Under the pieces are notes generated by a model. That model saw nothing but the letters and a program-made list of their open reading frames with translations. It was not told the DNA's origin and did no database searches. Positions 1 through 64,000 of a DNA stretch of 64,000 bases are shown in pieces; positions within the stretch are counted from its first letter, which is position 1, and the number at the start of each line of letters is the position of its first letter. Position numbers and translations under genes: made by a program. Source of the DNA: Candidatus Dadabacteria bacterium (GTDB lineage Bacteria; Desulfobacterota_D; UBA1144; Nemesobacterales; CSP1-2); contig CAWDVW010000005.1 of NCBI GenBank assembly GCA_963805855.1, positions 480,001 through 544,000 of the forward strand, in the 5' to 3' direction.

Positions 1-1
1 G

Positions 2-616
2 AGCAATGCGGCTCCTTTTTTGCTCTTTTCCGGTCCCCTATTATTGTCTTTTGGTGTGGAAAGCGGATGGAAACCCGTTGGAAAGAAAGGGAAAGTAACC
101 CGTGTAGAGAACAATATCCTCTATCAAATTGATGAAAAGCCTGCTACGGAGTATTATCAGCACTACCTTAAAATTGAATTGTCAGAAATCGTCCCTGAAT
201 ATCCTCTTGCAGTGTATGTGGGAGAGACAGAGAACTTTTACTTAAGAAACCCAGTTTATTTTAATAAGGAAGACGGCTCCATCTCTTTTATGGGAGATGT
301 TCCTCTAAATGCAACGGTGCAAATTACCCACGTCGAACGGGATGGAATCATCAACGCCACGGAAACGTCCGTTGCACAGGCACAAAGAAATTATCCCGGT
401 TCGAAGCCCGCTCTTGCCATTTGTTTTTCCTGTGCAGGGCGTAAACTGGTGCTCGGTACACGGGCGCATGAGGAGTTTCAAATTTTTCAAAAGAACAACT
501 TGAATTTAAAGGTTGCAGGCTTTTACGCCTATGGAGAAATTGCTCCGCTTCTGCCCGATACACCCTCCCAGTTTCATAATGAAACCTTTATAAGTTTGTT
601 AATAGGAGATGAATAA
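2..616 (+). CDS. FIST C-terminal domain signal transduction protein (5' partial)
   Basis: Frame is open from the window edge. FIST_C motifs SGWKPVG, FSCAGR, GFYAYGEIAP, FHNETF. Confidence 0.85.
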   Translation, partial: SNAAPFLLFSGPLLLSFGVESGWKPVGKKGKVTRVENNILYQIDEKPATEYYQHYLKIELSEIVPEYPLAVYVGETENFYLRNPVYFNKEDGSISFMGDVPLNATVQITHVERDGIINATETSVAQAQRNYPGSKPALAICFSCAGRKLVLGTRAHEEFQIFQKNNLNLKVAGFYAYGEIAPLLPDTPSQFHNETFISLLIGDE

Positions 617-722
617 AAATGTTACGATTATATGGATATGTGGGAATAGTTTAAAATCTGCCTAAAACTCCCTATCGATTTCAATATCAAAAATTTCTCG
701 CATTATTGAGGGATATTTAATA

Positions 723-1550
723 ATGTCCGAATCGGATGAAACAAAAAAACTGCTTAAACAGATCCGTTCTTTGACAAAGAAATTGAACCGATCTGAAAAT
801 AATCGGAGTTTCTTAGAACAAATGTGGGACCGCAATTCTAACCTGTTTCAGACCCTAAATACGGAGATTGAAAACCAAAGAACATTAATCCAGCAGCAGC
901 ATCAGCAACTGGAGAGGGAACGTCAAAAATCTGAAAATCTCCTGCTGAATATTCTCCCCCGATCCATTGCCCAACGCCTCAAAGAAAACCAATCGGTCAT
1001 TGCCGATCATTTCCATTCAACAACCGTATTATTCACCGATATTGTTGGCTTCACGAAGTTATCCGAAAACCTGACTCCCTCGGAATTAGTCCAGTTTCTC
1101 AATCAAATCTTTTCCTCCTTTGATAATTTGGTGGAAAAGTACCAATTGGAAAAAATAAAAACTGTTGGGGATGCCTATATGGTTGCAGGTGGGTTTCCTG
1201 AGCCTCGCCTCGATCACGCCGAAGCGATTGCCGATTTAGCGTTGGAAATGCAGGAATCATTGGCAAAGTTTCATACGGAAAAAAACCAAGCCGTCTCTAT
1301 GAGAACTGGAATTCATACAGGACCAGCTGTTGCTGGTGTTATTGGAATTAAAAAATTTATCTATGATGTTTGGGGCAATACGGTCAATACGGCAAGCCGC
1401 ATGGAATCTCATGGCATTGGCGGACAAATCCAAGTATCTCACGCAACTTACAACGTGCTAAAAGATAAATATATACTCAAGAAACGAGGGATAATTGAAA
1501 TCAAAGGAAAAGGAAGAATGATGACTTATTTTTTGCAAGGGAAAAAATGA
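723..1550 (+). CDS. Class III adenylate/guanylate cyclase with N-terminal coiled coil
   Basis: LLLNILP signalling helix, FTDIVGFT, EKIKTVGDAYM, YDVWGNTVNTASRMES. The K and D specificity residues favour ATP. Confidence 0.92.
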   Translation: MSESDETKKLLKQIRSLTKKLNRSENNRSFLEQMWDRNSNLFQTLNTEIENQRTLIQQQHQQLERERQKSENLLLNILPRSIAQRLKENQSVIADHFHSTTVLFTDIVGFTKLSENLTPSELVQFLNQIFSSFDNLVEKYQLEKIKTVGDAYMVAGGFPEPRLDHAEAIADLALEMQESLAKFHTEKNQAVSMRTGIHTGPAVAGVIGIKKFIYDVWGNTVNTASRMESHGIGGQIQVSHATYNVLKDKYILKKRGIIEIKGKGRMMTYFLQGKK

Positions 1551-1763
1551 ATAGTATGATACAGGTTAAATCGGGTATTCGAGGGAAACAAAAGATGTAT
1601 TAATTTAATCCTAAGACTTCTCACAATGCAAACTGACTTTTGGCACTTAAATCAATTAAATATCTAAATCGACACTAACATGGCCGGAATAGTTGCAACA
1701 CCACTTTGGTGGAATTGCCAATCCTTTGTCGAGGTATAACATTGACTATGTCACCTTGTATTT

Positions 1764-1816
1764 TTTCACTATTTCTAAACACAATTTGTTTTGATTGTCA
1801 ACCGCACGGATGGTCC
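1764..1816 (+). repeat. Degenerate direct repeat, copy 1 (copy 2 at 6488-6539)
   Basis: tttcactatttctaaacacaatttgttttgattgtcaaccgcacggatggtcc aligns by eye with tttcactagttccacacaccaattagtttgattgtagaccgcacggatgtcc. Confidence 0.7.
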
Positions 1817-2034
1817 TGCGATGGATAGATAACTTTCTTACATTATTATATTTGTGACGAAGAAATTTCAGATCTGAATGAGTAAATATCACTGGTATTA
1901 TAACCACAACATAACTAGATTTGGGCTTCCGAATCGTCTTGCAACAAGGCTAGTTTAAGTTGGAATTATGAAAATTTAACGCTTAATGGCTATTCCCACG
2001 ACCTCTAGTATTGATTATTTATCAAAGATCTAAC

Positions 2035-2460
2035 TTAACTTATGGACCTATTATAGGAGGGGCAGGCCATAGCTATTAGCTTGCCATCTATCTTGTCTGT
2101 CTTCTTATGTCTCTTAGCGAATGCCTTAAGCTCGTATGTGTTAGCCAAATATACCTTATCGGCATATTGCTCAGCTAAATCTACGAAGAAATACCAATTG
2201 TAGGTGGATTCCACTGCGAGTATAAACGGCTTAGGTATCTGTTCAAAGTAGCCCTCTAATTCCTCTTCAGTATTTGTTACATTTCTACTATCCAGTTTTC
2301 TGCACCTTGAATCTACTACGTAAAATAATGATGTTTTTTTGTGTAGATCTACTCCGACATAGTTCATGGTGATTCCTCCCCCTGTTTTGGATTAAGTTTT
2401 CCCACTTTAATCCAAGTCTAACAGATTACGAGGAGTCACCTCTCATACTATCACGTCCCC
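2035..2460 (-). mobile_element. IS110-family element remnant: truncated DEDD recombinase (2367-2035) plus structured upstream non-coding end
   Basis: MNYVGVDLHKK...LAVESTYNW...KTDKIDG is the IS110 N-terminal RuvC-like domain. Similarity is lost after ~100 aa and no C-terminal domain follows. Confidence 0.85.
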
Positions 2461-2578
2461 TTTAATCGAAAATAGGGCATCATCTCCTTGAGAACTCTCG
2501 GGTCGATTGGTGTAGTAGCGTTATAATCTAAATATATATTCGTCATCTAATTATCCGTTTGCTTGTCTGGTTTCGCGG

Positions 2579-3478
2579 TCATTTTGATTCGACAAGAGAT
2601 TCATATTCTTTGCTTACTATAGAGATAAACTCCGTTGCGAGTTTTGACAGTTTCCTATCTTTATGCCATGCCGCGACTACCGTTCTCAAAGGAGACTGCC
2701 CCTTAATCTCTCTATACTCACAGCTATTTGAAGCGTCTTTCACTACAAGCATCTTTGGGACAAGAGAGATTCCGTTACCGAAAGACACGCATTGCTGTAT
2801 AGTCGATAAATTCCAGGTGCGGCATATTATTTCAGGATTAATTTGTTTTTCATAACAGAAACTCTTAACCTGCTCCCCTAAGCAATGCTCCTCATCCAAA
2901 GCTATAAATGGAACGCTTTTAAGGTCTTCTATCCTTATGTTTTTTGATTTTGATAGAGGATGCCCGGGAGGGAGCGCCAGAACCAAAGGGTCATCAAAAA
3001 GTACTTTAGTCTGAATAAGAGGGTCGTCAATCGGAAGACTCATTATAGCTAGGTCTATATCCAGATTAATGATTCCCTTTATCAGCCTCTCCGTTAGATT
3101 TTCATTTATTTTTATTCGGGAAATAGGAAAATTTCTGTGATATCTATCCAAAGAACCGGGCAGCAAATATGGGGCAATTGTGGGTATCAGTCCTACCGAG
3201 AGAGTTCCCGAGCCAGAATTCACATCCTCTAATATTGCAGACTTAATACTCGCCGCTTCTTTAAGAATGAGCTTAGCTCTAGGCAGCAGTGCCTTTCCGG
3301 CCTCGGTTAACACAATTTTTCTGCTCAGTCTCTCAAAAAGCTCCTGTCCAAGTTCGTGCTCAAGTTTAATGACCTGCTGACTGAGCGAAGGCTGCGCAAC
3401 ATAACACCTCTTTGCAGCTTTACTAAACCCGCCTGTTTCAGCAACAGCAACGAAATATCTCAACTGGTGAAGTTCCAT
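2579..3478 (-). CDS. oxyR: LysR-family hydrogen peroxide sensor
   Basis: LysR HTH (QLRYFVAVAE...AQPSLSQQV). HCLGEQVKSFC matches the OxyR C199/C208 pair. Divergent from katG. Confidence 0.85.
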   Translation of the reverse strand: MELHQLRYFVAVAETGGFSKAAKRCYVAQPSLSQQVIKLEHELGQELFERLSRKIVLTEAGKALLPRAKLILKEAASIKSAILEDVNSGSGTLSVGLIPTIAPYLLPGSLDRYHRNFPISRIKINENLTERLIKGIINLDIDLAIMSLPIDDPLIQTKVLFDDPLVLALPPGHPLSKSKNIRIEDLKSVPFIALDEEHCLGEQVKSFCYEKQINPEIICRTWNLSTIQQCVSFGNGISLVPKMLVVKDASNSCEYREIKGQSPLRTVVAAWHKDRKLSKLATEFISIVSKEYESLVESK

Positions 3479-3495
3479 AATGCTGACCCTAAACT

Positions 3496-5848
<2,353 letters not shown>

Positions 5849-5857
5849 CTTCAGTGC

Positions 5858-5885
5858 TGGCTGGCCGAAAGGCCAACCATTTTCT
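5858..5885 (+). terminator. Intrinsic terminator after katG
   Basis: tggctggcc-GAAA-ggccaacca hairpin followed by ttttct. Confidence 0.65.
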
Positions 5886-5917
5886 GTTGCTGGGCTCGGC
5901 AATACTTGATGTGATAG

Positions 5918-6163
5918 ATATTTTGTAACTGCCGAGCCGACTTTGGTCACACGGCCGACGATTTCGTGGCCGGGGACCATCGGGTAGACAGCGGGCAAAA
6001 GATTCTTCCACTCGTTACGCACCTCGTCGAGGTCGGAGTGGCAGATGCCGCAGAAGAGTATTTCGAACTGAACGTCGCGTTCAGTTGGATCACGCCGCGG
6101 GATCGTGGTGGGAACTAACGGCGATGTCTCACTGGCAGCGGAATATGCTTTTGTATGATACAT
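5918..6163 (-). pseudogene. N-terminal remnant of Zn-dependent NAD(P) alcohol dehydrogenase (cinnamyl-ADH-like)
   Basis: FCGICHSD and [12 protein letters not shown] motifs. Similarity ends at residue ~82, after which the frame runs antisense into katG. Confidence 0.85.
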
Positions 6164-6229
6164 GGATTTATCCTCCTATTGATTTCATTCTTGGTATTGC
6201 TCGTCGGTTACCTTCTCCATCCAGTCGAC

Positions 6230-6423
6230 GGCCTTGCCGCCTAGTCCATGGAGATAAAGAGAGCGCCCTACGAGTGGCTCAAGTTTTATGGGCGGGCGTG
6301 CATGGTACTTGTTCGCTCGGGCTGACGCAGAGACTGGGGCAAGATGGTACGGAACTGTTAAAATCCATGTCTGACTCTCTGATCGAGAATTACATGAGGG
6401 GTCTGAGTCAAGGTAAGGAATGA
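6230..6423 (+). pseudogene. C-terminal remnant of TetR-family (WHG-domain) regulator
   Basis: AQVLWAGVHGTCSL...LIENYMRGL resembles the WHG C-terminal domain. No HTH or plausible start upstream. Confidence 0.55.
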
Positions 6424-6487
6424 TAATGAAGCGTTGTCGCAGTTACTTATATTTCAAGTTATTCTTTTGCCAATCAACTGAGTAAGC

Positions 6488-6539
6488 TTTCACTAGTTCC
6501 ACACACCAATTAGTTTGATTGTAGACCGCACGGATGTCC
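6488..6539 (+). repeat. Degenerate direct repeat, copy 2 (copy 1 at 1764-1816)
   Basis: Shared blocks tttcacta, tttgattgt, accgcacggatg. Confidence 0.7.
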
Positions 6540-6769
6540 GTGTCGTTATTAATCATCAAATTTAAATCCTAAAAACAGGGGACAGACGTCCCTAATCTCG
6601 ATGCCAAACAACGAAAAGATTAATTAAATCAATAGAGATCTGATATTTAAATCTTCTCAGGGATGAAATTCAATATCTTTGGTGGGGTTGCATCTATGAT
6701 GAACAACCATGAACTTGGTGAGAAAACCGCAACTATTTTCTTGAACAAAAACTAATTAGAATAAAACAC

Positions 6770-7921
6770 ATGGCAATTTCAGAGCATATCAATTTCTTAA
6801 TCGTTGGGGCGGGGCCATTCGGATTATCAATGGCTGCCTATGCTGAATATCAAAAACTAGATCATTTGGTTATCGGTAAACCTATGAGCTTCTGGAAGGA
6901 GAACATGCCGAAGGGCATGTTTCTGAGATCAGGTCGTGAGTGGCATCTATGCCCGGAAGGGATTTATACAATCGATAAATATTTGGAAACTAAACAGTTA
7001 AAGCCGGAGAACGTAGAGCCACTCTCCTTAGATTTCTACCTGAGCTACACTGAGTGGTTCCAGGAACAGACCAAAGTCCAGATTCAGGAGTCTTTGGTTC
7101 AGCGCCTCGATCATTCAAATAATCAATTTGTGGCAACGCTAGACGATGGCCAAACCATCACGGCAAGCAATGTATTACTTGCGCTAGGGTTTAGATATTT
7201 CAAAAATGTACCAACCGAATTGGCAGAAATCATCCCTCCAGAGCGCTTTTCTCATACATGCGATTTAGTGAATTTTGATTCCCTAAAGGATAAAAAATGT
7301 TTGATCATAGGAGGTCGACAGAGTGCTTATGAATGGGCTGCGTTGATAAACGAAAACGGAGCAGCGGCGATTCACGTTTCGCACAGACATGAAACCCCTC
7401 AATTTGCCAAGTCCGATTGGGCATGGGTTGGTCCCATGATGGATACTATGACTAAAAATCTGGATTGGTTTCGCAATTTGCCGAAACGGAAGCGGGAAGA
7501 AATTCAGAGGAGATTTTGGGCCGAAGGAAGGTTAAAGCTGGAACCATGGCTTTGGCCGAGAATCAACAAAGAAAATATTAAAATTTGGCCGTCCTCTCGG
7601 GTTGTAGCCTGCAAAGAACTCCCAACCGGCGAACTTGAGGTGAAATTAGATATCGGAGAAAGACTCACTGTAGACCACATCATCTTGGCCACCGGCTATA
7701 AAGTAAACATGGAAAACGTGCCTTTTCTTACAGCGGGAAACGTCCTTTCGAAGCTGAAAATCCAGGAAGGCTACCCTGTTTTAGATGAAAACTTTCAAAG
7801 CAATATACCCGGACTATTTATCACGAGCATGGCTGCTACAAGGGATTTTGGAAATTTTTTTGCATTTACTGTAAGTGCAGTTGCATCTGCGCGAATTATC
7901 GGAAAAGCAATCAAGAACTAA
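6770..7921 (+). CDS. FAD/NAD(P)-dependent oxidoreductase (flavoprotein monooxygenase-like)
   Basis: IVGAGPFGLS and IIGGRQSA nucleotide-binding motifs, ILATGY, FQSNIPGLF. Confidence 0.85.
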   Translation: MAISEHINFLIVGAGPFGLSMAAYAEYQKLDHLVIGKPMSFWKENMPKGMFLRSGREWHLCPEGIYTIDKYLETKQLKPENVEPLSLDFYLSYTEWFQEQTKVQIQESLVQRLDHSNNQFVATLDDGQTITASNVLLALGFRYFKNVPTELAEIIPPERFSHTCDLVNFDSLKDKKCLIIGGRQSAYEWAALINENGAAAIHVSHRHETPQFAKSDWAWVGPMMDTMTKNLDWFRNLPKRKREEIQRRFWAEGRLKLEPWLWPRINKENIKIWPSSRVVACKELPTGELEVKLDIGERLTVDHIILATGYKVNMENVPFLTAGNVLSKLKIQEGYPVLDENFQSNIPGLFITSMAATRDFGNFFAFTVSAVASARIIGKAIKN

Positions 7922-8103
7922 ACTCAAAGTACCTCCGAGAGGTGGAAAATTATATTGAAAGATTTGATGCAGTCTCAGTAATAATTAGTGCAATCTTAAT
8001 AATGATCAGGTATAAAATATAATATAGGACTAACAATCTACCCTTCTCGTCCATATAAATCTCAAATTTTTAATTTAGAAGGGAAGAAAATGGAGGTATA
8101 AAA

Positions 8104-8634
8104 ATGGCTCGAGTTAAATACGTTGAACAAAGCGATACGGACAATCCCATAATTAAGGATGCTTATGAGCGGATGATAAAAAAAAGAGGAAAGGTGACAA
8201 ACATCTATAAAGCCCTTGCACACAAGCCCTCAATCCTATCTACTATCGGGCCATTTGTCGCCGCAGTTCAGCAGCCGGATGAGATAGATGCAAAGCTTAA
8301 AGAGAGAATCATCCTCAGAGTCTCGAAGATCAACCGCTCAAGGTATTGCTGTCACGCACATGAGCAAATCAGTGCCAAAATGGGATTTACCGGCGATGAG
8401 ATCACTGAGATGGATAATCCCGATTCGGCAAATATTTCAGACGCCGAAAAGGCAGCCCTAAAATATGCTGAAGCCCTAACAGTAAACCCGGGCAATATTA
8501 GTGAGCAGGTATACGAAGATCTAAAGAAATATTACAGCGAGTCACAGATCGTAGAAATAACCGCAATCGCTGCTCTGTATAATATGATAAATCGCTTCAA
8601 TGAAGCACTGAAGCTTGACCCTGAGGAATACTGA
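8104..8634 (+). CDS. Carboxymuconolactone decarboxylase/AhpD-like protein
   Basis: KERIILRVSKINRSRYCCHAH, QIVEIT...YNMINRFN. SD ggagg upstream. Confidence 0.85.
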   Translation: MARVKYVEQSDTDNPIIKDAYERMIKKRGKVTNIYKALAHKPSILSTIGPFVAAVQQPDEIDAKLKERIILRVSKINRSRYCCHAHEQISAKMGFTGDEITEMDNPDSANISDAEKAALKYAEALTVNPGNISEQVYEDLKKYYSESQIVEITAIAALYNMINRFNEALKLDPEEY

Positions 8635-8664
8635 TAAAATTGACCTAAGGGGAAAGAACTTACG

Positions 8665-9501
8665 ATGAGTCAGATTTCCGGAGAGAAAATGGAGACGAAA
8701 AAGGGATTGGACTATTCTGTACTGCATAAGTTAGACAGCCCGGCTAATCAATTGATCAGAAAAAGTATCTTCGGAGATCAAGACATCGGTCAGCAGTCAT
8801 TTATCACCCCCAGATATCTAGATGAACTAATACACGAGACAGGAATAGGTGCCGAAACTTACGCACTGGATATTGGGAGCGGAGTAGGAGGCCCTGCCGT
8901 TTACATGGCAAATAAAACCAGATGCCGTTTAACAGGAATAGATGTTTCAGATGTCGGAGTAGAAACAGCCAATAAACTCGCTGGCGGCGCCGGACTGAGT
9001 GAACGAGTAAATTTCGTCTTAGGCGATGCCATGGATATGCCGTTTCCGGATAACAGTTTCGATATAGCGATCAGCATTAATGTAATGAATGTGTTTAAAG
9101 ACAAAGAAGGTCTATTTCAACATGTATTGCGAGTATTAAAACCGAAAGGATTATTCGCTTTCTTAAGCGGCACCTTTGATATGCCTGATGACCCAAAGAC
9201 TATCGAGGATATGGCGCATGGCTATCTTATCCCCCAGTATTATGACACAGTAGATGGTTATAAATCTAAACTAAAGCGACCAGGATTCATGATACTCAAG
9301 GTGATTGAATACGTTTGGGATTTCAGGATTCAAAACAAGCTGTGGGGTGACGCCTATAAGAAGCACTACGATGCTATCGTTAAGGAGCAGGGTAAAGAAA
9401 ACACAGACTTACACATAATATATTTTGACACCTACCTGAGGCTTATCGATGAGGGTCGTGCAGGAAATTACCTATTTATTTCACAAAAGCCCGGTAGCTG
9501 A
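8665..9501 (+). CDS. Class I SAM-dependent methyltransferase
   Basis: LDIGSGVGGPA, TGIDVS, GDAMDMPFPDNSFD, RVLKPKG. Start may be 8689. Confidence 0.88.
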   Translation: MSQISGEKMETKKGLDYSVLHKLDSPANQLIRKSIFGDQDIGQQSFITPRYLDELIHETGIGAETYALDIGSGVGGPAVYMANKTRCRLTGIDVSDVGVETANKLAGGAGLSERVNFVLGDAMDMPFPDNSFDIAISINVMNVFKDKEGLFQHVLRVLKPKGLFAFLSGTFDMPDDPKTIEDMAHGYLIPQYYDTVDGYKSKLKRPGFMILKVIEYVWDFRIQNKLWGDAYKKHYDAIVKEQGKENTDLHIIYFDTYLRLIDEGRAGNYLFISQKPGS

Positions 9502-9797
9502 ATCATAAGCAAATATCTTTATGAGTGGATTTGTAACACCCTCCCTCCCAGGCACTACACAAGTCTTTGAAAACGTCCAATCATAATTCCTGATCGAGCG
9601 ACGTAGGAACTGGTTCTCACGATAGTCCGGGAACCCTTTTTCTTGTGCGAAACAACCGACTGCATCATTTGACATTGAGATTTGTAATATCTTAAAATCA
9701 TAGATAGGGCAAATGCATAGTGGGTCAATTATGATTTAAGAAAAAATAATGATCTAGGCCCACATTCATTTCCACTAATGAAATTCTGAATTCTATC

Positions 9798-12700
9798 ATG
9801 CTTTGTATTAATTGCGGTTTTGAAAATCCATCGGGGTTCAAGTTCTGCGGTGAATGCGGAACTCCTATCGCAAAGGATTCTCAGGAATTAAAACCTCACA
9901 AAAAACATAAAGATGAGGCCGAACGTCGGCAGTTAACGGTGATGTTTTGTGATTTAGTTGGGTCGACGTATCTTTCACAGCAACTTGATCCCGAAGAACT
10001 ACGCGATGTAATTAAAGAATATCAAGGCGCATGCGCAGAGGTAATAAGCCACTTTGATGGTCATCTGGCAAAGTATCTTGGAGATGGAATTCTAGTTTAC
10101 TTTGGCTATCCACGGGCGCATGAAGATGATGCCAATAGAGCTGTGAGAGCCGGATTAGAAATTGTAGGGGTAATACATGAATTGCCCCTACATAATACGC
10201 AGCTACAACAAGCCCTCCAGGTACGAATCGGGATCCACACAGGTCTTGTAGTGGCAGGGGAGATGGGAGGAGGAAAAAGGCGCGAGCCCATGGCAATTGT
10301 TGGGGAAACGCCTAATGTCGCTGCAAGGCTTCAAGGATTAGCGGAGCCGAATACGGTGGTAATAAGCGGAGCAACTCATAAGCTAGTAGAGGGATTTTTC
10401 GAGCACAAGAATTTAGGGATGCACGCGTTGAAGGGGATTTCGACCCCAATGGAAGTCTATCAAGTGCTTCAAGAGAGTGGAGTTTACAGCCGATTCGAAG
10501 CGGCTGTTACAAAAGGGCTTACGCCTCTTGTAGGGAGGGAGCAAGAGGTTGGGATTTTGCTTGACCGCTGGCAACAGGCAAAGGAAGGAAGGGGACAGGT
10601 CGTTTTGATTGGCGGTGAAGCTGGTATCGGTAAATCACGCCTTGTTCAGATGATGAAAGAGAGCCTAGCGGGAGAGTCACATGCAAGAATTGAAGTCCGC
10701 TGCTCACCCTTTTACCAAAACAGTGCCTTGTATCCCTTGATCGACAATTTACAGCGAGTACTCCAGTTTAGTAGGGAAGATTCATCTGAGGAGAAGCTGG
10801 GCAAGCTCGAGAAAACTCTGGAGCAGTATGATTTTCCCCTTCGAGAGGTGTTCCCTCTTTTTGCCTCCTTACTTTCTCTGCCACTCCCCGATTATTATCC
10901 ACCTCTTAATCTAACTCCTCAGAAGCAGAAGCAGAAGACTCTGGAAGCGTTTCTTGCTTGGATGCTGAAAGAGGCGGAGAGAGATCCGATGCTGAGTGTA
11001 GTGGAAGACCTGCACTGGGTAGACTCCTCAACGCTTGAGTACCTAAGTCTCCTTGTGGAGCGAGTGCCCTCCTCACGCATCTTTGCTCTGTTTACCTTCC
11101 ACCCGAATTTTAGCCCCCCCTGGCCCATACGTTCGCACATGACCCAGATTATGCTAAATCGCTTCACTCGAAAGCAGGCCGAGGTGATGGTCGAGAGGGG
11201 CACGGGAGGGAAGGCTTTTCCCGCCGAAGTGATTCAGCAGATAGTGAACAAAACCGATGGGGTACCGCTTTTTGTGGAAGAGCTAACCAAGATGGTGCTG
11301 GAGTCGGGATTGCTAAGTGAGCGAGAGAGCTATTATGAACTCACAGGTCCGTTACCCTCACTTGCGATTCCAACGACACTCCAGGATTCGCTCATGGCGC
11401 GACTTGATAGGCTAGCTACGGCCAAAGAGGTAGCCCAACTAGGAGCTACTTTAGGACGGGAGTTCACTTACGAGTTACTCCAGACTGTCTCCCCCCTTGA
11501 TGAGACAACCCTGCAGAGAGAGCTAGGCAAGTTAGTGAAAGCCGAGCTTCTCTACCAAAGGGGTCCCCTGCCACAGGCTAAATACTTTTTCAAACATTCC
11601 CTGATTCAGCAGGCAGCTTATCAGTCACTTCTAAAGAGCAAGAGGCAGCACTATCATCAAATTATTGCGCAGGTCTTGGAGGAGAAATTTCCAGAGACTG
11701 TTGAGACACAGCCTGAGTTTCTAGCCTACCACTACACCGAGGCAGGTTCAAGAGAACAGGCCATTCCGTACTGGCAGAAGGCAGGGCAGAGAGCCATCGA
11801 GCGCTCGGCCAATTTAGAAGCAATCGGCCACCTAACCAAAGGACTGGAGCTACTCAAGAATATGCCGGAAACACCAGAGCACACCCAGCAAGAACTTACG
11901 CTGCAAATTGCCCTGGGCGTGCCCCTGATAGCTACCAAGGGTGGTTCATCCCCAGAGGTAGAAAAAGTCTACACTCGGGCGAGGGAGTTATGTAAGAAGG
12001 TGGGTGAAACCCCTCAGCTTTTTCCGGTTCTGTTTGGATTGTGGAGGGTTTATATTGGGCGAGCTGAATTACAAACGGCCCGGAACCTGGGAGAAGAACT
12101 CCTTTCATTGGCTCAGAGCGTAAAAGACCCAGCTCTTTTCCTTCAAGCCCACCACGCCCTTTGGACCACTTTATCTTACCTCGGAGATTTAAGCCTGGCT
12201 CGAAAGCATTTGGAGCAGGGAATTGCCCTCTACCATCCCCAGCAGTACAAATCTCATGCTTTTATTTACGGCGGACACGATCCCGGAGTATGCTGCAGGT
12301 CGTATCTAGCGTGGGTTTTGTGGTTGTTGGGTTATCCAGAGCAGGCTCTTAAGAAAAGCCAAGAGGCTCTCAAGCTGGCCCAGGATCTGTCTCACCCCAA
12401 TAGCCTAGCCATTGCACTTGACTCTGCTGCCATAGTCCATCAGCTCTGTCGAGAGGAACAAGCAGTCCGAGAGCAGGCGGAGGCAATAATTGCTCTTTCT
12501 TTGGAGCAGGAATTTAGATTTTCGTTAGCACTAGGGACTATCATGCGAGGCTGGGCGCTGGCCGAGTTAGGGCAAAGGGAAGAGGGCATTACACAGATGC
12601 GCCAGGGTATGGCCGCCTTTCGGGGCACCGGATCAGAACTTGGACTCTCTTATACTCTCTCACTCCTAGGCGAGGTATTTGGAAAAGGGGGACAGACCGA

Positions 12701-13049
12701 AGAGGGCCTGAGTGTCCTGGACGAGGCGCTGGATATGGTGGACAGGAATGGAGAACGCCGATGGGAGGCAGAGCTCTATCGGCTCAAGGGAGAATTGTTA
12801 CTTGGCCTCTCTCAAGACAATCACAAGGACGTCGAAACATGTTTTTGTCAGGCTATCGATGTTGCTCGCCGTCAGAGTGCAAAGTCCTTGGAGCTGCGGG
12901 CAGTGATGAGTCTGGGACGTCTGTGGGAGAAACGGGGGAAAAAAGAAGAAGCCCGAAAAATGCTCTCCGAGATTTACGGCTGGTTCACGGAGGGATTTGA
13001 GTCCAAAGATATAAAAGAGGCAAAGGCCTTGCTAGAAGAGTTATCTTGA
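9798..13049 (+). CDS. Zinc ribbon-adenylate/guanylate cyclase-AAA ATPase-TPR multidomain protein
   Basis: CxxC..CxxC N-terminus, ERRQLTVMFCDLVGST, YLGDG, Walker A GEAGIGKS, VEDLHWVD, C-terminal TPR region ending in WFTEGF. Confidence 0.93.
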   Translation: MLCINCGFENPSGFKFCGECGTPIAKDSQELKPHKKHKDEAERRQLTVMFCDLVGSTYLSQQLDPEELRDVIKEYQGACAEVISHFDGHLAKYLGDGILVYFGYPRAHEDDANRAVRAGLEIVGVIHELPLHNTQLQQALQVRIGIHTGLVVAGEMGGGKRREPMAIVGETPNVAARLQGLAEPNTVVISGATHKLVEGFFEHKNLGMHALKGISTPMEVYQVLQESGVYSRFEAAVTKGLTPLVGREQEVGILLDRWQQAKEGRGQVVLIGGEAGIGKSRLVQMMKESLAGESHARIEVRCSPFYQNSALYPLIDNLQRVLQFSREDSSEEKLGKLEKTLEQYDFPLREVFPLFASLLSLPLPDYYPPLNLTPQKQKQKTLEAFLAWMLKEAERDPMLSVVEDLHWVDSSTLEYLSLLVERVPSSRIFALFTFHPNFSPPWPIRSHMTQIMLNRFTRKQAEVMVERGTGGKAFPAEVIQQIVNKTDGVPLFVEELTKMVLESGLLSERESYYELTGPLPSLAIPTTLQDSLMARLDRLATAKEVAQLGATLGREFTYELLQTVSPLDETTLQRELGKLVKAELLYQRGPLPQAKYFFKHSLIQQAAYQSLLKSKRQHYHQIIAQVLEEKFPETVETQPEFLAYHYTEAGSREQAIPYWQKAGQRAIERSANLEAIGHLTKGLELLKNMPETPEHTQQELTLQIALGVPLIATKGGSSPEVEKVYTRARELCKKVGETPQLFPVLFGLWRVYIGRAELQTARNLGEELLSLAQSVKDPALFLQAHHALWTTLSYLGDLSLARKHLEQGIALYHPQQYKSHAFIYGGHDPGVCCRSYLAWVLWLLGYPEQALKKSQEALKLAQDLSHPNSLAIALDSAAIVHQLCREEQAVREQAEAIIALSLEQEFRFSLALGTIMRGWALAELGQREEGITQMRQGMAAFRGTGSELGLSYTLSLLGEVFGKGGQTEEGLSVLDEALDMVDRNGERRWEAELYRLKGELLLGLSQDNHKDVETCFCQAIDVARRQSAKSLELRAVMSLGRLWEKRGKKEEARKMLSEIYGWFTEGFESKDIKEAKALLEELS

Positions 13050-13202
13050 AGCTTTGAAGAATAAAGCACAGATAGGTTGCCTAACAATCTCCCCGTACTC
13101 TATGACAATTTGTTCCGATAACCTCGGCCAAATGACAACCTAAAGCTGAGGTTCTGCGATTCTCAAACTTATTGATGTAAATTAAATCTAGAGGTCGGGG
13201 AA

Positions 13203-13358
13203 AGGCGATGTTTTACCTGTGGGTTTGACAATCCTGAAGGTATGAATTTCTGTCGCAAGTGTGCTGCGTCACTTGGACCTGGTTGTCCGAATTGCGGTTT
13301 TAAGAACCCGCCTGGGTTCGAGTATTGCGGCAAGTGCGCCGCTCCTATTTTGATGTAG
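13203..13358 (+). pseudogene. Double zinc-ribbon remnant (N-terminus of a second cyclase-AAA protein)
   Basis: Manual translation RCFTCGFDNPEGMNFCRKCAASLGPGCPNCGFKNPPGFEYCGKCAAPILM*. AGG sits where a start codon is expected. Confidence 0.75.
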
Positions 13359-13731
13359 GAACGGGAAAAGGGTATTTTTTGCAGCCTGCTATATTTGATG
13401 AAGTAGATAATAGCATGAGGATAGCTCAGGAAGAGATATTTAACCGGTATTAGCGACTATTCAATTTGAGGATTTAGATGAGGTTATACAAAAGGGAAAT
13501 GACACTATTTTTGGATTACCGGCGGCAATATGGACAAGGGATATAAAAAAGGCGCACATAGCGGCAAGAAAGCTCAAGGCGGGTACTGTTTGGATTAACA
13601 CTTATCATACTTACGATATGGGTTCATTCTTTGGCGGATACAAGATGAGCGGATTCGGAAGAGAGCTGGGGATGCAGGCGATGGATTTATACACACAGGT
13701 CAAAAGCGTATTTGTCGATTTGAATATGTAG
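13359..13731 (+). pseudogene. Aldehyde dehydrogenase C-terminal remnant, frameshifted
   Basis: GYFLQPAIF..MRIAQEEIF, frameshift at ~13441, then PVL...AGTVWINTY...FGGYKMSGFGRELG...YTQVKSV. Confidence 0.9.
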
Positions 13732-13768
13732 AGTTCAAACGCTAAGTCGGTAGGCATTGTATCATAAA

Positions 13769-13831
13769 GTGTAGCGTCGGTTCCTCAAATCTATCCACCC
13801 AAAATTACCCGTTCGGGGAACGGGCGCTACA
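13769..13831. repeat. GTAG-type REP-like palindromic element
   Basis: tgtagcg ... cccgttcggggaacggg cgctaca (nested inverted repeats). Confidence 0.55.
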
Positions 13832-13901
13832 ATTCAGAAGCTTGACAAAACCTCCAATATAACTTGATAATAAATAGAAATTCATAACTGATGACATACA
13901 G

Positions 13902-14867
13902 ATGAATTACAGAAAACTCGGGAATACGGATTTAGAGCTGTCCGAGATCGGATTTGGTTGCTGGGCCATGGGTGGAGGATGGGGGAAGACCGATGATAAG
14001 GAATCAATTGCGGCCGCAAGGCGTGCACTTGATTTAGGAATTAACTTTTTCGATACCGCGGACGTGTATGGCTTCGGGCACTCAGAAGAGGTTCTGGCCA
14101 AGGCACTGGGAAAGAATAGAAAGAATGCAATAATAGCTACAAAGGGAGGGCTCGTTTGGGATGAACATGGCTGCCTTTTCAGGGCCAGTTCGAGGCATCA
14201 CCTAATTAATGCAGTGGACGCGAGCCTGAAGAGACTTAAAACCGACTACATAGATCTTTATCAAATTCACTGGCCCGACCCAAACACAACATTCGAAGTA
14301 ACAATGAAGGTAATGGATGATTTGGTTAAATCGGGCAAGGTACGCTACGTAGGGGTTTCAAACTTTACAAGAAAACAGATGAAGGAATGCCTGAAAGTCA
14401 GACAAATAAACTCCCTCCAGCCACCGTATAATATGTTTATGAGGGATATTGAAAAGGACTTTTCGTTCTGTAAGGGGAACGGAATAGGTATCGTAACCTA
14501 CGGTCCACTTGCCTATGGACTTTTAACAGGGAAATTCACAAAAGAAACAAAGTTCCCCGATACCGATTGGCGATCGGGAAGGCTATTCCCCGACCCGGGT
14601 GACTGGCAGGCGCATATCGACATCTTTCACGGAAGCCATTTTAAAAGAAATCTCGGAATCGTAGAAAAACTTAAAAAGATAGCACAAGAGCTTGGAAAGA
14701 CAGTCGGACAGTTGTCGATAGCATGGGTTTTATCCAATCCAGAAGTCACTTCAGCAATCGTTGGTGCAAAGAGGCCTTCCCAACTAGAACAAAACGTCGG
14801 CGGAGCAGGCTGGAAAATCCCTAAAGATGAAAAAACGAAAATCAACGAACTATTAAATCTAAAATAA
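13902..14867 (+). CDS. Aldo/keto reductase
   Basis: GINFFDTADVYG, IATKGG, DYIDLYQIHWPD, GKVRYVGVSNF. Confidence 0.95.
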   Translation: MNYRKLGNTDLELSEIGFGCWAMGGGWGKTDDKESIAAARRALDLGINFFDTADVYGFGHSEEVLAKALGKNRKNAIIATKGGLVWDEHGCLFRASSRHHLINAVDASLKRLKTDYIDLYQIHWPDPNTTFEVTMKVMDDLVKSGKVRYVGVSNFTRKQMKECLKVRQINSLQPPYNMFMRDIEKDFSFCKGNGIGIVTYGPLAYGLLTGKFTKETKFPDTDWRSGRLFPDPGDWQAHIDIFHGSHFKRNLGIVEKLKKIAQELGKTVGQLSIAWVLSNPEVTSAIVGAKRPSQLEQNVGGAGWKIPKDEKTKINELLNLK

Positions 14868-15031
14868 TTAGCCAATCACTACACCTAGTCATTAAAGAAA
14901 AATCGTCTATAAATCGAAAGAAGTTGGAAACCCGCAGAATTCCGCTACAATTAAAGTAAATATATGTAGAAGAAAACTTCAGCATTCCAATCAAAATCTA
15001 CAAAACTATCGCCAAATCGGAGGGAATTAAG

Positions 15032-15754
15032 ATGTCAAAGAAATCATATCTTGTTCTATTGTGCCTTGTACTTAGCTTACTAATAAGCAGCGTCGCATTT
15101 TCGCAAACTGTAAATAACGAGAAAAATACGCTCCAAGTAAATGGAAAAGGCGCAGTTACCGCAAAGCCCGATAAAGCTAACCTCACAATTTCAGTCGATA
15201 CGACAAATCTAAATGCCTCAACTGCGGTAAAGGAAAACGCGGAAAAAATGAATAAGGTTATGGAAAAACTGAAATCTCAGACAGGAAAAAATGATAAAAT
15301 TTCTACAACAGGCTATAACCTTTCGCCCATCTACACATATGACGAAAAAACGAGAAAATCAGAGCTGTCAGGTTACCGGGTGTCCAACAGCATTATCGTC
15401 GAATCGAAGAATCTTGAAGTTATCGGCAAGTCAATCGATTCTGCAACCCAGGCCGGAGCGAACCGAATCGATAGCCTTAGCTTTGACACAGACAAAAAAG
15501 ACGAGTACAGAAGGCAGGCTCTGGTAAAGGCGGTACAGGATGCAAGGGAGACGGCAGACATTGTAGCCAAAGCCGCCGGTGTAACAATAGTTAAAATTAT
15601 CCAGATCTCCCCGTCTTACGAAATTCCCATACCGGTCTATAGGGAGTTTGCTTTAACTGCCAGAGAAGCCGGTGCCGCACCTCCGCCAACACAAATCGAA
15701 CCGGGCGAACTTACCGTTAATGCATCAGTCAATATAGTATTTGAGATTCAGTAA
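15032..15754 (+). CDS. SIMPL (DUF541) domain exported protein
   Basis: Signal peptide, VNGKGAVTAKPD, GANRIDSLSF, IEPGELTVNASVNIVF. Confidence 0.9.
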   Translation: MSKKSYLVLLCLVLSLLISSVAFSQTVNNEKNTLQVNGKGAVTAKPDKANLTISVDTTNLNASTAVKENAEKMNKVMEKLKSQTGKNDKISTTGYNLSPIYTYDEKTRKSELSGYRVSNSIIVESKNLEVIGKSIDSATQAGANRIDSLSFDTDKKDEYRRQALVKAVQDARETADIVAKAAGVTIVKIIQISPSYEIPIPVYREFALTAREAGAAPPPTQIEPGELTVNASVNIVFEIQ

Positions 15755-15762
15755 ACTTCTAC

Positions 15763-16104
15763 TCAAGCCACGGGCTTGCACTCATCGCAGGTACACAGCT
15801 CTCTGAGAAACTCGAACGTATATATTCCGGTTTCGTGTCGGTCGTTCCATTTAAATCTGATGGCGTAGAGACCTATATCCTCAATTTCATCTGGCCTTAT
15901 ACTTGTTGACCCCACTCCGATCGGGATCGTCTTCCTAAACGAGGATCTACCCTTCCCTCCTGACTTGCCCGATCCACTGCAAGAGGCGCAGGGACAAGCA
16001 TTTCTGAGATCTTCGTAGAGATATAAACTCTCGTGCCCATCATTCCAGACAATCAGTAATGTGGTATCGCTGAATTCGGATATCTCTTTTGGTTTGGGTT
16101 CCAT
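15763..16104 (-). CDS. DUF971 (GBBH-like N-terminal) protein
   Basis: WNDGHES, LRNACPCASC, GLYAIRFKWNDRHETGIYTF. Confidence 0.9.
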   Translation of the reverse strand: MEPKPKEISEFSDTTLLIVWNDGHESLYLYEDLRNACPCASCSGSGKSGGKGRSSFRKTIPIGVGSTSIRPDEIEDIGLYAIRFKWNDRHETGIYTFEFLRELCTCDECKPVA

Positions 16105-16233
16105 TGGAGCTAATTATAAAAAGCTTCCTTGAAATTATGCGACTATTTTACCAGATTTGCTTATTCAGTTTTCGCGCCTTCCTAACGAACAGCCTATAAG
16201 ATCCTGACTTTACTCGTTCTTCCCAATTCATAG

Positions 16234-16715
16234 GAATGAAAAACCCTGCAGCAAGTTGCAGAGTATCATAATAGAAACCAGAAGTCTCAGATGTCATTGG
16301 TGTAGATGTTAGATATTTCATGGACAAAATCCTACAAATAATATATTTCCTGGGAATTTGCTCAACCGTCATCCTCGAATGCTTTTATCGGGGATCCATT
16401 CTTTAATCTTTTATTTTCTTTGTCTTGATACAAAGAAACAACCCTTCGACATCGCTCAGGAGAAGGACTTACAAAGCCGTGTCATATCGAGCGAAGGCGA
16501 GATATCTATCTTTTTTTATAAATAAAGTTCTCTCAGTCACTTTGTTCCTTCGAGATGACCGTAATGATTGTCACTTTTTTTAACGCTTCCGGAATTGATT
16601 TTGGGAATTTTTTGAATGCCCATTTAAGATCTAAGATACTGTCCCCGAATTATGTAACATCTACAGCAATGACAGGCGATGGGAAACCCTGTAGCAAGCT
16701 ACAGGGAATTCACTA
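16234..16715. mobile_element. Putative non-autonomous IS200/IS605-type hairpin-bounded element containing REP-like repeats
   Basis: Same-orientation hairpins accctgcagcaagttgcagagt (16243-16264) and aaaccctgtagcaagctacagggaat (16684-16709). No transposase between them. Confidence 0.45.
16368..16398. repeat. REP-like family B (gtcatccYcga...tcggggatcca)
   Basis: Near-identical copy at 46217-46247 and a partial copy from 49355. Confidence 0.75.
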
Positions 16716-16871
16716 ATTAAAGATAAAATTCGCACATTACCAAAAATTGGCTAACCGACACAATCGAACTCAACTGAGATTATACGTTCTTTCACCAGTA
16801 ATGACAAAATTTGATAAGCAATCCATCAACCATTTGAAGATTTGATCTCTAAATTGTATAATCGATAACGG

Positions 16872-17630
16872 ATGGAAAAAGACGTAGACGTAATTGACAC
16901 GGTAACCAACTGGCTAAAGGAATCAAAAAAAATCATTGCTCTTACAGGGGCCGAACTCTCAATCGAATCGGGGTTGCCAGATTTTTCGGATCCTAGGCTA
17001 AATCCTCATATAAGAGAATTTCGCGAAAATAGAGATGTAAGGGCTCAATACTGGAAGAAGATTGGGGAGATCTACCCTATGCTCTCAAAGGCGAAACCGA
17101 ATCCTGCGCACGAGGCATTGGCGGAGCTCGAAATGTTAGGGAACCTCGATTGTATTTTCACCCAGACTACAGACGGACTACATCATAAAGCCGGCAGTTC
17201 GGTAGTCATTGAGCTTCATAGTACCATATTATGGATTACATGCACCAGTTGTGGAAAGGACTACCCATTGGAATGGATTCAAAATGTTCTCGACAAAGGA
17301 AAAGATATACCCGAGTGCGAGCAATGCGGTAAAGACACTTTAAAGCCACCGATTTCATTTCCTGGTCAGCCACTCCCCCATTGGGAAGTTAGAGAGGCCT
17401 GGATGAGGCTGAGGAATTGTGATCTCCTTTTAGTCGTAGGAGCATCTCTAGACGTTTCACCAATTTCATCACTTCCTACAGTTGCTTCCGAGGGTGGTGC
17501 AAAGGTTGTGATCATAAGCGAGAGGCAGAGCCCTTGGGATGATTTTGCAGATGCAGTTATCTATGGAAAACCCAGCCAGGTTCTTCCATTCCTGGTTGCT
17601 AAATTAAAAAAAGGTATAGCACTAGCTTAG
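16872..17630 (+). CDS. Sir2/CobB-family protein with divergent NAD-binding motifs
   Basis: Sirtuin layout with PNPAH, catalytic His (ELHS) and CxxC..CxxC zinc site. Several NAD motifs are altered. Confidence 0.85.
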   Translation: MEKDVDVIDTVTNWLKESKKIIALTGAELSIESGLPDFSDPRLNPHIREFRENRDVRAQYWKKIGEIYPMLSKAKPNPAHEALAELEMLGNLDCIFTQTTDGLHHKAGSSVVIELHSTILWITCTSCGKDYPLEWIQNVLDKGKDIPECEQCGKDTLKPPISFPGQPLPHWEVREAWMRLRNCDLLLVVGASLDVSPISSLPTVASEGGAKVVIISERQSPWDDFADAVIYGKPSQVLPFLVAKLKKGIALA

Positions 17631-17726
17631 GTATCCCATAAGTTGTGAAGAGATCTGATGTCCTATATTCTTGATTAGTTTCCTGGCATATGTACATTTA
17701 ATTCAATTGGATCTTCTAAGACAACT

Positions 17727-19214
17727 ATGGCTGAGAAAAGTAGACCAATCGGCGACGAAATAAAACAATACGTATCAAACCTCGATAGGGACATATACAC
17801 GGTAGGTAATATCCCCGAAGAGGTGATAGCCGTAATTTTTGCCTACGTTAGCAGGAGTCCAAAGAGCTTCAGAGACAACATCATGACCGTGATTCAGGAA
17901 GAGCAACTCGGCCGGGAGAGAGCTAGCGAGTTCCATGAAAAGTGGGTTCTTAACTACGGCCACGCCTCGGTGGCTGAGCACGCCGCGGTTCACATCGGAA
18001 TTGAAAGGGTCTCACGTCTCTTCTCTTCACTGCTTGAACTTTCGAACGAGTATCTGTCCTTCACAGAATACTCTCAGAGATACCAGAAACCAGAAAAAGG
18101 GGATTTTTACGTACCGGAAGAAATAAATAAAGTTCCCTCGCTTCTCAACGAATATATCGAACTAAATAACGAACTCTATGATACTTATACGAAGATTAAT
18201 GATAATCTTTTTGAGTTTCTAAAGATGAGTTCCCCAGTCCCGCAAGGCAAGGAAGAAAAAGCCCATCTTAGAGCAATTGAAAAAATAGCCTTCGAGGACG
18301 CAAGATATGCACTGACTCTTGCAACCCTGACAAATTTGGGTATGACAGCAAATGCGCGCGCAATCGAAGATACTCTCACTAAGCTGTTATCGAATAAATA
18401 CCCTGAGGCGAGAAGAAGAGCTAAGGAAATAAAGGAAGAGGTGAGATTCTCCGTCCCTACGCTTGTAAAATATGCCGACGAAAATAAATACATCAGCGAA
18501 ACCAACCAACAACTAGACCATATTGCTAGTTCCTATATTAGCTTAGTCCACAGCAATAAAAGACATGCACCTGGAGTAAAGCTGCTGGATTGGACCGGGA
18601 AAGACATGCCTAATGCCGAAGAAAGTGCGATTACGAAGATGATAAATGCAATTCTATTTGAGCATTCAGACCTCAGATACGAGGACATTGTAATATCAAC
18701 GAAGCCGAATCATCTTCAGAACAACTTGCTTATTCTCAGAGAGGCAATTGAAAACCTCGGAAAGTTCGATAATCCAATAAATGCTTTTAGACTGATAAAT
18801 TATGAAGCAGAGTTCACGATAAGCGAGGCTTGTTGGCACCAGCTCCTCAGACACAGGAGAGTAAACTGGTTCTATAAGGATCCGAGTGTTTCAAATGGAA
18901 TCACAATTCCACCAAATATCGAAGAGTCTGGATCAAGCGGGCTTCTTGAGGAAGCAACAAGCAGGAGTGAAGCTCTGTTTGAAAAATTAATGAATGAGGA
19001 CCTTGCACAAGTGGCAAGCTATGTAGTAACAAATGCTCATAACAGGCGCGTATTAGGCAATTTCGATCTATGGGAGCTCTATCATTTAATAAACCTCAGG
19101 ATGTCAGAGGGAGCCCAATGGGACATCAAAAATGTCATAGGTCTGCTTGCAACAGAAGTAAGCAAGTTTCATCCGAATTTAGTGGAACCAGCCCTAAAAA
19201 GAGTGAAGTCTTAA
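17727..19214 (+). CDS. thyX: FAD-dependent thymidylate synthase, tandem two-domain form
   Basis: YGHASVAEH, EYSQRY, EDARYAL in domain 1. HQLLRHR and LRMSEGAQWDI in domain 2. Confidence 0.88.
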   Translation: MAEKSRPIGDEIKQYVSNLDRDIYTVGNIPEEVIAVIFAYVSRSPKSFRDNIMTVIQEEQLGRERASEFHEKWVLNYGHASVAEHAAVHIGIERVSRLFSSLLELSNEYLSFTEYSQRYQKPEKGDFYVPEEINKVPSLLNEYIELNNELYDTYTKINDNLFEFLKMSSPVPQGKEEKAHLRAIEKIAFEDARYALTLATLTNLGMTANARAIEDTLTKLLSNKYPEARRRAKEIKEEVRFSVPTLVKYADENKYISETNQQLDHIASSYISLVHSNKRHAPGVKLLDWTGKDMPNAEESAITKMINAILFEHSDLRYEDIVISTKPNHLQNNLLILREAIENLGKFDNPINAFRLINYEAEFTISEACWHQLLRHRRVNWFYKDPSVSNGITIPPNIEESGSSGLLEEATSRSEALFEKLMNEDLAQVASYVVTNAHNRRVLGNFDLWELYHLINLRMSEGAQWDIKNVIGLLATEVSKFHPNLVEPALKRVKS

Positions 19215-19253
19215 TTAGGCTAGAATATTTTGGGACAAAGTAACACTGGCAGA

Positions 19254-19439
19254 ATGACTATTACAAAATGCGATGAATGTGGATACGAAATCAGCATAAA
19301 GACTGATACTTGCCCTAACTGTGGAGATAGAATAACGAGAAAGGTGAGCACCGTTTGGGCTATAGCTAGAAGGTTTATACTAATTATATTTGCTATTTAT
19401 ATCTTCATTTCCGCTATAAAGTATCTTAACTTTAATTAA
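19254..19439 (+). CDS. Small zinc-ribbon membrane protein
   Basis: CDECG..CPNCG followed by a hydrophobic C-terminal helix. Confidence 0.65.
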   Translation: MTITKCDECGYEISIKTDTCPNCGDRITRKVSTVWAIARRFILIIFAIYIFISAIKYLNFN

Positions 19440-19471
19440 TACCTGATCGCCAAAGATCCTTTTCAAGAAGA

Positions 19472-20272
19472 TCAATAGAGTGTTTTAATCTCAACCCGTG
19501 GGTGTGGGTGAAAAGGATTCATGATGTCGACAATTATAAGGAAGATAAGAGCTCCGACGGGGAGAAGTAACGAACCCAGGTTCCACCAGTATTTTGCTAA
19601 GCTACCCATACTGGCTCCGATAATATAAGCAGACCACATACAACCTGATAGAAAAGAATATCGAAAAGAGTCCTGACTTATAGATACGCGCAGAACCTTA
19701 GACATCCGACCAATAGATCTCCCTTTCGTATGATCACGAAGCCAGTAAAGAAACCTCACCCCCTCCTCGGCAAAGCTGTTTAAAACGCCTGTAACATAAG
19801 TTGTGTGAAGACCGTAGCTCCCGATTCGACGGATTGTCGCGTTCTGGAGTCCCATTGACAATAGAGGCAATGAAGCCAGCAAGTAAAATTTCCACGCTGT
19901 GTCGGTTTCTATATATCCATGACCTGTTGACCGCATGCCGAATGACATAAATAAAAAAAGAAGAAAAGCCTCTATTCCCAGCACAAGAGAATAGCTCGAC
20001 TTTAAGCCCCGTCTTATACACGTCTCACTTAGAATCCTGCCCGCGGCTATGCCAATGACAAATACCGGGATAGGAAAAAAATGGTGGAATGCTAAATTCC
20101 AATTACCCTGACCTACATAAGCGCCCAATGCCGCGCTGTTTCCGCTCATATGAGCTACGAACATATGAAACAATACAAGAAAACCGATCGCATCCACGCT
20201 TCCTCCAACCCAAGACAGGAGAAATGCGGGCCAGGCGCCTATGTGCTTCTGTGAACTCCTAGTTTGTTCCAA
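19472..20272 (-). CDS. YoaK/DUF1275 family membrane protein
   Basis: GGSVDAIGF, FVAHMSGN, MGLQNA, TTYVTG. SD aggagg before a TTG start. Confidence 0.9.
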   Translation of the reverse strand: MEQTRSSQKHIGAWPAFLLSWVGGSVDAIGFLVLFHMFVAHMSGNSAALGAYVGQGNWNLAFHHFFPIPVFVIGIAAGRILSETCIRRGLKSSYSLVLGIEAFLLFLFMSFGMRSTGHGYIETDTAWKFYLLASLPLLSMGLQNATIRRIGSYGLHTTYVTGVLNSFAEEGVRFLYWLRDHTKGRSIGRMSKVLRVSISQDSFRYSFLSGCMWSAYIIGASMGSLAKYWWNLGSLLLPVGALIFLIIVDIMNPFHPHPRVEIKTLY

Positions 20273-20476
20273 TACAGTTCCTCCTAATAAAAAGGTTCAC
20301 CGGGCGGTTTTATTTTTTGGATCTTAAATCTCTAACAATTTAATGATTAGCAGGCTTTCTGTGAGAAATCAATGACTTATCAGCATCCCACAGTCTTGGA
20401 TAAGAACGTCCTACAGAAATAGTCTAAGATGTTAAAGTGGGATGGTATTGGGTCTAGAACCAAAAAAACGAACTCG

Positions 20477-21496
20477 TCAAATTAAATTGTTTATCTCTGG
20501 CAATTCGATCAAACTTATCCCGGCGGTTCGAATCAGTTCTTTTATCTCATCGCGTGGGATCGAATCAGTTATGATGTGATTAGCCCTCCCGCCGAGTTCG
20601 TCCCTCAATAGACGAGGATCGCCACTTCTGTTCTTTTCTAAATGTTTTGAGAGTATCTCCTCAAGTCCGCGCTGCGTTTCATAAATTATAGTTGGTTTCA
20701 CTTCAAGTATGTCTTCAAAGAAAGCTTCCCTCGTCTCTGCCACAACCATTCTGAATCCGATATAAATGGCAAGATAGTTTATTAGCTTTTCATATGGACT
20801 GACCGAGGGTAGATAAGAGTACGTTTGTTCTTCCTCGTTAAGATTAAAAAGTCTTTCCGAAGCACACTTCAGAGACTCAATGATACCTTGATGAGTAATT
20901 TCCCTCTTTCCACCGGCCGCTTGCGAGCCGTGTTTGTAAAATACGCAGGCTACACTTTTTGATAGCACATTGCTTGCAATCTTTCTTAAATCATCTTCAA
21001 GCTGTTTTCTCTTTAGCATCCCAAATTTAATAAGACTCTTAAATTGAATAACCCTGCCATCATTTCCCCCCTCAGCTCCAGAAAATACTACTATCTTCTT
21101 CAAATTCGACATTCTCTCGGATACAGCTAAGACATTGTTTAAACCACTGGCATCTTCAACGAAAATGAACTTAACGTCATAATCCTTAGCAATTTCAGGA
21201 ATTCTTTCCGCAGCCCCATTTCTAACGATGGGGATCATTACTCCGCCGAGATGATAAACTGCAAATTCAGTGACAAGCGATTCTATCCTATTCCCTGAAA
21301 TGATTAGAACCGCATCACCGTGATTGAAATCCAAATCCAATAGAAAACAGGCGACACTTTTTACATCTCTATCGAAATCAAGCCAGGTGATCTGCTTCCA
21401 GCTCCAACCATCCTTCCTCTGTAACAATAACTTTCCGCTATATTTGCTGATTCGATTGTCGATGAGCTTGGGAATCGTTGTTTCAGATTCAGTCAT
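20477..21496 (-). CDS. AMP-binding (long-chain acyl-CoA synthetase-like) protein, shortened and degenerate
   Basis: WKQITW, GDAVLIISGNRIE, SYLP, DILEVKPT match the ACSL N-terminal part. No YTSGTTG loop and no C-terminal domain. Confidence 0.7.
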   Translation of the reverse strand: MTESETTIPKLIDNRISKYSGKLLLQRKDGWSWKQITWLDFDRDVKSVACFLLDLDFNHGDAVLIISGNRIESLVTEFAVYHLGGVMIPIVRNGAAERIPEIAKDYDVKFIFVEDASGLNNVLAVSERMSNLKKIVVFSGAEGGNDGRVIQFKSLIKFGMLKRKQLEDDLRKIASNVLSKSVACVFYKHGSQAAGGKREITHQGIIESLKCASERLFNLNEEEQTYSYLPSVSPYEKLINYLAIYIGFRMVVAETREAFFEDILEVKPTIIYETQRGLEEILSKHLEKNRSGDPRLLRDELGGRANHIITDSIPRDEIKELIRTAGISLIELPEINNLI

Positions 21497-21572
21497 ATTT
21501 CGCCAACTTAGTTAAGAGTAGTTACGTCAGGTAAAGTATTACAATATACATAAGAACTATATAATTAAAACC

Positions 21573-22958
21573 ATGCAAAATAAACTAAGCCCCATTCACG
21601 ATGATCACTTCCAAATAGCAAAAGGTATAGTTGGACAGTTAAAAAGCACCGGCTTTAAGGCATTCTTAGTAGGAGGGTGCGTAAGGGATATCGCCATGGG
21701 TATTCCTCCGCAAGAATACGATATTGCCACCAGTGCGACTCCCGGGGATGTTACGAAACTTTTCCCCACCACCGTACCGGTTGGTGTTAGTTTTGGTGTT
21801 GTTCTGGTGCTTGAAGGGAATAAAAGATTTGAGGTTGCTTCGTTCAGAAAAGAGGAAAAATATACAGACGGGAGACACCCCGACCGCGTAGTCTATAGCA
21901 CAGATGAAAAAGAGGACGTGATGAGAAGGGACTTTACGATCAATGGGATGCTTTACGAACCCTTTGAAGAAAAGGTAATTGATCTTATAGGCGGCTTAGA
22001 TGATATAAAAAGAAGGACAGTAAAGACAATCGGAAACCCTGATGATAGATTTAAAGAAGATAAACTTCGAATGCTTAGAGCAGTTCGCTTTGGCGCAGGC
22101 CTAGACTTTGAAATTGAAGAAAATACATTTCTTTCAATTAAATCATTGGCTCCGCTTATAACCCAGGTGAGTAAAGAGCGAATAAGAGATGAGATTATAA
22201 AGATAATAATTCAAAATCACCCCGGCAACGGCCTTAGACTCCTTAGGGAATCCAGACTTTTGAGATATATTCTTCCCGAGGTTGAGAAAATGAACGGTGT
22301 GCCTCAGCCACCAGAATTTCATCCAGAAGGCGATGTCTTTATCCATACCTGTATGATACTCGACAAGCTTTACGAAATCGCTGGAGGGAAAAACTCCGCC
22401 GAGTTAGCCATGGGCGCTCTTCTCCACGACGTTGGAAAACCTGATACATACACTGTTAGCGATAGAATTAGGTTTAACGGCCATGATCGAGTTGGCGCTA
22501 GGATAGCAAAGAACATCTGCAAGGATCTAAAGTTTTCCAAGAAGCAAATCGAAATTATAACATCCCTAGTTAAGGAGCATCTAAAATTCAAAGATGTTTT
22601 TAAGATGAGGGAGGCCACTATAAAAAGATTCCTCGGCATGTCAAAGTTCAACGATCATCTTAAACTTCACTTAGCGGATTGCCTCGCTAGCCACGGATCA
22701 ACAGAGGCATACGATTTAATAGTTAATAAACTGAAAGATTATAAAAAAGAGGAGCTGAAACCGACACCGCTCATTAATGGATACGACCTCATCGATATGG
22801 GATATCCGAGAGGCCCGCTGTACTCAAAGATACTCGACTCATTAGAGGAGGCACAGCTTGAAGGTATTGTGAATAACAAGGAAGAGGCTAAGAGTTTTAT
22901 TCAAAAAAGATTTCCCTTAGAAAACTTTATCCGATTTCCCAAAGAAATGGATGAATGA
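21573..22958 (+). CDS. cca: tRNA nucleotidyltransferase (CCA-adding family) with HD domain
   Basis: LVGGCVRD, YDIAT, RRDFTING, EDKLRMLRAVRF, SKERI, LLHDVGKP. Confidence 0.9.
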   Translation: MQNKLSPIHDDHFQIAKGIVGQLKSTGFKAFLVGGCVRDIAMGIPPQEYDIATSATPGDVTKLFPTTVPVGVSFGVVLVLEGNKRFEVASFRKEEKYTDGRHPDRVVYSTDEKEDVMRRDFTINGMLYEPFEEKVIDLIGGLDDIKRRTVKTIGNPDDRFKEDKLRMLRAVRFGAGLDFEIEENTFLSIKSLAPLITQVSKERIRDEIIKIIIQNHPGNGLRLLRESRLLRYILPEVEKMNGVPQPPEFHPEGDVFIHTCMILDKLYEIAGGKNSAELAMGALLHDVGKPDTYTVSDRIRFNGHDRVGARIAKNICKDLKFSKKQIEIITSLVKEHLKFKDVFKMREATIKRFLGMSKFNDHLKLHLADCLASHGSTEAYDLIVNKLKDYKKEELKPTPLINGYDLIDMGYPRGPLYSKILDSLEEAQLEGIVNNKEEAKSFIQKRFPLENFIRFPKEMDE

Positions 22959-22984
22959 TTATTTTGAGTTTTCCTAAACTATAA

Positions 22985-23416
22985 TTACTTATAAATGTCT
23001 TGGTCAAAATCAGGAGATATATACCATGCCTTACCGACCAAGATCCAACTGTCATCAACTATCAATGTCTTTTCAGAAACCGAAGGGTACTTATAAAACG
23101 TAATTAAAACCTCAATCGTTCCTTCTTGCCCCTCCTCGTCCAGAAGGACCTTTTTAACCTGATAATCCGTTATATTTAGGTTATCTTTATTCCGCTGTAC
23201 GAAGTCTTCAAACTGACTCCTCTCCTCCTGGTTAACCAAAGCCACTGCCTTGTCGTAGTATTTCCACATCAGTAGCTTATAGTACAGATCGGCGGATTCT
23301 GCAGGTGATTCCCTGCTTGGACCAGGTAAGCCAGGAGCCTTCAGTAATTCACTCATTGAATTACAGCCAAGGAGGAACAGGATTGAGAACGCAATTAATA
23401 ATTTATGTTTCATCAA
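22985..23416 (-). CDS. Hypothetical lipoprotein
   Basis: Lipobox LLGC after a hydrophobic signal; 143 aa ORF. Confidence 0.7.
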   Translation of the reverse strand: MMKHKLLIAFSILFLLGCNSMSELLKAPGLPGPSRESPAESADLYYKLLMWKYYDKAVALVNQEERSQFEDFVQRNKDNLNITDYQVKKVLLDEEGQEGTIEVLITFYKYPSVSEKTLIVDDSWILVGKAWYISPDFDQDIYK

Positions 23417-23487
23417 CAGAATCTCAAATTATGATAGGACATTGGCGAATCCAAGCTGTTGTTAAAGGAATGAAATCAATAAACGCC

Positions 23488-23523
23488 AAGTGAGAGAATA
23501 AAGATTTCTTTACTCTCTCACTT
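23488..23523 (-). terminator. Hairpin downstream of atpE
   Basis: aagtgagagagtaaag-aaat-ctttattctctcactt on the minus strand. Confidence 0.55.
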
Positions 23524-23542
23524 TGATCGCTTGCATTTATTA

Positions 23543-23881
23543 CTAGATTTTGGACTGAAGCAAAAAGGTGATTGCCAGGGCATATATCACTAGAGACTCT
23601 ATCAGAGCAAGACCTATGATCATAGGTGTCTGTATTTTTGAAGCTGCTCCGGGATTTCTTGCAATTCCGCTTAAGGCAGCTGCTGTAGCCCTCCCCTGAC
23701 CGATCCCACCTATTCCTGCGGCAATACCAATTCCAAGACCGCTTCCGATAGCAAGGCCTAGCTTGGCGAGCTCTCCCAGCTGTCCACCGGCCTCAGCGGC
23801 TTCCTGGGCCATAACATCTGGAACCAAGACCGCTAAAACAGCGAGCCCTACAACAGTGGCAAATGCCAGAACCTTTTTCAT
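23543..23881 (-). CDS. atpE: ATP synthase F0 subunit c
   Basis: [24 protein letters not shown]-terminal signal-like extension. Confidence 0.96.
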
Positions 23882-23936
23882 CTGAACACCTCCTTCGAGT
23901 TAATGGTTATTGAACTTAAAAACTGAATTTTTATTA

Positions 23937-24635
23937 TTATATCTCCGAATGTTCATGTGATATAGAAAGCGCTATATAAATAGCCGAAAGAATGGTAAAG
24001 ATAAAGGCCTGAAGAAAAGATATAAAAATCCCGAGCGCGATAAATATCGCAGGGATCACAAGATGTGTAAGATTCGTGAATATCCCCAAGACCAGATGAT
24101 CACCCGTCATATTCCAGAATAGCCTTAATGATAGCGACAAGGGCCGAACAAGATGACTGATAACCTCTATAATGATCATCAAAGGCGCAAGATAAATCAT
24201 GGGACCCATAAAATGCTTTAGATAACCAATACCATTCTCCTTAAATCCATAAAAGTTATACATGACGAAAATAACCAGGGCACATGCAACCGGTGTATTA
24301 TAATTGCCAGTTGGTGCAAGAAATCCAGGGATCAATCCAAGAAGGTTAGCAAAGAGAATGAAGAAGAACGTTGTGGCCAACAACGGGAAATACATCTTCG
24401 CATGATGACGAGATCCAAATATACCTGTCAATAAATCAAGCAGAAAATCTATACTCAAGATCTCAAAAATATTTCTTATAGAGAACTTCTCATCCGGAAG
24501 AATCGAATCTTTGTCGGATAGACTCTTCTTTATCTTCAATCCGGCGAAGATCAGAAAAAGTACTACCAGTATCGCGCCAAAAACCGGATCATACTGCCCC
24601 AATCCAAGTAATGTAAACCAGCTATAATGCTCCAT
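23937..24635 (-). CDS. atpB: ATP synthase F0 subunit a
   Basis: NLLGLIPG, RPLSLSLRLFWNM, LQAFIF. Likely start MEHYS at 24635. Confidence 0.96.
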   Translation of the reverse strand: MEHYSWFTLLGLGQYDPVFGAILVVLFLIFAGLKIKKSLSDKDSILPDEKFSIRNIFEILSIDFLLDLLTGIFGSRHHAKMYFPLLATTFFFILFANLLGLIPGFLAPTGNYNTPVACALVIFVMYNFYGFKENGIGYLKHFMGPMIYLAPLMIIIEVISHLVRPLSLSLRLFWNMTGDHLVLGIFTNLTHLVIPAIFIALGIFISFLQAFIFTILSAIYIALSISHEHSEI

Positions 24636-25008
24636 CCTTGTTTCCTCTGAGGCTTTCTCCAATAATTACTATAACTACGCCTGAAACCCCAATAAAAAAG
24701 CCATAGATATTGAGTTTTGTAAACAGAAAGAAAATGACAACCATAGCAACAAGCACCAGCATCTTGACGAGCAGAATAAAAATGCTGTACCCCTTTGTGT
24801 AGGCCTTACCGATAAGAGCACCAACCAGCAACCTGATTGCCAAAAAATTTGCTATTACCAACAAACCACCAACAGCCACCCCTATTGCCAGCGCCTGGGA
24901 TCCAAGAATCAAATTTACCAGAACAAGAATTCCAGTAACAACTATTCCGCTCTTCTCAACTCTCCCAAGAGTTAAGTTCTTGTTTATGTTCATCGCTGTT
25001 GATGTCAT
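24622..25008 (-). CDS. atpI: ATP synthase subunit I
   Basis: Four-helix membrane protein directly upstream of atpB. Confidence 0.75.
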   Translation of the reverse strand: MTSTAMNINKNLTLGRVEKSGIVVTGILVLVNLILGSQALAIGVAVGGLLVIANFLAIRLLVGALIGKAYTKGYSIFILLVKMLVLVAMVVIFFLFTKLNIYGFFIGVSGVVIVIIGESLRGNKDGAL

Positions 25009-25190
25009 TTTATTTTTTTGGCCATCCTAATCAGGAGTGCAAACCCCGAAATCATACCAGCTATGAGACCAATAATCGTAAACCATGGGGTTTTAGCACC
25101 TATCCATTTATCGACATAGTGACCTAAAATAAGCCCGGCCACAACTGAAAAAGCTAATTCAACGCCTATGGCAAAGTATTGTAACCACAA
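25005..25190 (-). CDS. atpZ: AtpZ/AtpI-family small membrane protein (start uncertain)
   Basis: GLILGHYVDKWIG..PWFTIIGL motif. First gene of the atp cluster. Confidence 0.8.
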   Translation of the reverse strand: MWLQYFAIGVELAFSVVAGLILGHYVDKWIGAKTPWFTIIGLIAGMISGFALLIRMAKKIK

Positions 25191-25231
25191 TAGGTTCTTT
25201 TTTTCTTTAACCTTTAAATTTCCTCCCGCTA

Positions 25232-26521
25232 TTAAAACGATTTCGCCACTCTTGAAAACGCCTTTAGAGTCATATCAATATCCGATTCTTTATGAGCGAG
25301 CGATACAAACACGGCTTCAAACTGAGAAGGCGGAAACATAATACCAGCCTTTAATAGGCTTTTAAAGAACCTAGCATAAATTTTTGTATCGGACTTTAAA
25401 GCGGTCTCATAATCAACAACATCGGAGTCTGTGAAAAAGATAGTGAACATGGAACCTATTGAATTTATCCTGGCATTTATACTGTGTTTCTTTAAGATCT
25501 TATCCATACCTTTGACAAGTTGTTGAGTCATTTCATTCAGTTTCTTATAGGTCCCCTTTTTTCGAAGACCATTTATAGTCGACATTCCTGCCGCCATTGC
25601 AAGCGGATTTCCCGACAATGTTCCTGCCTGGTAAACAGGACCAATCGGAGCAACCAACTTCATTATTTCTCTCTTCCCACCATAGGCACCTACAGGGAGA
25701 CCACCTCCAATTATTTTACCCAGGCACGTTAGATCCGGCGTTACGCCGTAAGTCTTTTGAGCCCCTCCAAGACCCAACCTGAATCCACTAATGACCTCAT
25801 CAAATATAAGCAATGCACCGTTATCCTCTGTAATCCTTCTTAAAGACTCCAAAAACCCCTCGACAGGTGTTACAACTCCCATATTCGCCGCTACAGGTTC
25901 GATTATTATTGCAGCTATTTTATCTTTATGCTTTCTAAAAAGATTTCGTACCGACTCAATATCATTGAACCTAGCCAGAAGCGTATTTAAAGTAAACCCT
26001 TTTGGCACTCCAGGGCTGGAAGGAGTTCCAAATGTAGTTGCACCTGATCCGGCTTTCACCAGAAGGTAATCTGCGTGGCCATGGTAGCATCCTTCAAACT
26101 TCACAATTAAATCGCGGCCGGTAAATGCCCTTGCCACCCTAACGGCACTCATTGTAGCTTCAGTGCCCGAATTTGTCATACGGACCATTTCAATCGAGGG
26201 GAATGCTTTTACAATAAGTTCTGAAAGCTCTATTTCCCTTTCACACGAGGCTCCAAAACTTGTCCCATTTTCAGCGGCCTTTTTTATCGCTCTTACAACA
26301 TCTGGGTGGGCATGTCCCAGAATTAGAGGTCCCCAAGAAGCGATATAATCTATATACTTATTTCCATCCTCATCATATACATATGCGCCTTTTCCCCTTG
26401 ATATAAATATCGGACTGCCACCCACAGCTCTGTAGGAACGAACCGGGCTATTCACGCCGCCCGGCATCAAACGCTCCGCTAGTTTTTGCAATCTGGTTGA
26501 TTTACTAGTTTTCAATCTCAT
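25232..26521 (-). CDS. hemL: Glutamate-1-semialdehyde 2,1-aminomutase
   Basis: MPGGVNSPVR, NSGTEATM, FEGCYHGH, FDEV, GKIIGGGLPVGAYGG, YQAGTLSGNP. Confidence 0.97.
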   Translation of the reverse strand: MRLKTSKSTRLQKLAERLMPGGVNSPVRSYRAVGGSPIFISRGKGAYVYDEDGNKYIDYIASWGPLILGHAHPDVVRAIKKAAENGTSFGASCEREIELSELIVKAFPSIEMVRMTNSGTEATMSAVRVARAFTGRDLIVKFEGCYHGHADYLLVKAGSGATTFGTPSSPGVPKGFTLNTLLARFNDIESVRNLFRKHKDKIAAIIIEPVAANMGVVTPVEGFLESLRRITEDNGALLIFDEVISGFRLGLGGAQKTYGVTPDLTCLGKIIGGGLPVGAYGGKREIMKLVAPIGPVYQAGTLSGNPLAMAAGMSTINGLRKKGTYKKLNEMTQQLVKGMDKILKKHSINARINSIGSMFTIFFTDSDVVDYETALKSDTKIYARFFKSLLKAGIMFPPSQFEAVFVSLAHKESDIDMTLKAFSRVAKSF

Positions 26522-26623
26522 TGACAGATTACGGTGGAAGGACAATTATAGAAAAAGCCTGTATAAATAAGTGGGAAACTCCAAATGGCTTACAAAACCA
26601 TCCCTCAAGAACCCAAAATAAGC

Positions 26624-26656
26624 AAAGGGGGGGGAAGAAGATTTCTTCTCTCCTTT
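26624..26656 (-). terminator. Hairpin downstream of the Pal-like gene cluster
   Basis: aaaggagagaag-aaat-cttcttcccccccc-ttt on the minus strand, followed by T-rich sequence. Confidence 0.5.
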
Positions 26657-26742
26657 CCCCCCACCTCATCTTGCTATTTATTGGCCCTAAACATGTAAAA
26701 AAATAGAGCCTGATTTTCTACAAAAGCAGGACTACTTTCACC

Positions 26743-27507
26743 TTAATTATATTTAAAGTAAATCCTGGCCCCTACTTTCGCTTGAGGCTGCATGGGAACA
26801 AAGTGTGCCCTTCTGTTTAGCTGATAGGCCTCTTCAGTTGTACCAGCCCCAAACTTCTCTGTTTCACCACCACTTGAAGTCTGTATCCTCATTGGATCAA
26901 TTCCTAGCTGGACAAGATAAGCCTTGGTTGAATCAGCTCTCCTCTGAGCAAGCCTCAGGTTATATGCGGGAGTACCCCTTATATCAGCGTAACCCTCGAT
27001 CATAACCGTCATATTCATGCTGTCTCGAAGTAGTTGAGCGTCCTCTTCGAGAACTGCGGCTGCGTCAGGTCGAATATTGTACTTATCAAAATCAAAGAAA
27101 ATATCCTTCAATTCAGGCGCAGGTGGCGGCGGGGGTGGCGGCGGTGCTACTGTCGTACACTTAAACTTAGCTTCATCCGCCTTTGCTTTAGCATCAATGA
27201 GCATCCTTCTAGCCTCTAGTTCGCTACAAAACTCACTCGCAAGGGCTCTTCCTTTAGCAAGCGCACTCTCTGCGGCCGCAAGTTCCTCATCTCCACACGG
27301 ATATCCGCAATACTGCGCATCCGGCTGCCCCACATTTTTACACCAGTCCGTTTTGCAAGCGTCACATTGAGCTTTAGCGTCTGCAAACGCTGACTCAGCA
27401 TCGGCAAGCTCCTTTGTTGGGGGGGGAGTTGCACAGCTCACTAAATAAAGCAATGCAACAATTAGCAAGGGAAAACCTAGCAAAATAATCTGCTTATCCC
27501 TTTTCAT
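26743..27507 (-). CDS. OmpA/Pal-family lipoprotein with DUF4398-like, Cys-rich N-terminal domain
   Basis: Lipobox LVSC, poly-Pro linker, IFFDFDK, IEGYADIRG..YNLRLAQRRA, NRRAHF. Confidence 0.88.
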   Translation of the reverse strand: MKRDKQIILLGFPLLIVALLYLVSCATPPPTKELADAESAFADAKAQCDACKTDWCKNVGQPDAQYCGYPCGDEELAAAESALAKGRALASEFCSELEARRMLIDAKAKADEAKFKCTTVAPPPPPPPPAPELKDIFFDFDKYNIRPDAAAVLEEDAQLLRDSMNMTVMIEGYADIRGTPAYNLRLAQRRADSTKAYLVQLGIDPMRIQTSSGGETEKFGAGTTEEAYQLNRRAHFVPMQPQAKVGARIYFKYN

Positions 27508-27572
27508 TTTACTGCACCTCCTTTAAGAGTATTTATTTACAAAATCAGTAACCTATAATAATACTAATAAAT

Positions 27573-28286
27573 CTAAACCGCAAGTTCATCTAATTTCTCT
27601 TTTGCGATCTTAGCTTCATCCGACTTTGGGTATTTATCGATCAGGGTCTGAAGAAAAAGCTTGGCCTCTTCCTTTCTCCCTATATTAATCAACGCGAGCC
27701 CTTGTTTTAAATATGATAAAGGAACCCTTGAGTCTTTTGGATAGGTATCAATAAATCGCTGGAAATCCAGTATAGCCTGTTCAAATTTACCCTCTCGGTA
27801 ATATGACTCAGCGATCCAGTAGATAGCGTCCGACGCCTCTGGTGAAGTTGGATTTTGGTCCAGAAACAGATTGAATTGTTCCCTTGCCTTATTGTAGTTT
27901 CCCTCGCTAAGATCTTTGTATCCAGCAGAAAACAACGGAGCACTCGCCTGAGTTGAACCGGTACTTCCCCCCGTTATCATGTTTTCGAACTGAGAACTGG
28001 AAGATTGTACACTACTCAATTCATCGACCCTTTTCTTAAGAGCTGAGTTTGCTCTTTCCATATTATTTACCTTTTTTTCTAAAGCCACTAATTCATCCAT
28101 CATCTCACCGCTGTTTGAAGCTAACGATTGTCTTTTAATCGCTTCAATCTCCTGCGACAACTTCTCCGTTTTAGCTTCTAGCCTATTCTGCCTAATATAA
28201 ACCCCCCTAACGTCATCCTGCGTAGCGACACACCCAAATAACATGATAAAGCCGGGTAACGCGAAAAAAATATACCTATATCTCAT
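27573..28286 (-). CDS. cpoB: Tol-Pal-associated TPR protein YbgF/CpoB
   Basis: Lipoprotein signal, coiled coil, TPRs (AIYWIAESYY, YLKQG, LIDKYPKSDEA). Adjacent to Pal-like genes. Confidence 0.85.
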   Translation of the reverse strand: MRYRYIFFALPGFIMLFGCVATQDDVRGVYIRQNRLEAKTEKLSQEIEAIKRQSLASNSGEMMDELVALEKKVNNMERANSALKKRVDELSSVQSSSSQFENMITGGSTGSTQASAPLFSAGYKDLSEGNYNKAREQFNLFLDQNPTSPEASDAIYWIAESYYREGKFEQAILDFQRFIDTYPKDSRVPLSYLKQGLALINIGRKEEAKLFLQTLIDKYPKSDEAKIAKEKLDELAV

Positions 28287-28297
28287 TAAAATTAATA

Positions 28298-29029
28298 TTA
28301 CCTTGAAGCCTGTGGGGACATCAACACCGGGACAAAATGCGCTCTTCTGTTTTGCTGATAATCATATTCCGTAGCCCCCGGTGCCCACTGTTCAGTTTCG
28401 CCTTTACTTATAGTCTCAAGAGAAGACGGGGAAACACCAATTCCTACGAGAAAGGACTTGGTAGAATCAGCCCTTCTTTGTCCCAAAGCCAGGTTATATT
28501 CTTCCGTACCACGAATGTCGCAATATCCTTCAATCACAACAACCCTTAACCTACCAGAATTGCTATTAATTATACTCGCATTGGTCTGAAGTGTCGGCCT
28601 CGCATCGGATCTGATATCTGACCTATCATAATCAAAGAAAACATCCATCATTCCCATACTCGATCCACCAGCACCCTTGAGCATTGAAAGCTCCTCTTCC
28701 AACGCCTGTGATTCGGCACCGCTCATGCCTCCTCTGGCAGCGGCACTTTCTGCCTTCCCCTTCGCTTCAATCGCTTTGTATCTAGCGTCCACTAATAGGT
28801 CACGTGCTTCTTTATGCCTACCAGCCGCCATCATTTCTTTCGCTCTATTGATGAGCTCTTGTGCGGCTTCGTACTCAGCCGGCGCAAGCTCTGGAGCACC
28901 CGCCTGTCTCGCTGCTTCTAGTGCGGCCTCAGCATCTTCAAGCTCCTTATTGCTATTCGCACAACCAGTCGAGTAAATAGACAGGGCAAAAATCATTAAA
29001 ACAACTAGAGAAAAAACCTTTTCTTTCAT
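28298..29029 (-). CDS. Pal-like OmpA lipoprotein with DUF4398 domain
   Basis: Lipobox STGC, ARQAGAPELAPAEY, VFFDYDRS, IEGYCDIRGTEEYNLALGQRRA. Confidence 0.88.
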   Translation of the reverse strand: MKEKVFSLVVLMIFALSIYSTGCANSNKELEDAEAALEAARQAGAPELAPAEYEAAQELINRAKEMMAAGRHKEARDLLVDARYKAIEAKGKAESAAARGGMSGAESQALEEELSMLKGAGGSSMGMMDVFFDYDRSDIRSDARPTLQTNASIINSNSGRLRVVVIEGYCDIRGTEEYNLALGQRRADSTKSFLVGIGVSPSSLETISKGETEQWAPGATEYDYQQNRRAHFVPVLMSPQASR

Positions 29030-29354
29030 CAATCGACCTCCGAGCATAATCTCATCCTATCTCTTTAATAGCATTTTATCATTTTGTTATACATGTGATT
29101 TTTACATTATTTTGTGATGTAAGTCAAGAGATTTTTTAAAGAAATAATCATTGTATGGGTTATGGAATTGCCGTTTTTAATCCATAATACTCTTAATTCA
29201 TTAATTTATCATAGAAATATTATCAAAAAAGTGGTCGATGTGTTATTATTGAAAACAAATATTCTAAACATACAGGGGCAAATCGTGCGGCGATTGCTCT
29301 TCATATTTCGCTAATGATTTAAGACCTTTATTCAAGCATAAAAAGGAGTTAGGG

Positions 29355-29936
29355 ATGAGCAAAGAAGAAGGAAGTTCTGTAGCGGGCGCCTTTTGGACCT
29401 TAGCACCTGTTGTCGCAATTACAAGCTCCTGGCAAGGCAAAGTGAATGCCCAAATTGCAGTTACAGTCATCACAGCGTCTATCGTTCACACCATACCCAG
29501 GTTAATAGTAGGAATCTGGAAGGGTAATTACACACACGAATTCATCATAAACAGTAAATCACTCGCAGTTCATCTATTAAGAAAAGATCAGATCGGTTTG
29601 GTAAGGAACTTCGGATTTTACACCGGTAGAGAAAGAAAAAAGCTAAAAGAAGTCACATTTAGCTTGGGAATGTCCGGAAGCCCTATTCTTCACGATGCCC
29701 ACTCTTTTGCCGACTGTAAGGTAATTAATGCAATGGACGGTGGTGATATGACAACATTCATGGCCGATGTTATTGATGGTGGAATAATTAGTGGGGGTGA
29801 ATGGATGACCCTTAGTTATTTTTATAGTGCGGCTCCTCCGGAATGGATAACCGAATATGCCGAGAAGCTATCCAGATCTGTAGCTCTTTCGCTAGAAGGG
29901 ATTCATCAGATAAGCTACGAACCATGGAACCCTTGA
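29355..29936 (+). CDS. Flavin reductase-like domain protein
   Basis: NYTHEFI..S..LAVHLL, FGFYTGR, GSPIL, GDMTTF. Confidence 0.8.
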   Translation: MSKEEGSSVAGAFWTLAPVVAITSSWQGKVNAQIAVTVITASIVHTIPRLIVGIWKGNYTHEFIINSKSLAVHLLRKDQIGLVRNFGFYTGRERKKLKEVTFSLGMSGSPILHDAHSFADCKVINAMDGGDMTTFMADVIDGGIISGGEWMTLSYFYSAAPPEWITEYAEKLSRSVALSLEGIHQISYEPWNP

Positions 29937-30341
29937 TTTTATTGGGCAAGAAATGAGAAGTTCATCATAAAAATATCAATTTAGCGAATCGCGTCTATAT
30001 TCACCACTCATTTATCCATGATAGGGTCTTTTAATTCTAAAACCTGAAATATTCATTCGTGCTCGTATATTAAGTAAAACATATACTTGGGTTTTTGTTT
30101 CATTTCTGTTATAATTTAGAGGTTATTAATTGTAAAACATTAAAAGCTAGACTTCGGAGTCAAAGACAGGGATAAAACACTGGCTAGAAATTCTGGTAAC
30201 TATTCTAATATCTTCACAAGTAACGATAACAAAATCAACCCTTACCTCAAACTATTCCCAAACAAAGAAAATAATCTTAATTCCTCGGTGTTACAATAGA
30301 TTAATTCAAATAACTTAATTGGGAGGACCAATTTACTCAAT

Positions 30342-31310
30342 ATGCAAGATACCTTAAAAGAATTAGATGAAATCACGAGCGAGATAGTCTTCGAAGACAA
30401 TGGCGCTATAATGGAGCTCTACGGTGAACATAACGAAAACCTAAAAGAAATTGAGAATATATTTGGAGTTAGCATTTACTCAAGGGGCGGGAAAATTACC
30501 ATTAAAGGCGCAGGTAAGGGAGTGGAGGCTTCAACAAAGTTCCTCAATGAAATTTATAATATCATCACAAAGGGGTATAAACTCGAACTAGGAGACATTG
30601 AACCTGCTGCCAGGATAGTCATTGAAGATAAGGTTTCACTCGAAGAAATCTTCTTGGATACCGTCTGTATATCAACAAGGAAAAGAATAATTGCGCCCAA
30701 AAGCATAACCCAGAAGATATATATAGAAGCCATTCGTAAAAATGATATTGTTTTTGGTATCGGTCCTGCGGGAACGGGTAAAACCTATCTCGCTATGGCT
30801 ATGGCTGTTTCAGCCTTCTTAAATCGTGAGGTAAGCAGGATAATACTGACCAGACCAGCGGTTGAGGCAGGGGAAAAATTAGGGTTCTTACCCGGAGATC
30901 TCAGTCAAAAGGTCGACCCTTACCTTAGGCCGCTATTCGATGCACTTTTTGACATGATGGATATCGAAAAGTCCTCAAGACTAATCGAAAAGGGAGCAAT
31001 TGAAATTGCACCATTGGCCTTTATGAGGGGGAGGACCCTAAACGACGCATTTGTGATTCTGGATGAGGCGCAAAATACAACTTCTCTGCAGATGAAAATG
31101 TTTTTAACACGGCTGGGTTTTAGTTCGAAGGCTGTAATCACCGGAGATACAACCCAGGTTGACCTTGGTCAAAACGATAAATCCGGACTCCTTGAAGTCG
31201 AACAGCTTCTCAAGGGTATAGACGAGATATCTTTTGTTTACTTCACCAAAAGGGATGTCATAAGGCACCCCCTAGTAAAGCGAATCATAGAGGCGTATGA
31301 AAAAGTTTGA
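30342..31310 (+). CDS. phoH: PhoH-family ATPase
   Basis: GPAGTGKT, RPAVEAGEKLGFLPG, LAFMRGRT, DEAQN, RHPLV. Confidence 0.95.
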   Translation: MQDTLKELDEITSEIVFEDNGAIMELYGEHNENLKEIENIFGVSIYSRGGKITIKGAGKGVEASTKFLNEIYNIITKGYKLELGDIEPAARIVIEDKVSLEEIFLDTVCISTRKRIIAPKSITQKIYIEAIRKNDIVFGIGPAGTGKTYLAMAMAVSAFLNREVSRIILTRPAVEAGEKLGFLPGDLSQKVDPYLRPLFDALFDMMDIEKSSRLIEKGAIEIAPLAFMRGRTLNDAFVILDEAQNTTSLQMKMFLTRLGFSSKAVITGDTTQVDLGQNDKSGLLEVEQLLKGIDEISFVYFTKRDVIRHPLVKRIIEAYEKV

Positions 31311-31374
31311 ATTTTGCGAATGGCTTGTCAAAAATTTCAAACATATTGTATAATTTCAAATTTGGAAGCTAGTT

Positions 31375-31818
31375 ATGACCAGAATATCTAATTTTTTCCT
31401 ATTCATATTTATTCCAGCAGTCCTGATTTCTTGTAATAAGCAATGGCAAGATCCGAACACGGCCGTCCCCTATAAGCATACATCAATACGGGAAATATTA
31501 ATAGCGCCAATAGGTTATGACAGTGCGGGGGTATCGGTCGAAGGTATGGTCTGGGATTTAAATTATGATCTGCTTGTTGAAGATGAAAAAGAAATCCCAT
31601 ATACGAGCTTCAAAATTGCAGACTCTGACGGGAATTATGTCAATGTATTCGCAGAAGGGAATTACCCTTTGATTGATGGTGACCAAGTAAAAGTAATCGG
31701 AGTGTATAGAAGGGAGCAGATTACAGAATATCGTAAATACATCAATGAGATCGATGCCAATAGTATAGAAGTGGGAAGGACATCCACATTATATAAAATT
31801 TATAGGTACATACGTTAA
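31375..31818 (+). CDS. Hypothetical lipoprotein, possible OB-fold
   Basis: Lipobox LISC; beta-rich pattern VSVEGMV...GDQVKVIG. Confidence 0.65.
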   Translation: MTRISNFFLFIFIPAVLISCNKQWQDPNTAVPYKHTSIREILIAPIGYDSAGVSVEGMVWDLNYDLLVEDEKEIPYTSFKIADSDGNYVNVFAEGNYPLIDGDQVKVIGVYRREQITEYRKYINEIDANSIEVGRTSTLYKIYRYIR

Positions 31819-31838
31819 CTGACTAAGATAGGCTTACA

Positions 31839-33134
<1,296 letters not shown>

Positions 33135-34382
33135 CTAAATGCCTCCCTTGAGAAGTTCTTCCAAATTTGAAAACTCTCTACTTACACCACTTCTAGATTC
33201 AACTAACTTAATTCTTTTTGGCGTTTCGAGGAAGATCACTCCGTAAGAATTTGATTTTTTATTCTCCTTCATCCTGAACTTTTTTAAACTCACATCAGCT
33301 TTGAGATCAAGTATTACCTTAAAACCACTTGATCTTAGCCATTCGGCCAAACGTATCGCTTCAGGCCTAAGCCTCAGATTCTTAGGAATGATAACAAAGT
33401 GAACCTGATTGTCTTCCAGGTGCGGTTTTGTAATACTCAGTAACGATTCGATATCGATGGCAAATCCCGTTGCAGGGGTGTCGAAACCGTACCTGCCGAT
33501 TAGATCGTCATACCTCCCACCCCTGAGAAGGGCAGATGAAATATGTGGTGAAATAACTTCAAAGGTTACACCTGTGTAATAATTAAAACCCCTTAACTCA
33601 CCAAGATCAATATTCACCTTACAATCTAGGCCAAACTCGTCAAGCACATAAAGAACATTCTCTAGCTCACTTACATATTTTTTTAGTAATCCAATACCCT
33701 TAGCCCTTATGAGTATATCCCTACCGCCGTACAGCTCAGGCAGGGCAAGCAGGGCCTTTTTAACTCCCTTGGAAGTTTTCGCATGTTTGACTGCGTTCAC
33801 AAGCTGTTCATAATCTTTTTTCTTTAACGCTTCCTCTATCACCATTCGATGATTCCCAGTCTTTGAAAGCAGGTATCTCAAAAGTCCAGTGTGACCAATA
33901 TCCAACACAAGTTCTTTGGACCCGGCCTTGGTCAAAGATTTGACTGCCAGTGCTATTATTTCAGAATCGGACTCAGGAGAAGAAGACCCGATGAGTTCGC
34001 AACCAACCTGAAAAACTTCTCTTTCCTTGCCACTCCCCTTTTCTTCAAACCTGACCACCCTTCCATTGTAACAAAGCCTTAGAGGCTCTCGGTGGTCTTT
34101 TAATTGTGTTGCCACGATCCTGCCTACCTGGGGCGTTATATCCGGTCGTAAAGCAACAACGTCACCGGTTGATGGATCAACAAACTTCATTATTTTTTGC
34201 TTTAATTCATCCCCCAGGCCGACCGTGATTGCTTCAAGATATTCAAATAGAGGAGTAACCACCCGTCTGTATCCCCAGCGGGCGAATTCCGCCATCAAGA
34301 CTTCTTCAACTCTCCTTATTTCCTCTGCTTTTTGAGGTGTAAAATCCTTCACCCCTTGTGGGAGGCTAAGTCGGTTAACCAT
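33135..34382 (-). CDS. hisZ: ATP phosphoribosyltransferase regulatory subunit
   Basis: LPQGVKD, LRPDITPQ, QVGCELIG, YYTG, GGRYDDL. Located upstream of purA. Confidence 0.92.
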   Translation of the reverse strand: MVNRLSLPQGVKDFTPQKAEEIRRVEEVLMAEFARWGYRRVVTPLFEYLEAITVGLGDELKQKIMKFVDPSTGDVVALRPDITPQVGRIVATQLKDHREPLRLCYNGRVVRFEEKGSGKEREVFQVGCELIGSSSPESDSEIIALAVKSLTKAGSKELVLDIGHTGLLRYLLSKTGNHRMVIEEALKKKDYEQLVNAVKHAKTSKGVKKALLALPELYGGRDILIRAKGIGLLKKYVSELENVLYVLDEFGLDCKVNIDLGELRGFNYYTGVTFEVISPHISSALLRGGRYDDLIGRYGFDTPATGFAIDIESLLSITKPHLEDNQVHFVIIPKNLRLRPEAIRLAEWLRSSGFKVILDLKADVSLKKFRMKENKKSNSYGVIFLETPKRIKLVESRSGVSREFSNLEELLKGGI

Positions 34383-35972
34383 CTAAAAACTTACCTGTGT
34401 TACAGAAATTATATATGGCAGTTTATGTATTTCCTCTATTACTTCGTCGGTAACTGGCGAGTCTATATTAATAAAACAAATAGCCCTACCCCCAATACTT
34501 TCCCGACCGAGATGCATCTGACCAATATTGACCCCTCTGTTCCCTAGGAGTGTACCCATTGCCCCTATAAACCCCGGCTTATCATAGTTCTCGCTGATTA
34601 AAAGGAACCCTTGGGGTATTACGTCGATTGGGAACCCATTGATCTTCACAAATCTTGGCTCTTCTAAACCGAAGATAGTTCCAGCAACTTGATTCTCGCC
34701 CATGTTTGTCTTGACTCTCATAGTTACCAAGCTCTTAAAATCCAGCGACTTTGAGGACTTTGACTCAATTACCTTAATTCCCCTCTCCTTGGCAAGAATC
34801 GGAGCATTAACATAGCTTACAACAATATCCATCATTGGCGAAAGAAATCCCTTTAGGGCCGCAATTGTAAGTGTCTCAACATCAAAGCCTGAAGCTTCTC
34901 CGTCATACAGAATCCGAATTTCTTCGACCGCTCCCTTGCAAAGCTGTCCCTGAAGACTCCCCAGCTTTTCCGCGAGTGTTATATAAGGCTTCATAACCTT
35001 TAGAAGCTCCAAGCTTATCGAAGGCATATTCACAGCGTTTCTGACAACACCATTCAAATGATAGTCTATAATTTGTTCCGCGATCGCAACAGAAACCTTA
35101 GTTTGTGCCTCTTCAGTTGAAGCACCAAGATGGGGAGTTAAAACCAAATCACCGTCAAGAGCCAAAAGGGGATTATCCTTGTCAGGCGGTTCCTTTGCGA
35201 AAACGTCTAATGCAGCTCCAGAAACTATTCCCGATTTAATCGCATCCGAGAGATCATCCTCGTTGACAATTCCACCGCGAGCACAATTAACTAAAATCAC
35301 CCCCCTTTTCATTCGCTCAAATGCTTCTTTTGAGAGGAGGTTTTTCGTTTCATTTGTGAGTGGAGTATGGACTGATATGATGTCAGAGTTTTCTATCAAT
35401 TCATCAAAAGATACAAGTTCAACCCCAAGCTTAGCACTGGCTTCAGGCGATAGGAAGGGATCATAGGCTACAACCTTCATCTTTAGTCCTATCGCTCTCT
35501 CAGCAACTAGCCTTCCGATATTACCAAGGCCAATTAAACCGAGGGTTTTCCCAAAAATCTCCCTCCCCTTAAATTTACTTCTCTCCCACAATCCCGATTT
35601 CACTGAAATATGAGCCTGGGGCACTCTGCGTGCAATAGACAGCATCAAGGCAATCGTATGCTCGGCAGTGGTAATTGCATTCGCCTCGGGCGTATTCATA
35701 ACTATAATGCCCTTTTTCGTGGCGCTGGCTACGTCAACATTATCCACACCTATGCCTGCACGACCAATTAAATGCAGCTTGCTTCCAGCAGCATCAATAA
35801 TGTCTGATGTGACATTTGTTGCGCTTCTTACTATTATCGAATCATAGTTACCAATAATATTCCTTAGTTCGTCCGGCGAAATACCCTTCCTTGAATCGAT
35901 TTCTATTCCGGGTTGGGATTTAAAAAGCTTCAACCCTTCCTCGGCAATACCATCCGTAATTAATATCTTCAA
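34383..35972 (-). CDS. serA: D-3-phosphoglycerate dehydrogenase
   Basis: [29 protein letters not shown]-terminal ACT domain. Likely TTG start at 35972 after ggagg. Confidence 0.96.
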
Positions 35973-36129
35973 ACTTCCCTCCACTGATAAAAAACATGCA
36001 TCATCCAAACTGGATTAAAATATAAGTTAGTGAGGAGTTTTGTCAATTTGCCTGGATTAGCGACACCGAGTATTAGAAAATCCTCTAAATTGTTTAGAGA
36101 TTCGAATTGAGTTAAGATTTAGCTCGTCT

Positions 36130-36894
36130 ATGAATGACGAAGCCAAAATGAGTTTTCTTGACCACCTCGGCGAACTAAGAAAGAGGATACTGTGGTCAAT
36201 TCTATCAATTCTCGTATTCTTTATTCCCGCATATGCTTTCTCTGAAAAGGTATTTGACTTGTTAATGTTGCCAATAATAAAGAATCTACCTGAAGGAAGC
36301 ACGCTCATTTTTACTAGACCCGCGGAGGGTTTCACTACCTACCTCAAGGTCTCCTTTTTCGCCGCAATCTTTGCAGCATTTCCATTCATTCTCTACCAGA
36401 TATGGAAATTTGTCGCTCCTGCCTTGTACAAGGAAGAAAAGAAGATAGTCGTACCCTTCATTCTATTTGGTACTATATTATTTCTGATTGGTGGAAGCTT
36501 TTGCTACTTCATCGCATCCCCTCCCGCCTTCAAATTCCTTCTTGGAGAGTATTCATCTGAGTATGTGAAGGCATTTCCCTCAATTAGTGAGGCCCTTTTT
36601 TTCTTCATGTCTTTGATAATCGGTTTCGGACTTGTTTTCGAATTTCCTCTCGTAGTATTCGTCCTTTCTAGGCTTGGGATTGTCAGTAGCAGGTTCCTAA
36701 GGGAAAAGAGAAAATATGCAATCCTCGCAGGAGCCGTTCTGGCGGCGATTCTCACGCCGACGACCGACGCTATTTCAATGATGTTCATGTTCGTGCCACT
36801 TCTGGTCTTTTACGAACTTGGAATACTGGTTGCATGGATATTCGGGAAGAAAAGGGAGAAGGTATCGGAGTCTGAAGCGGACACAATTGTATAA
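36130..36894 (+). CDS. tatC: Twin-arginine translocase subunit TatC
   Basis: FLDHLGELRKR, YQIWKFVAPAL, FGLVFEFP, AAILTP. Confidence 0.97.
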   Translation: MNDEAKMSFLDHLGELRKRILWSILSILVFFIPAYAFSEKVFDLLMLPIIKNLPEGSTLIFTRPAEGFTTYLKVSFFAAIFAAFPFILYQIWKFVAPALYKEEKKIVVPFILFGTILFLIGGSFCYFIASPPAFKFLLGEYSSEYVKAFPSISEALFFFMSLIIGFGLVFEFPLVVFVLSRLGIVSSRFLREKRKYAILAGAVLAAILTPTTDAISMMFMFVPLLVFYELGILVAWIFGKKREKVSESEADTIV

Positions 36895-36984
36895 TCGGAA
36901 TTTGTAATGACACACATCAAAGTTGTCACCAATTTGATTTTGGGTAATATTTAGACTTTTTCAAAAATTCAAGAGGGGATTTTC

Positions 36985-38151
36985 TTGTTACGAGCCGGGC
37001 TGATTTCTTCAAGATTTGTTGGTGATTTTGATGAGGGAGATTTTTATCATCACGGTGCTATCCAAATAACACCACCTAGGAACAGGGAATACATAAACAA
37101 GTACAAAGACGGACTATTGCTCGGTGCTAATCCCGAATTGTGTTACCACCTTGGATACCAGGATCCCGATTCGACAAATAAACACGAAAAATGCGGAATA
37201 GTAAAACCCGCGTTGGTAAGTCAGGGTTTTATATTTAACGCCGGTTTCGGCTTGAGCGTCCACGACATTTCATTCAATGCCATAGCAAATCTCTCATACA
37301 GCGACCTGAGATTCGGTGCACCTGTTTACGAAGGCGACGTTGTGTATGCCAGATCCGAGGTCCTGGGTAAACAATTCAGAAGGGATGCATCAACAAGTGG
37401 CTCTGTTCAGGTCAAAACAACCGTATATAACCAACTTGGAGTAACTGTCCTCGAATACGTAAGACAAGTGCTGGTGAGAGGGGAACCCGGTAAAACCTAT
37501 CCACAGTCAAACACTATTAAACCCCAACCCGATAGAATCAAGCTAGACAATGCTGTCCTTCCCAACGAATTTTTTAAGCTACCTGACGAACTGCTAGGTG
37601 AAAATGGTAAGACATTTGAAAATTTCAAAATTGGAGACATTTATAGGGGAACTTTCGAAGACCAAATAAATTTCGTAGATTTTAGCTGGCTCCAGATTGC
37701 AACCCTTAACGACGCCGCCGTGCATCATAATCCTGCATCCGCCTTCATCGGATACGGTGGAGCCGTGAAAGCAATGGCAGAAGGTGAAGTAAGCAGACAC
37801 TTTCCTCTCGCATATCATTTGGGTATGAATAGTGGTGCCCATAACGCTCCCACTTACCCCGCGGATATAGTTAAGCTGCTTTTTGCTAACGGTAACGAAG
37901 GTGAACATGAGAAAATTAGATCGAAGATCGAAATAATAGATACTAACTCTATAGTTGGAAGAGACGACATAGGTGTAATAACCATAAATCTCATCGGCGA
38001 AAAATACGTCACTGACGCGGGCATTAAAGCACTTGAGGAAGCTAAGTTTGGAGGGATAGACCAAGTTTTTGAGGAAAACGGGAAGCGATATCTCCGGGTT
38101 TTAACGTTAGAGCAGATTTTGGCAGTGCCCACGAAAATGGCTTTTATATAA
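36985..38151 (+). CDS. Double MaoC/hot-dog dehydratase (mesaconyl-CoA hydratase-like)
   Basis: Two MaoC-like repeats (SRFVGDFDEGD; GKTFENFKIGD), DISFNAIANLSY..PVYEGD..SEV. Confidence 0.7.
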   Translation: MLRAGLISSRFVGDFDEGDFYHHGAIQITPPRNREYINKYKDGLLLGANPELCYHLGYQDPDSTNKHEKCGIVKPALVSQGFIFNAGFGLSVHDISFNAIANLSYSDLRFGAPVYEGDVVYARSEVLGKQFRRDASTSGSVQVKTTVYNQLGVTVLEYVRQVLVRGEPGKTYPQSNTIKPQPDRIKLDNAVLPNEFFKLPDELLGENGKTFENFKIGDIYRGTFEDQINFVDFSWLQIATLNDAAVHHNPASAFIGYGGAVKAMAEGEVSRHFPLAYHLGMNSGAHNAPTYPADIVKLLFANGNEGEHEKIRSKIEIIDTNSIVGRDDIGVITINLIGEKYVTDAGIKALEEAKFGGIDQVFEENGKRYLRVLTLEQILAVPTKMAFI

Positions 38152-38239
38152 GAAATAATGCCTGACACTTTCCTCCCTCGCTGGAGCCCGTCCTGAGTGA
38201 AATCGGAGGAAGGGAAGGATCAAGGTTGCGGAGGAAAAA

Positions 38240-39955
38240 ATGCCAAAAAATAACAGACAAAGAAAACCCTTAGACCTTCATCATCCACTTACCTATAAGA
38301 GAAGAAAAAAATTTGATGTGGAATGGTATTTGAAAGAGGATAGGTCAAAATGGGTATTGCCAAACATATTACGGGAGCAAGCGAAAAAGCTTGGAAGGAA
38401 ACCATTCCTTCAGTTCGGATACAGAAAACCGCTGAGTTTCTATCAAACTAACCAACTAGCAAATAAGATCGCAAACGGCTTAATAAAACTGGGAGTGCAA
38501 AAGGGAGATAAAGTTGCGGTCTACATGCCTAACTCGGAGGATTATGTAATTGTCTGGTTTGGTATCCTGAAGGTTGGTGCGGTCATGGTACCTATAAATA
38601 CGGCTTACAAGATGGATTTTCTTCAATACATAATCGACAGCTCCGACTCAAAAGTCTTATTCATAGCAGAAGAATATCTTGACAGAATGCCCCCAATCGC
38701 AAAGAGGATTCCCAAGGTAGAAACCGTGATCGTATGGACTAGAGAAGGAAGCAACAAATTTGATAGACAGGGATTTAACTTCAAAACGATGGTTTCATAT
38801 AACAGGTTCATCAATTCCCAGAAGAGTACGGAGCCGGGAATCGAGGTTACGTTCATGGATTTTGCCAGGTTGATGTACACATCCGGGACAACAGGACGAT
38901 CTAAGGGCGTTATGAGACCGTGCGCAGCCGATTACAGCAGTGCCCGAAACTATGCTGAAATCATGGACGTTGGTCCCGATGATGTCTGCTTCACATGCCT
39001 TCCCCTCTTCCATTCAAATGCAATGGTAATGACGGTGTATCCGGCCCTGATTAAAGGGGCCAAAGTGATAGTTGAGGAGAAATACAGCGCAAGCCGGTTC
39101 TGGAAATGGATTAAAGACCATGGAGTTACCAAATTTAACATTGTCGGCACGATGTCCTACTTCATGTGGAACACACCTCCAGTGCCTGAAGAGAAGGAGC
39201 ATAAAGTCAAATTAGTTCTGGGATCGCCCGCACCTCATGACATTATTGTGGAATTCATGAATAGATTTAATATTAAATTTATGGAAGGCTATGGCCTGAC
39301 TGAAATCGGTCAATGCACATGGATGCGCCCTGGGGAGCCGTTCAGGGTTGGATCATGTGGAAAGGAGGCGCCTGGCTATGAGATCAAAATAACAGACCCT
39401 GAAACCGATGAGGAAGTTTCGAGGGGACAGGTCGGAGAGATAGTAGTTCGGCCCAGGATACCAAACATAATGCTGCACTACTATCATAAGATGCCCGAAA
39501 AGACCGTAGAGGACTTTCGCAACTTCTGGTTTCATACGGGCGATGCCGGAAGAATGGACAAAGATGGTTATATCTACTTCGTCGACAGGGTAAAGGATTA
39601 CATTCGCAGGAGGGGCGAGAACATAAGCTCATTCGAAGTCGAAAAGATAGTAGGCTCTTACCCCGATGTTGAAGAATCCGCGGCCATAGGAATAAAGGCT
39701 GACACAGGTAGATTTGCGGAAGATGACTTGATGGTTGTCGTTGTTCCTAAGAAGGGTAAGAAAATCGATCCCGTTAAACTTCTGCAATTTCTGGAACCTA
39801 AAATGCCTCATTTCATGATTCCCAGATTTATACGTTTTGAGAAATCACTACCTATGACCGGCACCCAAAGGGTACAAAAAAATAAACTCCGAGATCAGGG
39901 TATTACCAAAGACACATGGGACAGGGAAAAGGCGGGATATAAGATCAAGCGCTAG
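38240..39955 (+). CDS. ATP-dependent acyl-CoA ligase (crotonobetaine/carnitine-CoA ligase-like)
   Basis: MYTSGTTGRSKG, YGLTE, WFHTGD, DRVKDYIRRRGENISS. Confidence 0.92.
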   Translation: MPKNNRQRKPLDLHHPLTYKRRKKFDVEWYLKEDRSKWVLPNILREQAKKLGRKPFLQFGYRKPLSFYQTNQLANKIANGLIKLGVQKGDKVAVYMPNSEDYVIVWFGILKVGAVMVPINTAYKMDFLQYIIDSSDSKVLFIAEEYLDRMPPIAKRIPKVETVIVWTREGSNKFDRQGFNFKTMVSYNRFINSQKSTEPGIEVTFMDFARLMYTSGTTGRSKGVMRPCAADYSSARNYAEIMDVGPDDVCFTCLPLFHSNAMVMTVYPALIKGAKVIVEEKYSASRFWKWIKDHGVTKFNIVGTMSYFMWNTPPVPEEKEHKVKLVLGSPAPHDIIVEFMNRFNIKFMEGYGLTEIGQCTWMRPGEPFRVGSCGKEAPGYEIKITDPETDEEVSRGQVGEIVVRPRIPNIMLHYYHKMPEKTVEDFRNFWFHTGDAGRMDKDGYIYFVDRVKDYIRRRGENISSFEVEKIVGSYPDVEESAAIGIKADTGRFAEDDLMVVVVPKKGKKIDPVKLLQFLEPKMPHFMIPRFIRFEKSLPMTGTQRVQKNKLRDQGITKDTWDREKAGYKIKR

Positions 39956-40269
39956 TTAATTTCTCCAAATTTCGCAATGCCCACTGCAACTAGATCGCAT
40001 TGCTCGCGAACCTACATTGGATGGATAACCCTCTAGTAAGCCACAGAAGATTCGCGAGCTAAATTTCTAAGAAACGTCGTATCCTTGCAATCTTTTTCTC
40101 ACGAGTGGACCATTTCAAATCGCGGATGCTCATTCTTCTCTTTCGTTTGTGGTTTCTCCAATAAAAGGTTTGCGTTGTTCCCTTTTACTATACCTAAGTG
40201 GTGATATTTCTGCTTTGCACTTAACTCGTGACGTTATCACTTTGTAAAAACATGAGTTGAAAGAAGTTT

Positions 40270-40297
40270 TTGACTAATGATTTCTTTTGTGTATCAT
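40270..40297 (+). promoter_or_regulatory. Sigma70-like promoter
   Basis: TTGACT-N16-TATCAT, ~350 nt upstream of ORF 40649. Confidence 0.5.
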
Positions 40298-40303
40298 TCA
40301 TTA

Positions 40304-40615
40304 ACTCACAAAGCGTTGAGAAACCGTCCTTACATCTTATTTAGTATCTCAACTTGTAAAGCCTAGGTAGTCCAAACAGAATACCTTCACAATTGAGTGT
40401 TTAAGCGAGCTAAATCTGGAAAAGGTTGCACAACGACCTTTTTGCCGGCCAGGTGTGAATGATTCATTATGCCCTCTGCACAGAAGGCGCAAGGGTGCTC
40501 GCAAGAACGTTTGAAATGCCCGATGGAGCCTCGAAGAATCAGAATGGCTTCTCAGCCGAAGAGTGAAGGGCAAAATCGGAACTTAAGCCCAAAAAGTAAA
40601 TCATTAAATTGTATT
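40304..40615 (+). ncRNA. Candidate structured leader RNA (family unknown)
   Basis: At least seven adjacent or nested stems paired by eye; G-U pairs favour the plus strand. Confidence 0.4.
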
Positions 40616-40648
40616 GTAGGAAAATAAATTAAATAGGAGGCCAAAAAT

Positions 40649-41353
40649 ATGGCTCTAAAGACAGAAACGACAAAGGGAAATGGTGTACGAGGGGCAGTAA
40701 GAGGGATCACGGCATCCGTTAGTGAGAATCATCTAAATAGTGTAAAGCGTTGCCTTTCCGTCTTGCAAGAGAATCTAAGAGCCTTCAACATACAGGTTGA
40801 GCAGCTACTTAATCTTCAGCGAGATCACATCAGTACTGGACTAGTGTTCTACAATAACTCTCCGTTAGGAACGCTTTGGAACGGAAACCCAATGGCTTTA
40901 AATGGTAGGGTTGGTGGCATTGTTGATAGCATTGTGGATTTCCAGAAAGACTACGCTAAATTAGTTACAAGCGTATCAGATAACGTTATAACGGAAACTC
41001 TTAAAATCACTCAGAAGAAGGAAAAGCAAAGCTCTGTAAATTACCTTGAACCTATATGTCTTTTTATAGTGAAAGATAAAGTAGAAGAGTCGGATGAAAA
41101 AGAAATAGAAAAGGCAGTAGACGAATTCCTTTCTCAGTTTAAGATTATTAGAACCCTAAACCCGTTATTCAGGTGTTTTTTAGGTAGATGGAAAACCGAG
41201 ATAACCAAAAAAAACGAAGATAGAATTATCAGACTAGTTGATAATCTGAAATCAGTTGACGGTATTTATTCGGTAATACCAGCCCTTACATTGACTAATA
41301 TGTTAAAGCAACAAGAGCTCACTTGGAAGGCTTGGAGAGAGGTAATTTCCTGA
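40649..41353 (+). CDS. Hypothetical protein
   Basis: 234 aa ORF with strong SD aggagg. No family recognised. Confidence 0.7.
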   Translation: MALKTETTKGNGVRGAVRGITASVSENHLNSVKRCLSVLQENLRAFNIQVEQLLNLQRDHISTGLVFYNNSPLGTLWNGNPMALNGRVGGIVDSIVDFQKDYAKLVTSVSDNVITETLKITQKKEKQSSVNYLEPICLFIVKDKVEESDEKEIEKAVDEFLSQFKIIRTLNPLFRCFLGRWKTEITKKNEDRIIRLVDNLKSVDGIYSVIPALTLTNMLKQQELTWKAWREVIS

Positions 41354-41392
41354 TACCGAAAAGGAAGACAGGGGTGCGTCTCCCGTTATTTT

Positions 41393-41420
41393 ACACTTCG
41401 GCAGGCTCAAGTGTGAACGG
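41393..41420. repeat. REP-like family A (cttcgRcaggctc..gtgtgaacgg)
   Basis: Near-identical copy at 54301-54327. Related copies at 16442, 38187, 46305, 46373 and 54481. Confidence 0.75.
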
Positions 41421-41600
41421 ATCATCTTTTTTACTTCAATCCTGACGGCCCAGGTTATCGAAGGGCTACAGAAACAATAGGCAGGGTTTTCCAACCCCGC
41501 GATCAATATGTAAGACAGGACTGTCTCGGCTATCGTTATCACAGACCCGTATCAAGGAATGCAGAATAATCAAATTCAAATCCTTCAATATATGAATTCC

Positions 41601-42200
41601 CTAAATATCCTTAACCATCAGTAAAGCATAGCCCGCATAACGGATCAATTCATGAGGTACAACCTTTTCACGCGCTATCTCATAATAGCCGTGACGATCA
41701 TATAGCTTCTTCGCACCTCGATTTTCCTCGAAAACAATTAAACTTATCTGGTTTAGTCCCAGACCTTTTGCTTGCCGCTCTGCGATTTCTAGAAATTTAC
41801 TCCCGATACCCTTTCCCCTATACTCAGGAAAAACTGCCATACCAGCTATATAATAGCTATTGGGTTGTTCGAGTTTGGTATACGGAGCAAGTATCGGATC
41901 GACGTCCTTTTCACTATTACTGCTATCCTCGGTCTCCATAGGAAAGGCAGCAATCATACCTACAATCTCACCAGCTATTTCGGCAATAGTGCAGTTCTGG
42001 TAGTTAAATTGGGTATCTTCACGGGAATAACGACGTTCGCCAACATCTAATATGTTTTCACCCGGTTCTGCCAACGTGCTCCATGTGTAGTCCGCTACGC
42101 CATCAGAAGAAATACTAAAAAGTTCCGCAATGATTCTTGATTCCTCTTTTCTAGCAGGACGACATCTGATTCTATCAAGCATATGAGCAGCCAACGTCAT
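41601..42200 (-). CDS. GNAT-family N-acetyltransferase
   Basis: YIAGMAVFPEYRGKGIG, N..AKKLYDRHGY. Confidence 0.92.
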   Translation of the reverse strand: MTLAAHMLDRIRCRPARKEESRIIAELFSISSDGVADYTWSTLAEPGENILDVGERRYSREDTQFNYQNCTIAEIAGEIVGMIAAFPMETEDSSNSEKDVDPILAPYTKLEQPNSYYIAGMAVFPEYRGKGIGSKFLEIAERQAKGLGLNQISLIVFEENRGAKKLYDRHGYYEIAREKVVPHELIRYAGYALLMVKDI

Positions 42201-42447
42201 CTAAATAATCTCAATAACCCAAGACGGATAGTATTACCTCGTCAAACTGACAATTTATTCAGCTTTCAAAATAAACTAACCAGCTCACCAACATCTTCTC
42301 GCGAAGAAGCTTGTTGGGTTTCGGGGCATTCCATGCGCGTCTTCCTTGTGGGTGTATTGCTTTTCCCCTAATCCTTCTTGAATTAGCCTGTTTCCGCAGA
42401 AATTTTGAATACGCTTTGTGTGGCGCACTTATTTCCGAAACATAAAG

Positions 42448-43455
42448 TTATTCGAAAGAATCTTGAGTATTATTTTTTTTGCCGGAAGAACCACAAAAGG
42501 TAGCGATTGCAGACATCACTTCACGTTCGAAGAACCCGCCTGCCGGTCGATTGACCAAAGTATTATTTACAACGAGTGTCGAAGAACCTCCTCCGTCAAG
42601 ATTAATTGCATCGACTGCCCCCAAATCAAGCATCAGTGTTGAAAGCTCATCAAGGGTTACTCCTCTGCTATCAGATTGACGTCCGTCTACGACCAACAGT
42701 ATTAATGCACCATCAGCGGTGACTCCTGCGGCTGTTCGGGGGTTAAACTGGTTGAATGATTTTGCAAAAAACGCCTCCTCGTCCGAAGTAACATGCATAT
42801 TTCCATCTACCACTAGGGCCGGGCCAGCACCAATCGCATCTCTAACATTCCATTCCTTTGCATTGTCATAGTTATGCGGGCCAGCGGGTTGGCCTGGACG
42901 ATGATTAGGAGGCTCGGACCATTCATAGAGTTTATTATCGTGAGTTGTGACCCAAGCAATATCAACATCTCCATTTTCCTTAAAACCAATTGCTGCACGG
43001 GCCGTATGGTATCGATCAGAATTAAGAATGATAGAATTGGTGGCTGGTTTTATTATGGTCCCGTCAGAAACCAAAAGACCAACGTGCTCTGATGGAGTTA
43101 GATCGTTTCTGAAGAACCCGCCGTTAACGACGACGCAGGCACCGAGATCCTTCGAAAAACTGGAGACTGTTTCACGATTATCGGTCCTGTCATCAGAAAC
43201 CACGACCTTGGTCTTAATGTTTGGTTGCTTTTGATCGATATATACATACCAGGCACGTAGCGGAAGTGCCTGATTGAATCCACCGTAGACCCTAACTCCA
43301 TGAGGTAGATTTTTATTCACGGACTCAATAGGCTTCCAATCCATGGAAAGCCTTTGATCAATTGCCAAGTCATCTGAGTAGACGGCGTGAGTGGACACGA
43401 AAAGAACGCTGAAAAGAATTAATAAAGAGGCTTGAAATAGTCTTATTGAATTCAT
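42448..43455 (-). CDS. Phosphodiester glycosidase (NAGPA/DUF2233) family exported protein
   Basis: VNGGFF, PRTAAG, VDGRQ, AINLDGGGSS. Signal peptide from the Met at 43455. Confidence 0.9.
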   Translation of the reverse strand: MNSIRLFQASLLILFSVLFVSTHAVYSDDLAIDQRLSMDWKPIESVNKNLPHGVRVYGGFNQALPLRAWYVYIDQKQPNIKTKVVVSDDRTDNRETVSSFSKDLGACVVVNGGFFRNDLTPSEHVGLLVSDGTIIKPATNSIILNSDRYHTARAAIGFKENGDVDIAWVTTHDNKLYEWSEPPNHRPGQPAGPHNYDNAKEWNVRDAIGAGPALVVDGNMHVTSDEEAFFAKSFNQFNPRTAAGVTADGALILLVVDGRQSDSRGVTLDELSTLMLDLGAVDAINLDGGGSSTLVVNNTLVNRPAGGFFEREVMSAIATFCGSSGKKNNTQDSFE

Positions 43456-43631
43456 TGATAACTTCTCAGCATTGGTAACAAGTAGCTCAATACCAATTGA
43501 TACTAAGATATATCCGGTTTTGGACAAAATCAATTAAGGTGTCGATGGATTCTATTTTTTCGTAAGAATCTAGAATATTAACTTGGGCCATTCATTTCCA
43601 GTTTATTAAGGAAGTTCGGACTGATTAAATT

Positions 43632-44765
43632 TTATGTCCTTTCGGACAGCAGCTTGCTTTCGAGATAACGTTCACATATCAGATAAAACTTCACCATCGA
43701 ATCAATATCGACCCACTCGTCTTCAGAATGTAGTTCTCCTACGAGGGGACGGGAAATGATAACAGGGATTCCATAGCCTTGAATAAACCTTGAGTCGCTC
43801 GCGCCGTCTTCCCGGATGAAGGACGCCGGTTCCCCAGTGACCTCCTCAATGGCTTTTTCAAAAAGGGCATCAGGGTTGAATTCCGTAGGCTCAGAAGAGA
43901 GGATTACATTAGTTTCGATATGACTTCCTAAGACCTGCGTAATCTCGCCAAGCATCTGATCAACTGTAAAGGGAGGCGGAAATCGGATATCCAGATCGGC
44001 CTTTGCTATAGAAGGAATTCTGTTGGTTGCCACGTTAGGAGTTTCGACCCTGGTTAATGTGCATGTTGGATACCAGTGATCACCATCATGTTTCAATGCG
44101 AGGAAATGTCTTTTTAGTGATGTTACTCTTTCGAGCAATTTCTCCAACGGATTATCACCCAGCCATGGCCTTGCAGCATGGCTCGAGTGGCCAAGACAAA
44201 TAAGATGAAGATGAATTACTCCCTTTTCAGCGACGGTGATTTCATTCAATGAACCTCCATCAGGAACGATCGCCGTACCGCAACGAAGGCCTGCTTCATC
44301 AAAGAGATAACCCATACCAGAACTTCCACCTTGTTCTTCATCCGAAGTAACAGCAAGTCCCAGCGAAACGCCAGGATATAAGCGATGGAAATTGATAAAT
44401 AGCTCAAGCATTATAGCCAATGCTCCCTTCATGTCACCCGATCCCGCCCCATATATCCGACCGTCGGTGATTTCCGGATCATATACCTCCACATCTCCAT
44501 GAGACACGACATCCAGGTGAGAAACCAAGAGAACCTCAGGTTTCCCTATTTTTTTGGGTAATGCCACAAGCGAAGGAATGTTGTTGCGCCGGTATTCCTT
44601 AATGTGCACGCTATGTAGTGTCTTGATATAATTCCTAACAAATGCAATACAGCGCTCGATATCATCTGGTCTTGATGCCGTACTCGGTATCAAAATAAGA
44701 TCCCTGGTCAGAGCAATTAGGCGTTCTCGCACACCCTGGTCGTCTTCGTCCCTAGTCTCTATCAT
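43632..44765 (-). CDS. M20-family metallopeptidase (DapE/ArgE-like)
   Basis: SHLDVV, DMKG, DEE, GHSSHAARPWLGDN, HSEDEWV. Confidence 0.92.
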   Translation of the reverse strand: MIETRDEDDQGVRERLIALTRDLILIPSTASRPDDIERCIAFVRNYIKTLHSVHIKEYRRNNIPSLVALPKKIGKPEVLLVSHLDVVSHGDVEVYDPEITDGRIYGAGSGDMKGALAIMLELFINFHRLYPGVSLGLAVTSDEEQGGSSGMGYLFDEAGLRCGTAIVPDGGSLNEITVAEKGVIHLHLICLGHSSHAARPWLGDNPLEKLLERVTSLKRHFLALKHDGDHWYPTCTLTRVETPNVATNRIPSIAKADLDIRFPPPFTVDQMLGEITQVLGSHIETNVILSSEPTEFNPDALFEKAIEEVTGEPASFIREDGASDSRFIQGYGIPVIISRPLVGELHSEDEWVDIDSMVKFYLICERYLESKLLSERT

Positions 44766-46116
44766 ATTGCCATTTTATTGGAAGCACCGCACTAAGATTT
44801 TCAAGTGCCTCAATACATGTATTGATATTCTTCGCCAAATATAAAAACTGTCCCTTAATCACCTTTCCACTTTCATTCAGATTAAAATTAATGGGTAAAA
44901 ATCCCTCAGATTTTCCGGGACAATAGAGGGCACCGGCCCTATCAATCAATTTGAGTAGTTCCTCTCCTTCGATCGGAATATCTGTTTTAACGTTTCGCAT
45001 GAGCCAAGCTCCATTGGGTATAAAACGACGAGAGAGAACAGATGGATAAGTCGCTCCGGTCACGCGGGCGTTAATTTCACATATTCTAACTTCAAACTTT
45101 CCCAGCCGCCTTACTACCAGAAAATCGACGCTTGCTGTACCACGGTAACCATTTGTATAAAGCCATTCGCCTGCCAGAGCTGCCTGGAGGATCAGCTCAT
45201 CCTCCAACCCGGTATAACTCGCAAGGTAGGGCGGTGGCGCAATATTCCCTTCATGGATGCTATCTTTACTGAGTATTTGTTCCGTTATGTCATATATATG
45301 GATTGATTGATCACCGACAAACAACTGAACACTAGGGGAATCCACACTTTCTATTCCCTGGAAACCAGGGCATATCCATCCCTGAATCAGGCAAGGTCCT
45401 TCATAAAACATATATTCCGGCAAATCGAGGTCCTGCATGCAAGTTTCGAGACGGATCATACCAATTCCTGAAGCTCCGATTTGAGATTTAGCCACTGCTC
45501 TCTCATATCCATTCTCGCGCAGGGCATTTAAGCAGCGCTTTGCATCAAATGGTGACGCGGCTACCTCGGTATCAAAAACAGGTAGGCCCCTCTCTAAAAG
45601 GTAATAATGTAGTTGAAGCTTGTTGTTCGCCTTACGGCATTCATCTTCTGTGTTTATAGGCGACTTATTTAATTTACGGGACCATAACACCAGTCTTTTG
45701 TCTGTAACAAAGCCATCGGTCCATTTTGCCGGGTGTGAGGATATTCTACCCATCACATTTTCGATTTCATCGGGATTAAATTTAGTTCTACAATCCTCAT
45801 CAATAGCCTCGTAAGATTCCCTCGGAAGTATTATAAAGTCAGGAAGGCTTAATTTTAAAACCTCCTGCTGGTAATTTAATATCGATTCATTAGGTTCTTT
45901 CTCCAGAATAAGTAGATTCCTCCCACCCTGAAACAATATGTCAATCACAGGAATCAGTCTTCCACCGTAAGTTCTCGCGCCCGATACCTCTTTATTAAGT
46001 TGGTTCATTTGCTCGATGTTCCCAAAGAACATAGACATCAAATTTGCAAAAAACACAACTGATCTGTCCCAAAATGCTGGGAGTCCTCCAGGATGGATGT
46101 AGGTCTGAACCGTCAA
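44752..46116 (-). CDS. ATP-grasp-fold protein (putative amide/peptide ligase)
   Basis: NNKL, AKSQIGASGIG, IQGWI, GYRGTASVDF, CEINAR. TTG start with SD aggag. Confidence 0.75.
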   Translation of the reverse strand: MTVQTYIHPGGLPAFWDRSVVFFANLMSMFFGNIEQMNQLNKEVSGARTYGGRLIPVIDILFQGGRNLLILEKEPNESILNYQQEVLKLSLPDFIILPRESYEAIDEDCRTKFNPDEIENVMGRISSHPAKWTDGFVTDKRLVLWSRKLNKSPINTEDECRKANNKLQLHYYLLERGLPVFDTEVAASPFDAKRCLNALRENGYERAVAKSQIGASGIGMIRLETCMQDLDLPEYMFYEGPCLIQGWICPGFQGIESVDSPSVQLFVGDQSIHIYDITEQILSKDSIHEGNIAPPPYLASYTGLEDELILQAALAGEWLYTNGYRGTASVDFLVVRRLGKFEVRICEINARVTGATYPSVLSRRFIPNGAWLMRNVKTDIPIEGEELLKLIDRAGALYCPGKSEGFLPINFNLNESGKVIKGQFLYLAKNINTCIEALENLSAVLPIKWQYDRD

Positions 46117-46216
46117 TCTTTACTCCTACTACAGCATGTCTTCACTCCGTTGAAATTCTACCAATTTTTATGATCGATTAGAAGGCAAAAGCTTAACTGG
46201 GGATCCAGCCCCTGTT

Positions 46217-46398
46217 GTCATCCCCGAGGATTTCTGTCGGGGATCCACATCATCTTGTAAGATTTCTAGCGAATTTCGGACAGCCTTGTCCTGAGCCTGC
46301 ATTGAGCCCTGAGTAATACCGAGGGGTCAAAAGGGAAAGTCCTAGAATGTTATTTCTTTTTTGTTTTTACACTTTGACCCTTCGATAAACTCAGGGCT
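46217..46398. repeat. Cluster of REP-like elements (family B copy plus an inverted pair of family A)
   Basis: gtcatccccgagg..tcggggatcca at 46217; agccctgagt..gaggggtcaaa (46305-46331) is inverted against tttgacccttcg..actcagggct (46373-46398). Confidence 0.7.
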
Positions 46399-46476
46399 AA
46401 GTGCGAGCGAGGTTTTCAAACTCCTAATGCGATAGACGAAGAAATGTTGGCGTTCGCCGTCAGGTTACAATATTTT

Positions 46477-46788
46477 CTATATTTTCACTTCGCTGATCTG
46501 AATTGCGGGCCGAATATCGGTGTAGTTTGGGAGATCTCCCATAATAGCCTCAGCGTGTGGCCCAAAAGCCGCTTGAAATGCCTCTACAGAATCGAAATAT
46601 AGATGGCCCATGGCAACGTAAGTCGCCCGTGATCCGGGCTCCGCGCCAGCCAGTCCCTGTTCTACAGCCACGCCTTTGCACTGAGCTCCTAACTTTTCCT
46701 GGACCATGGGTATGTGCTTGTTGCAGTAGTACTCCATGTCAAATGTTTTGCCTTCGTCATTCGGATAAAAGACGCTAATTTTTATCAT
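46477..46788 (-). CDS. EthD-family protein
   Basis: FDMEYYCNKHIP, FDSVEAFQAAF, DLPNYTDIRPAIQISEV. Confidence 0.9.
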   Translation of the reverse strand: MIKISVFYPNDEGKTFDMEYYCNKHIPMVQEKLGAQCKGVAVEQGLAGAEPGSRATYVAMGHLYFDSVEAFQAAFGPHAEAIMGDLPNYTDIRPAIQISEVKI

Positions 46789-46976
46789 AATTTGTTAACC
46801 CCTATATTAAGATTTTTACTAGGTAAACATGCAAACGTTTTTCGTATTTCACCGCATTACTCGTCACATCTGCTCTTAATAACGCTGGCAGTGAAACTCG
46901 AGCGGGAGGTTTGAAATGGGCTTTCTCGTACCGCATTTTACTTGGCCCCAAACAGCCCAAAAATTGTTTCCGTTTC

Positions 46977-47963
46977 TCAAGAAACCTGACTCCCCATCAC
47001 TTTATTAATGTGCTTACCTATACGTTCAGAGAAGCTAAAGATTGATCGCAACGGTACGAATCCCGCTACTCTGTATTCACCAACAGATTTCATCCCGGCC
47101 GACGCCATACACCCGCATTGCGAACAATCGGGTTCTCCACCCAGCTGGCAAGGAGTAATCTTGCTTTTTAAATCTGCTGTAACGCTTAGATTAGCTCGAG
47201 TAAAAATGCAATCGCTCGGTGATTTTGGGGGATCGAGGTACCCTTCAACTACGGAATCGGACATATCCATTTTTGGAAATCGATGTCGCAACTCGGCAAG
47301 TTCCTGCACGACTCTTACTCGTTCCTGCGGCGTAAGGATCTCTCCTGCCATTGCATTTTTTTGAGGTGTAAAAAGGCTGAACCAAATTGTATTCACCTCT
47401 GGCCGTTCTGACCAAAACGTTAAGAACTGCTCAAAGTAATCTGGCCTTCTAGCCATCTGACTCGTCACGGTGCAGTGAACAGTGATTGCATGGCCTGAAA
47501 TACTTTTAAGAATACGATCATAGGTCGCGGGCGCTCTTCTTACGTCGTGCTCAGGCTGCAGGCCATCTATAGAGACCGCCACACGTAATCGATCTATGCG
47601 ACTCCATGATTTTGGAATTTCACGGACAGCACTGGTTACGACCATGGTTGTGATGCCCTTTTTACTTATCTCCGGGAGTATGGCATCCAATTCCCTATAT
47701 CGCACCAGAGGCTCACCACCGACAATTGAGACATAAACTGGACGGTGTTGTTGCACGAGGTTCAAAACGCCATCTATCAGCTTTTGACCTTTGTAGTCAG
47801 ATAATTCTATCAACGGCCCTAGCTGATGAAGGTGCTCAGGCTCATACGCATAACAACCCGGGCAGGTCAGTGGGCATGCGCGTGTAATCTCGATAGATAA
47901 AAAGGGAGAGTATCCGGTAAGGATACGTCCCCAAGCGCGCAACGCATCTTTCGTATAACCCAT
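46977..47963 (-). CDS. Radical SAM protein with Cys-rich C-terminus
   Basis: CPLTCPGC, VGGEP, VSIDG, PCQLGGEPDCSQCGC. Confidence 0.92.
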   Translation of the reverse strand: MGYTKDALRAWGRILTGYSPFLSIEITRACPLTCPGCYAYEPEHLHQLGPLIELSDYKGQKLIDGVLNLVQQHRPVYVSIVGGEPLVRYRELDAILPEISKKGITTMVVTSAVREIPKSWSRIDRLRVAVSIDGLQPEHDVRRAPATYDRILKSISGHAITVHCTVTSQMARRPDYFEQFLTFWSERPEVNTIWFSLFTPQKNAMAGEILTPQERVRVVQELAELRHRFPKMDMSDSVVEGYLDPPKSPSDCIFTRANLSVTADLKSKITPCQLGGEPDCSQCGCMASAGMKSVGEYRVAGFVPLRSIFSFSERIGKHINKVMGSQVS

Positions 47964-48253
47964 ATATTTCTCCTTGTGGATGTTTCGGTGCCAATAAACT
48001 CACCACACATTACCAAACAAATGTGATCCTTCCATATTAAATTGACTAATTCAACTCTTTTAAAATCCTTTCAACGATTGTTGGGAATTATAAAGTATCT
48101 ATGGCATTGATTTCAAGTTTTCTAAGAAATACGATATGGATTCAGAGGATAAACTAAACAGTTGCTACCTCTCCCATCACGAGGTTGCATTAAACACATT
48201 CTACGTGATAATATCATCACGCTACCTTCTAATTGACCGGTAAGGAGATTCGA

Positions 48254-49336
48254 ATGGAAATTGGCTATTTTACAATGCCCTTACATCCTTTGGGTTCTGA
48301 TTACACTCAGACAATCGATGAGGACCTTGAGCAGATAATAATACTCGACCAACTTGGTTTCAAAGAGGCGTGGATCGGGGAACACTTTACAGCAGAATGG
48401 GAGAATATACCCGCACCTGACCTATTCATCGCTAAAGCTATTCCGCTAACTAAAAACATAATACTTGGCACCGGGGTTTCGTGTTTACCAAACCATGATC
48501 CTTTCGTGCTTGCCCACAGAATAGCTGTTCTTGACCATTTGGCTAAAGGAAGATTCTACTGGGGTGTCGGGTCCGGGACCTTTATTGGTGACTTTCAGGC
48601 ATTCGGGATTGACCCAAAAACGGGAGAGCAAAGGGAGTTAACCAGTGAGTCGCTGGATTTTATCCTTGATTTGTGGAATAACCCGAAACCTGGTTTTTAT
48701 GGAAATAACAGATGGAAATTTCGCGTACCAGAACCGCAAAACGACGTGGGACTAAGGGTACATGTTAAACCTTACCAAAGGCCGCACCCACCTATCGCAG
48801 TTGCGGGGCTTACTGAGAAATCCGGCACACTGAGAATAGCAGGGGAGAGGGACTGGATACCTATGAGCATTAACTTTATACCTAAAGATATTTTGATAAC
48901 TCATTGGTCATCTGTTGAAGAGGGAGCTAAAAAGTCAGGCAAATCTCCCGATCGTTCAAAGTGGAGAATCGCAAGGGACATTTATGTAGCCGACACCACT
49001 GAAGAGGCAAAAAAGGAGGTTAAGGAAGGAACCCTAGCGAGAGACTTTACCGATTACTTTTTCAAAATAGTACCAAAAATAAGAGGCAACTTAGATATCT
49101 TTAAAGTCGATAAATCCATGGCTGATTCAGACGTAACCCCGGATTATATGATTGACAATATATGGCTGGTCGGAAGCCCCGACGATCTGGTGGAACGAAT
49201 AAAGGAACTCTACGACCACGTTGGGGGTTTTGGTGTGTTGCTGGTAATGGGACACGAATGGAAACCCAAAGACAAGTGGGTTCGGTGCATGAAGCTTTTG
49301 GTTGAAGAGGTAATGCCGAGGTTACGGAATCTCTAA
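48254..49336 (+). CDS. LLM-class (luciferase-like) flavin-dependent oxidoreductase
   Basis: FTMPLHP, EAWIGEH, LDHLAKGR, PYQRPHPPIAVA. Confidence 0.92.
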   Translation: MEIGYFTMPLHPLGSDYTQTIDEDLEQIIILDQLGFKEAWIGEHFTAEWENIPAPDLFIAKAIPLTKNIILGTGVSCLPNHDPFVLAHRIAVLDHLAKGRFYWGVGSGTFIGDFQAFGIDPKTGEQRELTSESLDFILDLWNNPKPGFYGNNRWKFRVPEPQNDVGLRVHVKPYQRPHPPIAVAGLTEKSGTLRIAGERDWIPMSINFIPKDILITHWSSVEEGAKKSGKSPDRSKWRIARDIYVADTTEEAKKEVKEGTLARDFTDYFFKIVPKIRGNLDIFKVDKSMADSDVTPDYMIDNIWLVGSPDDLVERIKELYDHVGGFGVLLVMGHEWKPKDKWVRCMKLLVEEVMPRLRNL

Positions 49337-49660
49337 TTCTTCTCTCACACCTTTGTCATCCCCGAATGTTCTTCGATAAGTGCATATGAGCAGGAGTTTA
49401 ATCCGGATTCGGCGGCGTCATGTACGTCGCAGCAGATTTAGTTCAGACTTCGACTCGACTTAGTGTGATCGGGGTTTTTCGAAACTCGGATTTTTTGAAA
49501 AGCAAACTTCGCGTTTATAACTTTGCAATGCGTGAGTTTGACCTCCTTCAAAAGTGCTCACGCCAAACATGAGGCCTTGTCCTTTCCAGAGAATATCGAA
49601 ACTACTGCACTACTGCCGAATTAAATTAACGAAAGCTTGAAGTTAAATTGAATCGTCAAA

Positions 49661-51253
49661 TCAGAACCAGGACGGGCGTTTGTGTCTACTACGACCACGT
49701 GAACTAGTCCTTGTTCTTCCCCCTAAACCAAAAACACCCAGTATTCCCCTAGTAAGTTCCCTTGCTACCGTTCTTCCGATTTGCCTGGTGACCGTGCTGT
49801 CCATAACGGTCTCCAGGGTGCCTTTGTCGCTCGATGACCTTGAGCGTCCTGCCTTCTCCTGCTCTTTTGCCAGCTCGTCTTGCTTCTCCTTTTCCCTAAA
49901 CTCATCTATCTTTTGTGAGAGCATTTCATATGCGCTTTCGCGGTCGAGGGATTCATCATATTTCTGAACGAGCCTCGAATTTCGAATCACACTTTCGATC
50001 TCCTCCCCAGCCAAAATGTCCATTCTGGAACTCGGCGCACGCAACTTAGTCGCCACAAGGGGAGTCGGAACCCCCTTTTCATTTAAAACCGTAATCATGG
50101 CTTCACCAATACCAAGAGAGGTTATGAGTTCATCCGTTTTATAGAACTCTGAAACAGGGTAATTTTCGGAAACTAGTTTTATATCTTTCCTGTCTTTAGC
50201 AGTAAATGCCCTGAGGGCATGCTGAACCTTCATACCCAGCTGACTCAGTACGGCCGCTGGTATATCTCTAGGCGTTTGAGTGCAGAAAAAGATACCGACT
50301 CCCTTTGAGCGAATAAGCTTCATAACGGTTTCAATCTGATCTAAAAGTGCCTGCGAGGCTTCGTCGAAAATCAGGTGTGCCTCGTCTATAAAAATGACAA
50401 GTTTTGGATACTCCAGATCCCCCTCCTCAGGAAAGCTTGAATAAATTTCAGCAAGAAGAGAAAGCATGAACGTTGAGAATAACTTAGGACGACCTTGTAT
50501 ATCCGTTAACCTGAGAATAGAAATCACTCCATACCCATTTTCATCGATCCTGAGCAAGTCATCAACCTCAAAGGATTTCTCACCGAAAAAGATTTCTGCA
50601 CCCTGCTGCTCTAATTCGATTACCTTCCTTAAGATTGCTCCGGCCGTTGTCGTAGCAATCAGGCCATACGTGTTTTCGATGTCCTCCTTACCTTCATTCG
50701 TAATGTATTGAATGACCTTTTTAAAATCCTTTAGATCGAGAAGTGGTAGTCCCTGATCGTCACAATATTTGAAAATGAGTGATACTACACTAGCCTGTGT
50801 TTCGTTAAGTCCTAGTATTTTCGCGAACAATACAGGACCAAACTCCGACACCGTCGCTCGAAGTCTTACACCTCTTTCATCTGATAGTGTTAAAAGCTCA
50901 ACGGGAAATCCTTTTGGAGAATACGGGATACCAATCTCGCGGTGTCTCTCTTCAATCTTTGGATTAGCGATGCCAGGCCTTGCAAGACCACTCAGGTCTC
51001 CCTTAATATCCATCAATAAAACTGGGATGCTTTTTTCTGAAAGGCCCTCGGCTATCGATTGCAGGGTTTTTGTTTTTCCTGTTCCGGTCGCACCGGCTAT
51101 GAGTCCATGACGATTGAGCATCGCTATAGGAACACTTATCAAACAATCGGAAATACATTCCCCATCCAGCATCGCGCCACCTAAAATGACGGATTCTCCC
51201 TCAGCGCTGTATCCCTGATGAATTTGATCCCTAAAATCTTTTAACCTATCCAT
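49661..51253 (-). CDS. DUF853/YjgR HerA-like P-loop ATPase
   Basis: NRHGLIAGATGTGKT, FIDEAHL, IRSKGVG, VQHALRAFT. Confidence 0.92.
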   Translation of the reverse strand: MDRLKDFRDQIHQGYSAEGESVILGGAMLDGECISDCLISVPIAMLNRHGLIAGATGTGKTKTLQSIAEGLSEKSIPVLLMDIKGDLSGLARPGIANPKIEERHREIGIPYSPKGFPVELLTLSDERGVRLRATVSEFGPVLFAKILGLNETQASVVSLIFKYCDDQGLPLLDLKDFKKVIQYITNEGKEDIENTYGLIATTTAGAILRKVIELEQQGAEIFFGEKSFEVDDLLRIDENGYGVISILRLTDIQGRPKLFSTFMLSLLAEIYSSFPEEGDLEYPKLVIFIDEAHLIFDEASQALLDQIETVMKLIRSKGVGIFFCTQTPRDIPAAVLSQLGMKVQHALRAFTAKDRKDIKLVSENYPVSEFYKTDELITSLGIGEAMITVLNEKGVPTPLVATKLRAPSSRMDILAGEEIESVIRNSRLVQKYDESLDRESAYEMLSQKIDEFREKEKQDELAKEQEKAGRSRSSSDKGTLETVMDSTVTRQIGRTVARELTRGILGVFGLGGRTRTSSRGRSRHKRPSWF

Positions 51254-51517
51254 TTTCGTTTCCTTACCTTTACAACGATAAGTAACTTGAGAAAATCAAG
51301 TTTGGATGAATAATATAAGTACTGATACATTGTGTCAATTTAAAACGATCTTTCAATGAAATGCTAAATAAACGGGTTAATCGTAATATTAAGCGCAATA
51401 GGCTTCTCGAGTGATTACAGTTTATCTATTCATTTATGTTTTATTTATCTCGATTTTCAATAAATCCCGTTTTTAAAATACCGATAAAAATTCTTCATCT
51501 CCAAAGGAGTATCCACT

Positions 51518-51859
51518 ATGATATTGATTGTCAGTTGGATTTTAAGCGCTTTAAGCCTGGTGATAGTGGCTCACCTCATCCCGGGGTTTGAAATCAAAAA
51601 CTTTTGGTCTGCTCTCTTGGCAGCGGTTGTGATTGGCTTAATTAATGCAACGCTCGGATTTATATTAAAGATCCTTACTCTTCCAATCTCAATCCTTACC
51701 TTCGGAATTTTTCTCTTTGTTATAAATGCACTGATGCTTAGGTTCGCGACTTTTTTTGTCCCTGGCTTTGAAGTCAACAGTTTCTGGTCAGCGTTCTTCG
51801 GTGCAATAGTCCTTGCTATTTTAAATATGATCTTGAAGGGTCTTGTATTTGGTGAATAG
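51518..51859 (+). CDS. YvlD/DUF360 four-TM membrane protein
   Basis: LTLPISILTFGIFLFVINA, VPGFEV..FWSAFFGA. Confidence 0.9.
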   Translation: MILIVSWILSALSLVIVAHLIPGFEIKNFWSALLAAVVIGLINATLGFILKILTLPISILTFGIFLFVINALMLRFATFFVPGFEVNSFWSAFFGAIVLAILNMILKGLVFGE

Positions 51860-51908
51860 GAGTGGCCAGATAAAATGTAAGTTATCATAACCGAATACGG
51901 AGAATCTC

Positions 51909-52643
51909 ATGAATGAAAAGGTTGCATTAATAACAGGGGGGGCAAAGGGTATTGGAAGAGCCATAGGCCTTAGACTTGCCGAGCAGGGTTGGTCTATCGC
52001 TATTTGTTATAGGAAATCTGGCGCTGAAGCTGAGAAAACAAAACAAGAGATTGAGGAATTGGGAAGCAAATGTATTTCAATTCAGTGCGATGTCTCAGAT
52101 CCAAAGGCGGCTGAGGGATTTGTAGAAAGTGTGGAGAGCAAATGGGAACATATTGATGCATTAATAAACTGTGCCGGTCCGTATCACCGAGTAAATCTCC
52201 TCCAAGAAACATCAGAAGGGTGGCATTCAATGTTTGACAATAACCTTCATCCGGTCTTTTACCTCACCAAAGCTGTATCGCGAGGAATGATTGAGCGAAA
52301 TTGGGGACGTATTGTGAACTTCAGCATGGCGAACGCAGATCAAATGGTCGCCCAACCGAACCTAACCGCGCATTATATCGCAAAGGTGGGGGTTCTGATA
52401 CTTACCCGATCGTTAGCACGCACACTGGCTCCTCATGGAATAACCGTAAATGCCATCTCGCCTGGTTTTATTGACTCAGGGAGTGCACCTAAAGAAGAGC
52501 TGGAAGCTATGGTCAAGCGAATCCCAGCCGGTTATATAGGTAGTACAAAGGACGCCGTTGAAGCCGTTACGTTCCTCCTTTCAGACGAAGCGCGGTATGT
52601 AAACGGTACCAATATTCACCTTAGCGGTGGATGGGGAATATAG
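51909..52643 (+). CDS. SDR-family oxidoreductase
   Basis: TGGAKGIG, YIAK catalytic motif, VNAISPG. Confidence 0.92.
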   Translation: MNEKVALITGGAKGIGRAIGLRLAEQGWSIAICYRKSGAEAEKTKQEIEELGSKCISIQCDVSDPKAAEGFVESVESKWEHIDALINCAGPYHRVNLLQETSEGWHSMFDNNLHPVFYLTKAVSRGMIERNWGRIVNFSMANADQMVAQPNLTAHYIAKVGVLILTRSLARTLAPHGITVNAISPGFIDSGSAPKEELEAMVKRIPAGYIGSTKDAVEAVTFLLSDEARYVNGTNIHLSGGWGI

Positions 52644-52693
52644 TAAGTTTGTAGCACCAGAGCGACGGCCGTTAAAAACCCAGAGTGCCCCAT

Positions 52694-54127
52694 CTACTCC
52701 TTAATCCCCGTAATCTTCTCCACATGCGCCATCCGCTCTTCGAGGTCGTACTTACGCATAATCTCAATCTTTTCGGCTTCAGGGGGGCCTCCGCCGACAA
52801 TGCTTATAACTGAGTACCAGCCTCCCTGATAGGAGGCCGTTATATCCTCCAGAAGCCTTGCGACTTTTAATCTATAATCAGCTGGTACGCCTTCCTTTCC
52901 CTTAAGATATTCAGTCAGTCTTGTTTTAATATCAGGAACCTCCATATCTTCGGGATATGGAGAGGTTACAAGTATGCCCCCCGCGATCTCATGCGACGCC
53001 TTGAACATATCATAGATATGGAGGCCCTGAAGGAGCTTTCCAATATTTGAATAAACAGGATCTGGGCAAAAATTGCCGGCTGGAGTTTCTTTCCCAAAAA
53101 CAGTTGATGTTACCCCGCATGCGTAGAAAGATTCAACATACTTAATTAGGTCTGTGATTTTGTGACGAATATGACTCACTTTATTAGGATCTAGACCATT
53201 ATATTCAGCCATCTTTGCAGAAGCTCCAATTATCATATCACCTAAACCGGCCCTGCACCCTATACAGCTAAGCCTGTGATGTGTAGCAAAAGATTCCGTA
53301 AGTGTTCCCGCAAATCGCCACTCACCAGCTAGAAATACCCTTTCCCAAGGGATAAATACGTCGTCGAACATTATCATTGCGGTAGCCTGACCGTACTTTG
53401 AAGACAATTCAGCACTTGAATCATTCGGCCTACCGGCCTCACGCGAAACCATTTCAATACCTTTTGCATCAACCGGAATAGCAAATGAAACTGCGTAATC
53501 TTTATCCTTATCGGTCATATTCCTAGTAGGCAGAACTATTATTTCATGTGTATAAGGCGCCCCGGTTACAATGGCCTTAATCCCTCTTACAATAATTCCC
53601 TTCTCATTATGTTCAACCATTCTAAGATAAAGATCCGGATTTATCTGTTCATGCGGTCTCTTGCTTCTATCACCCTTCGCATCCGTCATGGCAACACAAG
53701 TTGTCAGATCCTCATCTTGAACGTATTGTAAATAGCCAAGAAACCGCTGATGATATTCGGTATTCAAATCATGGTCTACTTTGTATGTGTTTTCATAAAG
53801 GGCGTTCAAAGCATCATGGGTCAAATACCTCTGTGCGCACCCGGCAGTTCGGCACAGAAGCCTAGTCATCTCTAGCTTTTTTAACAAATCATCTGTATTT
53901 GTGTTGATATGCAAAAGACGGCTTACATCCTTTCCGGATACATGAGATGTAGCAAGCATGATGTCATTAAATTCAGGGTTTTTACCATATTCATAGGTAA
54001 GTGATATGGCATTAACACCAGGTTTAAGCAAAGGCTCGTCCGGAACGCTTTTTACCTGTTTCCCTCGTATATAAACAATCGGCTTAAGTTTTCTCAGACT
54101 GCCAACATATTCTTCCGGAGTTTTGAT
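52694..54127 (-). CDS. 4-hydroxybutyryl-CoA dehydratase / 4-hydroxyphenylacetate 3-hydroxylase family protein
   Basis: AMTDAKGDRS, VRGIK, FDDVFIPWERVF. Homology extends upstream of the called ORF to (I)KTPEEY..SLRKLKP at an ATC codon (54127). Confidence 0.88.
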   Translation of the reverse strand: MKTPEEYVGSLRKLKPIVYIRGKQVKSVPDEPLLKPGVNAISLTYEYGKNPEFNDIMLATSHVSGKDVSRLLHINTNTDDLLKKLEMTRLLCRTAGCAQRYLTHDALNALYENTYKVDHDLNTEYHQRFLGYLQYVQDEDLTTCVAMTDAKGDRSKRPHEQINPDLYLRMVEHNEKGIIVRGIKAIVTGAPYTHEIIVLPTRNMTDKDKDYAVSFAIPVDAKGIEMVSREAGRPNDSSAELSSKYGQATAMIMFDDVFIPWERVFLAGEWRFAGTLTESFATHHRLSCIGCRAGLGDMIIGASAKMAEYNGLDPNKVSHIRHKITDLIKYVESFYACGVTSTVFGKETPAGNFCPDPVYSNIGKLLQGLHIYDMFKASHEIAGGILVTSPYPEDMEVPDIKTRLTEYLKGKEGVPADYRLKVARLLEDITASYQGGWYSVISIVGGGPPEAEKIEIMRKYDLEERMAHVEKITGIKE

Positions 54128-54300
54128 TTCTGGTACCCCCTTGAGAAGTTAAAAAACCTATATTGGAGTATAGCAGTTTTTGATTATGTGTCGAATACTT
54201 GATTTCTTTAGGAACTAAATCAAGATAGTCGGAATATGCCCCTCGCCCGGAACCTAATCCAAGAGCGACGAGTATTTCCAGTTTACTCACATACAACCTC

Positions 54301-54516
54301 ACACTTCGACAGGCTCCGTGTGAACGGGTTCTTCGAACACTCACATCGAGACTTCTGATTTTGTCGAACTGCGCTGTCCAACAATAGGCGGGACTTTCTA
54401 GTCCCGCATAATGGTCAGATTGGAACATAGTTCTCATCTAAGAGCGACTTCCAGCAGGGAGAATAAAGTTGCTCCAAGCCTGCCCAGAGCCTAGTCGAAG
54501 GGATGGCGCTCCTACA
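54301..54516. repeat. Cluster of REP-like elements
   Basis: Family A copies at 54301 and 54481; gcgggactttctagtcccgc hairpin at ~54387 resembles ~41461. Confidence 0.65.
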
Positions 54517-54623
54517 TTTTTTACAGTTGTAGCAGGCTTTGTCTAGAGTGCCCGACCGGGCTCTATAAAGAAGGGAATTTACCCCCAACCCATTCCCTCA
54601 AAGATGTGAGAAAAATCATGAAA

Positions 54624-56015
54624 CTAAGCCTTGATTCTCTTCTTCCCGGGTTGCTTAGCCCTAACGCGCTTCTTTTCCGTTTTATAAGCAAATGGATCCT
54701 TAAGGTCTGGATGAAAGAGCTTGAAGTGGTTTACGTGCATGTCCGAATAAGAGCCGGGCGGATAATACTTATCGTAGAATTCGAGGTCTAAATGCATTGC
54801 CTGAAACACAAGACGCATGTACATCGGGTCAACGAATGCAGGGAACCTTCCATATGTGTCGTAAATGTAATTAGCAACGTCTTTTACAATCTGTATGGTC
54901 CTCTCAGTTGGTTTGGGGGCTTTCATTAGATGTTTATCGGGTTCGGAATAAGGAAATGGCTTATCCGGTTTCCAGGCCTCATTCTTGTGCTCGAAGAAGG
55001 AATCTATAGCCTCGCCCATGTTTTTGTAATATGGAGGACAATACGCTTCGAAAACCCCATCCCTTCCGACGGGCACCGTTGTGGGAGGATCTATCGCCCC
55101 CTTTTTGGGTTGAATAAACCTGAAACCCAATCCCTTGAATAATTGAGGCGCCGCGCCCATTGCAAATCTTGGAATGAAGCCACTGAATGTCCACCCTGCT
55201 AGGCCAAGCGCCTGAAGCGCTAGGCTCATGTTCTGACAGATAAATGCCTGCTCAACATTTAGTCCAGTAAGAATCCTTACTTCGAGATCAAAAAGGGATA
55301 ACTTAACCTGCTCCTTGAGTCTCCCCATCTTTACCCATTTTTCAATCCCTGCCGGCTTACCTGTCAGATCATCAATAATGGTAAATCCATAAGTACTGCT
55401 ACAATATAAAAGAAGCAGATTTATATATTCTTCCGTTATGTCAGTCACCGGTATGAATACTGATGTACCTGGCTTGTTTGTATTCCACTGATTGAAATTA
55501 AACAGACCCGGCATCTTATCGGGAAGCTGCGCCCTTCCGCCCTCTATCTTGACCAGACTTTCCCGATAGAGTTCCAGCACTCGCTGGATTTTCTCATTTC
55601 GGCTCATCTTAAAAAACACATCAAGTTCATGATTTTGAGGGAGCATTCGCTTAACGTCGATGTAATAAAGCCCCTTATCATTCGTAAAAAACAATTCCGT
55701 ACCATGGTTGTTACAAGCCGAAGGCCATGTACGTCCGGTCCACTGACAGAGCAGATCGATCCCAGTTTCGGGTGGAAGGTCTGCAAGGCAAAGTCCCGTT
55801 AGACCGGTTCCAGACCATACTAATAATGCCTCCTCCAATTCATCCAGTGGAACAGGCTCATAGTCGGAAGTAAATTCAAGGGTGGAATCTTTCAGCTCCA
55901 TTCCTAATCCGAATCGACGTGAACGTCTGTTAAATACTGCCTCAAAAAAGGGATACTTTAGGGCCTCTTCATAGCCCTTGTTCAAAATAGATTTAGGATT
56001 GCCTCTTTTTGCCAT
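54624..56015 (-). CDS. Conserved hypothetical protein, nitroreductase-like fold
   Basis: NRRSRRF, RTWPSA, QNMSLALQALGLAGW resemble nitroreductase FMN-binding motifs. Confidence 0.65.
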   Translation of the reverse strand: MAKRGNPKSILNKGYEEALKYPFFEAVFNRRSRRFGLGMELKDSTLEFTSDYEPVPLDELEEALLVWSGTGLTGLCLADLPPETGIDLLCQWTGRTWPSACNNHGTELFFTNDKGLYYIDVKRMLPQNHELDVFFKMSRNEKIQRVLELYRESLVKIEGGRAQLPDKMPGLFNFNQWNTNKPGTSVFIPVTDITEEYINLLLLYCSSTYGFTIIDDLTGKPAGIEKWVKMGRLKEQVKLSLFDLEVRILTGLNVEQAFICQNMSLALQALGLAGWTFSGFIPRFAMGAAPQLFKGLGFRFIQPKKGAIDPPTTVPVGRDGVFEAYCPPYYKNMGEAIDSFFEHKNEAWKPDKPFPYSEPDKHLMKAPKPTERTIQIVKDVANYIYDTYGRFPAFVDPMYMRLVFQAMHLDLEFYDKYYPPGSYSDMHVNHFKLFHPDLKDPFAYKTEKKRVRAKQPGKKRIKA

Positions 56016-56273
56016 CTCGCTTCCTCCAAAGATCTATACGTTGACTAAATCAGAATTTATAATAATGAAACAAAACAATCAATCTAGACAGGTATCACCA
56101 ACGCCGTTTATACACAATATTATATGATAAACGGATTCGCAAAAAACTTGAAGTTTTCACAAGGTGAGGCATTAAAATATTCCAAATTGAAATAAATGTC
56201 AATATAACCCATTTTCAAACGTTTATTCCATTAGAGCTGAATTTATGACGCGTTGAATTTCGATATGATTTAT

Positions 56274-56869
56274 TAGCAGAAACACGAGACCCACGCATGG
56301 GACTTTTTCTCAGTGCTTCCGTCCCATAGTAAAGCTCCTGTGATTCTTTTCTCGATTAAATGAAACTGAAACGCTCGGGCTGCGTAAATGGGATCCCTCC
56401 AGCATGCTTCTGCCATTTTTTTATCCAGTTGTAATTGCCTCGTTCCCGGGGCAATACCGGTCTCCGTCAGCGAGTGATAATCATGACCATTCTGAGCATC
56501 GAAAGACTTCTTCGGGCTTCCGATGGGACCTCGCTGACTGAACCCCCAATGTCGTCGAGCCGAAACAGAATTGGCACACCAGATAAAGCCCCAGGGATTC
56601 ATGCCGCCATATGGGAAGGCATCTAACTCCAGTATCATCGGAGTTGCATAATATTCATCAAAACATAATCCTTAGGTAATTTCCAACCAGTATATGAGTG
56701 CTATCAAATACAACCGCGAATCTCCAACAAAACTACGTTCTTAATCCTTTTGGAATAATTCCTCTTCAGATAGTAGAATCCAGCAAGAAACACAAATCGA
56801 ATTGCTCGAATTCGATAACAATTCGAATGATAGCTTTTAAGTCACTAATATCATTAATACTTATGCACT
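56274..56869 (-). ncRNA. Candidate large structured ncRNA (~600 nt, family unknown)
   Basis: About a dozen stems paired by eye, G-U pairs favour the minus strand, GNRA loop, upstream promoter, no credible protein. Confidence 0.55.
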
Positions 56870-56875
56870 ACAGGT

Positions 56876-56903
56876 CTTATACGATCATGCACTTTAACGT
56901 CAA
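56876..56903 (-). promoter_or_regulatory. Sigma70-like promoter
   Basis: TTGACG-N16-TATAAG on the minus strand. Confidence 0.55.
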
Positions 56904-56917
56904 ACCCAAAAAAACAC

Positions 56918-56945
56918 TTGACAAACTTTTCAAAAGTGCTAGTAT
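56918..56945 (+). promoter_or_regulatory. Sigma70-like promoter with extended -10
   Basis: TTGACA-N16-TAGTAT with TG one base before the -10 hexamer. Confidence 0.65.
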
Positions 56946-56951
56946 GAAACC

Positions 56952-57185
56952 AATGGGGTAGAAAGTACTATAGAGCTAGGACATAACCGAAAGGGCATAA
57001 TCTGTAAAGAAAGGATCAGACGAATTTCGTTCCCTGAGACCAGAAGTTTCGGGCTACGACGCTCGGGTACTAAGTCGGATACACTGGCTACACCCTCCTA
57101 TCATGATGCTTTTTCTCTGTGCGTACAGCGCCCTCCGTTATCAGGAATGAGAGAAGTTATTCATGTTAATAATTCTTAACCCCCT
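56952..57185 (+). ncRNA. Candidate rod-shaped ncRNA (~230 nt, family unknown)
   Basis: Nested end-to-end pairing, strong promoter, and no same-strand gene directly downstream. Confidence 0.55.
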
Positions 57186-57226
57186 TTAGAATCGTGGAAA
57201 TACATCATCTATTAATGTGATAGCAA

Positions 57227-57637
57227 TTATTTAGCTAGCAATACAACTGTTAGGATGGCAAAAACAATTCCCAAAATCTCTCTCAAGTCTAATCGCTCAT
57301 GCAAAACAATCACACCCAGGATCACTGTGACCGCAGGATAGACTGCTGTCAGAGGAACGAGGGCAGAGAGCTTTGCCGGTTGTAAGGCAATAATAAAAAT
57401 TATTGTCCCTATTCCCCATGTTAGCCCCATTAGCAAAGCATATGGGTTTACGGCGAAACCCGTAAAGATTTCGTGCCTTTTAAATATGATCAATGAGGTT
57501 AAAACCGTTATGGTTCCAATTCCCTCGAAAAAATAGACACGATATGGAATATCCCTCATCAAGGCAATCTTTCCGAAAAAGCTTCCAAGCCCCCACATAG
57601 TTGTAGCAATAATTGCAAATATAACCCATCTTTCCAT
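57227..57637 (-). CDS. EamA-family transporter (single domain)
   Basis: WGLGSFFGK, VPLTAVYPAVTVIL, LHERL. Confidence 0.88.
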   Translation of the reverse strand: MERWVIFAIIATTMWGLGSFFGKIALMRDIPYRVYFFEGIGTITVLTSLIIFKRHEIFTGFAVNPYALLMGLTWGIGTIIFIIALQPAKLSALVPLTAVYPAVTVILGVIVLHERLDLREILGIVFAILTVVLLAK

Positions 57638-57900
57638 TTTGTTTGTCCTTTAAGATTTATTTTAAACCCCAATTGTATAAAAAAAGATAAAGGTTATCAA
57701 CCATCGCAGCTGTTCACATTTAGATTTAGTTTCGTGGTTCAATCTTTGAATGGACACATTTGAAAATACGCTTTCACATTTTAAATACCTTTACCTAGAA
57801 GGATGGAATTTTTAAATTCTATTTAAATATTTTCAACAACAAAATCAAAATAGCCGTATACTTTTCACCAGAAATCAAATTCAAGGGAGGTAGGAACACC

Positions 57901-58173
57901 ATGAAGAAACTCAGATTGTTTCTTTTAGTTTCTTTGTCGATCTTTCTTTTCACCTCATACGGCTTATCACAAGCCGCGCCCGTCGATTTAAATGAAGCTT
58001 CAGTTGAGCAACTCGCCGAACTGCCCGGAATAGGTGAGGCTACTGCAAAAAGGATAGTCGAATACAGGGAGCAGAACGGCAAGTTCGAAACGACTGAAGA
58101 CATAATGAATGTAAAGGGCATAGGTGAAAAGAAATACCAAACGCTGAAAGACTTGATTACAGTAAGTAATTAA
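57901..58173 (+). CDS. comEA: ComEA-like helix-hairpin-helix DNA-binding protein
   Basis: Signal peptide, VDLNEAS, LPGIGEATA, VKGIGEKK. Confidence 0.88.
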   Translation: MKKLRLFLLVSLSIFLFTSYGLSQAAPVDLNEASVEQLAELPGIGEATAKRIVEYREQNGKFETTEDIMNVKGIGEKKYQTLKDLITVSN

Positions 58174-58253
58174 GTGCTTGACATAAGAATCATCAACATA
58201 TGATTCTCACCCAATATAATCAGAAGGGATTTTATTAAATTCCTTAACGAGAC

Positions 58254-58293
58254 GTTTATTCTGTTGAGCATATAACTGCTCAACAGAATAAAC
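58254..58293. repeat. Perfect 17-bp inverted repeat
   Basis: gtttattctgttgagca-tataac-tgctcaacagaataaac. Confidence 0.9.
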
Positions 58294-58441
58294 TGATACC
58301 CTTCGCGACCTAAAAACTCTAATCTTTTCAAATCATGTTATAATAAGTCGAGTAATAGTCATAGGAATCTTGATAATTATTGATCATATCGCGTTCAGAA
58401 TCCTGTGTTAAAATATTGTTTTAACCAGGAGGAGAAATTAC

Positions 58442-58906
58442 ATGAAGAGACTTAAGCCATTTATTTCGAAACATCCTCTTTTTAAGGGCCTAAATAAAAG
58501 CTACCTCGATCTAATTTTAGCGTGTTCATCGGAAGCGAGGTTTGATTCTGGTAAGATTATATTCCGCGAAGGTGAAAAGGCAAAGACGTTCTATATTATT
58601 TTGCAAGGCAAGGTTGCTCTAGAGGCATTAATGGCGCCAGAAAGGAATCCCATTATAGTTCTTAACCTCGGTGAAAACGACGTACTTGGGTGGTCTTGGT
58701 TATTTCCTCCACACCGATGGCATTTTGACGCGCGAGCTATAACACTTACAAAAGCGATTTCAATCGACGGTGATAAAATCAGGAAACACTGCGAGGATGA
58801 CCATGATTTGGGCTATGAACTGATGAAAAGATTTGCCAAGATAATAGAGCAGAGACTACGATCACTCAGGTCACAAAATCCAAATATGTACGCGATCCAT
58901 GCCTGA
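58442..58906 (+). CDS. Stand-alone cyclic nucleotide-binding domain protein
   Basis: HPLFKGL, IFREGE, FYIILQGKV, LGWSWL. No HTH. Confidence 0.9.
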   Translation: MKRLKPFISKHPLFKGLNKSYLDLILACSSEARFDSGKIIFREGEKAKTFYIILQGKVALEALMAPERNPIIVLNLGENDVLGWSWLFPPHRWHFDARAITLTKAISIDGDKIRKHCEDDHDLGYELMKRFAKIIEQRLRSLRSQNPNMYAIHA

Positions 58907-59035
58907 CCCAGGGAATTTGATTTTGAGATTTCTCCACAAAGATGAAAAATCAGGCTCTGACTGAGGCTTAGAACAGGCTGGTTATACCTTGTAATTAATT
59001 GCGACAAGAAAAACGGTCATGGTTAGGTATGGTTG

Positions 59036-59467
59036 TTAATTGTTTGCTAAGCGTCTTTCCTTCTCAATCTCGGCTATCGTCGTTTGCTTACGCCATTCCT
59101 TTATTGCTTGCTTTATTGTCGTAATGCCAAGAGTGGCACAGCGGGGACGTGTTAATGCCAGGTCCTTCCCAATCAAATCTGTGACAACATCTGGATTCAT
59201 CTTCTCCACCTCTTCAGCGGTTTTACCCAAAACAATATCGGTAATCATAGACGTAGTAGCTTGGCTTAATATGCAACCCTCTCCATCGAAAGACACATCT
59301 CCAATCCTTCCGTCATCATCGAGTTTGAGATAAATTGTAATAATGTCACCACATCCAGGATTACCACCCTTCTGGACTACATCCGAATCCTCACGAGCCC
59401 CATAATGCCTGGGATTCTCGTAATGGTCCAATATAACTTGCATGAGCTCTTCACGATCCATTTCCAT
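59036..59467 (-). CDS. IscU/SufU-type Fe-S assembly scaffold
   Basis: ILDHYENPR, NPGCGD, GEGC, RPRCA. Confidence 0.92.
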   Translation of the reverse strand: MEMDREELMQVILDHYENPRHYGAREDSDVVQKGGNPGCGDIITIYLKLDDDGRIGDVSFDGEGCILSQATTSMITDIVLGKTAEEVEKMNPDVVTDLIGKDLALTRPRCATLGITTIKQAIKEWRKQTTIAEIEKERRLANN

Positions 59468-59568
59468 AGCTGAAAATATAACCTAGAAATTTACTTAATA
59501 AAAAAAACGTGCAATTCTATTTTGCGCGCGTATTCAGGTTTGTACATGCCCGGCACCATGTGTGCCAA

Positions 59569-60414
59569 TTAAGGTCTTTCAATTGGGGCCTTTACAAGGT
59601 TGCCCCACTCTGTCCATGACCCATCATAGTTCTTCACATTTTCGAAGCCCAGTAGATAAGTCAATACAAACCAGGTGTGAGAAGACCTCTCCCCTATTCG
59701 ACAGTATGCTATTACGTTATCACCTTGTTTTAAACCAACTTCTCCTTCATAAATCGCCTTAAGTTCATCCGCCGATTTAAACGTCCCATCCTCGTTTGCT
59801 GCCCGCGCCCAGGGAACATTTTTCGCTCCAGGTATGTGCCCTCCCCTCAATGCCCCCTCTTGGGGATAAGCTTCCATGTGAAGAAGCTCTCCAGTAAATT
59901 CCTTTGGTGAACGAACATCGATTAAAGGATTTTTAGATCCCATATGCTTCATTACGTCATCACGAAATGCCCGTATGGCTTCATTGGTCCCGGTAACCTT
60001 GTAATTGGTTCTTGGGTAACTTGGCACATCCTTGGACAGAGGGCGCTTCTCTTGAATCCATTTTTGCCTGCCACCATTCATGATCAAACACTTATCGTGC
60101 CCCATCACGTTAAATGTCCAAAAAGCGTAGCAGGCCCACCAATTGCTTTTATCACCGTAAAATACTACTGTGCTGTCATTCGCAATTCCTTTCTCTGACA
60201 TCAATTTCTCAAAATTCTCCTTGCTAACATAATCCCTTATCACTTCATCTTGCAGCTCGGTTTGCCAGTCAATCTTCAAAGCGCCTGGCACATGACCAAC
60301 ATCATAAAGCAGTACGTCTTCATCAGATTCCACAATTCTGATGTTAGGATCATTTACATTATCTTCAACCCACTGAGTACTAACCAAAACGTCTGGATGG
60401 GCATATTCGGACAT
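59569..60414 (-). CDS. Thiosulfate sulfurtransferase (double rhodanese)
   Basis: [38 protein letters not shown]. Confidence 0.95.
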
Positions 60415-60731
60415 ATACCTACCTCCTCTATATTTTGATTGATTTTAGATTAAAAAACCCCCGCTGAGTTTCAGAATATAAGATTATAGACATTGTCGCG
60501 GACAAAATCAACAATAACTCCTGCATTTAAGCCTTGTAGTATTATTTTTTATCAAGTTACAACCATGATGAAATAAACATCATAAGAACCTCGTTCTATT
60601 GCGAAGAGAATCGGACATCCAAGAAAAAAATCAATCCAGGTTCTTTATTTTTAAATTTTATGCTAAGATAAAAGGTATAGGCAGGGGTTTAGTTAAGCAA
60701 AAGTCTGTAATATCAACATAGGAGGGCGTCC

Positions 60732-61199
60732 ATGTTAAAAAATCTAAAAGTCAGAGACTTGATAGGAAAGAGGGATAAGATCTACTTTGTGGATGCTGAA
60801 GACACAACTGATGTTGCGGCCCTTAAGCTAAAGAACTTTAAAGTAAGAACCATCGGTGTGAGAAGAAAGGGAGAAATAGTCGGTGTTGTGGGACAGAGTG
60901 ACTTCTCGAATAATGTAGTTGCCATGGGAAGGAATCCATCCGAAGTAAAGGTAGAAGATATTATGACAACCGACATGTGTACAGTAGGGCTTGACTCTTC
61001 ATTCTATGAATGTCTGGAACTGATGGACACAAACAACATCTCCCACCTGATGATTCTCGATGAGGACGGGAAATACTACGGAATGCTGTCATTGAAAGAT
61101 CTCAAGGAAAGGTTGGTTAATGAATTGAAATACCAGCTCGAAATAACCCAAGAATATGCTTTTGGGCCTCACGTTAAAAACATCGATATAAGCAGTTGA
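60732..61199 (+). CDS. CBS-domain pair protein
   Basis: VKVEDIMT, ISHLMILD, GMLSLKD. Confidence 0.88.
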   Translation: MLKNLKVRDLIGKRDKIYFVDAEDTTDVAALKLKNFKVRTIGVRRKGEIVGVVGQSDFSNNVVAMGRNPSEVKVEDIMTTDMCTVGLDSSFYECLELMDTNNISHLMILDEDGKYYGMLSLKDLKERLVNELKYQLEITQEYAFGPHVKNIDISS

Positions 61200-61413
61200 A
61201 ATCTGTCTCAGACTTCCGAAAAGATATTCAAAATAATCCAAATTGGTCTTAGCAGTGATTAATGATATCAAGATGATGTTGTTTATTAGCCAATTACACC
61301 ATCCTTATAATTTAAAAAATCTCTTGATTGAATAGTTATTTCGAGTCGTGAATTTCTTCCGATGTTAAATTGTTTCTTTAATTTGTCATAACGATCCACA
61401 AACAGGAAACCCC

Positions 61414-61707
61414 ATGACAATGAGGCATAGAAAGCTCAAAATCAAAAGACAACATGGTATGATAAAGGGACTAGAAAAGTTTCTAGAAGAAAACATCTCA
61501 ACCCTTGAATTTGTCGATGGAATATTACCAGGTGAGATAAAGGTTAGTAGCGCTACCGGCGAGAAGCTGATCGTAAAATACAAATATCGTACCATTAGTG
61601 GCGCAAAGCTAATTGCAAAGAGTGGAACCTCGATTCAAGAAATCTTTGTTGTTACGAGATCCCCTGATAAGCTTAAAGATGTGGTTCGAGATTTAGAGGT
61701 CGCATAG
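61414..61707 (+). CDS. DUF2103-like protein
   Basis: HGMIKGL, ILPGEI, SGAKLIAKSGTSIQEIFVVT. Confidence 0.7.
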   Translation: MTMRHRKLKIKRQHGMIKGLEKFLEENISTLEFVDGILPGEIKVSSATGEKLIVKYKYRTISGAKLIAKSGTSIQEIFVVTRSPDKLKDVVRDLEVA

Positions 61708-61710
61708 TTT

Positions 61711-63999
61711 CTATCCGATCCTCAAGGTACCTTTACCAAACAGCCCCTCGACATCTTCAATAAATTTATCCTGAATTTCAACCCTGGACTCGCCTATTTC
61801 AACGACGGCTTCTCCTAAGCTTGTTTCAAAATGAAGATGTACCAACGATACGCCTGGATAGTATTTAATTACTTCCATTAGCCTTTGAAGATCATCTCTC
61901 TTAACACTATCCCTTAGCCTGATATGAACTTTAGAATTGTTTCTAGCCTCTTTAAGTGATAATATGTTAGTCGCTCTGATTCTTACCCTTTCTTCAGCCG
62001 TTTCTAACCTCCCCGTTACAATTATGGGCTCTACTTTTTCTTCTAGCAAAGGGAGTGATTTTCTTAGTAGGTCATTGAATATCAAAACTTCCACCGATCC
62101 CTTCATATCTTCGAGTACCAGATTCCCAAAAATCCCAGATCCATTTTTTGTGTGCTTTACTGTCATTGATCGTACGACCCCCGCTATAATAACCTCGCTC
62201 CTTTCCTTTATTTGACATATATGCTCCGTATCAATATTCGAGGTATATCCTTCTATCTCAGACACGTACTTTGCCATTGGGTGATTAGTGACGTAAAACC
62301 CCAGCACTTCCATTTCATTTTTTAGTATCTCTCTTTCATTCCATTCTTCAACCTCCGGTAATCTGGGCTGGGAAAGAGATTCATTCATCGTGAAAAGGGC
62401 ATTCTGCCCCTCAGGCGAACATCTCTGTCTCATTGATGTGTAAGTCAAGAGTGTATCTACCGAGTCCATGAGTTGGGCTCGATGACTTCCCAATGAATCA
62501 AAAGCACCGCTCTTTATCAGGCTCTCAATTGTCCTTCTATTTACTTTTCTCGAACTCACCCTTTCACAGAAATCAAATACTGAATTAAATTTCCCACCCT
62601 CGTTTCTCGATTCTATAATTGCATCAACCGTTGACTGACCAACATGCTTAATCGCCGAAAGGCCAAACCTTATTTTTCCCCCCTGAGCTGTAAATCCCGA
62701 CACGCTTTCGTTGACATCGGGAGGGAGAACCTCAATCCCCATTTCCCTGCATTCAGCAATGCTTGATATAACTTTATCGGTGTTTCCCGATTCGGCAGAT
62801 AGCAATGCAGCCATAAATTCAGCTGGGAAGTGAGTCTTCAGGTAAGCGGTTTGATATGTTAATAATGCATAAGCTGTACTATGACTCTTGTTGAACGAAT
62901 AATCGGCGAATTTTTCCATCGTGTCAAATATCTCTTTGGCCTTTTTATGGCTTATCCCCTTTTTCTTTGCCCCACTAAGAAACCTCTGTCTCTGAGCCTT
63001 CATCTCAGCCGACTTCTTTTTTCCCATAGCGCGCCTGAGAAGATCCGCTTCACCAAGACTGTAGTCAGCTACCAAGCTGGCCGTCTTCATTATCTGCTCT
63101 TGGTAAACAAAAAGTCCATCTGTGTCCTTTAAAATTCCTTCCAGCTCAGGAAGAGGATACTCGGTATCCTTCTTCCCGTGTTTTCGTTTTATGAATTCGT
63201 CTACCATACCGCTGTCCAGCGGTCCGGGGCGATAAAGCGCGAGCACAGCAATGATATCTTCAAAATTCGTTGCTTGAAGCCTTTGAAGAAGCTCTTTCAT
63301 GCCAGATGACTCAATCTGGAAAATTCCTCTCGTATAATTGCTTGAAAGAAGTTTAAAAACATCGGGATCGTCTAAAGGAATTTTTGAGATGTCAAAATCA
63401 AGCCCATTTGAGGAATTTCGACCCTCTCTTATTAAATTTATGGTTCCATCTATTACTGTTAGAGTCTTTAATCCTAAGAAATCAAATTTCACAAATCCCA
63501 TTTGCTCAATCGAATTCATATCATACTGAGTTACAACTTCATTGTTTGATCCCCGATAAAGCGGAATATAATCGGCAAGCGGTTCACTAGATATCACAAC
63601 ACCAGCTGCATGTGTGGAAGAGTGCCTCACCATATTCTCGAGAGGTCTAGCGAGTTCAACCAATTCTTTAAGCGCCGGTAATTTTTCAAGCAGGCTTCTT
63701 ATTTGAGGGACTTGAGCGATCGAGTCGTCAATGCTAAAGACCTTTCCCCTGAATGAAGGGATGAGTTTGGTAAACTTGTCAACGTCCGCATAGGGAATTC
63801 CAAGAACTCTACCAACGTCTTTTATTACAGCCTTTGCAGACATTGTCCCAAAAGTACCGATCTGAGCAACCTTATCGGACCCGTATTTCCGGGTAACATA
63901 CGCTATAACTTCATCTCTTCGATCTCCGCAAAAATCAACGTCAATGTCGGGCATACTAACTCTCTCGGGATTAAGAAATCTTTCAAAAATGAGATTGTA
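61711..63999 (-). CDS. dnaE: DNA polymerase III alpha subunit (5' partial)
   Basis: FERFLNPERVSMPDIDVDF, HAAGVV, KFDFLGL, LYRPGP, FNKSH. Frame is open to the window edge. Confidence 0.98.
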   Translation of the reverse strand, partial: YNLIFERFLNPERVSMPDIDVDFCGDRRDEVIAYVTRKYGSDKVAQIGTFGTMSAKAVIKDVGRVLGIPYADVDKFTKLIPSFRGKVFSIDDSIAQVPQIRSLLEKLPALKELVELARPLENMVRHSSTHAAGVVISSEPLADYIPLYRGSNNEVVTQYDMNSIEQMGFVKFDFLGLKTLTVIDGTINLIREGRNSSNGLDFDISKIPLDDPDVFKLLSSNYTRGIFQIESSGMKELLQRLQATNFEDIIAVLALYRPGPLDSGMVDEFIKRKHGKKDTEYPLPELEGILKDTDGLFVYQEQIMKTASLVADYSLGEADLLRRAMGKKKSAEMKAQRQRFLSGAKKKGISHKKAKEIFDTMEKFADYSFNKSHSTAYALLTYQTAYLKTHFPAEFMAALLSAESGNTDKVISSIAECREMGIEVLPPDVNESVSGFTAQGGKIRFGLSAIKHVGQSTVDAIIESRNEGGKFNSVFDFCERVSSRKVNRRTIESLIKSGAFDSLGSHRAQLMDSVDTLLTYTSMRQRCSPEGQNALFTMNESLSQPRLPEVEEWNEREILKNEMEVLGFYVTNHPMAKYVSEIEGYTSNIDTEHICQIKERSEVIIAGVVRSMTVKHTKNGSGIFGNLVLEDMKGSVEVLIFNDLLRKSLPLLEEKVEPIIVTGRLETAEERVRIRATNILSLKEARNNSKVHIRLRDSVKRDDLQRLMEVIKYYPGVSLVHLHFETSLGEAVVEIGESRVEIQDKFIEDVEGLFGKGTLRIG

Positions 64000-64000
64000 T

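Follow-up and report, generated by a model that had tools for sequence, protein, structure and literature searches.

The question raised by this locus is whether a long gap between two genes houses a pair of RNAs that act as one system, a single RNA, or no functional product. The window, i.e. the whole stretch of 64,000 nucleotides that was analysed, corresponds to C5:480001-544000 in the genome of an uncultured sediment bacterium (G000; 3.11 Mb in 9 contigs, 94% complete). A preliminary description of the gap had proposed two back-to-back promoters, each followed by a structured non-coding segment, and had suggested that the two RNAs are co-regulated or mutually exclusive and act together. 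The gap and the genes that bound it are as follows:

56016-57226, 1211 bp: gap without genes, between the 463-aa ORF and the EamA-family ORF
54624-56015, minus strand: ORF of 463 aa, with no Pfam or NCBIfam family
57227-57637, minus strand: gene for an EamA-family membrane protein (transporter)

No further copy of the gap was detected in its own genome, where it matches itself alone, and as a single-copy sequence it does not qualify as a repeat of the REP or MITE type. REP-like repeats had been described as common in the other long gaps of the window, but a single scan over the entire window (seed 12, minimum length 22 nt) revealed no repeat family of more than two copies.

Judged by comparison with its relatives, the gap is two different things: the promoter and leader of the 463-aa gene, and a lineage-specific non-coding segment. 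The three-sequence comparisons and all statements on covariation are based on G000, the related genome G001 (equivalent to L002/L012) and the single metagenome contig L015. The parts that they delimit are listed here:

56016-56260 (about 245-250 bp), minus strand: promoter of the 463-aa gene and a leader of about 150 nt, distinct from the lineage-specific segment
56202-56174, minus strand: promoter TTGACA-17-TATTTT upstream of the 463-aa gene, kept in all three lineages
56261-57209 (about 950 bp), no strand assigned: lineage-specific non-coding segment, defined by comparison with relatives

The first part is common to all four lineages found. Its identity in the three-sequence comparison (0.93/0.91/0.91) lies above that of the fourfold-degenerate sites in the flanking genes (0.73-0.81), and the same holds against the lineage of metagenome contig L013, where the identity is 0.76-0.77 and that of the fourfold sites 0.63-0.71.

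The distribution of the second part is narrow. It is carried by G000, G001 and L015, as well as by a truncated metagenome contig (L014) that is 99% identical; in L015, 56502-56787 (286 bp) has been swapped for about 162 unrelated nt. In the congener G002 and the metagenome contigs L013 and L016, about 135 unrelated nt stand in place of the whole segment, and in the outgroup genus (G005) EamA is followed by 113 nt and then by the 463-aa gene. Of the four lineages, that of the G002 type diverges most at fourfold sites (identity 0.63-0.71), and the spacer of G005 is 113 nt long; parsimony therefore makes it more likely that the long spacer was gained in one sub-lineage than that it is ancestral. 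Searches of the segment against its own genome with tblastx and blastn returned nothing below E 0.1, and there was no match in plasmid and phage collections. The replacement pieces in L015 and L013 are likewise not repeats. Four DNA runs yield only short, fragmented contigs over the gap, and from these no joint spanning the segment was obtained.

This part of the gap has a single long reading frame:

56273-56638, minus strand: ORF of 121 codons, judged to be spurious and not a gene

In G001, stops and a frame shift disrupt it, and its identity by codon position (0.77/0.78/0.74) indicates equal change at all three positions; the corresponding values for the flanking genes are 0.96/0.98/0.80 and 0.99/0.99/0.85. 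The ORF belongs to no Pfam or NCBIfam family. A search of 1.84 billion representative proteins gave a single match, a called ORF crossing the same non-coding locus in a relative. With a broken frame, no periodicity and no real homologues, 56273-56638 was rejected both as a protein gene and as a recognizable pseudogene. More generally, none of the ORFs of at least eight codons shows protein-like conservation throughout the three lineages; three ORFs share a stop column in all of them without being conserved as proteins. The sole small ORF candidate on the plus-strand RNA discussed below is 15 codons long (57103-57150), lacks an upstream Shine-Dalgarno sequence and differs in frame between lineages.

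The segment also contains a promoter on the plus strand:

56918-56945, plus strand: sigma-70-type promoter with extended -10 element, TTGACA-16-TG-n-TAGTAT, predicted start at about 56952

Its -35 box (TTGACA) occupies 56918-56923 and its -10 box (TAGTAT, preceded by TG) 56940-56945, and it scores 10/12 plus the TG in a consensus scan. Promoter-like sites as such are not above chance in this region, with eight in 55800-57800 vs 5.6 +/- 2.0 in shuffles. The stricter class with a perfect TTGACA, a spacer of 16-18 nt, TG-n and TAnnnT is represented by 14 sites genome-wide, as compared with 5, 2 and 4 sites in block shuffles of the genome. Three of the 14 directly precede RNA genes (a tRNA, a tRNA-tRNA pair and a 5S rRNA), and one precedes a gene whose product, from a translation read by eye, we take to start like ribosomal protein L13. 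Thirteen of the sites have, within 82 nt, the start of one of those RNA genes or of an ORF of 40 aa or more; the promoter at 56918 is the only exception, the nearest such ORF being 948 nt away. With no conserved ORF behind it, the earlier statement that a non-coding segment follows the plus-strand promoter stands.

The resemblance to promoters of stable RNAs in the same genome (C5:20467, C6:180644 and C2:289266; tRNA and 5S rRNA) extends to the perfect TTGACA, the spacer of 16-18 nt and the TG-extended -10 box, and the tRNA promoter on contig C6 also has the spacer stretches TTGACAAA ... TTCAAAAGTG in common with the one at 56918. Those promoters, however, have a recognizable RNA gene within about 35-45 nt, whereas this one has none. 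In both G001 and L015 the promoter reads TTGACA-16-TATCAT with the TG and scores 11/12. All 12 key positions are kept in these two lineages, against a background in which 451 of the 683 segment columns (0.66) are invariant in all three carriers, and the two promoter positions that do differ are nearer to consensus in G001 and L015 than in G000. At one contig end from run X6, the -35 box is kept beside changed upstream sequence, a weak observation from a single contig of depth 4.5. Because the promoter is conserved in two other lineages and belongs to a class that is rare genome-wide, it is judged to be very likely real and probably functional.

What such a promoter would produce is a matter of the DNA between it and the end of the EamA gene, in which two features were delimited:

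56952-57142 (about 190 nt), plus strand: candidate non-coding RNA body, whose 5' end is predicted to pair with 57134-57141
57140-57226 (87 nt), no strand assigned: better-conserved block beside the EamA stop codon, identity 0.86/0.86/0.84

Our tentative preference, held with slightly less than even confidence, is that the promoter gives rise to a non-coding transcript from about 56952, likeliest a lineage-restricted and fast-evolving sRNA, within a segment that is mostly drifting. Under this reading, most of the approximately 950 bp would change at about the neutral rate, while a strong promoter of housekeeping type at 56918-56945 would be kept under selection inside it and would fire the transcript. 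The product would be a small RNA of about 190-280 nt, closed at its 5' end by the predicted pairing and ending near the EamA stop codon, and it would act as an RNA, either in trans by base-pairing or in cis toward EamA. The 87-nt block could then be a 3' region shared by EamA and the plus-strand transcript. In the consensus fold this block holds an 11-bp long-range hairpin (57156-57166 with 57209-57219), with a z score of only -1.25 for the fold.

The body of the candidate RNA provides mixed evidence. Identity over 56952-57139 is 0.78/0.68/0.65 vs 0.81/0.75/0.73 at fourfold sites and is not above neutral. The preliminary description had called the segments after both promoters structured, and folding of single sequences lends this no support: with dinucleotide shuffles as reference, z is -0.09 for 56950-57226 on the plus strand and -1.22 for 56640-56870 on the minus strand, no better than the shuffles. 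Consensus folds of the three sequences do give signals that are specific to the proposed strands, although weak (z of about -2). For 56952-57142, RNAalifold with column shuffles gives a z of -2.04 on the plus strand (3 of 100 shuffles as good) vs +0.28 on the minus strand. In the resulting structure 88% of cells are paired, and five pairs show double changes vs 2.2 +/- 1.0 in shuffles (4 of 500 reach this number), a count that is biased upward since these three sequences were also the source of the structure. The covariation term of RNAalifold is a net penalty, and about one-third of the pairs fail in one sequence.

No intrinsic terminator was found on the plus strand in 56952-57890. Rfam gave no match at the gathering thresholds anywhere in the window, and at E values up to 10 only chance-level matches to a trypanosomatid snoRNA and mir-234 in 55900-57400; ARAGORN detected no tRNA or tmRNA in 55500-58000. 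Among 15 genomes of the family, covariance models of this candidate and of the minus-strand candidate described below match only G000 and G001, and the plus-strand model (R1) has no match in the congener G002, which is 95% complete.

In several respects the locus resembles orphan bacterial sRNA genes, which have their own sigma-70-type promoter, lack an ORF, lie between convergent or unrelated genes, occur in close relatives only and turn over rapidly in sequence. It differs from them in having no intrinsic terminator and no conservation above the neutral level. None of the sequencing runs recorded as RNA contains 54600-58200, a result that speaks neither for nor against transcription. A likeness to 6S RNA (RF00013) is also apparent in the length of about 190 nt, the ends that are predicted to pair and the strong promoter of housekeeping type. 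However, there is no RF00013 match at E values up to 10 and no predicted rod with a central bubble, and the candidate is absent from the congener and 13 other genomes of the family, unlike a core RNA; the 6S reading was therefore rejected. The RF00013 search also found no 6S RNA elsewhere in the 94%-complete genome.

A somewhat unlikely explanation is that the 950 bp are leftover acquired or rearranged DNA that serves no purpose today, in which the promoter either survives as a not yet decayed relic or matches the consensus by chance, and transcripts, if any, would be noise. Identity at or under that of fourfold sites over most of the segment is in line with this, as are its frequent indels, the 286-bp sub-block exchanged in L015, the absence of the whole segment in G002, L013 and L016 and the breaking of public assemblies into short contigs at this point. 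The 121-codon ORF with neither periodicity nor relatives, and regional promoter-like sites that are no more numerous than chance, point in the same direction. Against it stands the invariance of 12 of 12 key promoter positions when only 0.66 of columns are invariant, together with a 21-nt block (56845-56865) that is identical in all three lineages and the strand-specific signals in the consensus folds; nor was any relic of a protein or repeat found. Overall, the plus-strand promoter probably makes a non-coding transcript, plausibly a fast-evolving orphan sRNA or else an antisense RNA that runs toward EamA, inside a spacer that is lineage-specific and drifting.

The antisense version of that description would have the promoter fire into the 3' end of the convergent EamA gene and lower its expression by transcriptional interference or by an RNA duplex, so that the body of the transcript would need no conservation. 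The promoter does point at EamA, 275 nt away, with no plus-strand terminator between it and the far side of that gene, and it is kept while the body evolves neutrally; the 87 nt nearest to EamA are better conserved (0.84-0.86). We nevertheless consider this reading improbable, given that EamA is kept in the G002 lineage and in genus G005 without any such promoter. Rho, moreover, usually halts untranslated RNA before it exceeds a few hundred nucleotides.

The proposal of two cooperating or mutually exclusive RNAs from divergent promoters depends on a second pair of features, upstream of the plus-strand promoter and on the opposite strand:

56876-56903, minus strand: promoter-like box TTGACG-16-TATAAG (-35 at 56903-56898, -10 at 56881-56876)
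56789-56869 (about 80 nt), minus strand: candidate short RNA with an invariant block, a hairpin and a U-rich tail

The geometry is as the preliminary description had it: the boxes are divergent, both spacers are 16 nt long and the -35 boxes are 14 bp apart. The two promoters themselves fared differently, in that the one on the plus strand is borne out by its conservation and rare class and the one on the minus strand is doubtful. The -10 box of the latter, TATAAG, lacks the final T, for which reason the promoter scan did not list the site. The box is kept in L015 as TTGACT-16-TATAAG, but in G001 the -35 box is lost (TTAGGC) along with a 1-nt deletion and no site is left; the -35 box is apparently also lost in a fourth variant, seen at one contig end of low depth. 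On the sequences compared, it would be at best a weak and unstable promoter.

The segment is somewhat better kept at 56790-56917 (0.77/0.83/0.82), where the 21-nt invariant block lies, and the best of all consensus-fold signals comes from 56770-56875, with a z of -2.36 on the minus strand (2 of 100 column shuffles as good) vs -1.57 on the plus strand. Several G-U pairs in the hairpins of the candidate are valid on the minus strand only, although there are no double changes. The A/U-rich hairpin at 56797-56826 on the minus strand (-11.1 kcal/mol) and the U-rich tail behind it would make a poor terminator.

Nothing indicates that the two RNAs act together. Shuffled sequences match the duplex energy between the plus-strand segment and the minus-strand transcript in 20 of 200 and 72 of 200 cases. 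The best complementary block has -21.8 kcal/mol in G000, as against -12.0 in G001 and -7.9 in L015, and the longest exact words shared by the two candidates are 9-mers that differ between lineages. No conserved complementarity joins the two. Linkage in relatives had also been predicted, and both elements do occur in the same genomes, but this is a trivial consequence of their sharing a single segment of 950 bp, which the congener lacks altogether. In light of the duplex energies, the missing complementarity and the lost minus-strand box, a co-acting or co-regulated two-part RNA system is unsupported, and we regard the model of two structured, cooperating or mutually exclusive RNAs as quite improbable. 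Its most specific form, a newly acquired RNA-only module in which a short minus-strand RNA, with the invariant 21-nt block at its 5' end and a hairpin, and a longer plus-strand RNA share a control region with 14 bp between the -35 boxes and affect one another or a joint target, is very improbable; if true, it would represent an undescribed kind of paired-RNA locus that has no protein partner.

A better known arrangement of two divergent promoters is that of tisB/istR-1, shoB/ohsC and zor/orz, as well as dinQ/agrB, which are described in PMC4147584 as divergent type I toxin-antitoxin loci, and which resemble this locus in their two divergently oriented promoters at a site free of protein genes. 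The reading of the gap as such a locus, with the transcript of a small toxic peptide and a divergent sRNA that pairs with its leader, is scarcely credible and was rejected, as there is neither a small ORF conserved as a toxin nor conserved complementarity between the transcripts.

If the preferred reading of a plus-strand sRNA is correct and the promoter's transcript is stable, an uncultured lineage of the Thermodesulfobacteriota would have yielded another lineage-restricted sRNA, an addition of local interest only. The case is of some use for method: a rare, conserved promoter of the stable-RNA type can be embedded in otherwise neutrally drifting DNA, so that RNA systems are poorly predicted by promoter geometry alone.

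Several minor observations concern similar sequences elsewhere. In other genera of the family (L004-L007), a promoter almost identical to that at 56918 (ACACTTGACAAAC/GTTTT...) is followed after about 200 nt by a conserved hairpin that carries a T-run and by a tiny, lysine-rich ORF of about 25-30 codons, which is rich in K and G and has a good ribosome-binding site. Matches of 26-28 nt in five other genomes of the family were rejected as homologues of the locus, since they consist of a similar promoter before an unrelated lysine-rich ORF. The 5S rRNA gene at C2:289110-289226 of G000 (minus strand; L042 511-627) lies directly behind its own promoter with perfect -35 and extended -10 elements, and it seems to be transcribed alone and not as the last gene of an rRNA operon. 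Of the 14 sites, a further two, C7:293843 and C3:75653 (both plus strand), have no Rfam family at the gathering threshold downstream and only doubtful ORFs, and may mark further unannotated RNAs or small genes.

Within the gap, an inverted repeat (TCGAATT-N5-AATTCGA, 56799-56817) is kept in G000 and G001 with a variable 5-nt center, and one of its arms is changed to AATCCGA in L015. Instead of, or besides, forming an RNA hairpin, it might serve to bind a protein, at a point about 140 nt upstream of the plus-strand start. A second indel-prone spacer is found nearby, between EamA and a ComEA-like gene, where G001 has about 290 nt more than G000 (at 57760-57770).

The 463-aa protein on the other side of the gap has no sequence match in Pfam, NCBIfam or the PDB, and its gene adjoins an HpaB-family gene. 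It is present in all 15 genomes of the family at 82-96% identity, with about three paralogues per genome, and in the Atlas it falls among clusters labeled 'hypothetical protein', with a nitroreductase label of 16% for one of them. As a conserved protein of unknown function, it is arguably of more interest than the gap itself.
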